From Eledone cirrhosa (lineage: Eukaryota): a DNA stretch of 64,000 nucleotides. The translations under genes and the position numbers were made by a program. The notes beneath the pieces are model-generated. The model made no database searches. It was not told the DNA's origin and saw only the letters and a program-made list of their open reading frames with translations. Each line of letters opens with the position of its first letter. The first letter of the stretch is position 1. The stretch spans positions 19,592,001-19,656,000 of the forward strand of contig OZ024743.1 of NCBI GenBank assembly GCA_964016885.1. Reading direction: 5' to 3'. Positions 1-64,000 of this stretch are shown here, piece by piece.

Positions 1-770
1 TGTGCATCTTGGATATGTGGAGCGTTTCTATTATACTAAAAGTAATCCTTGTAATATATGTACAGTTCCTAGTAGTGCTATGTGTTTAATGTTGTGTATA
101 GTTGTAAGTCTTGGGGCTTTGGTAACGTATATGCCTGTGTGTTTTTTTATCATTCCATGGTTTTTGATTTCATTATCCACTTTCAGGTTGTTTCTATCTC
201 TGTTTAGATAGTTTCCCAATTTCCTTGTTAACAATTAGCAAACATTTCCTTTTTTAAGTGTACTTTGACAATAATATTCCATCGGATGGCTTTGATCTCT
301 CTGTCTGTACATTGCAATGCATGATTGTTTTGTCATTCTCTGACAACTTTTCTCCATCTTTTTTTTCTGATGATATTTTGTAGAGTTGGCATAACTTCCA
401 GTGTATATACATCCCAACTCTATCATCTCTGGATATATAAGTTTTTGACTAGGACTGGGTAGCCAGAGATAATGTGGTTAATTGTTTCTCTCCCATCTCC
501 ACATATTCTGCAGTTACTTACCATGTTCTACTTCAACGTGTATTACAGGTGGTTTCTGGTGGGGAGAATTGATCTTGTGCTGCAATCAGAAATCCTTCAG
601 TCTTCGATTTTAGTCAAATGCTTCGTAATTATTATTTTTGCTGCTGTTCGCATTGTGTTTATAGCTATTTACATATTTGATTATTTTTGGATAATTTTTG
701 TATGTTTCCTTTTAAGGCCAAATAATCTGTTGTCATTGATAAAAATATCCAGTTGATTAACCTTGATTTT
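1..770 (-). mobile_element. Decayed R4/Dong-like non-LTR retrotransposon fragment (Zn knuckle + restriction-like endonuclease)
   Basis: Minus-strand frames give CRICG..ETINHIISG.PVL, HDRVGMYIHWKLCK and a C-terminal IKHIALLGTVHIL, typical of RLE-type elements. Multiple stops and frameshifts. Confidence 0.7.
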
Positions 771-771
771 T

Positions 772-841
772 CTATTATCATCATCATCATAATAATCAGT
801 AGTATTATTATTATTATTATTAGTAGTAGTAGTAGTAGTAT

Positions 842-898
<57 letters not shown>

Positions 899-925
899 AG
901 GTGGTGGTGTTAGTGGTGGTGGTAT
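772..925. repeat. Compound trinucleotide microsatellite (TCA/TAT/TAG/TGG)
   Basis: Directly visible; explains the poly-T/S/N ORFs. Confidence 0.95.
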
Positions 926-1386
926 TAAACTTAAATATAGAGGCAGAATAATATACTTCCATTAGGATATAATTGATAATCAGCTGAAGCAGATATAGAA
1001 CAGTAATGCGTATTTGTATGTATATCTTCCGAAAGAAACTATACTGTTTGTATAATACGTATCGTCCGCATACATGCCGAGTTCCACTAGGTCGGTGATT
1101 GATTGTTTGTTCAACTGGATACTGGAAAAATCTTCGTTCATAGGGCGTGAATCTACCGAACGTAAATTTACCAATAGAGAATTTGAGCGGATCTCCACAT
1201 GTCATCGAAATACACGTGACTTTTACCCAAAAGCGAATTATTCTTGAAAGTGCTGTCGCTGCTTAAATCGATCTGTTGTAGCACACTTTATCAATTACAG
1301 CTAGATTTCCTGTTGAAGTTTATATTCTCTTGGAATAAATACAGTGTTAATAGATACATATGATCTACCATTAATTATACTCGACT

Positions 1387-1500
1387 CTGAGTTCAAATCC
1401 CGCCGAGGTTAACTTTGCCTTTCATCCTTACGGGGTCGATAAAATAAAGTACCAGTAATACACTGGGATAATTACTGGCCTTGTGCCTAAAGTAGAAACA
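1387..1500 (+). mobile_element. 5'-truncated tRNA-derived SINE with 17-bp target site duplication
   Basis: B-box GTTCAAATCC and core GCCTTTCATCCTTACGGGGTCGATAAAATAAAGTACCAG. ATTAATTATACTCGACT is repeated at 1370-1386 and 1501-1517. Confidence 0.85.
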
Positions 1501-1615
1501 ATTAATTATACTCGACTATCCTAGGATATGGCAGAAAATTACGTAAACATATATATATAGCATTGACCATTACATAGAATAAGCAACGTAACACTATACA
1601 TCTTTGTTATATTAA

Positions 1616-1703
<88 letters not shown>

Positions 1704-2034
1704 TGTGTGTGTGTGTGTGTGTATATAAACGTTTGTATTTGTAAAGCCAAAATAATGCAGGTATGGATATGTTGACAATTAGTCTTTTAAATAGCTTGCC
1801 AAGTCATGCAAGCTATTTAGAACGCTGGTTTAACCACTTTACTTCCCTCCGAAGAAGAGATATTATCTCGAAAATTAAGGATATTTAAATAAATTTAAGG
1901 TAAAAGACTAATTGACAACATTATCTTTTACATTTGCATTTATATTCTATATCCATACCTGCATTGTTTTGGCTTTACAAATACAAACGCTTATACCTCA
2001 TTACACAATGCTTCAAGTGAACTATAACTTCCTC

Positions 2035-2092
<58 letters not shown>

Positions 2093-2539
2093 CAAACTAC
2101 TAGCAACAATACAAAGCAAAGTGGTACAGTACAATGAAGAAATATATTATTAGTTTAGTTTTACGCATGATATAGTAGTAAAAGAGATTTAACATTTCGG
2201 ACGCCGCTCGTGCTTCATCAGAACAGAGAAATGAAAGAAGTAATACGAACATTGAAGTGACCGGAGTAGCGGAAGCGAAGACATTTTTTTTTAGAGAAAA
2301 TGATATACATATATATATATATGTGTGTGGTGTGTGTGCATGTGTATGTGTGTGTGTGTGAATTAGCATGTGTGTGTTTTTTTGAGCGTGTGTGGAAGTA
2401 TGTGGGTGTGTGTGTGTGTATGTGTGTGTGTGTGTGTGTGTGTGATGCTATTTATTAAGGCCATTAAGGAAATTATTTCACTAAGTACTTCATACGTAAT
2501 GAAAGTAGTATGCAGATATTATACTAGGGACTCTAGTGC

Positions 2540-2617
<78 letters not shown>

Positions 2618-3227
2618 TATATACATATACATATATGTGTGTGTAGAGAGAGAGAGAGAGGTGGAGAAAGACAGAGGATGGGAGAGAGATTGGGGAACGG
2701 AGGGAAAGAGATTGTGGATTCGGACATGTGTAAAATTCAATTAAGTGGAAAATTACTGAATAATCCAAGGAATAAAATAAAGCTATTCATTGGTGAGTCT
2801 GTGTGAATCTATTCTAGGAGCTTCTACTTATTGATTACACCAAGAACAGAGAACAAAAAGTTCTCAGTAGGGATTCACATGAACATAGGTTTTATACACA
2901 TACAAGATAACTCAGTCAGCTAAGATATACTTCAGAATTTCAATAACAAAACTCCATTCAGATAATGTTCTGACAATAAAAAGAGCTGCTGAAGTCTAGG
3001 CTGATCCACATTTTTTGAGGAAATTTAAAAATATTGAATCTTACCCTTTCCTTTCGCCAAATTTACTTATGAAGGTGTGTTTGAGGGCTCTTCCCTCAAG
3101 AACCTTTCAAGAAGAAGAAGAAGAAGATATATGTATACAGAGAGACAGAAATGTGTGTGTATGTAAGTGTGTTTAGGAACATTAAATACATATGTATGTG
3201 TGTGTGTGTGTGCGTCTGTGTGTGTGC

Positions 3228-3315
<88 letters not shown>

Positions 3316-3539
3316 ATAGAGAGGCCGATATTCTCAAATAGCAATTGTCATCATTACTGATTATACCCGTTACTGGTTGTTTGATCATGCTAAAAGTTCC
3401 CCCCTGTCTTATATAAATAAATGCATAATTAAGCAGTAGAATTATTATTGATGACATATGTGTATTAAAAATATACAAATGAGAAATTTGTTTTAGTTAA
3501 CTTTATTTTGAGTTGAATATTCTTATGAATTCATTTCAT

Positions 3540-3730
3540 TGTGGATTGGCAGTATCGGTAGAGGGTCGGACGTCATGCTTTGACGCATAGAGTTACAGCC
3601 CTTATCATTCTGAGTTCAAATCCCGCTGAGGTTAACTTTGCCTTTCATCCTTACGGAGTCGATAAAATAAAGTACCAGTAATGTACTGGTTAATTGCTGG
3701 CCTTGTGCCAAAAGTAGAAACAATTAATTT
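3540..3730 (+). mobile_element. tRNA-derived SINE (same family)
   Basis: A-box-like TGGCAGTATCGG, B-box GTTCAAATCC, same core and CCTTGTGCC..AGTAGAAACAATT tail. Confidence 0.85.
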
Positions 3731-5438
3731 GTATAATACCCATGACACTTTAAATAGAAAAATTATAATTATTATATATTTGTGACATCTGTCATTACAC
3801 ATTTTGTAAGTATCGTATTCACAATATTACAAGACTCTGGCTTATATGTCACATACTTTACTATTTTAAAATGTTATTTTAAAAACTATTTTTAAAGTTA
3901 ATAGAAAAAATATTACTCTGATGAGAGGAGGTAGTAATCAATGCCTATATTAATTACAAAGTATTGAATGCCTGCATTAAAATATTCCAGAGGGACATAA
4001 ATTTTATTACACTGGAGAACAAAAAAATGTTTTTGTCACACTAATGTCAATTACCTGATTCTTACAGTATATTTGGCGCTTAATCCAAATTAGTTTATAA
4101 CATTTTAGAATCAGGTAAGATTTGTGTGTGACATACCAGTAAATATTTGTTGATACAAATAGTTCCACTTTTAATAAAGGAAGATCTAAAAGATATATTT
4201 TTAGTTGAAACAAGATTGCTTTGATTATTGTCAGTAATTTCCTCGGAAATGTTTCACGTAAGAATCCAGTAGTATTGAGTAAGCATACTCGAGCGCCAGT
4301 TGACTTGGTAATGCGTTTCCAGAGTACACATATCTTGATAAATAAGACTACATTTTTCTTTGATTATCATACAAACGCCTTTCTGTCAGTAATCAAAGTT
4401 TATGTCGTAAGAATGTCACGTACGACTGCAGAATAGTTTCCGCTTCGATTTCTTAAACAGGCAGCACAGACAATTTTGGAACTTTTTCATGCAGCTTCCT
4501 CAACTTCCTTCAATTCTCCTTCAAACCTCTCATCTTTTAACACATCTCTGTTGTGAATATCTACATAAACACCAGTTTTAATCATGGCTTCACTGGTTGT
4601 AGTGTATTATCTATTATTAATCTATTCCTTCATCAAAGGATTTCACCACATAACAGTGGTCTCTACGAAGATTACTCCACTGTGCCTACTTTCCATTCTG
4701 TATCCAGAATTGATATGTATTTAAGGATCTGTGTATAAGTGCTTGTAGCTATTGTATGTGTGTGGCAGTTGTATGTATATTGTCAGTGTGGTGACAGCGC
4801 TGTGTGTATTTGAGTTTGTCATCGTCCGAACATTGTATGTGTGTGTGTATATACGTTTGTGTGAGTGGATATACATTTGTTGCTATTGGTGTTTCCTGCT
4901 TTAATGACCTGTCGCCTGGTTAGATAACATTAGCATACACTGAAGCTCTCACACGCAAGCAACACATGCACACGCAGGCACGCTTACACGGACATATACT
5001 CATATACATTCTTGTGCAAATGAATTTATAAAGAAATGTGTGTGTGAGCTCGAGCGTATATATATGTATATGTGTAGATGCAGGACAAGCACTCACTCAG
5101 TCGTGTACAAACCAATAATTGAACATACAGAAGTAAATTAAAGTTAGGTGCAAGGCCAGCAATGTGGGGGATGAGAAATTCACTGGTACATGATTCCACC
5201 GACTTCAACAGGAGAGAAGTAAAAGTTGAATTTAAGGAATTCGAGCTAGGAAAGCAAACAGCCAGAAGAAATTCTGCTAATCCATCGAATAGGGATACCG
5301 GGTAAAGAACTGATTTTCCATGAAAAATAGAATAAATCAAGACAAATAATAAACAATGACTCCAAACTTATTTTATACATATGATAAAACAATGAAACAA
5401 TAGGCACCACATACTATAAATGTCATAATGAATAAACA

Positions 5439-5990
5439 TACGAGGTCTCTCGAAAAGGTAGCAGGCTTTGCCTAGGAAATAGAATTACGTAGTTGATGGG
5501 GTTCAATTGCTAATTCCTTTCAATGTAGGCCCGCTTCCGCTTGCATACTAATCACCCACTGATCCTTTTACTGCTTGAAGCACGTCTGTGATGTTTCTTC
5601 CGGAATAGCACACAGCTTCCTTATCATAGGCTTCTCGCGGCATTCAAAACGGGGCCATTTAGGATGGGGCAACACAATGTCAGATGGATTCATGGTTAAA
5701 GTGTAAGGAGCCTTGTGAATGAGGCAAACGCCATTCTTTGCCACGAAATCTTGGATTGGCTGCTATGACGAAATTTGCAGTTTTGCAAGAATTCATTTAT
5801 CTTATGCCAAAGTAGATCAATGGCATTCATTTATGGCCCTCTGTACTACCCTTGAAAAGTTTTTTGGAACTCTAAAATGGGGAATACTGCCACTGTATTG
5901 AAAGAGCTATATATCTGGATATATACCGTACACCCACGTCTCACAACCTTTTATGACGGCATTTATAAATTCATGAGCTTTTTTCGCAGT
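5439..5990 (-). mobile_element. Decayed mariner-like DNA transposon remnant
   Basis: TA-CGAGG terminus. The minus strand gives IPEETSQTCFKQ*KDQW, resembling the mariner transposase C-terminus. Confidence 0.5.
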
Positions 5991-6251
5991 ATCTAACAAA
6001 CAGAAAATTCGCCGATAGTCTAACAATAACTGATGCATCCAGTGGGCTCACCAAAACTACACATACACAAGAATGTATGCGACTCAACACGGTACATTTT
6101 GTTTCCCTCACATTACATCCACAGAATAAATAAAACCGGATAAATTTTCGATAGATCTCACACATATATGTAGTTGTATGGTTAATGCATTTTATTCTAT
6201 AATGTTTATTTATTTATATACTCCTTTATTACAAAATCAATGTGAGTGGCC

Positions 6252-6623
6252 TACGACGACGACCACAACGACGACGGCGACGACAACGACCTCGACGACG
6301 AAGAAGAAGAAGAAGAAGAAGAAGAAGAAGAAGAAGAAGACAACGGCGACGACGACGACAAAGAAGAAGAAGAAGAAGAAGAAGAAGAAGAAGACGAAGA
6401 AGAAGAAGAAGAAGAAGAAGAAGAAGAAGAAGAAGAAGAAGAAGAAGAAGAAGAAGAAGAAGAAGAAGAAGAAGAAGAAGAAGAAGAAGAAGACGACGAC
6501 GACGACGACGACGACGAAGAAGAAGAAGAAGAAGAAGAAGAAGAAGAAGAAGAAGAAGAAGAAGAAGACGACGACGACGACGACGACGAAGAAGAAGAAG
6601 AAGAAGAAGAAGAAGAAGAAGAA

Positions 6624-6661
<38 letters not shown>

Positions 6662-6810
6662 AGAAGAAGAAGAAGAAGAAGAAGAAGAAGAAGAAGAAGA
6701 AGAAGAAGAAGAAGAAGAAGAAGAAGAAGAAGAAGAAGAAGAAGAAGAAGAAGACGACGACGACGACGACGAAGAAGAAGAAGAAGAAGAAGAAGAAGAA
6801 GAAGAAGAAG
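6252..6810. repeat. Compound (GAA)n/(GAC)n microsatellite, ~560 bp
   Basis: Directly visible. Confidence 0.97.
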
Positions 6811-7300
6811 ATTGGAATTACGAATATCATAATGATTAGAAATGGACTTGATGAAAAGTGTCGATTCTGTGATGAGCATGTTGAGGCCATAGACCACGGG
6901 GTTTCAGGTTGCAATGTATTAGCTGCCCTGGAATATAAAACAAGTCATTATAGAGTGGGGCAATACATACACTGGGTAATATGCAGGTTGTATGGTCTGA
7001 AAACTGAAGGAAATGGTACAGTCATCACTCAGATGCAGTAAGAGGAGCCAGAATGCAATATTTCTCTAGAATTTCCCCATGAACACTGACCAAACAATCA
7101 AGGTCAACAGACCTGATATAATTGTGAAAGACCATAAAGAGAAAACATCTCTTAATTGACATGAACATTACATCAGATTGTAATATATAGAAAGTGTTCG
7201 GAAAACTATGTAAGTATACAGATCTATCAATTGAAATTGGGAAATGTGGCATTTAAAGCCTGTACTATACTAATGATAGTCGGTGTACTTGGAATGTTGT
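6811..7300 (+). mobile_element. Decayed R4/Dong-like retrotransposon fragment (CCHC + RLE)
   Basis: KCRFCDEHVEAIDHGVSGCNVLA..YRVGQYIHW, TDQTIKVNRPDIIVKD and KYTDLSIEI motifs across frames. Confidence 0.8.
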
Positions 7301-7449
7301 TTGTGCCCGTGTGGTATCATTTGTTTGACAAATTGATTGTAAAATGTGTGTATTATCAAATGTTGCCTCACGTGCCACTCGGTGTAATTTGGAAAGAATC
7401 AAAACTCAAAGGAAGTTTCAAATCCAAATAATAATGATAATAATATCTA

Positions 7450-8880
7450 AAAAATACTTTGCAGTAATTCAGGGAATAAATGTCTTTTGATATTTACGAA
7501 AATCACATTAAACATTCACCAAATATTTTTTGAAAAAATATTTAACGAAAATTTCATCATAAATTTTCCGCAAAGTTTCATTGAAGCTTTCAACAAAATA
7601 TTCCCGAATTCAATACAAAGTTTCTTTAGATATTTTAACATTAATAAAATGTTCGTAAAGATTGAAGAACAGAACGGAACAAAATTAATTTATACTAGTT
7701 TTGTGGAGTTCTCATATTAAATTAGTACAACTTTCCCTAAACATTTCTGAAAAGAGTTTCTAAATTTTTCCCAAAATGTTCATAACAACTTCAAGTTCCA
7801 TCAAAAGTTTCCACCAACATTCTCCAGAATTCTCATTATGGTTTTATCATAGTTTTTTATCAAACTTTTTCTCCAAAATTTAATTAAATATTTTCTTACA
7901 AAATTCATTATAATTTTACCTCAACTCGCTTCAAACATTCCCTCCAATTAACTCTGATATTTTCTCCGTAAATTTCATCAAGAGTTTCATTGACGCTTTC
8001 AACAAAACATTTTACCAAAAATAGTGCAAGTCTTTTTTTAATATATATATATAATATTTTGCTAAAGTTTCGTAAAGATTTTCGTAAATATTGAAAACAA
8101 AGGAAATAAGTATAAATAATCATTATTTTGTTGGGAGCTTGCATTTAAATTAATACATATAGCTCCAAATTTTCAGTAAAGGTTTACATAAAAGTTTCTA
8201 AAAGGATTTTCTGAAATTTTCTGCAAGTTTTAATAAAAACTTTCACCAAAACTTTCTCGCATATTTTCTCGGAATGTTTTCCATTCTTTTCATTAAAGTT
8301 TCATCAAAATTATTTAAATGTTTCTCCAAAAATTTCGTGAAATAATTTTCACAAGAACTTTTACGGAATTCATTAGAAGTTTCCCTCACTTTACATCAAA
8401 CATACCGATGAATATTTTATGAAAGTTTTTCCCGAAAGTTTCATCATAAATATAAAATCTCTTATAATTTAATTAAACATGCCCCCAAATAATTTACCAA
8501 ATCTTTTTCCCGAATATTTCATCATAACGTTTCCCCAAAGTGTTATTGAAGATTACAAAATTACTGCAAAGAGGTTTTTAGAAACTTCTTCAAAAGTTTC
8601 GTAAAGATTTTCATAAGGATTTTTGTAAACATTGAAAAACAGAAAGAAATAAGTTTATTAATCATATTTTTGTCGGCTGCTTATATTTAAATCATTACGG
8701 CTGGTTTCAAATTTTCAGTTAGCTTCAAATTTCTAAAAAGATTTCCTAAAAGTTTCCCAAAATTTCATAAAAACTTTCACCAAAACATTTTCAAAAAGTT
8801 TCTCGAAAATTTCTCAAAATCATTCAAAAAAGTTCTCACTTTGATAACATTTATTTTAAAATTTTTTAATTTTAATTTTA
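7450..8880. repeat. Diverged AT-rich tandem repeat (about 3 units of 420-530 bp built of AAAGTTTC-like subunits)
   Basis: The block TTCGTAAAGATT..TTGAA.AAC recurs near 7650, 8065 and 8595. Confidence 0.6.
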
Positions 8881-9545
8881 GCTAATTTCTGAATGTTTTT
8901 AGTATTTGAGACAACATGGTACAGAAATATTAATTCATTTTCATAAATTTTATGCGACAATCTTTAAATCAATAAGTCACTTTATATTATTTCAACGAAG
9001 TAAGATTTATGCTAAAAACGTAAAACGATACGTGTTAAATATAATAAATTCCCGTATCTAAGATTTAATCTGGCATATCAAACTATAAATCATTGATGTT
9101 CTCCAGACATTTAAGTGATTATTTCAATTTTTACTCATCTGTACTGAGATATCATTAAGAATAATGATACATATATAAAACATAATGCTGTTAGTCATAT
9201 AGGTGATGGTGGCGGTTATGATACCAGAAACACCACCAGCAACTAACTTAAGCAATATAACGAATGTCACCAGCTCTCTCTCAATATTTTACTATTTCTA
9301 TATAGTTTACCCAATCATTCTATTTCACTCTCTCCCTCTTTCTCTCTCTCTATATCTATCTATCTATCTCTCTATCTCTCTGTCTTATCCTCAACACCTC
9401 CACTTTACTATCATCGTCATCAACCTCTCTATTTCTATCAACACAAATCCTATGACTAAGGTTACAAGCGTATTAATATCATGGTGTGTGTCTGCCTATT
9501 TATATATCTATGTATTTATGCATCTCTCGCTTTATGCGCTTTTCC

Positions 9546-9620
<75 letters not shown>

Positions 9621-10479
9621 AAGTATGAAGAGTAACATGGTTGGCTGTACAACAAGGGGCTTTATTTCAGGTATTGACAATTGTTTCATTGATCAGGAGA
9701 GTCTAAAGGTCGCTAATCGCTTGAAGTTGCGTCACACGATCTCTTTCACTATTATTACTCCAAGTCTAACCTGCATAGGAATTACCGCGAACTCGCTGCC
9801 TAGCTATGGATACATCTTGTTGAGTTAAACAAAACCGCACATTAAAACTATCCGCGACGCAGAGTACTCACAACCTCTAACTGGATTACTTATAACGATA
9901 ACTTGTTACCCCATATATATATATATATGTGTGTGTGTATGTGTGGGGTGGGGGGCGTATGTGTATATATGTGTGTGTGTGTGCGTGTGAGTGTATGTGT
10001 GCCCGAGCCTGTTTGTGTGAGAGTATGTATGTGTATATATATATAGCATGTATGAGATAACGAAGTTTCATTTTTATATGTTTATATTCCGCATTGAAAT
10101 GTTAACTGTTTCGCAGATGATAGGCTCGACGTCTTTATCGATATAAAAATGAAGTACCCACTCACATGCATACAATATATAGACAACAATTTTTAACAAT
10201 AAGATTTACTTCCATTGGATTACCAATAGCTACCTAACTTATTTTACCTCAACACCATTTTGATCTCACGTGATTTCATACGAATTAGAGCCAGCCATCT
10301 TATATACTCACATGATGAAAAACGTTGAACGTAGTAAACGTTTATGGCTAATATCGGACATGCTTCCAGCTAAGGTAGTGATCAACTATATCTAGAAAAA
10401 ATTGTAATCTCATATAGTTTCTTTTTCTAATGTTTCTATTGCGTGTTCCTGCCGAGGCCATGATGGAGCACCGCCATGA

Positions 10480-10816
10480 TGTAACACCTTCTATAGCCAG
10501 CCTTCCCTGGTTAACCATTCATGCAAAAGGGAGTTTGTTGCTGCTCTTCTTATTTGTACCTCATCTCTTGCTGTGGATTCCTCCGGGATCATGATCGTTA
10601 AATGTCGAGATGTTTCTTGAAAACATCTACATGCACACAATGTAGATCTTTAAGATGTTTTGGTAGCTTATTAAAGAGTTGGTTCCCTTGAACCTCAAAC
10701 TATTGCTGTATATGATCTTTATTCTCGATTCGAGGAATGAGATATTTGGCACTACACACTGTGGACTGTTCCTGCCTTCAATGCCGAAGATTAATGCTAA
10801 CATTTTCCAGGATCAT
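10480..10816 (-). mobile_element. CR1-like LINE, 3' end of ORF2
   Basis: Minus strand gives WKML, YSNSLRFKG, LFNKLP and VDVFKKHLD. Confidence 0.6.
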
Positions 10817-10896
<80 letters not shown>

Positions 10897-10901
<5 letters not shown>

Positions 10902-11125
10902 AATATAATTTAGCGAGAATCGCATTTCGGCGGGTAGAAATTAGCGAAACGCAACTTCCATATTGTGCTGACAAGCGCTCCATGGTTCTGAAGAAGATAG
11001 CAGAGCTATAAACATAAGTTAAAATGGTCATACACGATGAGACGATGGTTAAGAAGCCATTAACCACCATAGCCAAAAAAGCGAACAAGCTAAACGGGTC
11101 AAACAAAATGAGATATGATTGAAAT
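10897..11125. repeat. Unclassified (TA)n-associated interspersed repeat
   Basis: Co-linear similarity to 22722-22930 (AGCGAGAATCG.ATTTCGGC, AGCGAAAC, AGCGCTCCA, CAAGCTAAAC.GGTCA). Confidence 0.7.
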
Positions 11126-11189
11126 ATTTACCCGGACCCTTCATGGAAGATGGAATACTCCGAAAGTGGGTTTCTGCAACGCCTAAATC

Positions 11190-11380
11190 AATAATTGTTT
11201 CTACTTTAGGCACAAGGCCAGCAATTACCCAGTGTATTACTGGTACTTTATTTTATCGACCCCGTAAGGATGAAAGGCAAAGTTAACCTCGGCGGGATTT
11301 GAACTCATAATGGCAAGGGCCGTAACTCTATACGTCAAAGCATGGCGTCCGACCCTCTACCGATACTCCCAATCCAACGC
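11190..11380 (-). mobile_element. tRNA-derived SINE
   Basis: Reverse complement of the 3540-3730 family. Confidence 0.85.
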
Positions 11381-11734
11381 CTAAATCAATAATACTGTCT
11401 GGTTATAAAAATAAGCTTTTTGTATTAAGACCGAACAAGGCATCGCTTTCTCAGCGGATTTTTGTACTTCTGCCGGCAGACTCTCGCACATGCGAGAATC
11501 TAAAGGGATAAAACCCCTATTTTGGCCAGTGAATTCAGCATGTGTAGTTATTGCAAAATTTTTCAAAAACCGCAAAAAACGAATTACGCTCTCTACCGAG
11601 TTCTTTTAAAAATAAACTTAAGCGAATCAGTCAATAGAATAACTAAAAAGCCAAAAGGAAATTAACTGGTTAATCGCTTGACTTGGGAGATTAATACAAA
11701 TATAATTTATATATATACATATATATCACTGATT

Positions 11735-12580
11735 ATCTCTCTCGTCTCCACATCATGGAGTAAAAGTTTAATTTATTCAACCTCTCCCAGTAGCTCATCT
11801 CTTTCATTGAGCTTCGTTGGATTGTTTCAAGTTATGCAGTTAGTTTGACACTCTGGGGCGACAACAGCTAAGAGCAATAGTCCAGTTGGTTGAGGACATA
11901 AGTCCTCCAAAAGTGCAACATGGTTTCCGGGTCTCTTGTCCTGAATGCCCTTAATCCCCGATTCACCAGTTGTCTGCACATTGCTGTCATTTTGGTGATG
12001 TGTACATGAAACGATGTATCATTCCTGATGTCAATACCCAGGTCCCGTATTGATTTTGAATCTGAGATTTCGATTCCTCCTGTGGTCGTCGTATGTTTGT
12101 GGGTTGATAACGGAGGGTTTGAGACCTACCTGCATTAAATTGCATGTTGTTGCCGTCCACCCATCTGTATATTGCATCTAAATTGTGTTGTAAGAGAATA
12201 GCAACAGACAGTTTCTTGATTGCCTATGTTATCTTCATGTCATCATCAGCGCTTGTGAGGGAGGCAGTCCGTATTACAGAGAGCATTTCTGAGAGAGCCA
12301 CCCCATGCAGTAGTGACCCTAAGACAATTCCCTGGGGCATGCCGCTTGTTATTGACGTTTCCTTTGGGGAGACTATTATTGACTGCATCCATCTGGCTTC
12401 TGTCTTTTACGAAGTCACTAAGCTATTCACCTAGTTTTCCAGCTATGCCAAAACTACAAAGTTTGGGACATATCATTTTCCATGATCAAACTTGTGGAAA
12501 GCCTTCGCAGAGTTGAGATATATCACTTCTACGTTGGAACAGTCTAGCAGCTGTTTATTTATCAAGTCATAATGTATGAA
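11735..12580 (-). mobile_element. CR1/L2-group LINE reverse transcriptase remnant
   Basis: YLNSAKAFHKFDHG (cf. YLDFAKAFDKVDH), SGMPQGIVLG, ADDDMK (cf. FADDTK) and a terminal WRRER. Continues in 10480-10816. Confidence 0.75.
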
Positions 12581-13020
12581 CTGTGTAAGACTAAACTCTA
12601 ATTATCTATCCAACGCAAATAACAACAGGATTAGTATGGTGAAATGACATATGCACACGGGCCATATTTGAGTTAGTCTACCGTTATTTCGTCATCTGTG
12701 TAGTACATATCATAATTCTTAAGTTGTGCTGAGAAAAGAGCAGAGAAAGTAGACATAGTGAGACATATACAGTCAAATACATTACATTCACTCTTCATTT
12801 AAACGTATGACATCATTCCGGAAAATGCTTCCATCTGAATGAATAAAGAACGTATATAAATTTATTTATACGATGTGTATATAAACATATATATATATAT
12901 ATGTGTGTGTGTGTGCGTGCGCGTAGAGAGAGAGAGAAAGAGGGAGAGAGAGAGAAAGGGAGTGATAGATAGAGAGAGATATAAATGTATATATATATAT
13001 ACATATATATATATGTTTGC

Positions 13021-13071
<51 letters not shown>

Positions 13072-13169
13072 TTAGTTAAGCAAAGCAAGACCACACATTT
13101 CACAAGGAAGATATTAAAAGATTGTCAACATATTTTAGTTTGATGTAAGGAATGTAGAGAATAATAATA

Positions 13170-15888
13170 ATAATATTAATAATAATAATGTCCGTTTACA
13201 ATTGTTTCGCTACTCCATATGATATTTCTGGATCAGATGACTATATATCATAATTGATCTGGTTCAGTTGAAAATAATTAACATATTTAAAAGACAGAGC
13301 GGCTCATCGGAACTTCAAAGGAATATAAATTAAAATAATGAGAGAATGTTACATAATATAATGTTCCATATATTGGTTTTTACTATGGTGTCTTGGTTGC
13401 ATCAGTTGTCAGCCATAATCAAGCAGTATTCATCTGTCGAGGCTGCATTGTGTGAGATCTGCCTATGGGTAACAAGATGGCTGCCAAAGGGCATATTTAC
13501 CTTACTAATTAGAGGGTCGTTTCAGGGGAAGTAACTCCTCGAGAGATTAGAAATTGTGGGTGTTTATAGTTAAGTGCTAATTTTTAATTGTTTTTAATTG
13601 AGAGACAATGTAGGGGAGGTAACTTATAATTATCCAAGTTGTTCATAGCAATTTAACTTATTAGCTACAAGTAAAAATGGGGCTACATGACTAAGTTGGG
13701 TCAAATATTCTATTGGCGAAGGAATTATCCCTTCGATGTTGATAGCTAATAGTTACCTCCGTTCTATCGTTAATCGGTAGAGGTCGTGATAGAGTTATGT
13801 ATTATGCTTCCGTAATACAGAGATCACAAGATTTTCTTCGTCCATTGAACGGTTGGGCCCTAGCCACGATATCCCATTTTAGTGAGTGTTGAACGTTGTT
13901 TAATTTAAGGTTTTTAATGAGCTTAGCTAGCGATGTCGAACATCTGTTGCTAGGATCTCGGAAGGAAAAAGAGTGCGCGTTATAGCGTACCTTAAAAGGG
14001 TTAGAGGTAGACCCGATATAAGAGCTGGTATTCGAAGCAGTTTTAACCGTGCATAGACTATGTTGGGTGTCAGGCAGTGTCCATTTAATGGGCATGCATT
14101 GGGGTAACGGCAGTTGCAGTTGCTTCTGCGGTTAGTGAGAATAGGGTAGTTTAACCTAAGCGGTAGGTCCGTGCTAGAAGGATTAGAAGGGGGAGGTGTG
14201 CTACTAGAGTAATTATTGGTGTAGTGGCGTGGTGTATTTCATAGGGGTGGTGGTACCGCGGTGTGGGAGTTATACTGTCTTAGCTTATGATGGTTACTGA
14301 ACGCGATGTGGCTAGCTAGGTTAGGTGTTGTGGAGAATGAGATTTTAATGTTATTTCTATTAAAGAGTTTGTAATACCTATGGTTGGGGGGGGGGGTGTT
14401 TAGATAGGATAGAGAAGAAGCGTTTGGGGATATTAGTGGCTAGATTAGATGAGAATGGGGGGGGGGGTTAAGCCAGGTGATATTTCTAGGTTTATTCCTT
14501 CTAAGGGTTCTAGTGTTTGTCATCCCATTTCTCATTCCTATTCTAGGGTTGATTTTTAGTTTGCTACTTGGAGTGGGGAGCAGGCCGCTACCACCATTAA
14601 AGTTCCCTGTATAGCTGCTGTTACTGCTAAAATTCCGGCGAATCTGGCTATATGCTAAGGTATTTCTAGTTCTAGTTTTAAGTTTATTATGGTGAATTGC
14701 TGAGTTAAGGCATTTAGATATGTAATAAATTGATTGTTCATAACCAGATTCAGAAAGAGCCTTATTATAATGTTGTGCGTGGTTTATAAATATCTCCTCA
14801 TTTGCTGATAGCATTGAGATCCTATACGAGATAGATTTGATTACTGCTCTGATGACTGCCGGTGGGTGGTTAGAGTGTGGGCTAATATATGTGAGTATTT
14901 CACCTGGTTTATGGTAAGGGTAATATAGGTTATTGTTGAGATCCAGGGTGACGTCTAGGAAGTTTACTACTTTATGGTTCGGCTCGATGGTGATAGAGAG
15001 ACCGTTATTTTTAAAGAATCTATGTAATTGTTTTTTTAGCAAATCGATTCCTCGATTAGTGCAATTGTGGACTGCAAATAGGGCGTCGTCCCTGTATATT
15101 GCGCCTTGCAAGTGTTGGATTTCGGCTCTGATGTTACGTAATAGGTAAATCCCAACTAAATCGGTGATTTGCGCGGAGTCACTTGAGCCTATCGTAATGT
15201 CAAAGTTGTCTGTTCTATCTTTTCTAGTCTAGAGTGCTCCTTTGAATTCAATGATAGACTGCCTAGCCATAAGTATGATGTTAATCTCATTATTGATTAT
15301 GTCCGAGTTGGTGCTGGCTAGGGCTAATGCTTTGTTGAGCAGTTCCGGGGTTATTGACGCCAAATAGCTGTCTATGTCAAATTAGATGAACCTCATAGAT
15401 TGCTCGGAGAACCATCTAATGACTTGCCCGGTGTTGGACCACAACTTGTAGGTGGTATCATCCCATAGCCCAGGGATTATCCTATCAAGGATGTTCTTAC
15501 TGATGCGGCCCAGGTCAGATGTGGTTGGGCTTATGAGTCTAATAGATGGGTTCTGTATAAAGTTTGGCTAGTGATCCTTGAGAGAGAACCTTGGGGTTGT
15601 TGGTACATAAGGGTGGGTAAATCTATCCAGATGCAAGTCCTTAACCAAAGCCTGGGCTTTTCGGTTAAGTACGTTTACACTGGAGGGTATAGTTTTTTAT
15701 AGTTTTTATTGAGCTCTTTAAGAAGGTGTATAGATTTTAGTTTTATCAGACATAACATGTAAGCGGTTGCTATCTTTAATTTTTTAAATATTTGTTGCTA
15801 ATATAGTGAGGAAGTTATCCTTGTGTCTATAATGATTTTTGAATTTAATGCTGCTGACGAAGTTGAATAGATCTTTCTCAAAAGGTGA
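13170..15888 (-). mobile_element. 5'-truncated, frameshifted Penelope-like element (Naiad-like RT + GIY-YIG)
   Basis: KDH.PNF..NPSIRLISP, FDITIGSSDSAQITDLVG, IYRDD, VNFLDVTLDL, SNHPP, CNCR, YIGSTSNPFKVRY..H and CDLCITE. Bounded by (TA)n and (AAT)n. Confidence 0.92.
13194..13313 (-). ncRNA. Type I hammerhead ribozyme motif (U4C core variant) at the PLE 3' end
   Basis: GTT-CCGATGA-[GCCGCTC...GAGTAGC]-GAAA-CAATTG-TA^AAC. Confidence 0.65.
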
Positions 15889-15902
15889 TATATATATATA
15901 TA

Positions 15903-18900
15903 TCACCTTGATCACCTTGACCGACTAGTCTGTCGGGCGTCCATTCAGCGCCGCTGGTCACAGCACACCGTCCATTCCTCTTTGGATCGTACTTTCCTCA
16001 TCCATGTAGTCCCAATCGTATTCCTAAAATCGTAACTCCACCTTCGTGGAGGCCTTCCGAGTGGTCGTTTCCGCTCGCGCGGGCGCCACTCGGAATCTGC
16101 GCGGGTCCACCGATTATCGGTGAACCGAGCGACGTTTCTAGCCCATCAGAACTTGCTGCGCATATATTCCGTGATGACGTCCCTCACGCCGGACTTCTGT
16201 CTGATGATTTCGCTCCTGGTGTGTTCTCTCAACGAGATTCCTAGCATTGATCTCTCCATGGCTCTTTGAGCCGTTTCCAGCCTCTGCTCTTCTCTCTTCG
16301 TTGTAGCCCAAGTTTCACAGCCATATAACATTGCAGGTAAAACTGTGCTATTGAAGAGGTTGGCGCGGGAGGTCTTGTCCAACCTCCCCTTGAGCACATC
16401 CCTTATGCCATTGAACACCTTCCATCCGGCCCTTACTCTCCGCGAGATCTCCCTCTCAATGTCTCGGCGCATCTTCACTTCTTGTCCTAGGTAGATGTAT
16501 TCTTCCACCTCCTCTATTTCATTACCGCCAACCACCATTCGATCTGTTGGTACGTTGTCGGAACGCATGAACTTCGTTTTCATGCGGTTCATCTTGAGGC
16601 CTACTGCTGAGCTTTTGATGTCGAGCTCCATCAGCATGGTCTGAAGCTGATCCGTGGTTTCAGCGATGAGTACGATGTCATCAGCGAAACGGAGGTGGGT
16701 AAGTATCTCGCTGTTGATGTTGACACCGCATTGCCAGTCAATGCCTCTGATGATCCGCTTGAGACACGCGGTGAAAAATTTTGGAGAGCTCGTATCTCCT
16801 TCTTTCACTGCCTTCCCGACCGGCACTCGTACGGGTGATGACAGCAGATCTATGTCGGTGGTGCATACGGAACTCGCCTCCCTGAGTAGTTGATCGTATT
16901 ACACCTCGACTCCTTGCCTCTGCAGCGAGTTCAGCACTGCGTTGATTTCGACGCTGTCGAAGGTTTTCTCGTAGTCTACAAACGCGACGCAAAGAGGCAT
17001 CTTGTACTCTTTCGCTCGCTCAAGCAATTGTGTCATAGTAAATATGTGGTCCATCGTGCTGTAGTTCTTCCGGAAGCCGGCTTGCTCTCTCAGTTGCTGT
17101 CCGTCTAGATGACGTGATAACCTGTTCAGGATTATCTTCGTGAACAGCTTGTACACGTGAGACAGCAGGCATATGGGTCGGTAGTTCTTCAGAACTTCTC
17201 TATCGCCCTTCTTGTATAGCAGGATGGTATTCTACTCTTTCCACTGCGAGGGTATTCTTCCCTCGTCCAGATAGTGTGTGAATCGCTCGGCGAGGATTTT
17301 CCAGAGCTGCTCTCCGCCTGACTTCAACACCTCCGATGTTATGCCGTCTTTCCCTGGCGCCTTTCCGCTTTTCATCAAGCCGACGGCTCTTTCGACCTCA
17401 CCGACAAGGAAAGGTGGCACATTTTCTTCCTGTTGGGTGACGGCAACAGCACATTCCCGGCAGACTCGAAGAGCTTGGTGTAGAAGTCTTCGCAAACCTT
17501 TTCCGCCTCACTCTTGTTGCTGACCGGTAATCCAGCTGTGTTCTTCAGGGTCGTCACCTCCGATCTGTACATTGTCATGTCCCTCTCGCATTTCTTGAGG
17601 CTCTTCTTTTCCTTTGCGGCCTTCAGGAGCTTCTCCATCCGGTATGCCGCGAATTCTCTCTTCAGTTGTTGACGTATCACTCTGCTGAGAAGGGAATATT
17701 CGAGGTGATCTTCAGGTGTCCCCTTCATATTCTTCCTCTTCTCAAGCAACTTCATAGTTTACTCCGAGACTCTTCCCTTCCGCTCCCTCGGGCACGGACC
17801 CTTAGCCTTCCTCAAGGACTCCTTCAGTTTCCTCATCAGTGAGTCGTAGTCAGCGTCTATGCCGTCTCATTGACACCAGTTTTCCTGCATGATGGCTTCC
17901 TGCAGCTGCGCCTCGTTGAAGACCCAGACGCGTTCTCCCTTCGACGCCAAATGCAGCGGCTTCTTCTCTCTCGGCCGGTCGATGACAACCTTCGCCCTCA
18001 CCAGACGATGATCACTGCCAATGTTGAATGGCGTTATGACGGAGACGTCCAGCAGTATGCGTCGCTTGTCGACCAACATGTAGTCGATCTCGTTTCGATG
18101 CTCAGAACTTGGCGATACCCAGGTTCATCTCTTCTCCTTTTTTTTCCTGAATAGACTGTTTCCAATGTAGAGCCGTCTCGACTCCGCCATGGTGACCAGA
18201 CGCTCTCCTCTCTCATTTCGCTCTCCTAGGCCGAATCTTCCGATATACTCTTCCCCTTGCCGGCCTTGTCCGACCTTTGCGTTGAAGTCTCTCATTACGA
18301 CAGTGTAGTGGACTTCACAGCTACCACTTAGTCTAGCTGGCGATATAATTCTTCCACCTCGTCGTCGTCGCTGGCACTTGTGGGAGCGTAGGTCTGGACG
18401 ATCTTGAGGGTGGCCTTCCCTGAGAGATTCACGTCCAGTACACCAATCTGTGACGATACGAACTGGCAAGAAGCGACCTTCGAAGCCCATTCCTTGCTTA
18501 CGATGAACCCTATAACTCCGACCGATCTGGCACCCTGTGCTTTCCCGAGTCTCACGGCGCATCCATCTTGCCATCGCAAACTCGCCTTCTTCTTCTGGCG
18601 GGTCTCGCACAGCCCTAACACGTCGCACCTGATATTCTTCTTCCATTAGGTGGTTCAGTCCTTGCCCCCCTGCCAAAGAACTGGTTAGTCCTGTTCTTTG
18701 GTGGCCTTCGGGAACCTGTGATTCTTAGCAGCCTCTCGTCGTTCGAGTTGCACTCCGACGTCGTGGGGTGGCTCGAATGACGCGCAAGGTACTGAGGCCC
18801 TTTTCTTTGTGCTGTTTTAACCATAAGATTATGCCATCCCAGTACCTCTTCAGTTTAGCTAGCTTTTGAACTCTAGATGTTGAATCATCTCTAGGACCAA

Positions 18901-19024
18901 TATGCTGATACCTGTGTAGCATGGTAATACCTGCCAGGACATTGAGTCCCGCTACCATAGCTATAAAACAGCCAGGGTCACCGCTGCGCCACTTTTGAGG
19001 CACTGAAGTAGGATTTTGCAGAGG
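15903..19024 (-). mobile_element. Near full-length RTE-clade LINE (AP endonuclease + RT), frameshifted
   Basis: LGLCETR, YAPT, DFNAKVG, SDHRLV; KAPGKDG, QAGFRKNYSTMDHI, HLRFADDIVL, LPAMLYGCETW. 3' tail is (TCAAGGTGA)2. Flanked by (TA)n on both sides. Confidence 0.95.
18942..19024 (-). ncRNA. Candidate degenerate HDV-like ribozyme at the RTE 5' end
   Basis: P1 CCTCTGC/GCAGCGG (1 mismatch), P2 TTCAGT/ACTCAA (1 mismatch), P3 GCC/GGC, P1.1 CA/TG, P4 ACC-TGGCTGT/ATAGCTA-GGT; J4/2 contains a C. Confidence 0.45.
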
Positions 19025-19205
<181 letters not shown>

Positions 19206-19215
19206 TATATACATA

Positions 19216-19328
<113 letters not shown>

Positions 19329-19529
19329 TGAGAGAGAGAGAGAGAGTGAGAGAGAGAATTAGCATATTTACGAACATATGCGTACAGCTGTACACTAATG
19401 CTAGCAAATACATAAGTTATATCATAGTACCTAGGTGGTTCAATGCAGGAGGATGCAGAACAATTATATGAAAGACGTAAAACAAGAAAATTTTAAAAAT
19501 TAAAAATTAACTTACTTACTAAAATTTTC

Positions 19530-19611
19530 ACTCCAACAAATTAGTTTCTGTAATGGGATAAAGATAGTTACGTAATGTAACTGTCGAGAATTCATTACGT
19601 CATCAAGGAGT
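19530..19611 (-). ncRNA. Degenerate hammerhead copy (C3U, stem III mismatch)
   Basis: ACTCC-TTGATGA-...-GAAA-CTAATTTG-TT^GGAGT. Confidence 0.6.
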
Positions 19612-20482
19612 CTATTCTCAGCTAAGTTTCCAGGCAATGCGCGGACACTAGGGACTCGTATAAAAATATTAATATTCGGTGGATGGAACAGCTAGCGAGG
19701 ACTAAATTCCAAAGCACTGAAAAAGTTCACTGCTTCTGGTCAAATGGCAGATTCTAAAGAATAAATCACGTGACACTGAGGCTAGTCGGAAGGAGTGGGG
19801 TAGTAAAATGACAAAGCCTACTACCACTACAATAAGTTAGTAGTGGATTTGGCAGGTTTGCTCAACAAATAAATAATTTGGAGATAAATATAGAGAATTA
19901 GTATATTTACGAACATATGCGTACAGATGTACACTAATGCTAGCAAATACATAAGTTATGTCATAGTACCTAGTTACATTACGTAACTATCTTTATCCCA
20001 TTACAGAAACTAATTAGTTGGAGTGAACATTTTAGTAAGTAAGTTAATTTTTAATTTTTAAAATTTTCTTATTTTACGTCTTTCATATAATTGTTCTGCA
20101 TCCTCCTGCATTGAACCACCTAGGTACTATGACATCACTTATGTGTTTGCTAGCATTAGTGTACATCTGTACGCATATGTTCGTAAATATACTAATTCTC
20201 TATATTTATCTCCAAATTATTTATTTGTTGAGCAAACCTGCCAAATCCACTACTAACTTATTGTAGTGGTAGTAGGCTTTGTCATTTTACTATCCCACTC
20301 CTTCCGACTAGCCTCAGTGTCACGTGATTGATTCTTTAGAATCTGCCATTTGACCAGAAGCAGTGAACTTTTTCAGTGCTTTGGAATTCAGTCCTCGCTA
20401 GCTGTTCCATCCACCGAATTATTATTATTTTTATACGAGTCCCTAGTGTCCGCGCATTGCCTGGAGACTTAGCTGAGAATAG

Positions 20483-20564
20483 ACTCCCTGATGACGTAAT
20501 GAATTCTCGACAGTTACTTTACGTAACTATTTTTATCCCATTACAGAAACTAATTAGTTGGAGT
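20483..20564 (+). ncRNA. Type I hammerhead ribozyme
   Basis: ACTCC-CTGATGA-cGTAATG...CATTACa-GAAA-CTAATTAG-TT^GGAGT; predicted cut after 20559. Confidence 0.85.
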
Positions 20565-20799
20565 GAAAATTTTAGTAAGTCCGTTAATTTTTTATTTTTA
20601 TAATTTTCTTATTTTACGTTTTTCATCTATATATATATATATATATATATATATAAGAATTAAAATACTAGAGTGTGTTGAAGTTAAACACCCTCTTCAT
20701 ATTATAGAAATGAGAGTAAAGGTATAGCTCAATGCAATTAAACAGAGCCGAAGAATTAAGAAATAAACCAAAGAAGCCTTCAATACATCAAAAGTCATT

Positions 20800-20843
20800 A
20801 TTAGCCAACAATGTTTCGTCCTATTAAGGACTCATCAGGGCAA
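20800..20843 (-). ncRNA. Minimal type I hammerhead ribozyme
   Basis: GCC-CTGATGA-GTCC ttaata GGAC-GAAA-CATTG-TT^GGC. Confidence 0.7.
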
Positions 20844-21611
20844 GTAAAGCTATAAGAAGCACTATCGGCCAATACAAGCCAAAAACTCAGAAGAATATGG
20901 AGTATACATACATTAAAGCATAGGAAAATGATCAAGTATAAATTATCAAGTAAAAATTGCTAAGGAAGTGAATAACATTTTGAACCATATTACAAATATA
21001 GTACAATGCAAAAACTAAAGCTAAACACAAGTGGTGATATAAAGGGAGAATTACGGTGCTAAATATAATATAATATAATATAATTGATAATGATAATAAT
21101 AATAATATTAAAAGGCCCAATAAACATACATATACATATACATATGTACACATATACATATACATATATATATCAATACACATATTAAGAGTTTAAACTC
21201 TTAATAGATGTTAGTTTGGGTTTGTATAGATGGATATGTGTATTGATATATATATGTATATGTATATGTGTACATATGTATATGTATATGTATGTTTATT
21301 GGGCCTTTTAATATTATTATTATTATCATTATCAATTATATTATATTATATTATATTATATTATATTATATTCTATTATATTATATTATATTATATTATA
21401 TTATATTTAACACCGTAATTCTCCCTTTATATCACCACTTGTGTTTAGCTTTAGTTTTTGCATTGTACTATATTTGTATTATGGTTCAAAATGTTATTCA
21501 CTTCCTTAGCAATTTTTACTTGATCATTTTCCTATGCTTTAATGTATGTATACTCCATATTCTTCTGAGTTTTTGGCTTGTATTGGCCGATAGTGCTTCT
21601 TATAGCTTTAC

Positions 21612-21653
21612 TTGCCCTGATGAGTCCTTAATAGGACGAAGCATTATTGGCTA
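21612..21653 (+). ncRNA. Mutated copy of the minimal hammerhead (GAAG instead of GAAA)
   Basis: GCC-CTGATGA-GTCC ttaata GGAC-GAAG-CATTATT-GGC. Confidence 0.55.
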
Positions 21654-21694
21654 ATAAAGACTGTTGATGTATTGAAGGCTTCTTTGGTTTATTT

Positions 21695-21803
<109 letters not shown>

Positions 21804-21878
21804 GTATGTATGTATGTACGTATATATATAAATACTTATATGTGTTTGCTTATGTGCATGTATATACATATATGTATA

Positions 21879-21934
<56 letters not shown>

Positions 21935-22022
21935 TATATACATATATATATATATATACACATGCATGTATGTATATACAAATACATATAGGTCTGTGCT
22001 TATGTGTATGTATATACATATG

Positions 22023-22073
<51 letters not shown>

Positions 22074-22171
22074 GTATACATATATATATGTATACATATA
22101 TATGTATACATATATATGTATACATATATATATGTATACATATATATATATGTATTCATATATATATATGT

Positions 22172-22267
<96 letters not shown>

Positions 22268-22301
22268 CTATATATATATATATGTATACATATATATATA
22301 C

Positions 22302-23011
<710 letters not shown>

Positions 23012-23081
23012 CATACACATATGCAAACATATATATGTATTTATATATACATACATACATGTCTATATATATATAAATATA

Positions 23082-23203
<122 letters not shown>

Positions 23204-23487
23204 TTTAATAATAATAAATTTCAAGACTAAAATCCAAAGAGGTTCTGTCTTTGCGCGTAATTGTTTTTCACCGCTCCTATTAATGACGTATTATTCGTTT
23301 TTTCCCGTTCTTTGCCAGCGAACGTTTCCACGAACCAAAGTATCGTCTTCCTGTCTTTATCCGGTTGCAACGTTTTTTTAAATATCCAGTTCTGCGTTTA
23401 CAGATTGACTTTGTTAGTTTCAGAAGATCCCATTAAGGGTGAAAGCAGCGATTCTTTGCTTAAACTTTAATCTGTTATTTTAATAAA

Positions 23488-23530
<43 letters not shown>

Positions 23531-23532
<2 letters not shown>

Positions 23533-26500
23533 AAAGTTATATTTAAAATTGTTGGGTTACAACTAGTAAATATTTATAACTGATATAAAAGCACTCGACA
23601 AATATTTGGAGTATATTTACAATATTAAATAAATGGAAAACTATATTTATAAAACCATATTTATTTCATTATATATATTTCGGGGATATCATATTAACAA
23701 TATGCTATGCCTTCATCAGACAAAATACAATATAAACAGTTTTATAGATAAATAGATTCGACATACCGTTGTAACACCGACTTCATTTGAAGAGGTTTAA
23801 GCTGGCAGTGAAAAAATTTTACACAGAGAGAAAGAGAGAGAGAAAAAAAAGAAAGAAAGAAAGACAGAAAACGAAGAAAAGGAAGAAAAAGAAGAGAAAG
23901 AGGAAATGCATGGAACAAAATAGAGAGATGGAAAGATAGATAAAGCGAAGAACTTCATGTAAAGAAACAGAAAGATATATATATAGAGAGAGAGAGAGGA
24001 AATAGAGATAGATACATATATATATAGAAAATTAGGTAGTGGGAGGTCATTTTGACTAAATGTATCAATGATACATTCACTTATTCACCTATTTATTCAG
24101 CCCAAGTATTAATGCAAGGGAGATATATAGAGTGAGAAAAAAATATAGAGAGAGGCAAAAATAGCGAGAGAAAAAATTTAAAAATAGCCAGACACATTCG
24201 AGGCGTAAAAACCCTATGTTTTAATGTATTAGTATTTATAAAATTTACACTATATTGTAAATATCAGTATTCCTGAATGAGACAAGCATCCACAATGTGC
24301 GAAAATCAATTATCCCATGTCTCGTTTTAAAAAATTCATATGTTCATGTGACAGCTACAAACATCCATGCGAATCCAACTGATTCACTCTGCAAACTCTA
24401 AGTTCACGGAAAACATTCTCAATGTGGTATAAAAATTCGAGCATACATATATGTGTATTATTATTCCTGTCATTACTCCACAAGATTATCTATCAAGCAG
24501 AAATAGAGAGCAGGTCTCAATATACCAATAAAAATATATATCATAAACAAAACTAAAAATAAAAAGATAACAATAATAATAATAAGTAAAAATATAGAAT
24601 AGAAAACTAAAAAAATATTACGAAAGAATATTACATAATAAAAATATTACATATTAAAAATACTACGTATTAAAAAATATTACGTATTAAAAATTTACAT
24701 ATTAAAGATATTAAAAATAATTAAAAATAAAATAAAAAATAAAAAATATTATAGAATACTACAATAATAAAAAATAAAAATAAAAATAAAAATAAAAATA
24801 AAAATAAACCACAAAGATCAACCCTTCAAAGCCAATCGACAACACACTGCCAAGTTCATTACAAGACAAAGCCAAAAATTATCTATCAAATCACATCTAG
24901 CAAAGATCATTTCAAAAAGATTATGATGTCCAATTAGGTCTACATATGTTCTTATATTTAATATAGAAGTTTATCTAGTGTAAAGTTTATTCAAAAAATT
25001 TGGAGCATCAGCCCTTAGGGCAGCTTAATTTTTCATGAGGAATGTTTAGATAAAAATAAAATAAAATAAAAATAAAAATAAAGAGTAAAAAGAAGGAATC
25101 AAAGATTTAGGAATCAAAAATTTATCGGCTAGTTTCCCATATAAATATAAATCAAACTAAACATACTACACCCTAAATTTAAATTTATATTTAAACGTTG
25201 AGTTCAATCTATGTCCGCAACAACTGAACAAACTTGTCCGTAGGTTAAGGGAACTCCCAGATTTTAGCATAAAGAATATCTCCCCGCGCAGAGGTCACAT
25301 GTCTCAGAGGATGAATTAAAAGGAATCCCTCCTGAGACCACACTCCAAGCCGTCGAATATCCAACGTCATCTAGCTTAAGTTGCCAGAGTACGCCCGACA
25401 GTGCCGCCGAAGATTCTCTACCTGGATCTGTGAAAGAACCCCTGCGGCTACCATAGCGAAGTTCAAATTCCGTCGATGTGGAACCGACGTAGTTAAAAGA
25501 ATTAGAGTCAGTATTAACATTACAATTGTATACTATATTTTTAACTAAGCAGTTGTCATTTAACGGACATTTAGATCCATCTCCACAGTCACATCCGTTA
25601 ACTTGTACATTATTTATGCTACTATCAGTAGGTTTTAAGTTCCTATTATTTATTCTATTAATACCTCGTGCTAAATTCCTGGTGGATGAGTAGGTTAATT
25701 TAACTGTATGCCTATTGAAAATTGAGCGATACCCATGTGTTCTAGGGAAGCGACCATCAAGAGCTTTGAAAAATAATTTAGCGATGTGGGCTTCAATGTT
25801 TAGTGAGAAAGGGGGGGCAAACCAAATTATGTTCCTAGTTCTATTTCTTTTTTGTCCTTTGGAATTATTGTAATGCTTTCTATTATAGTTGTTAATGTTG
25901 TTGCCGTAATTAAAAAAGTTGTTACTTTGTTTAGTTTGTCTATCATTATCTATGTACACAATCTTATCAGTATATCCTGCCCTAGCTAGTGCTTCATTAT
26001 AGTATTGGGCCTTTTCGTCGAAAATCTTTCTATTCGACGAGATCCTAGAGATACGTTTTTGAACTGAGTTTACTATAGTGTTTTTGACAGATCTGGGGTG
26101 GTTAGAGTTAAAGTTGACATAGTTTAAGTTTTCATTCAACTTGTGAAAAGGATAGTGGAGACATGTGTTGAGATTTAATGTTATATCTAGGAAATTGACT
26201 ATTATATGGTTGTTCTCAATTTCTATTTTAAGGTTAAAGTAATTAAAAAATTTTGTAATTTGTTTACATTTTCTATTTAGTTCAGGGTTATTATTATTAA
26301 TAAGTAAAAGCATGTCATCCCTATATAAACCTCCGGTAGTACCAGGTATTTTCCTATGTAGCGAATTGATTAAAAATAAGCCCACAAGGTCAGTTACCTG
26401 AGCTGAGTCGGAAGATCCCATAGTTATGTCAAAATTGCTATCTCTATCTGCTCTGGTCCATAATTTGTCATTAAATTCTATGAAGGCATAGCATATTGTT

Positions 26501-26572
26501 AATATGATATCCCCGAAATATATATAATGAAATAAATATGGTTTTATAAATATAGTTTTCCATTTATTTAAT

Positions 26573-26577
<5 letters not shown>
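23531..26577 (-). mobile_element. 5'-truncated Naiad-like PLE with long 3' UTR and inverted pLTR fragment (26479-26577)
   Basis: FDITMGSSDSAQVTDLVG, GLYRDD, VNFLDITLNL, SNHP, CxC..CPL...C, YVGST and CDLC. HHR at the 3' end; (TA)n flanks. The genuine part of ORF 25264-26817 begins near 26478. Confidence 0.93.
23662..23727 (-). ncRNA. Type I hammerhead ribozyme in the PLE 3' end
   Basis: Same motif as 22474-22539, on the minus strand. Confidence 0.8.
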
Positions 26578-26656
<79 letters not shown>

Positions 26657-27052
26657 CATGTATATATATATATATACATGTGTGTGTGTGTGTGTGTGTG
26701 TGTATCTGGAAGTGCGTGTGAAGTGTTATTTAGATATTTAGTTCTTTCAGTTATGTGCTTCTGTGTCTGTAAAATGATATTTACAATCAATTCAATCGCT
26801 GAGGATAATATAAACAATAGCTTTCTGGTGTAAAGCTTTCATAGACCTCAGATGAAAATGATAATGTCATACTGTGACACTTGGAAAGATAAAATCACGA
26901 CTCAAGTCGTTAGTGAATCTCTGTAAAATACATCAATAAATTGACATGAAATGTTTAGTAACACATAGACCGTTACTGGCTGATTTTAGCTTCAAATGAA
27001 AGCAATAACTTTTAATATATCATTTTCACGCACTCTCAGACATGTCCAGACT

Positions 27053-27109
<57 letters not shown>

Positions 27110-27397
27110 CGCAAAAAGATTGTTTTGGTAAAAACAGGAGTAAGCAGCGGTAAGCTCTCAACAACCGTTGGTTTTAGTTACGATGGAGAATTTTATAAAA
27201 ATAACAAAATAAGATGCTGAGGTTACATATATCGTTTAATCTTATATAATAATCCACGGTTCTCATGCAATCGAGATGTCGTTCATGCATTTGCAGTTGA
27301 TTATGAGAACGGTTTCCTCAGATGAACATCGATATATTTGATATGTCGCTGGCAGGAAAACACACATCCTAATGCCTGTGCGCCCACCAAACATATT

Positions 27398-27439
<42 letters not shown>

Positions 27440-27749
27440 GAAGCAGAAAGAGGAGAAAAGAAGATAGAGAAATAGATAGATAAATATACATAGTTTTGTG
27501 TGTATGTATTCGTGTATATATATATATATATACATATTTATATATACTTATATATGTATAGTTATATATATATATACATACATGTATATATATGTGTGTG
27601 TATATATGTATGTGTGTGTGTATGTGTATCTGTGTGTAGATCCCAAGTTAAAACGGGGTAACCATAGTTAAATATGTACTAATGTACTGAGTACTTTTGT
27701 AACTGTAGTTACCTCGATTTTAACGTTGGATCTACTTATTACTTAGCAC

Positions 27750-28412
27750 CTAATCGTGTCTTTTATTACCATCATTTAGTGATTATGTTGACCAAACGTG
27801 ACAAAGATAATTCCATGAAAAACCATCCCCATTCCACTAAAGCGACTACACCTAAAATCTCTAGTCATGCGGAAGAGTTCATCAAAAATATCAGATAGAG
27901 AGCCTTCTTCTCCCCCCCCCCTCTTCTGATGTAGCATCTAACAATGTGGAAAAATTTAGATTTAAAACTAACAAGGTACCACCTACAAACGGCCTGCTAG
28001 AACCATTCAAAGAAGAACTCTTCCGAATTATTAAAACATAAATTTAGTAGTGCCACACACACCATTTCAGGCCTACTTACAGGACAAATTTTCAACGTGA
28101 AAGACTCCCCTAATCACCATATTTCCCCCAACAATACCAAAACCTGTACGAGGTGGAGATCCTGGCGAGCCAGAGGTAGCAAAGAGACTCCAGCATTAAC
28201 ACCTACAAAAACGTCTAGGATTGGTTCCTTAGCGAAACTAATACTGATTACAAGGAGATTTGTCAAACTCTGAAAATAGATGACCGGGCAGAACCATCAA
28301 GGGTGAAATCTCGGCACTGAACTTCAACCGTAAGGACCACAAACCGAACTTCCATAGAAAACCAAATGTTCGGCTCTTTAATCCCAGACGGGGGGACATT
28401 GGATGTGTCTTT
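27750..28412 (+). mobile_element. Decayed N-terminal fragment of a Naiad-like PLE
   Basis: SMK..IPIP, AEEFIKNIR*RAFF, FKTNKVPP, EPFKEELF, LKIDDRAE and VKDHKPNF..PNVRLFNP across frames. Confidence 0.8.
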
Positions 28413-29639
28413 GTCAATTAAAGTGCATGTAATAAATGAACTTCATACAAGCTATCTTAAAGTTATATCTCCAACAAACTATTTTCAACATAACCTGCTC
28501 CAGGACCACGCCGAGCGCTCCGCTGGTATCTAGGTGTGATGTGTGTGTGTTTGTATATTTGTGTGAGTGCTTGCATATATTCATTCTTCTACATACTCGC
28601 ATATGTATGTATTTAATCCATATTTACTTCCAGTTTTCTAAACATTTCTGTGTCTTTCCCTCTCTCCCCCCTTTCTCTTTCTCTCATTTTATCTCCCTCT
28701 TTTTCACTCTATCTCTCTCGTCCATACGTTTACATATAAGATACCGACTTTTGAAGATAGTTGCATGGTAACTTGATATATTTAATAGGTATGAAATTAT
28801 GTGAAATTTAATCGAAAATCTTTCGCTGAATATCATCGCTGATAAACTATAGAGTGTGTGGCTTGGCCTTCTTCTGAATTACAACCATAATTATTTTCCT
28901 TTTTGTACATTCCATTATTATAATAGAGATTTTATCTTTCATACTTTCAAAAATTGATATCCCTGAAATATAATCACTAGAACATCTCTGATGTTAATTA
29001 ATGTATGAACTATATAGACAAACGGGCATTAAAATAATCAAAAGTTTTCCAATTTATTATATAATTCGAAATTAATTTCAACGTCTGCTCTTTTTTACAA
29101 TTTCATAAATAATATATATTTTTTTTAATAACTTTTAAATAATTTTCTAGTTTTAATTTGCCATTTACATGTTAACCAGAACATAATTTAAATATTTCAC
29201 CAGTATCTATATGCGATGTAGTTAGTATGGTGAATCCTCTCGATTTCATGGTGTTGTCTACTTACACATTGTTGAATAAAATTAATAGAAAGGAATTCAA
29301 GTAATTGATAGAATCTCACATACGTTTACCTAACGCTATAAACTATTTCTCCAATATAAGTTGTAAATTCTATTTATTCGCTGATGGAGAAATTATAATA
29401 TCTTCTTGAGAAAAATATTACGTAGTTTCTTATGAAGATCTGCGAACATCGGTGTCATTAGTTACAGTCTTCAACGCCTGTTGAATGACATTTCAGATAA
29501 AAACAAGGCAAAATGTCTGTTTAACTTGGTGCAGAATAAATATCAAACGGTAGTTTTAGTTGCATTTAATCATTTATTGTTATAATACATACACTTGCAC
29601 GCATATATGGTTACTTATATACTTGCTTGCTTGTGGTTC

Positions 29640-31250
29640 ATCATCAAAGTTCGATGTGATTATCTTCTCCCTAAAATGTGGACCCTTTGGTGACTGAACA
29701 TTCCAATCCCTGTTATACAGTTTCGGTCTCAGAACGAACATGGCAATATTGGATTAGAGAGACAAGTTGTGAAACTGCCGCATTCCTCCTTTACCGCTTC
29801 ACTTGATATTTTGGGTGTGTTTTCCATTCATATCCTCAACCATATCCCAAAAGTGACAACGACATAGTCTACACTCTTGATAGGTTGATGTTACTTCCTT
29901 TCCAAGTGGTCTTCATCTGGTTCTTGGTCATCCAGCCAGGCCTTGATTACGATGAAGCTTGTCATAGATTATCGGACGTTGTATACGAGAGTCAGGCATG
30001 TGTATTGCATGTCAGAAGTATCTGAGATGAGGCCTTTATATCGTAGATACTATGCTGGTGTTATTAGCTCTAGGGAAGGTTTCTGTGTGTGCAATCCTAT
30101 CTCGGCAGAAGACTGAAAGTATCGTCTGGAGACACTGAGTATCTAAGGTATCAAGATCCATAGTATATCGGCTCTACGTGGTCCGTTCCTCACACTCATA
30201 CAGGAATGTGTTAGACAGGAAACGTTGTATGAAGCTTGAGATAGCTATTAAGAAATACTCTCTTGCTGAGCGTTCCTAAAGCGACATAGGCCTATCTGCT
30301 GTGGTGTAGGAAGTCCTTCTCCAATGTGCAGTCATTGAAATTAATGCCTCGGTATTTGAATTGGGAGGGTGGAGTCAGTTATTTATTTTCTAAATAGACG
30401 ATAGGGTGAGTAGAGGGTGGAATAGAGTACCGTTGACAGATAAAGATTCTCGGGTTTCTATGTCAAAAGCATTTGATATGTTCACAATTGCAATGAACAC
30501 GTCCTGATAATGTTCCCTTTATTTCAATTGATGCTGTCTTACGATAAACATCGGATCAACTCTCACATTCCCTGCATACGACAAACTGTGATTCTGGTAT
30601 CATGCTCTCCGATATTCATTCGTCTAGCCTGTTAAGTATAGATTTAGCCAGGACCTCCTCGGGAATGAGGGAATGGCCATACACCTACTGCTTGAATAAA
30701 TAAATGTTCTTCCATTGTTCGTTTACATGACGACGATGTTAGCATCCTTCTAATGTTCAGGCATATACCCCTGGTTCCACACTTCTATAATGTAAAGCTT
30801 TTTATTGCAGAGGTAATAACTCTCCTTTACATTCTCTATTGGAATATCGACTGACCCAGGGGAATTCCTATTTTCACGGTTTTGATAACAACACTAACTT
30901 CAGTCAAGTTTTGGTGTTCATCTTGGTGCTGAAATATGGATATTCCACAAACATCTTCTACACCTACCGAATCCTGGGGATTATTCCGGTCTAAATATTG
31001 GTCGAAATGTTCTCCCCAGCACTCCACTTATGTTGAGTGGTCTTTTAGTAGAGAAGTGTCATCTGTTTGTTTTAGAATGTCTATTTATAAGTTGTCAAAA
31101 GATGCTTTTTGGGCCTTGTGAAAGGTACTCAAAAGCTTGCCGTTTCTGCTGTTCACAACAACCCAATCTTCGTATTTCTGATTTCAATCCACTACATTCG
31201 AGAGCATCAGCATATAATATAGAACTTAAGGAATAACCATTTGTAATTTA
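29640..31250 (-). mobile_element. Old, highly decayed RTE-like LINE
   Basis: WGEHFDQYL, LAKSILNRL, AFD and HAIHMPDSR remnants in RTE order. Confidence 0.55.
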
Positions 31251-31711
31251 TGCCAGCCACCGAAGTGATAACTGCCTCTGGAAATTTCGGTTTTACAGCT
31301 AGAGAACATCGTTGCAAACAGTCGTCATGTTCCTATGAATGATATAATGGAAATGATATGAAAGAGCAGGTGTAAGTACTTCTTGATTTCAGTTATTGGA
31401 AAAATTACCAGATTCAGCTGCAGTTACTATTTGTTCTTATGAATTAGGCCATAATAACTCCACAATCCCCATCAGAAGTATTTGTGGTGAAGCTTACACA
31501 AATTCTTGCATGTCTATATATATATATATATATATATATAGTGTGGGGGGGCGTGTGTGGGGGGGGGCGTGTGTGTGTGCGTGTGTGTATGTGTATGTGT
31601 ATGTGTGTGTGCGTATTTGTGTGTGTCTTTGTATGTACAAATTTAAATATGGAAAAAATCCTCTTCTTATATCTAGTTGAGAAACAGGTAGTATTATATA
31701 CATAAATATAC

Positions 31712-31749
<38 letters not shown>

Positions 31750-33874
31750 ATTGGTGTAGAGAGAAAGATAGAGAGAGAGATAGGAACAGAGAGAGATTAT
31801 AGATGTTTTTCAAATTATTAACTATTCATTGCTTTTAGCTAAAACGTCGAAAGCCTCTTTATGGTTAGGAGGAAAGTGTAGTTATTGAATTACTAAATTC
31901 TATCTGAATTTCGCAAAGGCGAAATTACAGACCATACTGCGAAAATAATTGGTCATACTTAACAATTTCCGTAAGCGCGATATTATGTAATGCGGTGAAA
32001 ATGAAAATGAAAATAATAATTGATCCAATAACCACTAATGAAATGTTACAAAAATTCTGAAAACCTGCTTTTCCATAACCAAAGCTATGTAAAAAGAAAG
32101 CAATAGCTACCTAGAGATGTAGTTAGCAACAATAAAAATTGAGAACCCATCTACCCAAACATTATTTTGTTTAATTTTCAGAGTGCTTTAAACAACACCA
32201 GAAAATGGAAACGCCCTTGCATTAATAACATACAAAATGTATTAAGGTTTCCGTTTAACCTAATGCAACAGCTATGGGATCATCCAGACTCTTACCACTA
32301 ACGCAGCTGGCTGTTCCCAAGTAAAATCAAAAGATCATCCATCTAATTATCGCCCTATCATATGTCTGTCTCTAAAGTATATACTACTCTCCAAAACACT
32401 ATTCTACAGGATAACAGAACACCAATGTACTTCGTGTGGATCAGTTGTTTTGTATGTCCAAGTCGTACAGGGTATTTGACCCCCTTCTTGTTAACAAGAT
32501 GATATTAAACAGTTACAAGTTAGGAAAATTCACTTCCTATGTGCTTGCATCGAATACGGAGAGAATTTTGATTCTTTCCCTCATAACTGTTTTAACGTAA
32601 TGATGTAAGTATATACGTTTTACAAAATAATGGTAACTAACAGCATCTTAACTATCAGAATTAGCTTCACATTAATATCTGCTACGATGTTCCAGTGAGA
32701 ATTTATCTGGTCATATTTTCAGTCACAATTGGCTACATTAAGCTGGCTAATGAAATAAAGCCAATTTGGGTTGCTATGTGAGGTGAGACCACCAGCTGAG
32801 TCACATTTTCCTCATAGGTGACCTTGAATTGTATGTGATGTAAGGTACCCAACTTGGGAGATACTTCCGTATTTTTAAGATGTTCAGCAAAAATCATTAA
32901 AATTTCCTTGTAGTAAAGAATTTTATGAACCTAATAATAGAGGAACTGGTCTATTAAGCATTCTACAAATATTTGAGTATAGATCAGAATAAAACTGTAT
33001 GTATGTAAAAAATATCTCCGAAGGAGAATGTAAACTGAATATTTTAACAGAATTATAAAATATTAAAATTTCATCTCAATGTCAAGAACAAAATCTGACC
33101 TGACATTGGACAATACATTTTCTGTGCCAGCTATAACATATTGCTCTGTGGTATTGAACTGTGCTGTAACAAGCTATATTTCATAGGCAACAAATCTATT
33201 TTTAAAAAGCACGTACTGTACTACACAAGATCTATACATCTCTAGAAGTGGGGCTGGTAGGGTTTGTTGAGTGACAGGGAGCAATATGAGAATGTGATGA
33301 TTAATGTTACCTACCGCCGTTTCAAATTACAAGATGGTCTACTACACGTTCGTTCTCATTATTATAAACCATTTAGCAAATCGATTATATCCGCAGCAAG
33401 AAAGTTCACACAAGAAATATTTTGAGACTCAGAAACTAAAGCTGCAGTGAAAGTGAACATACTGATATCACGTAAGTTAATCGAGGTTTACAATTATATA
33501 CGCTTTTTTAACGTTATCTGTCTGTCCAAATGTTTCCTATTATTTCTACTTAGTATTTATCCTCATTTAAATTTTCCCATATCTGATTTCTCTTACTCAA
33601 TTTGTTTATTTTATTCCTTTGTTTCACACTGAAGCTGTCTAGATGTTTCTACTTAATTGGTTGCGTAGTTATTTAAAATATTTTAGCCTTAAGTTACCCA
33701 TATTTGACTATATTTTTAAAGCGCGACTCATAAGCAAATGTATACATGAATAAATAATCATATATTTAATGAAAATTAACCTAAAGCTACAAGCTTCAAC
33801 ACATGTGTTTTATTTTCACTGGCGTGGTCAAAATACATGTGTCTTGAAGCTTCTAAGTCTGCGTTAATTTTCAA

Positions 33875-34003
<129 letters not shown>

Positions 34004-34004
34004 A

Positions 34005-34470
34005 TACAGGGTGGTCGCTAGAAAATCGGAAAATTTGTCAAACTGCGATTTATTTTTACAAGAACTGATGTTACAAAGCATTACACCCACAAATACTCAA
34101 AATGTCGTCAGTGCACTTCCTGAGAGCGTCATAAACTGTAATCCAAGCTCGTGTTTCGTCCAAAATTCGTTTCTTTGGACCCGTCCCTTGTCAGCGAGCT
34201 CTAGCTGTTTCATGTCCTTCTCGTTTCAAACAAAATTGCAACATTATCAAACTGATGCCATGTGATCGTTGAAAAAAAATTTGGTAACATGGTTAAACTT
34301 TTTGTCAGTCCCTATGTCGGATGTTCAGTTTTGAACAGAACAATCACCTGCCTTTGAAAGTCTGAAAGCTGTTTCCTCTTGCTGCTTCGTTCCATGATGT
34401 GGGTACCAAAATCGAAATCAAAGAAATGAATGAGCAAGACGTAATGAAATCAATACTTCTTGTGATTGCA
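34005..34470 (-). mobile_element. Possible Tc1/mariner-type remnant
   Basis: TA-CAGGGTGG terminus and weak transposase C-terminal resemblance. Confidence 0.35.
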
Positions 34471-34635
34471 CACCCATTTGACAACAAAAAAAACAATCAA
34501 AAGCCATGAATCACGGATTTTATTGATGATGCATTTTGTCCGATTTTCCTATATATGTGTGTGTGTATCTGTGTGTGTCTGTGTTCTGTGTATGTATGTA
34601 GAGAAATATATATATATTTATATATATATATATAA

Positions 34636-34759
<124 letters not shown>

Positions 34760-35899
34760 ATATATGCATGTATGTATGTATATATATCTATATATATAGT
34801 GAAAAAGAAGTGTGGACACTAGGAAACGTTCTACATAGATCACGTTTCATAACGAAAATGACAAAAAAAATGTGTTCTAAAAGCGCACTAAATTGATTTT
34901 TCGTAAAAACTCCTTCATGATGATTTTCGACTATATATATATATATATATACAAAGAAAGAGTCTAGTATATATTTTGAATATGTGTGTGTGCGCGCGCG
35001 CATGTGTGTCAGTGTGTGTTTGTGTGCCTGTGTCTCTGTGTGTGTGTGTGCGTGCCTGTGTGTGAGGGCAAGAGTTCTGATTCAATTAATACAATGTACC
35101 GAACCAACTTCTCTTAATAATACCATAACGACAATGCCTATTTGGGTGTTATTGTTAGTTTTACTTTAGAGGCGAAACACTGTCGTATCAGAATGTCATA
35201 AAACAGATGTCTTCTTACAAAAGAAAATATCACTTTATTCTATAAGTTATTTGTGTTTCATACGCGCTAAATCAGCAAACGAATAAATTAGAATCAGCGG
35301 ATCATTCCGTTGTTTTCAAAATGTAACGTTTGAAACTTATCCATATAGAGTGATGTCCTCCCTATTGGTCTTTCCGCTGACATCCAAGATTCATTGGGAA
35401 AGAAATCGCATCAATCATTTTGTTTCTTTTCCCATATTCAATCGATTTTCACTTGCTTCCTTAGGTCCCAACTAATAACAATTTGCAGTAATGCTTAAAT
35501 TATTTTTTCAGGAGTTATTTTCTTCGTCTAAAATACTTTATTCGACAGAAACTGATGACAGTGTAACGTAAAAATGATGAACTACTCCCAAAACCTATTC
35601 CAAATTGAGAATTGTTTTCCACCAAATTCTAACGTTTGTGACCAGAACAGGGTTTTAATGATGCTCTGAAACTTATTCTCATTTTACAAAGAAATAATAA
35701 TGCCAACAATAATTTGACTGGACATTTTAAAGAATTTTGATTACAGATGATATTTCACTAGAGAGAGATGAAAACATTTTAAAATTGTCCATTGGCCCTC
35801 GAATATATTAAAGTTTCAAGAACAACAACTACAAGAAAATTATAATAGTAATAAGAATGGTGGTACTTTTGTTATTGTTTTTATGTAGTCTTATCTTTA

Positions 35900-36450
35900 T
35901 TGCTAACTTCCAGTGTGCACTTGAGTACATGCAGTCTTCTGCTTGGATCAATGTTGTCTGTTGTATAGAAATCTACTACGTTACGTGTACAGTGTATATT
36001 AGTGCTATTTTTATAGGCTGTGTATAAGTTTACGTGCAGAGTTTTGTATGAGCGTTAATCTTTGTTAAGACACCTATTATTATAGGGATTGCAGTTGCCA
36101 CACTCTGGGTTTCTATATTCAGAACTTCATACTTGAATTATATAGCTAACTTATTGCCTGTTGGAGTTGATAAATTGATTAGGACTCACTTCCAGTACTG
36201 GTTGACTTTGACATTATGCAGCCTATTTATCTTAATTTGTGCGCTTCTCTGTATTGGCATATAACAGTGGGTGGTCGTTTTGTCATTTTTAGAAATTTTC
36301 TAGGTATTTCATACTGCTAACTTGGTATTTCATATTCCAAGCGTAATTACTAGTGTATGAAAGCTTCAACTTCATTGTGTTTGCCGCTGGATTCTTTCTT
36401 AGCTAAGACTGGACTGTCGAAAGTTTTAGTTGGCTATTTATTCCCAACTT
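35900..36450 (-). mobile_element. Highly decayed R4/Dong-like RLE fragment
   Basis: PVLAKKE..KHNEVEAFIH*, IPIIIGVL and QKTA remnants. Confidence 0.55.
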
Positions 36451-36898
36451 TCACCTATCCTTCTTTCACATAGATTTGTTTGCTTCATGGATTTGGTAGT
36501 TTTGTTAAAGGCAGGCTTCGATCCTCTGCTAGAATAAACATTACCAGAACCGAAGTGGAATAAAGAGAAAACCTTGAAGATAAAATGCATGTAGCTAACA
36601 AACGTTATGCACAAAAATATGAACAATATGTATATATTCAAAACATATACACCGAACAGAAAGATCTGACGTATTAGGTTAAAATCTATATCGAAGTAAT
36701 AAACAAAAAGGAGAATTTCTTAAATATAACAACGAAACCAAACTGTAGTTTAAATAGCTACAGGTCGTAGAAATGTTTGACAGTTAGGATATGAAAGGAA
36801 TGGACAAATTATATGGAAGTACGAATTCATAGAACGAAAGAAGAAATGAGAAAAGAGGGATAGAAGAAGTGCGTGTACGGATAGACCTGTAAAGCGGT

Positions 36899-36958
36899 GG
36901 GTGTAGGTCATAATATATTAATATATATATATATATATTAATATATTATGACCTACAC

Positions 36959-36960
<2 letters not shown>
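36899..36960. repeat. Palindrome centred on (TA)n
   Basis: GGGTGTAGGTCATAATATATTAA-(TA)n-TTAATATATTATGACCTACACCC. Confidence 0.9.
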
Positions 36961-37027
<67 letters not shown>

Positions 37028-37162
37028 TACAATGGTGTTCTATGGTACAGTGGTTGTTCTATGGTTTGAGATACCAGAACTGTAAATATGAGCGGAACAA
37101 GTAAACATTAAACAATTTTTTAAATAAATTAAAATACCATTTAAATATTTACCTCTTCTAGT

Positions 37163-37242
37163 GCCATGACCGACGGTTTCGCTTATCAAAAGATTGGAAA
37201 TTCAGAGAATTTCCAATGGAAAGATATAGCTCTTCAGATAGC
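37163..37242 (-). ncRNA. Type I hammerhead ribozyme in a ~480-bp non-coding insert between (TA)n tracts
   Basis: GCTAT-CTGAAGA-GCT..ATTGGAAATT/AATTTCCAAT..AGC-GAAA-CC gtc GG-TC^ATGGC. Confidence 0.88.
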
Positions 37243-37499
37243 TTTTCCAAATCTACTAGACATAAGTCCGTATAAATGTAGATATATCACCCTCTGCCCA
37301 GTGAATGAATCAAGCCGTTAAAATGACCCACACACTTATTGGACCGTTAGAAAAAGCGTGAATTATAGACTCGCTGATATTTCATGCTGCTAGAAATAGC
37401 AGCATGAATCACCATTTTTTTCTCTACATTAAGGAGAATTAGATAAATGATATAGATATCCCAGTAGGTACTAGGTACCCACCGAAATATATATGGTGT

Positions 37500-37546
<47 letters not shown>

Positions 37547-37631
37547 CTACTGGGTTAGTTCAGATCTAGCTGTGGAAACGACCGGAGCTCAGCCGTCGGG
37601 ATGCTGACTCTTTTCCTAAACATATTCATAC

Positions 37632-37847
37632 ATGTTAGCTATCGCCGTATTTTGACTAAAGAAATTAAAGAAATTATTTAGCCTGATAGTGGGGTTAAGA
37701 ACCCTCGGAGAAATGGAAAAAGATGAGTATTGACGTACATGTACGTCAATACTCATCTTTTTCCATTTCTCCGAGGGTTCTTAACCCCACTATCAGGCTA
37801 AATAATTTCTTTAACTTCTTTAGTCAAAATACGGCGATAGCTAACAT
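37632..37847. repeat. 216-bp spacerless palindrome (1 mismatch)
   Basis: 108-bp arms centred on GACGTACATGTACGTC. Confidence 0.93.
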
Positions 37848-37910
37848 TTCTAATAATTTCAAATCCACTCGCTGTTTCGAAAATATTCTTACATATTCAT
37901 ACATATCTTC

Positions 37911-39425
37911 ATATATATAAAAGCGAGGATGTGTGTATGTCTGGTTACAATTTTGCATACTTAAGGCTTTTACAATTACCAACTGAATTTGACCAGATTT
38001 TCTGTGCACGTTGCACATGTCGCTAAGATTGTCACATCACAAACAATTTTCAAATCGACCCACGTTGAGCAATAAAAAATCGATATCAAATTATCGGTAG
38101 AAAAATTGATGTAAGGGAGATGACAAACTTTATTGACAATCCTTATAAAAAAGGGAGATAACCAACTTTTCAGAAAAATAAACATCACATTCATTTGAAG
38201 ATAAATCACTAATATTATCGTTTGTTTCTTGTTTATTCTTTGTTCCACTTTCAAAGTTAAAAAAACACTTGTTGTTTTAACTTGTTTCACTATATTAAGT
38301 GTTAATTTTCGCGTTAAGGCCCTAATCTCGCAGCAGTCTCGAATTGACGAGATTTTGATGATGGTTTGTTTATTTTTAGAACAATCATTATGGGACTTTC
38401 CATTCAAACCATTGGGACCTACAACTTTTACATTTTTAAAACTTTCATAAGACATGTTGATACAAAAAAAAGAATTTGTTGCGCTTTCAAAGTTAACTGT
38501 AACGCTTCAATTCATACATTTTGACTTTACAACTTTTCACCAAATATACCCCGCCCCGTAAAAGAAAGTATGCACATATTGGCTATCGGTCGAAGAAAAC
38601 AATGCGTGTAAATGACGCTCCGCCTATAACCGAAAATAGACAATCACAAAATACTGTGAGTACAGTCATTGCAACATCTTTGTCCGCCGCAGAGCGTCGG
38701 TTAGTGCGGCGAAGCAATAATGCTAAAGCAATTGCTGCAGCACGAGCTGCAGAGACTACAGAGCAACGTGAAACACGCCTTGCTATGGATGCTACAGATA
38801 CTGTTGCAGCAAGATCTGCAGAGACAGTACAAAAATATGAAAGACGCTGTGCGCGTAATGCTTCAGCTAATGTTGCAGCAAGAGCAATTGAGACTGAGCA
38901 AGAACGTCAAAGTCGGCATTTGAGATATGCTTCAGCTACTGCTACAGCACGAGCTATAGAGACTGTAACAAGTCGAGCTATTCGGCTGGAGGGTAACGCT
39001 CAAAGTAGAGCTTTATCGCGGCGTATTTCAAAGATGGTACCTTAAGGCAGTTAATTATTACCCTAATGTAAACTATCAAATCCATCCTGATATTCAAATA
39101 TATGCCATGTCAAATACTTGCCAACATTGTAAAGCTAAAAAGTGGTGTGGTGGGGGAGGGGGAGAATCAGCTGGAATGTGCTGCTCCAACGGTAAGGTTA
39201 ATTTGCCCACCCTTAGGGAACCACCGCAACCTCTCCAGATGCTTCTAACAGGTAAGCATTCACAACACGTTATTTTCTGAAGCATATCCGACAGTACAAC
39301 ATTGCGTTTCAAATTACCTCTTTCGGTACAAAACGTCTGCTCACGAGTTGGCAGTCGAGATAATCTCTTTTCGTTTGTTCTGAAAAGAAAAACAAAGAAT
39401 ATCGTCTATCCTGAAGTGCTTTAGT
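37911..39425 (+). mobile_element. Internally deleted Helitron
   Basis: ATATATATAAAA start; RepHel N-terminal ET.EQR..RL repeats (38521-39045); CQHCKAKKW..ESAGMCCSNGKV, then YNIAFQITSFG, fused to helicase C-terminal CSRVG and KTKNIVYPEVL*. 3' terminus not located. Confidence 0.85.
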
Positions 39426-39874
39426 GTTAACAAAACAACTTATTACAGCTCTGCTTTGACTTCACCTTACTCATTACAAAACATAACAATGAATATGTCA
39501 TGCATGATATCTTGGATTATAAGTTAAAAATGTAACCATACACAGCAAAGGATGCTCTCAAGGAATAGATTTTCTCTTATTCTACTCTCAATGTTTTTTT
39601 TGTTTGTATACAACTCTGCTTTCATTACAATTTTTTGTACTTTAGCAAAACTGCCTGTTTGTTTTACAGATTTGCAACGTGTATTGTCTATAATCATTTG
39701 TATAACTACATCCTGTTCAGTGTTTTCCTTCATTATCAGCATAGTTTTATGTGTACAAAGATTGCACTAAATATTCGTTTGCATTAATTATTGAAGACTT
39801 CTGCTTATTTTGACAGGTTGGGGACAAATAATGTTCTTCTTTTACTTCCTAGCTGTATATATATATTACTTTTT

Positions 39875-39912
<38 letters not shown>

Positions 39913-39916
<4 letters not shown>

Positions 39917-42900
39917 AAAAATTGAACGGGAACAAAACAGAGAGGCACTACGAACAAAGGTTTATTAGTTTCACGCTCTTGAGAGTGGAGTGATGGTGGA
40001 GAACGACGTTTCGGGCATAAGCCCTTCTTTAGGCGAAAAGTGTGTGGGAAGAGAGTTCCAAGGGTGTGTAGGGGAGTGGTGGATAGACATATAGAAAAAA
40101 GGGAGTGAGAGGAAACGGTACAAATGAAATTAAATATAAAAGCATAATAAAAATAAAAATAAACATGAAGTAAAACAAGTGGTGGACGGGTGTGGGGCGT
40201 GTAGGGGTGGTGCCGGGTGGAGTGGGGAGAGGGAGGCGGGGTGTCCGAGCGGGGAGGGCTGAAGGTCGTGTGTGTGTAGGTGTACGTGTGTGTGTGTGTC
40301 TATGTGTGTGTATGTGAAAGTAAGATTTGGGGGAAGAACGGGGTTGCATGTTCAGGAAAATGTGTGTGTGGGGTGGGGTGTAGGTCGGTGTGTGTGTGCG
40401 TGTGTGGATGGGGAGGGGTCAGGAGGGTGGGGGAGAGGTTTCTGGAGGCTGAGTGTGTGAATATGTGGTGGTACGCACGTGTGTGTGGTGTTTATACGTG
40501 TTGTGGATGTAGGTGGCCTGTGGAAGAAAAATTTTTTTAGTGTATGTCCGTGGGTCAGTTCCTAAGGTAGTTCCGTAGAGGATGTGGTGGGATGCTGGGC
40601 AATTTCCTTGTGATGTAGTTGATTCTTGGGAGCGATGTCCAATGTGTGTAATCCGTGATTGGGTTGGTCGGAAGAGGGGAGATGTGGGGTGCGCACTCAA
40701 CAGGAAGTGGTCAGAGGGTCAAGGCAGGACAAGGGTTGTGTGTCTGTGTGTGCGGAGAGGTGGTCAGAGATTCAGGGCATAGCAGCAGTCGGGGAGAATG
40801 GTAAGTGAAGAAAGTCGGTGTGTCAGTGTGTGCGGAGGTCCGGTGGACAGGGGACAGGATGGGTAGGTGTGAAATTGGAGTGAGGAGGGTGTGTGTGTAT
40901 TAGTAGAGGTGTTAGTGGGATGTGAGTGCGTGTGAGAAGGGGTGTGGGTGGAGCAGGGGGGGGGGGGAGAAAGGTGTGGGTGACGGTGGAGGGAGTGTAG
41001 TGTACTGGTGTGTGTGTGCGTGTTTGGATGAGTGTGTGTGTGGTGAAGAGGGTGTTAGTGGGTGTTAGTATACTGGTGGTGGGGAAAGGGTTGAATGTGG
41101 GTGTTAGTGGGGGTCAGTGGTGGTAGGGTGTGTCGAGTGGGTGGTGTAAGTGGGTGTGTGTGTTTGTGTGCGTGGGGTCGGAGGGGTGTTAGTGATATTA
41201 GTTGCGGGGTGGTGTGGGTGGATGTGTGGGGGTGAGGGTTAGTGGTGGTAGTAGGGTGTGTGGTTAGTGTGAGCGCGTGTATACATGTACCGATGGGTTT
41301 GTGCGTGTGATAAAGGGAAGGGGGGGTTAAGAAAGGAGGGATGTTAGTATTGTTAGTTGGGGAAGGGTGGTCGGATGTGGGGTGGGGGCGTTAGTATTGT
41401 TATTTGGGGAAGGGTGGTCGGATGTGGGGTGGGGGTGTTAGTATTGTTAGTTGTGGGCTGGGCGGTGAAAAGGAGGAGTGTGTTAGTGGTGTTACTGAGG
41501 GATATGTGTGGGGGGAGGGGGGGGAGGGCCGTCGAAGGCTAAAGGAATAAGGGTGGGGAGTTCAGCCCGGGGGGAGTGTGGGTCTGTAGGGTGAAGATGG
41601 TTAGTTGTTCGACCCTGAGGAGGGTAGCGGGTGTTCCGTGACACTGGAGTAGGCCACAGACTCTGAGGTGGTGCGCAGAATGTCCAGGGGTGCCAAAGTG
41701 GCGGGCGATGAGGGAACTACCGCCGAGACGAATATCTCGGAGGTGTTAGGCGACGTCCAGTCTGTCCGACATAGGTTGCGCTGCGCTCCGTGCAGCGAGT
41801 CCATAGACTGGGTTGGAGAGGTGCAGCGGAAGGCATGCCGGACAGAGAGAGAGAGTGGCCGTTGGGACCCTGGAAGGTGATGGTGTTGGTGATGTGGGGA
41901 CAGGTGTTGCAACGGAGCCTGGAACAGGGAAGGGAACCGGGGGGCATGGGTTGGGGGGTATGGGGCTGTGGACGAGGAGGGTGCGGAGATTGCGTGCGCG
42001 TTTGAATGAGGGGAGTGGTGGGGCTGGGAAGATGTGGGAGGTGGAGGGGTCGGACTGGATGCGTCGGAGGAGGCGGAGAATAGTGCGGTTGAGGGGTATG
42101 GTGGAGGGGTGGTAGGTGACGCGGAAGGGGAGACAGTGGGTGGGTGTTCGGTGGCGTGGGGTGAGGGTGGTGGAGCGGTGGACAGCACGGGCGTGGGTTA
42201 GAGCGTTGTGGACGAGGGGGGGGGACCTCTGCGGATGAAATGGTTGACTAGGGAAAGGGCCTGGGACTCAAAGTCAGCATCTCGGCTACAGAGGCGGTGG
42301 ATCCTGAGGAGTTGGAAGTAGGGAATAGAGTGTTTAGTGTGTGGGGTGGGAAGAGGTGAAGTTGAGGTAGGAGTGGGAGTCGGTGGGTTTGAAGAAGGCG
42401 GAGGTGATGAGGGAGTGGTGGGAGGGGTCGAAGGCGACGGAGATGTCTAAGAAGTGGACGTGGGTGGTGGAGATAGAGGTGGTGAAGTGGAGGGAGGGGT
42501 GGAAGGAGAGAAAGAAGGAGAGAAAGGAGTCGAGCTGTTCTCGGGTGAGGGTCGTGGCTCCGATACAGTCGCCGATGTAACGACCTTACAGTTCGGGCGT
42601 GGGGCCGGTGTACTGGGCAAAGATATGGGCCTCAACATGGCCAACAAAAAGGTTGGCATAGTTTGGGCCCATTCTTGTACCCATGGCTACCCCCGTGACC
42701 TGTTGGTAAAACTCACCCGAGAAGGAGAAACAGTTGAGGGTGAGGACCACCTCGGCGAGGCGAAGGAGGGGGGTGGAGGGGAGGGAGGAGAATGTCTAGG
42801 TTGTGCTTGAGGGCACGTAGGCCGTCGGGGTGTGGGATGACTGTATAGAGCGACTTGATATCTAGGGTGTAGAGGAAGGGCTGTGGGCCGGGTGGGTAGG

Positions 42901-43358
42901 TGAAGGAGTCGAATAGGTGAAGGGCGTGGTTGGTGTGGGAGATGTGGGAGGGGAGGGTGGTAAAAAGGGGGGCGAGGATGGAGTGAAAAAAGGCGGAGAT
43001 GAGTTCGGTGGGGCAGTTGCAAGTGGAGACGATGGGGCGGCCGGGGTTGGCGGGTTTGTGGAGTTTGGGAGGAAGTAGATAGTGGGGTTGTGGGGGGTGC
43101 GAACGATGAGGTGGGAAGCGGTGGGGGAGGAGGGAGGATGAGACAAGTTGTTGGATGGTGGAGGAAACTTGTTGTTGGTGGAGGGGTGTCGGATCGGAGG
43201 GGAGAGGGCGGTAGAAGAGGGGGTTACGGAGTTGCCTGAGGGCTTCGGCCGTGTAGAGGTCAGCGCGCCACACCACCACGGCGCGTCTCTTGTCCGCCGG
43301 TTTGATGACGATGTCATCTCGGCTACGGAGGGAGCGGAGAGCGAGGAGTTAGCCCCGT
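39913..43358 (-). mobile_element. GC-rich, 5'-truncated Neptune-like PLE (RT + Cys linker + GIY-YIG), frameshifted
   Basis: YLLPKLHKP..PGRPIVS, LDIKSLYTVIPH, AMG, YANLFVG, RYIGD, PCSRLRCNTC and YVGQTGRRL. Long C/A-rich 3' UTR, AATAAA and (TA)n flanks. Confidence 0.9.
39999..40036 (-). ncRNA. Degenerate minimal hammerhead at the PLE 3' end
   Basis: CTAAAGA (G5A)-AGGGC ttat GCCC-GAAACGTC. Confidence 0.55.
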
Positions 43359-43387
43359 ATATATATATATATGTGTGTGTGTGTAAT

Positions 43388-43454
<67 letters not shown>

Positions 43455-43461
<7 letters not shown>

Positions 43462-43541
43462 ATCAAAAGATGTTTAAAAGAGTTCCATGTATTTTATTAT
43501 GCGCATACATGGAACTCTTTTAACGATCTTTTGATCTTATA
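43455..43541. repeat. Imperfect inverted repeat beside (TA)n
   Basis: TAAGATCAAAA..AAAAGAGTTCCATGTAT / ATACATGGAACTCTTTT..TTTTGATCTTA. Confidence 0.85.
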
Positions 43542-44549
43542 TTATTTATACTCCAGTCCTACAGACTGTAGAGTGCTACTTATCCGATATCTGCATTGCT
43601 TCATTGTACTACAATAAAACTCATCTCTTACATATATATATATATATATATTACATATTATTTTTTAATAATTAACTCCGTACTCGCACCACCAACAACA
43701 CAAACGAAGACGGGTGAGTTGCATTACGTCGAGTGCTCTCCCTAATATTACATCGTCGAGGTTGACAATAGAGAATGACCAGTTCTATCCAGGGGTGAAC
43801 CAACAAACATAAATAAATAAAGCTCTCGGAAATGTCGAGCGCTTCCAGATGTAATAAGGAACAGGGGCCCTGGCTCCAGTGTACAGCTATCGCCAACATG
43901 GGACTAACTGCACACCATTCAGACCTCATAGATCCTTCATAAAAACGACATATTCTATTATACCCTGTATTGTATTGATTGAATACTCTATCCTATATTT
44001 CAAGGTTTTGGGATTCACATTGAAAATTAAGACTTGAACCTTTACTGAGTATCACCTGATACCAGTCCAACTCTTCCATCCTCTATATCTATATTTATAA
44101 CCATGTATTCTCCAACCGTGTTATCTATTGTTTATTTGCTACACCTTTATCTGTATTTTATTTCTTCTGTATTTTGATTCCTTCGATATGTTTTTATTTA
44201 CTTCCATTTTTACTCCCACAATTACCAACATGGGTATGACTACATTTTATTTATATATTTATTCCCTTTACTCTCCTTATATACTCGTCTGTTACCTAAC
44301 ATTATTACATGACGCTAGAATATTATTCTCTGTAACCTTTATATCTGTTTATCTTTAATCACTCGCCATACGCACTCAGGAATCACACTACATATAACCC
44401 GGGCTAACTGGGGACTAAATATAGTATTCTTACCCATTTCATCAGATCTTGCCACTTTTAAACTTCACATCACGGGCTTGAACTATTGATAATCGTTTGG
44501 TACACGCGATTATCCGACTGATGTGTATGTATATATGTATGTATATATG

Positions 44550-44612
<63 letters not shown>

Positions 44613-44692
44613 TATATATATAGTATATATATATATATATATATATATAGTATATATATATAGTATATATATATATATAGTATATATATATA

Positions 44693-48077
<3,385 letters not shown>

Positions 48078-48165
48078 TGAATACTCCAGGAAAATCCACT
48101 GTTGAGGGCTTCTAATCTAATGTATTGTATTCGTTGATTAATCAACGAATCATTTTAATATTTGG

Positions 48166-48217
<52 letters not shown>

Positions 48218-48308
48218 CGAAGGAAATGTGGTAAGGAACCAGGTGGACCATAACGCACCAAAGTACTCAATACTTGAGGTAGTAGAGTGGGTAATAGGAA
48301 CCAGTAAG

Positions 48309-48402
48309 ACCCCGACAGCTGAGCTCAAGCCGTTTCGACGGCTAATTCTGGACTAAATGAACATTTATCCTGGTATTTAAATAGCCGATCTTCTCAAGGG
48401 GT
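48309..48402 (-). ncRNA. Type I hammerhead, U3-A8 covariant core
   Basis: Reverse complement of 50133-50226. Confidence 0.82.
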
Positions 48403-50132
48403 AATTCCATATATGGTCAAAGTGATTGTCAAAAATCAGTAGTAATTCTGTGGTTGCAAATTAGTAGGGGAGATGGTGGCTAAACCTGCCAGTAGGAGAA
48501 AGAGGGGAGGGGGTGGAGTAGACCCAATCAAGCGTTGGTAGTGCCAGCTACAGCTGGGCATGAGGTCAAAGAAGATACAGGGGAGGGGGAGGGGGAGGAA
48601 GTCGGAACGGTAGGTAGAACAATGGGGGGTAAAAATAGGAAAGAAAAAATACTGAGAGTGAAGAAAAGCAAATAAGTGTAAAGAAAAAATTAAACTATAT
48701 AGGACTTACCGCATGTGACTTCAAGACCCGGCTATACCAACATAGACATACCTTCCGAAACCCGGCCCGGCGTCACGCCACTACACTTTCGGGCCACATA
48801 TGGGACCTCAAGGACAACAACATCACCTATGATCTCACTTGGAGATTACTGTCCAGAGCCAATTCTTACACGGGAGGACGCCGTCCGTGCAATTTATGCT
48901 CGGAGGAAACTTTACAAATGCTGTTTTCGACGGACCAACTCCTAAACAAGAAAGATGAACTGGTTACTGCATGTAAACATAGATTGCGTAGGACTTACCT
49001 CGCCCTCAAACCCCATAATGACCCGGGGGGGTAGACTAGGGCTATAACACCCCAGTTGCCGATTTTGCAATGGGTAACCCCTGCTTGCCAAGGAAGACGT
49101 AAGATCTTCTTTGTATTCTTTTATCGCATCCTTTATTTCCTTCCCCCCTCTCTCCTTTGTCCTTCTACCCCAGCTCTTCTCCTTTGTCGGCGTCTTTTCT
49201 CGCCCACCCGAGGCTGCCCTTTGGCCCCATGTAGCCTTAGTACCCCCACTCCCCCCTCCCCTAGTCTTTGATAGATTTGGCGGACTCCGCCCTTTATAGC
49301 AGTTGGCTTAGACCCCGGATACTTGCCCCCCTTTTCCGACCGCTCCCACTATTCTCTGTGCCCTCTATATTTCTTAGTGGCACTTATGCCTTATTTTTTC
49401 GTTTCAGTATTTCTTGCTTCGCTTTTCTTCTGGGCGGGGTGGATTCTGATCTTATTTCTCCGTATTCTACCTTTATTTCGTACGAACTTTCATGTAGCTT
49501 GTTTTAGATCTTTTAGAGTTAGCATTAGTATATATTTTTCCCGGGACTCAGAATTATTATGTCGTACAAGTTCACTTTGCTGCACTGGGTCGTTGCTGGC
49601 CCGGGATGGAAACCTTTATTGTTTATTTCGTGGTAGTCTCTTTAGTATTTTGGCCCCTTTTGTTGACCAGTCACCGTATCATTTACGTACTTATACTTCT
49701 TAAAAGGGTCCTTGCCTAATTCGTCCCACCTAGTTCTTTTACTTATTTCCTTATTTATTTTTTTATTTATTTATTTACTTCTTTCTTTCTTTCTTTATTT
49801 TATTCTCGCCTAACAATAGCCTGACACTTAGGTCGTAGAATTTAATTTTTTCTTTACACTTATTTGCTTTTCTTCACTCTCAGTATTTTTTCTTTCCTAT
49901 TTTTACCCCCCATTGTTCTACCTACCGTTCCGACTTCCTCCCCCTCCCCCTCCCCTGTATCTTCTTTGACCTCATGCCCAGCTGTAGCTGGCACTACCAA
50001 CGCTTGATTGGGTCTACTCCACCCCCTCCCCTCTTTCTCCTACTGGCAGGTTTAGCCACCATCTCCCCTACTAATTTGCAACCACAGAATTACTACTGAT
50101 TTTTGACAATCACTTTGACCATATATGGAATT

Positions 50133-50226
50133 ACCCCTTGAGAAGATCGGCTATTTAAATACCAGGATAAATGTTCATTTAGTCCAGAATTAGCCGTCGA
50201 AACGGCTTGAGCTCAGCTGTCGGGGT
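50133..50226 (+). ncRNA. Type I hammerhead, U3-A8 covariant core
   Basis: ACCCC-TTGAGAA-GAtCGGCTA...TAGCCGTC-GAAA-CGGCT tgagctc AGCTG-TC^GGGGT. Confidence 0.82.
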
Positions 50227-50236
50227 CTTACTGGTT

Positions 50237-50311
<75 letters not shown>

Positions 50312-50380
50312 GAGACGTAAGATAAGAAAATTATAAAATTATAAAAAAATTCATAAAATTGACTTACTTACTAAAATATC

Positions 50381-50462
50381 ACTTCCAACTAATTAGTTTC
50401 TGGAATGGAGTAAATATATTTTCCGAAGAACATATTGAAAAGCATTCCGTCGTCAGGAAAGT
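50381..50462 (-). ncRNA. Type I hammerhead ribozyme
   Basis: Reverse complement of 51429-51510. Confidence 0.83.
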
Positions 50463-50886
50463 CTATTTTCATGTAAGTTTCTAGGCATAGCGAGGACTCT
50501 GGAAACTTATTAAAAAATAATTCAGTGGAAAGGAAATAGCGAAGCGTGGACTGAAATCCTAGCCATTGAGAAAATCACTGCCTCTACGTCTGTGGCAAAT
50601 TCAAAAAGAATCAATCATGTGACATCGAGGTCAATCAGTGGAAAGCGTGTTGTTAATAAGACAGCGGCCTGCCTACTACTATAGCAGCAGTCATGGCCAA
50701 TATTGCTCGACAAATGAATTGGAGATAATTATAAAGAATTTATATCTAGTAAAATTTATATACATACAGATGCATATTAATGCTAGCAAATATATAGGTT
50801 TTGGCTTCGCTATTTCCTTTCAACTGAATTATTTTTTAATAAGTTTCCAGAGTCCTCGCTATCCCTAGAAACTTACATGAAAATAG

Positions 50887-50968
50887 ACTTTCCTGGCGAC
50901 GGAATGCTTTTCTAAATGTTCTTCGGAAAACATATTTACTCCATTCCAGAAACTAATTAGTTGGAAGT
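50887..50968 (+). ncRNA. Hammerhead copy with A6G core mutation
   Basis: ACTTTC-CTGGCGA-...-GAAA-CTAATTAG-TT^GGAAGT. Confidence 0.65.
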
Positions 50969-51428
50969 GATATTTTAGTAAGTAAGTCAATTTTATGAAT
51001 TTGTTTATAATTTTATAATTTTCTTATATTACGTCTCTCATATTATTGTTCTGCAACCCCATGCATTGAACCACAATGTTACTAAGACAAAACCTATATA
51101 TTTGCTAGCATCGATATGCATCTGTATGTATATAAATGTTACTAGATATAAATTCTTTATAATTATCTCCAATTCATTTGTCGAGCAATATTGGCCATGA
51201 CTGCTGCTATAGTACTAGGCAGGCCGCTGTCTTATTAACAACTCGCTTTCCACTGATTGACCTCGATGTCACGTGATTGATTCTTTTTGAATTTGCCACA
51301 GACGTAGAGGCAGTGATTTTCTCAATGGCTAGGATTTCAGTCCACGCTTCGCTATTTCCTTTCCACTGAATTATTTTTTAATAAGTTTCCAGAGTCCTCG
51401 CTATGCCTAGAAACTTACATGAAAATAG

Positions 51429-51510
51429 ACTTTCCTGACGACGGAATGCTTTTCAATATGTTCTTCGGAAAATATATTTACTCCATTCCAGAAACTAATT
51501 AGTTGGAAGT
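51429..51510 (+). ncRNA. Type I hammerhead ribozyme
   Basis: ACTTTC-CTGACGA-cGGAATG...CATTCCa-GAAA-CTAATTAG-TT^GGAAGT; predicted cut after 51504. Confidence 0.85.
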
Positions 51511-51953
51511 GATATTTTAGTAAGTAAGTCAATTTTATGAATTTTTTTATAATTTTATAATTTTCTTATCTTACGTCTCTCATGTTATTGTTCTGCAACC
51601 CCATGCATTGAACCACAATGTTACTAAGACAAAACCTATATATTTGCTAGCATTGATATGCATCTGTATGTATATAAATGTTACTAGATATAAATTCTTT
51701 ATATATATATATATATATATATATTTCGTTTCTTACTGGCAATATGACCCTCCCAAAGCATGACAATATATATATTGATAAACGGAAAAGAAAATGCTGA
51801 CAAATTGTTCACAGTGAAAAATAGTTTATTTAGGAATAAGTGAGAATTAGTAATAGTATTGGTTAGTATTCAGTTTTGGTTTTAAGTTTTACCGGTTGCG
51901 CATTTCTAATGCTTTACAAAAATAATTTTGAGATAGAGCGTCCGTCATGTTTG

Positions 51954-51984
<31 letters not shown>

Positions 51985-52110
51985 TAGGGTAAACATTGAT
52001 GCAATTCAATTCAAGCACTCAACGTACTTTTTCCACATAGGAGTGATGGAGTAAATATCGAATAAGGAAAAGCGAAGTAGTTTCAGATGTTCAAGTCCTT
52101 TAATAATAAT

Positions 52111-52184
52111 GCTGTGATATATATTTCAATGACGGCACTGGCCACACTGTTCTGTGTGCGAGTGTCGTGTCATCATCAGACAGC
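52111..52184 (-). ncRNA. Type I hammerhead ribozyme in a non-coding insert (51985-52655)
   Basis: GCTGT-CTGATGA-TGAC..CACT..ACAC/GTGT..AGTG..GTCA-tt-GAAA-TATATA-TC^ACAGC. Confidence 0.8.
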
Positions 52185-52473
52185 TTGTTACATAATAAGG
52201 TTATGTTTCCGAGGCAATCCAAATTGAATCGACATGGGAACGGATGAAGTTCGTGCTTTTGGGTTTTTCATCCGTTCCCTTGTGAGTACCAATTCCCCCC
52301 CACCGGTCTGCGCAAGCGCATGTCCGGAGGAAGTTGACGATTAGCCACCGCAGATTTCAACGAAATTCGCTATCAGTTTACCCTCTCAGCCAAAATAATG
52401 GCCCACCTATGCCCTACCATAGTTTACTGCTACCCATCACTACTGTGGCGTCAGCCGAAAGCCAGAGGGGATG

Positions 52474-52651
52474 GGAGGGTGTTAGTTTTTATAGGTCATA
52501 ATACTACCTTTCACTAAGCGTTGACAGCAAGACTGATCATCCACTCATAAGGGAAAATAAACTTAATTCTAGGTAGCATGGTTTTACATTGTAAGTTATG
52601 AGTTGTAAGTTAGTGAAAGGTAGTATTATTACCTATAAAAACTAACACCCT

Positions 52652-52653
<2 letters not shown>
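52474..52653. repeat. ~45-bp inverted repeat pair
   Basis: GGAGGGTGTTAGTTTTTATAGGT..AATACTACCTTTCACTAA and its reverse complement at 52610-52653. Confidence 0.85.
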
Positions 52654-52699
<46 letters not shown>

Positions 52700-52705
<6 letters not shown>

Positions 52706-53591
52706 AAGGATGGCTGCGCGTTGCAAATGGGGGTGCATATGAAAAAGTAAGTCCTTCATCAGTGACCCTCCAACCGTCCCAGGCATTTCATCGCTTTAAG
52801 GGCCATATACCTCAGGTTGGTGCGAACAACGGCTAAAAAAAGTCGTTGGGGCACGTAAATAAAGGGGACGTTAGGGTAACAAACAAAATGGTTTAAGCAA
52901 CAGAAAGTGAGAAGAAATAGACAAGTCCCAGATCTCTATGAATATAAACTCGGTGAAATCGTGAACAAGAGACAAAAGACCATCAAACCTGGTTGAAATG
53001 TGAGCAAGGAAGGAATTTCGCACAAGTCTAACGGGGAGAAGAAGAAGAAGAAGAAGAAGAAGAAGAAGAAGAAGAAGAAGAAGAAGAAGAAGAAGAAGAA
53101 GAAGAAGAAGAAGAAGAAGAAGAAGAAGAAGAAGAAGAAGAAGAAGAAGAAGAAGAAGAAGGGGTATGGTCTACGAATTCGGTAAACATAAGTTTTGTGA
53201 AGTCGCAGACGCAAGAGAGAGAGAAAAAAATTTCATACCGGCTTGACCAAGAACGCGCGAGAAAAGAATTACACACAGGTCATACTTGAAGGAAGAGGAG
53301 GAGGAGAGGTAGTGACAGAGAATGAGTGAGTGAAAGTTGAGGAGGAGGCTAACAGAGAGAGAGACTGCTAGAAAGGGTAAAAGGTACAAAGAACGAAACA
53401 GACGGGTAGCAGCAGAAGAAACATTATGTGTAAATATGATAATAATGATGGCTGCGCGTTGCAAATGGGGGTGCATATGAAAAAGTAAGTCCTTCATCAG
53501 TGACCCTCGAACCGTCCCAGGCATTTCATCGCTTTAAGGGCCATATACCTCAGGTTGGTGCGAACAACGGCTAAAAAAGTCGTTGGGACAC

Positions 53592-53594
<3 letters not shown>
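52700..53594. repeat. Element with ~150-bp direct terminal repeats (738-bp period) and internal (GAA)n
   Basis: 52709-52857 matches 53447-53594; (TA)n flanks. Confidence 0.85.
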
Positions 53595-53629
<35 letters not shown>

Positions 53630-53711
53630 GTTATTCCGGGTTGAATCGGAGGTAACCACAGTAAGTAAGGTACTCAATACATAGCAGAGTATAAAAGTTT
53701 TAATATAGATG

Positions 53712-53762
53712 AGATTCTACAGGACTAGAACTGTTTCATTCTTTAGAAATCATCAGGAATCT
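53712..53762 (-). ncRNA. Type I hammerhead ribozyme in a ~550-bp non-coding insert (53630-54184)
   Basis: AGATTC-CTGATGA-tTTC taaa GAAt-GAAA-CAG ttctagtc CTG-TA^GAATCT. Confidence 0.83.
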
Positions 53763-54183
53763 GGGTATCAAAAAATTAAAATGGTATTTATAGGTCTCTA
53801 CAAGTGGTAGGAGAGGGTGGGGAGTGGGATGGGTGTAGGTCATTGGTTGATAGAAAAGGGAATTCATTAAAAGCTAATTCTACAAAGCTATAGTTTATTT
53901 TTATTTATTTATGTTTTTAGAGTAACAAGGGCAGACAGAATTCTATAAACAGGTTCCGGATGGCATACCATTCCTTGTCATTAAGTTTCTCTTAAGCTAA
54001 CAGATGTCTATAAGATCAGTGGGGGGTCAGTCATAGTCGATAGAATTAAAGAAAAGGGAGATTCCTTAAAAGCTAAAGTCATTAAGGTTCTACTAAGTGA
54101 CAAAGGTTTAGAGAATTCTGTAGACAGATTCAAAATACTGAGTGCATATCTTACAATTATCTTCGAACTTCTCTTAAATTAAT

Positions 54184-54550
<367 letters not shown>

Positions 54551-54575
54551 TTCCTCTTTATCTCTTTCTCACTTC

Positions 54576-54606
<31 letters not shown>

Positions 54607-54720
54607 TCTCTCGTTCCCTAGAAGAAGTTTCAGCTCTGCCAAGTTTAAAAGGCCTTCAAAGTGCCGTATGCCAATACGGCCACTCTACAACTCCATCAGG
54701 TGTTACAGAACGATAATACA

Positions 54721-54772
<52 letters not shown>

Positions 54773-54985
54773 CGGTACAACACTGGAAGGTAATATCCGT
54801 AGTGGTAGAGCACTCAGTCCATGGGACGAGTTAGGTAGAAGTGGTTACACAACAGATAGTACACCACACCGAGAACAATTGTTTCCCCTTACCTTATCCT
54901 CAGCGGATCCTTAGCGGCCCCTTACTGAGGACCGCTAAGGTGAAACAATTGTTGTCGGTATTGTGAACTAATTGTTGTGTAACAA

Positions 54986-55031
<46 letters not shown>

Positions 55032-55164
55032 ACTACAGCCGTCATTTTAAATATGATTTGGCTATCGGCGTTAAGTGTTCATGCAGCCATATGCAGATAC
55101 GGATACTCTCGCGGCCCTTTTTCACATAATCCCGATGTCGCACTTGAAGGAAAGGAGATTTGGT

Positions 55165-55272
55165 AATTTCTTTGTTGACTTCGAAAGTATGAAAGGCAAA
55201 ATAGACTATAGCAGGATTTCAATGCAGAGATCCGGAACTGAAATGTAACGATTGTGCTAAATCAACCACCTT
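55165..55272 (-). mobile_element. Old SINE fragment
   Basis: ATGAAAGGCAAA..GACT..AGCAGGATTT resembles the reverse-complemented core. Confidence 0.5.
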
Positions 55273-58200
55273 AACATATACATGCACGCAGCATGTATGT
55301 ATATATGTAGTTATGACACATGAATGCATGCATATGTGTATGTATATATGTATGTGTACATGCATATGTATGTATGTACATGCATATGTATGTATGTATT
55401 AGCTTTCCATGAATAAAAACATTTCTATTCATTCAGTATGTTTGCAGTTGGAGAATATTTTTTAAATATTCGTCTTATTGTGAATATAAAAAGTTAGTCT
55501 GCTAAAATCGTTTCTAGACACTATTTAGAATCTCAAAATACATTTGATTGTGAACTAGCATTATTATATAGTTAATTGCCCATATGGAGATCAAATGAAA
55601 TGTAATTGGCCTTCAACTAATATAGTTAGTATTCTAACATAATTAATATACAATATGAAGACGTTAAATTTGCATTTATCACGCCAGTGATACATGGACA
55701 TTCAATGAACATACTTTTTAATTTATCTGGTATGAAACATATCCACGTCAAATTGTGAAGATTAGATTTAAATATATTCAAATTTCAGAAATAATTGCCA
55801 CAAAATGTATACACATATGACTATTGTTATATTATCTTCTTTTTGTTTGCTTTCAAATTTGAATTATGCTACCTTGGTATGTTTAATTATATTGGAGATG
55901 ATAGGGTTCAAATTGTGATAGAAATTTATATTGATATGATATGTAGAATACATTGCTTTAATGTAAATGTAATTAGTTTCACATTATTTTATGTATATGC
56001 CAGTCTAGGTGCTCTATGGCTTATTCGGTAATGTATTCCCACCACGAGCAATGATTTGAGGACCATCAATAGCTTTGGTTCTCTTTCCGCAAGACTATAG
56101 TATTGTATATTAATATATAATGATATTATTTGCAATATGTATTATAAATCGGCTACAATAATTCACAACATCTTTAAATCCTTGTGCCAGGTTTCAACAC
56201 TGATACATATAGGTAAAACAAAAGTAACTGCCTAAATACAATATGTAGTTTCTCCCTCCTATGTTCCAAATTCGGATTTTATTATATATGTGTTATATTG
56301 TCATCCTTCTGACATCGGTAGGATAAATATATTAGTGTTGCATTACGTTTGATACCATAACGTCTCATTTAAAGGTTTCAGGCATTAATATAATATGCAA
56401 ATAAGATACTAGAGTATTTCTTTATAGGAGTGTTAGTTTATATGACTCAGTATTTTCTGAAGAATTTATTATTTAAAAATAAGTTATGGAATAAAGAGAC
56501 CAGTTTGTCTATGGAATATATATTATCATTGTAAGGATAGGGACTTAGAAAATTCATTCGTTATGTTTTCCTTATAAATTCCTAAAAAATTCAAAGGAGA
56601 GGAGTGACGACAATATCGTTTCATGATGGGTTTAACCCAGTACTTTTTAGGTATCAAATCCTATAGAGTATTGCCTTGTGGAGACGTTTAAATACTAATG
56701 AAATATGCTGTCTAGAGTCTGATGGGACATTGTTAGTGTTTACTTGATATTAAATTTCGAAATAATAAATAATCTGTTTGTTGCTCTAAAAGATCAGCAG
56801 GAAAAAGAAATTCAATCTAATTGCTCTGGACTTTAAATGAAGGCATTTATTATAAGCATTTAAAAATATTTTCAGATTTATATATTTAATCTAAATACCG
56901 TAATTGGGCGCTGTACTTATTTTTCAGCCTTCCACAACTCTTGAATATATGTATACATCTCACATGTTTGAGCTTAAGAAATAAGTTAGTGTTGAAAGAG
57001 AAGGCAGATATCGTAGCAATACATTCAACATAAAATGGAAAATAGAAATAGAAAGCAAAACATGAAACCAAAGGAATTACATTTAACAATGGAATTCTCC
57101 GACATTATTGTCGTTCAAAAGATATGAGATGCAGTAAGATTATATGTGTTTTCATGTTAAAGTTAAATTTGTTCTTAAAGCAATTTTCAAACAACACGAT
57201 TACTGGAAACATATTACTATTTAATGATATAATATCGTAGCACAATCTACATGTTTTCAATAATGTAATCTGCATGTATGTTAATTATTTAGATGCGTAA
57301 TTGCCAAGAGTATTAGTTACAAGGCTAACAGCGCATTGGTTATAACTTCAATATATTTCTGTCAATTGTTTTAGAACAAAGGAAGTACATATACATACAT
57401 CAGATAACTTAGATTTCAGTAATACATATCATACCAGATTCCTTTGATTAAAGAATAATAAAGTTAACCACCAGTTAAGTGATACGTGAGATCATGAGAA
57501 GTCAAGTAAAATGATTGCATCTGGTTGGATTTTCCACGTCACGAACAGGACTCTTTAGGCAACAAGTGTGCTATTTATTGATACCTCTAAACAGCAAGTA
57601 TCAAACATTTTCCTAATCGTACGAAGGTATAAAATATATAATGATTTATTCTCCATATTTTTAATATTTAAAAGTATATATAATATGATTTGCAGCCAAT
57701 TATATTTGCATATAGATAACACAAATATATAACACACGATGACTTTATACACAGCATATGAATTTGAAATGACGCATTGATTTCCTTATTGTTAATAATA
57801 TTTTTCGGTTGTTGTATTTCTCGGGTTGTGGCTAGTTGCCATAAATGTTCTTATTGTAAACTTAAAATATATCAGACAGGCCAACAAAACTAGTGATACT
57901 GTCGTTAAGATAAAAAAGCAACTAACACCAGCATCCGAACTGTAGGCAGTTCAATTTCTTTGCTACAATTCTCAATTACATAATTCCAAACTTGCACTTT
58001 CGAGATTCACATTAACAATTTACAAAATAATAAGTTGCTGCAGTTGTTGTTTAGTCCAATTCAGGTCTTATTCGGAAAATCTAAGATTAAAATAATTATA
58101 AGTTTGCATTATCCAATGTAACTTAATTATTTACGATAATAGATGTCCAAAGCGGCGAACATCAGAAAAATATCTTGCGATGTTTATTCTGGCTCATTCA

Positions 58201-58805
58201 TTTCTTATTTCAAATCGAGCCGGGATCAACTTCTCGTTCCACGACGTCCTTTATTATATAAAAGAAAAACATTCTACTTTTTATTCCTTCAGTGAAGACA
58301 TGCGGAGTTATTTCTATGAAGTCAATGTTATTGATCAACTCACGCACAGTATTATCGATTTTCTGAGATATTAAAGGTAAAAATTTACCTCAGAGAAAAT
58401 TCCAAGCGTGAACAAAGGGAAAATCTTATTTCGTCATTGCAATGTCTCAAGTAAATCAGAGTACTGTCTCAGCCACGTTCGCTGCTTTCGCTCCCCAATG
58501 AAAAGATATCTTGGAGACGACACAAATTATTGATATCTACACAAAGCTAAATTTTGTAAGGCATTTAGTTCGATGCTTTACCGTTTCTGCTATTCCAGCA
58601 ACTTAGACAAAAGAAAATATCGATTGCTTACAATGGCACGAAGCCAGAAGCGAGACATAATTTTACCAAAAATATTTTTTTTACGTCCATAGATGGAAAA
58701 CCTTGACTTTTAGAAAACATCGGACGTCTAGTAATAATTGTTTCAGTAGTAGAAATAGCAACATAAACACCAACATTATTATTAGCATCAGAAGCAACAG
58801 CAGCT

Positions 58806-58807
58806 GC

Positions 58808-58878
<71 letters not shown>

Positions 58879-58927
58879 CAGCAACAGTAATAGAAGCAGC
58901 AGCAGCAGCATCAGTAGTAGTAGTAGC

Positions 58928-59006
<79 letters not shown>

Positions 59007-59022
59007 ATAGTAGTAGTAATAA
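58806..59022. repeat. (TAG)n/(CAG)n microsatellite
   Basis: Directly visible. Confidence 0.95.
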
Positions 59023-59696
59023 TACATTTACACGCCGCCATTGTTTTCTCAGTAATACGGCAACAATTCTTCTCAATTTGACATAAAACAGTCAAAGTTG
59101 TTTCATAGTAGCAATAAGATGTAGTTGCATTTAAAGTAACTGTTGCAATCATGAATTGCTGCTGAGTCGCGAATACCATTCGGAAACAAGACGAATAAAA
59201 AAAAAGTATTGATTTTTTTCTAAAATAAAAATATACAATTCTATTATTCTAGTGGTCATAGAAATCAAGTTGACATTTTTCGACGGAAAATTCTACAGAA
59301 AACTATACAAATTTCTACTTATTAATTCAGACCAAATATATTTAGATTTTGGACCTTATACTTAAGTATATATATATGGTCGACATTAGAGATATACGGG
59401 ATGCGAAAAACCAGTTTAAACTAGATAATGGTCTTTTATTAAAATATATTTATTATTGGCTCAGTGATGTTCCTTACAATGTGGCAATGTATGTTTTTTT
59501 GTAGTTTTCCTTTATATATATAAAACAAAATTTGCTTCCGCTCATAACATGTTGGATACCTAAATGTATTCCTGAGTGAATAATAATAATATTATATCAC
59601 AATATTATCAATATCATTGATCTTCGGTTTGTATGCAAGCAAACAACCTTATCAACACTGCGTATTAGATGACCAATGTCTTCCTTTTGTTCAAGC

Positions 59697-59739
<43 letters not shown>

Positions 59740-59741
<2 letters not shown>

Positions 59742-59920
59742 CAAATTGGGTGTGGTAAGATACCAGATGCACGATAACGCACCAGAGTACTTAATACTTA
59801 GGGTAGTAGAGTAGGTAATAGTAAAATAGTCAGGATCCTGACGGCTGAGTTCCGGCCGTTTCGACAGCTAGGTCTGAGGAAACGGCTGGAGCTCAGCTGT
59901 CGGGTTCCTGACTTTTTTTC
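59740..59920. mobile_element. Fold-back remnant of the 48.2-50.2 kb family (HHR 3' halves only)
   Basis: Shares the TGTGGTAAG..ACCAG..ATAACGCACCA.AGTACT.AATACTT..GGTAGTAGAGT tail and GAAACGGCT.GAGCTCAGCTGTCGGG. Confidence 0.75.
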
Positions 59921-59924
59921 TATA

Positions 59925-59993
<69 letters not shown>

Positions 59994-60679
59994 GTATGTA
60001 TGTATGTATATATATATAAATATATATATAGTTTTTTATCAGATTTTATATACATTTTAAGATATATTAAGGAATAAACTGCAAACATTGCCTACGTTTT
60101 GGTAACTTTTGTATTTTTTCTCTATTTTTGGCGATTGAACAAAATTGTGACGAAACAGATCAGCTGAATATGGGTGTGGATTTCATTTGTGAAACGACAC
60201 CCGTTTTGTTTTATCGATCGTTTTAATTTTTTTCCTAGATACATTTACCAATGTTCTTTATTTAAAAGAAGATGGATCCTAAACAACGAATCATGTTCGA
60301 AATGGAAAAATAGTAAGACAGAGAGATGAGAACAGAAACAGCATGTGACTAAGACAGAGGGTGAAGTATATAAATCGTCCAGCGTTTTCTCGCACGCAAG
60401 GTTACGATGTAATGGTGTTCATATTGCAATGCAAATGAATAAAAACAAAAAAGAAAATACCGACAAGAACAACAGTAACATCATCAACAAGCTCTACTAC
60501 TGTTACAACAACAAAACTGACGACGACGACGACACACAAAACATGAGCTGCAGAACATACAACAATATTGACACAACTAACAGAAACAGGAGCCTTTGTT
60601 TATCGATTTTAATAAAGATTTTCTGATTTTGTCAGATGCGAACAACAATAATAGCACGCCTAGTGGCAACTAAAGCATA

Positions 60680-60902
60680 ATAATAATGCTTTCTAGTTTA
60701 GGCACATGGCCAGCAATATTGGTGAGGGGAAAGTCGGTTAAATTGACCCCATTGCATGACTGGTACTTTATTTTATAGACCCCGAAAAGATGAAAAGCAA
60801 GACTAACCTCGGAGGAATTCGAACTCCGGGCGGAAAGGGCCGTAACCTTATGTCACAAAGCAGGATGCCCGACGCTCTACCGATATTGCCAATCCACCAC
60901 TC
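60680..60902 (-). mobile_element. tRNA-derived SINE
   Basis: Full head-core-tail on the minus strand. Confidence 0.8.
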
Positions 60903-60917
60903 TAATAATAATAATAA

Positions 60918-61100
60918 TAATTGTTTCTACTTTTGGCACGAGACCAGCAATTATCCCAGGTATTACTAGTACTTTATTTCATCGACCCTGTAAGGATGAA
61001 AGGCAAAGCTAACCCCATTGGGATTTGAACTCATAACATAAAGGTCCGTAACTCTATGCCGTTAAGCATGCTGTCCGACGTTCTGCCAATCTACCACCCT
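60918..61100 (-). mobile_element. tRNA-derived SINE (tandem with the previous copy, separated by (TAA)n)
   Basis: Same family, minus strand. Confidence 0.8.
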
Positions 61101-61134
61101 AATGATAATAATAATAACAACAACAACAACAATA

Positions 61135-61622
61135 ATGCTTTCTTTATTAACCACAAGGGTTTACACAAAGTAAGACATTGAGGACGGTACAGGACAATAC
61201 AGGATAATACAGGACAATACAGGACAATACAGGACAATACAGGACGGTACAAACGGGCATTTCTGCGTATAAAAAAACAAAAAAACAGAGGATGTAACAA
61301 AAAAGGAACAATGAAAAATTCCCCAATAGGGGGGACACTTCTGAGGGCCATCGTGGAGAAAGCCCATTAAAAAAAGCCACGTGACCCTGACCACCAAGGC
61401 AAGTGCCCTCTCCCAGTTTTCCACCTCAATGTACAGGCACATACTCAGAATAGACCCATTCACTCGGGCCATTCTTGCTTCTCTCACCCATCTTTCAACA
61501 AAATGCTGGGAAGAGAGCACCTCCCTCTCTACCCTGATTTTCCTTTTCAAATGAAATTTGAAAAAGTTAATCAGGGCATCACCGAAGAGGTAAGTGCTCG
61601 TCTTCAGCCCTTTCAGACTCGT
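61135..61622 (-). mobile_element. Probable L1/Tx1-like LINE 3' end with internal (AGGACAATAC)n
   Basis: C-terminal LINFFKFHLKRKIRVERE..FVERW, a pyrimidine-rich 3' UTR and terminal AATAAAGAAAG. Confidence 0.5.
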
Positions 61623-62311
61623 CTGGTCACCTATCGAACATTGTATTTATGACATGTTGCTTCCGTCCAGATTCTGGAGGTTGGTCTCATCAATGCACAG
61701 CATGTACTACAAAGCTGGAGATATTGTTAGACATCCCACTACAACAAAGATATGAAGGAGCTATGTCGTCTTAATCAGACTACTTCACTGTAATTGTGAT
61801 AGGCGATATTCAATATTGAGGTATTCAATATGGTTCAAATATAAAACAAGGCTGTAACAGGGGCAAATATCAACCCGAACAAGTTGACGGGTTAGAAGTT
61901 TGGCACATGGAAAGACATCGTGCAGTGCCATGAAGCGTTTGATAGATGAACTGGTAAAGTTTCTTGGAATCTGATTCAGTCGTGACCTCAATATGAATGC
62001 CAAATGGGACGAGGTTATGAGTAGGGTAGACAATTTCCATCGGAAACGTCATGAACGATCAGGCAAACTGGTAAACTCATCTATTGCGTTAATTTGAAAA
62101 GGAACTAGAGAATGAAGAGGAAAATGATGCCTCACAGTAAATGTGTTGAATTTTGAAATATAGTGGCGAAAGAGGGATACTTCTTGTGACATGAACCTAT
62201 AGGCAGGGGTATTTATTCTTGATGGTCAGGGTGGACTAAACTTTGAGGTGTTTCTTTGAATCGTTTTAGATTACTGGAGGTATTTTATTGTTGTTATTAT
62301 TTGCTCTACAA

Positions 62312-62428
62312 GGGGTCTATAAAATAAAGCAGAAGTAATACACTGAGAACAATTTAATCGACTTTCTCCTCATCGGACATTGCTGGCCTTGCGTCTAATG
62401 TAGAGACAATTGTTATTATTATTATTGA
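62312..62428 (+). mobile_element. SINE 3' fragment
   Basis: GGGGTCTATAAAATAAAG..ATTGCTGGCCTTGCGTCTAATGTAGAGACAATT. Confidence 0.6.
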
Positions 62429-62697
62429 TAACATCATACACATCAATAATTACAGGGTGTGTTTAGTAGAAAATAATTACTTTTCTTTGATTACAATATT
62501 CAAAATTAAAACGTTTGTATCGCCAAGTATGACCTAACCTCGTAATTTTCACTCTGACAAATAGTACCACCACCACCACTACAAGTAAAACTAAAATCTC
62601 AGATACCGCTGCCGTATCAGATACTCATCTTTCGACCTCATCATCCTCAACTTTGACTAATACAATAAATGATTAGCCACTCTCAATAAACGTTTTA

Positions 62698-62731
<34 letters not shown>

Positions 62732-62759
62732 GGATACATTCACGCACGTACATACATGC

Positions 62760-62813
<54 letters not shown>

Positions 62814-62956
62814 TGGCTGCCAACTCGTTTTCGAGTACGGCCACTACTTTATATCCGTGTAGGAGAACCCCTACCGATGCGCTGAACGAGTGTGACTTTT
62901 TAGTCCAGCCAGCGACTTGAAAACTCTGGTACAAACACTACATTTGTGACAATTAC

Positions 62957-63593
62957 TGACACATAGTCCTGGGCCCATGGTACCATGTGATGACAAGTGC
63001 AGAGAGATCTCCAGATATAAAGCAATGCCTGTGCCGTGAAGCTTTTATAGTGAGCAAAGGCACTGCACAAAGCCAGCCCCACTCTCTTAACCAAGATCAT
63101 ATTTACCAAAAAGAAGAACAAGTCAATATCATTGGATACCATCAGGTTTGCAACAGTTATATCAGAGTTTTCCTTCTCCTAGAATTCTGCCTTGACAAAG
63201 GCTAAGGGGTCATCTCTCCCGGTGATTTTGGATGGCCATTGACTCTTAAGAGCTCCTTTGCTCTTTAACAGGTTTTGTTTTTACTCCTGCACGATGTCCA
63301 AAGTCACCCTCCTCACCAAGAAACATTGGTGAGGTTGCCAGTTTAGTCGCCAACGACCCGACCATGAGACAGGTTGTACTGGGATACATGTTACCAGTAG
63401 CACCAACTGGAGACCTGACATATAGTGCTGGGCCCATGGTACCATGTGATGACAAGTGCAGAGAGATCTCCAGATATAAAGCAATGCCTGTGCCGTGAAG
63501 CTTTTACAGTGAGCAAAGACACTGCACAAAGCCAGTCCCACTCTCTTAACCAAGATGATATTTACCAAAAGGAAGAACAAGTCAACATTGGAT
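62957..63593. repeat. ~180-bp direct repeat, 459-bp period
   Basis: 62957-63138 matches 63417-63593; lies within an insert between (TA)n tracts. Confidence 0.85.
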
Positions 63594-64000
63594 ATATATA
63601 TATATATATATACAAACATACGTATGTATCTTATTGTGCGCGTGTGTGTGTGTTGTGGTTGTGCTTTTTTTGCTCTCCTGGTCTTGGAACATGTGCACCA
63701 AAGAGTTTAGTACAACTTCCGTTACGTTCCAAAATGATGACAAATATCTATCAAATTTAAGCATTTCGTAGTGAGAGAATCAGGGGAGCAGTTGAAAAAA
63801 TATATTGTAATATTTACATGCATCTCATTATTTTATAAATTCAAATTCAACCGGAGGCATATATATCTTCCATATATCGGATGTTATATAAACCATGTAT
63901 CAGTCGAATATTTAGGTTTTAATCCTCTACCCCTCCCCATTCATGTGCTGTAGCAATGCTAGAAACCATTATTTTTTCTTGCTCTTGCTATTGTCTAGTT

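Follow-up and report, generated by a model that had tools for sequence, protein, structure and literature searches.

A Penelope-like element with a probable endonuclease

The window analysed here is a stretch of 64,000 nucleotides of Eledone cirrhosa DNA. Its minus strand carries at 23530-26484 the body of a 5'-truncated Penelope-like element, made up of the C-terminal half of a reverse transcriptase (RT), a GIY-YIG-type endonuclease region, a long 3' region and a pLTR end, with the 3' end at ~23530. The body is 95.3% identical to an intact natural copy of the family (L031/L032; source genome of 3.0 Gb) that has an ORF of 745 amino acids; it begins at intact-copy position 932 and is missing the first ~305 of the 745 codons. 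Head to head with the body lies a 5' inverted arm on the plus strand (26480-26584), 105 nt long and equivalent to the 3' end of the element, which matches 23612-23716 at 99% in the opposite orientation and overlaps the body by a few bases at the junction. The sequence reads as a (TA)n and then a (TG)n microsatellite at the 5' junction (26578-26700) and as a (TA)n microsatellite at the 3' junction (23494-23530). An intron at 26484 was considered and rejected, the upstream piece being the inverted arm.

Foldseek places TERT at the top of the matches to a structural model of the intact copy (3du5, E 5e-10; model pLDDT 84), and the RT of the intact ORF is, as modelled, closest to telomerase RT; sequence searches of Pfam and the PDB with the element protein gave no match. 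Homologues conserve the motifs IVY...YVG, FK.R, H, C..C, E, LN and C.H at the C-terminus, which we take to be of the GIY-YIG / CCHH type, and the order of strands and helices in this part of the whole-protein model agrees with a GIY-YIG-type endonuclease. A Cys-rich linker (CNC...C...C) precedes the endonuclease region, (TA)n flanks are present, many copies of the family have head-to-head 5' inverted arms, and the full-length order is inverted arm, direct pLTR, ORF. With its TERT-like RT, pLTRs and inverted arms the family is a Penelope-like element, to judge from its sequence probably endonuclease-bearing (EN+) and of the Neptune type. It resembles the Penelope-like elements described in the available parts of PMC8557442, PMC3846280 and PMC11167929 in having a single ORF, a telomerase-like RT and a C-terminal endonuclease region, and further in its Cys-rich linker, pLTRs, 5' inverted arms and (TA)n flanks, the last three being the layout given for endonuclease-bearing members in PMC8557442. 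Counted by one 24-base site, the family has 1,384 copies.

The pLTR contains on the minus strand (23678-23719) the words CTGATGA and GAAA, spotted by eye, which we take to be hammerhead-like core words. A search of the pLTR against Rfam gave no hammerhead match, and the fold z of the stretch is 0.55. At another locus of the family the changes described below extend into this stretch (L104:6700-7260), and hence the template RNA of that copy contained it.

A sense-strand A-to-G tract in the window copy

Substitutions were scored against the commonest letter per column among 29 other family copies. Over 2,732 columns the window copy has 100 substitutions, of which 86 are A>G in the sense orientation of the element, all of them inside a hyper-changed tract on the minus strand at 24078-25794. 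The 29 other copies have A>G as 94 of their 795 substitutions, and 14 of those 94 come from L022, a second edited copy. Expressed per A site, 81 of 530 are changed inside the tract and 0 of 403 outside it; the unchanged 5' part, comprising the RT region and linker (25795-26484, minus strand), has 0 of 261 A sites changed and 3 other substitutions. The clustered sense-strand A>G excess over the family consensus is thus as the original prediction had it. The interval named there, 25205-25825, contains 52 A>G and no other substitution against the column-commonest letters, and its sense strand is indeed rich in G (0.21, with A at 0.28, where the intact natural copy has G 0.13 and A 0.37); the tract itself runs to 24078, ~1.1 kb past the end originally given. 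The expected depletion of G on the 5' side of changed sites is also present (p 0.004), whilst an excess of G on the 3' side is not significant in the window copy alone (15/60, p 0.058).

The ancestral motifs had been reconstructed without an alignment, and the family agrees with FKLRYNNHK and with CNCR as the forerunner of CDCG. Elsewhere the reconstruction needs correcting: the family already reads YVG where YIG was assumed and RFP where HFP was assumed, and it has HRY rather than HKY in place of HGY, STALS rather than STTLS in place of SAALS, and CKH rather than CRH in place of CGH. LDDV is a changed motif, as proposed, but the family reads LDNV and not LNNI.

Amino-acid changes are most numerous in the endonuclease region at 25171-25620 (minus strand), as read from a codon table and alignment rows. 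The first CCHH-type His, which is conserved in most homologues, is changed to Arg, and many Lys and Asn residues are altered. Near 25285 there is a 1-nt deletion where family reads carry one base more, presumably the product of slippage in a G run created by the A>G changes themselves, and a frameshift falls just ahead of the conserved Glu. It had been suggested that the changes disabled the endonuclease. The region is indeed wrecked, but the copy is inactive through truncation regardless; in the full-length edited copies L103, L106 and L112 the changes themselves would be expected to damage the endonuclease.

A 151-nt Logan contig from public run X1 (depth 7.3) covers 17 changed sites and has 0 differences to 25344-25494; the family words of this interval reach depths in the tens of thousands in the same run. 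As X1 may be the assembly's own sample, the contig excludes assembly error and is silent on fixation. In RAD reads from another sample (X10) the window's letter is present in few reads per site, their locus of origin being unassignable. An assembly or sequencing artefact might be suspected in a repetitive region, and systematic mismatch clusters arising from sequencing errors are known (PMC2873906, in its available part). We nevertheless consider such an artefact scarcely conceivable, given the exact match of the X1 contig to 25344-25494, the different patterns at twenty loci and the agreement between separate arms of one locus. The family is without these G residues, the spectrum is unbalanced and the contig matches, all in keeping with the original prediction.

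Recurrence across the genome

Further loci were sought with two densely changed stretches and two patterns, most being found by a bait that favours A>G. An A>G excess is present at at least 19 of them, 13 among 87 loci plus five and one from the pattern searches. The weakest (A>G, T>C) are L113 (25, 12), L136 (48, 18), L109 (32, 11) and L022 (12, 1), the counts for older subfamilies being inflated by subfamily variants. Tracts in edited copies are of kilobase length with up to ~190 changes. A hyper-edited copy in genomic DNA is therefore correctly described, but it is not the singular event first envisaged, since the phenomenon extends to at least 20 loci. The changed sites are only partly common between copies (Jaccard 0.00-0.53), implying independent events with hot spots. 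Edited copies lie 11 on the plus and 8 on the minus chromosome strand, so that the direction of change follows the element and not the chromosome.

At one TAG test site G is found in 9 of the 1,384 copies, and all 9 are hyper-changed. The mirror T>C control comprised four sites, one without a measured denominator: two positions in the same 24-mer gave 1 match each, two other sites gave 1/343 and 0 matches, and none of the matching copies was hyper-changed. The 9 pattern matches include 4 of 14 loci that had already been identified, from which the number of edited copies is put at roughly 29, or ~2% of 1,384. Roughly 2% of the young family's copies thus have long sense-strand A>G tracts.

Neighbour preference and the candidate deaminase

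In the ORF part of the tract at 11 young-subfamily loci, 585 of 607 substitutions are A>G, with only 2 G>A (APOBEC-type) on the element sense strand and 4 A>C plus A>T; upstream of the tract in the same loci 3 of 1,271 A sites are changed. Over 305 sites the rate depends on the 5' neighbour (T 0.31, A 0.26, C 0.11, G 0.08; G against the rest, p 1e-9) and on the 3' neighbour (G 0.35 against 0.16-0.26, p 7e-4), and the top triplet in the pooled set is UAG. The same 5' and 3' preferences are described for ADAR in hyper-edited RNA in the accessible part of PMC4365171. The genome contains an ADAR2-like gene with HAE, PCG and SCSDK motifs (E 3e-102 to human ADAR2), its deaminase domain lying in two large pieces at L142:1246-3348. 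Polarity, density, neighbour preference and recurrence support a course in which ADAR edits the sense RNA and RT then copies it, as the original prediction of a retrotransposed hyper-edited transcript supposed.

With three more A_deamin loci, on C1 and C25, the genome has at least four, which leaves room for another RNA adenosine deaminase, of ADAT or ADAD type, acting without the need for a long duplex; the search of predicted structure described below, which gave no duplex partner, points the same way. The neighbour profile is nevertheless that of ADAR, and the sharp-edged kilobase tracts suggest a long duplex, so that we regard an enzyme of this kind as highly improbable.

The spectrum also bears on changes made in the chromosome after insertion, in clusters of the polymerase-eta type, and on a G>A drift of the family by CpG decay in which the G-rich copies would be the ancestral ones. 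The WA motif is typical of polymerase eta, and its preference for A or T on the 5' side overlaps the one seen here. Yet A>C and A>T are as rare as just stated, the direction of change always follows the element, and inverted arms share the changes of their bodies. As regards drift, only 10 of the 81 changed sites in the window copy come after C, and distant homologues keep the family's A-form residues, for example the His and the Lys of FK.R...HK. These explanations are largely refuted and we give them a negligible probability.

Inverted arms carry the changes of their bodies

Arm and body were compared in 10 edited loci. Of the changed sites beneath an arm, 148 of 151 are also G in the arm, including 65/65, 38/38 and 18/18 in the three best cases; the misses are in L113 (4/6 shared) and L137 (0/1 shared), and L134 is uninformative, as is the window copy, whose arm spans a zone without changes. 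Given that editing affects only ~2% of copies, agreement of this kind between two independent RNAs would be extremely rare, and arm and body therefore derive from one molecule; the changes are likewise older than the arm. This sharing fits a fold-back onto first-strand cDNA or the double use of one RNA, whilst later DNA-level duplication or gene conversion may also account for the agreement. Models of the kind set out in the available text of PMC11167929, with a predicted dimer that extends the two target strands, are constrained by this sharing.

Arm-body agreement is relevant, too, to misincorporation by the RT under unbalanced nucleotide pools, which might produce bursts of A>G and would be expected to leave a small fraction of copies with strand-specific changes made at insertion. 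Errors in second-strand synthesis would, however, split arm from body. Misincorporation also predicts neither the joint depletion of 5' G and enrichment of 3' G nor edges that are fixed in position across subfamilies, and we judge it very unlikely. The explanation that we consider very probable is that ADAR edited the element's sense RNA before insertion and that RT copied the inosines as G into germ-line insertions.

Shared tract edges and a proposed duplex partner

The tracts start at intact-copy 1615-1725 (window 25801-25691; within 111 nt) in 7 of 12 informative copies, for which p is 0.004 under uniform starts; starts in older copies were taken by eye, subfamily variants having misled the script. 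Four of the 12 clearly start elsewhere (intact-copy 1192, ~1241, 1838 and 2147) and L111 is ambiguous. A test site 35 nt upstream of the edge yielded 1 hyper-changed copy against 9 at the tract site, a difference with p 0.02 assuming equal copy numbers, as read depths suggest. At the other end, several tracts stop near 24078 (intact-copy 3323-3331), whilst that of L104 runs on into the pLTR.

Candidate signals, picked after the edges had been seen, lie at both ends. The common 3' edge is beside a 21-nt palindrome (24058-24078), the core of which is kept in most older copies, and the antisense strand has TATA/initiator-like words of putative function at 24017-24052, the TATA word being missing in older copies. 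At the shared 5' edge the antisense (plus) strand has GTGAGA (25803-25808), which may be a splice donor; the 3.9-kb element has 3 GT(A/G)AG words in antisense orientation, of which this is one, and it is present in 29/29 rows shown. Logan contig data gave no splice joint at 25802, and the best word share in public runs was 0.31, where words free of changes would by themselves give 0.23, which is not decisive. Neither of the antisense poly(A) words, at intact-copy 1702 and 1507, coincides with the edge, and the tract has no antisense ORF of at least 40 aa.

A second donor-like word is found on the antisense strand at window 26233-26240 (plus strand; equivalent to intact-copy 1177), reading AAG/GTAATT in some older copies and lying near the start of two or three longer tracts. 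Several edited copies are 5'-truncated near two of the tract edges, at intact-copy 1696 (L102), 1683 (L135), 1726 (L105) and ~1169 (L150).

No long intramolecular duplex is predicted in the element, the longest helix being 14 bp, and sites predicted to be paired are changed at a rate of 0.18, unpaired ones at 0.24, so intramolecular structure was rejected as the substrate. The copy's own arm was likewise discarded as the duplex partner, as arms show A>G in element-sense terms and not T>C. A fold-back donor with a 2.2-kb inverted arm from window-equivalent 25817 (L005) was rejected as a general source: it has few private variants in common with the window copy, it is without the 5' end present in the edited copies L103, L106 and L112, and older subfamilies have the same tract edge. 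At L033/L034 (G000:C3, near 235.72 Mb) a copy with a 2.2-kb inverted arm from window-equivalent 25817, 97% identical to its body, would be a perfect hairpin source if transcribed.

The shared edges and the want of a predicted long hairpin together suggest an antisense partner RNA, and we infer that an element-encoded antisense RNA pairing in trans is their simplest reading. In nearly all edited copies the changes avoid a U-rich repeat zone of variable length in the 3' region (window 24530-24830), which is what a partner RNA derived from another copy with different repeat lengths would lead one to expect.

The edges bear equally on a scheme in which the template is antisense RNA and it is adenosines of the plus-strand cDNA that are deaminated, by ADAR on an RNA:DNA hybrid or by another deaminase. 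ADAR can act on the DNA strand of such a hybrid, and such deamination would leave the polarity unaltered and, were ADAR the enzyme, the neighbours too; arms made after it would share the changes. The hybrid would span the whole copy, however, leaving the shared internal edges unexplained, the antisense template would itself carry edits as T>C, of which the control sites revealed no copy, and inosine in DNA is normally repaired. We hold this scheme to be very unlikely. An antisense template for Penelope elements is hypothesised in PMC3846280, where, in the available part, the choice between sense and antisense is unsettled; the sense-only polarity argues against it, at least for edited copies.

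Under ADAR editing of sense RNA, an antisense RNA, probably element-encoded and covering approximately window 24050-25802, would anneal to the sense RNA, and ADAR would convert ~5-55% of the tract As. The edited RNA would then serve target-primed reverse transcription at (TA)n, and the 5' inverted arm, for which either this molecule or its first-strand cDNA would be the template, would inherit the changes. Taken as a whole, the proposal that the edits are a barcode, that insertion is from sense RNA, that the arm comes from the same molecule and that the element's own antisense RNA of defined ends makes it vulnerable to ADAR in the germ line strikes us as slightly better than an even prospect. 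Were it true, the arm would arise through fold-back of the cDNA or because one RNA was used twice, and not from a second RNA.

Relation to known editing of retroelements

The nearest parallel is APOBEC 'DNA editing' of LTR retrotransposons, where, according to the available part of PMC4866542, deaminase hypermutation of a retroelement intermediate is likewise fixed, clustered and strand-biased. That system affects the LTR elements of vertebrates through C>U on minus-strand cDNA (G>A in the sense), and the same text reports negative results for 19 invertebrate genomes; here, in contrast, the changes are sense A>G with ADAR neighbours in a Penelope-like element. For BLV, the accessible portion of PMC8025556 reports A>G clusters that entered integrated proviral DNA and attributes them to ADAR1; the cases are three somatic proviruses that have at least seven changes within ~70 bp. 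The present case differs in its kilobase tracts, its at least 20 assembled genomic copies and the endogenous nature of the element. ADAR hyper-edited repeat RNA has the same neighbour signature and clustering, but in the available part of PMC4365171 the editing is in RNA reads only, whereas here it is read in DNA. The restriction of LINE-1 by ADAR1 is likewise an action of ADAR on a retrotransposon, although a largely editing-independent one, with no edits in L1 RNA in the available text of PMC5224506.

The available parts of PMC8557442, PMC3846280 and PMC11167929 differ from the present account in that editing tracts are absent from their descriptions of Penelope-like elements. A 2016 review treats the mutation of retrotransposons by ADAR as logical but undetermined, in a passage on Alu (PMC4982230, available in part). 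Full-text literature that includes few subscription papers contained no report of ADAR-hyper-edited genomic non-LTR or Penelope-like copies; a prior description is possible.

If ADAR editing before insertion is the right explanation, it is the ADAR counterpart of APOBEC editing, and RNA editing would be a recurrent heritable transposon mutagen in this lineage. The tracts would show directly, at the level of DNA, that RNA competent for transposition is acted on by ADAR in cells leading to the germ line. The edits would, moreover, label the RNA molecule behind each insertion, making template polarity and the origin of head-to-head arms testable from genome sequence alone.

Neighbouring repeats

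Other repeats surround the copy. Two pLTR-only fragments from the same family, inverted relative to each other, lie ~800 bp off its 3' end (window 22304-22713). Three more distant Penelope-like elements (30-43% protein identity) are present in the window at 13817-15258 (minus strand), at 44808-46729, with the body on the minus and an inverted arm on the plus strand, and at 48690-48902 (plus strand). A MITE-like inverted repeat at window 19662-19973 and 20120-20431 has 312-nt arms that are 97% complementary and 146 nt apart. At another locus (L040/L041; G000:C4, near 268.67 Mb) the element and its flanks form a 4.5-kb inverted duplication that is 99.6% identical.
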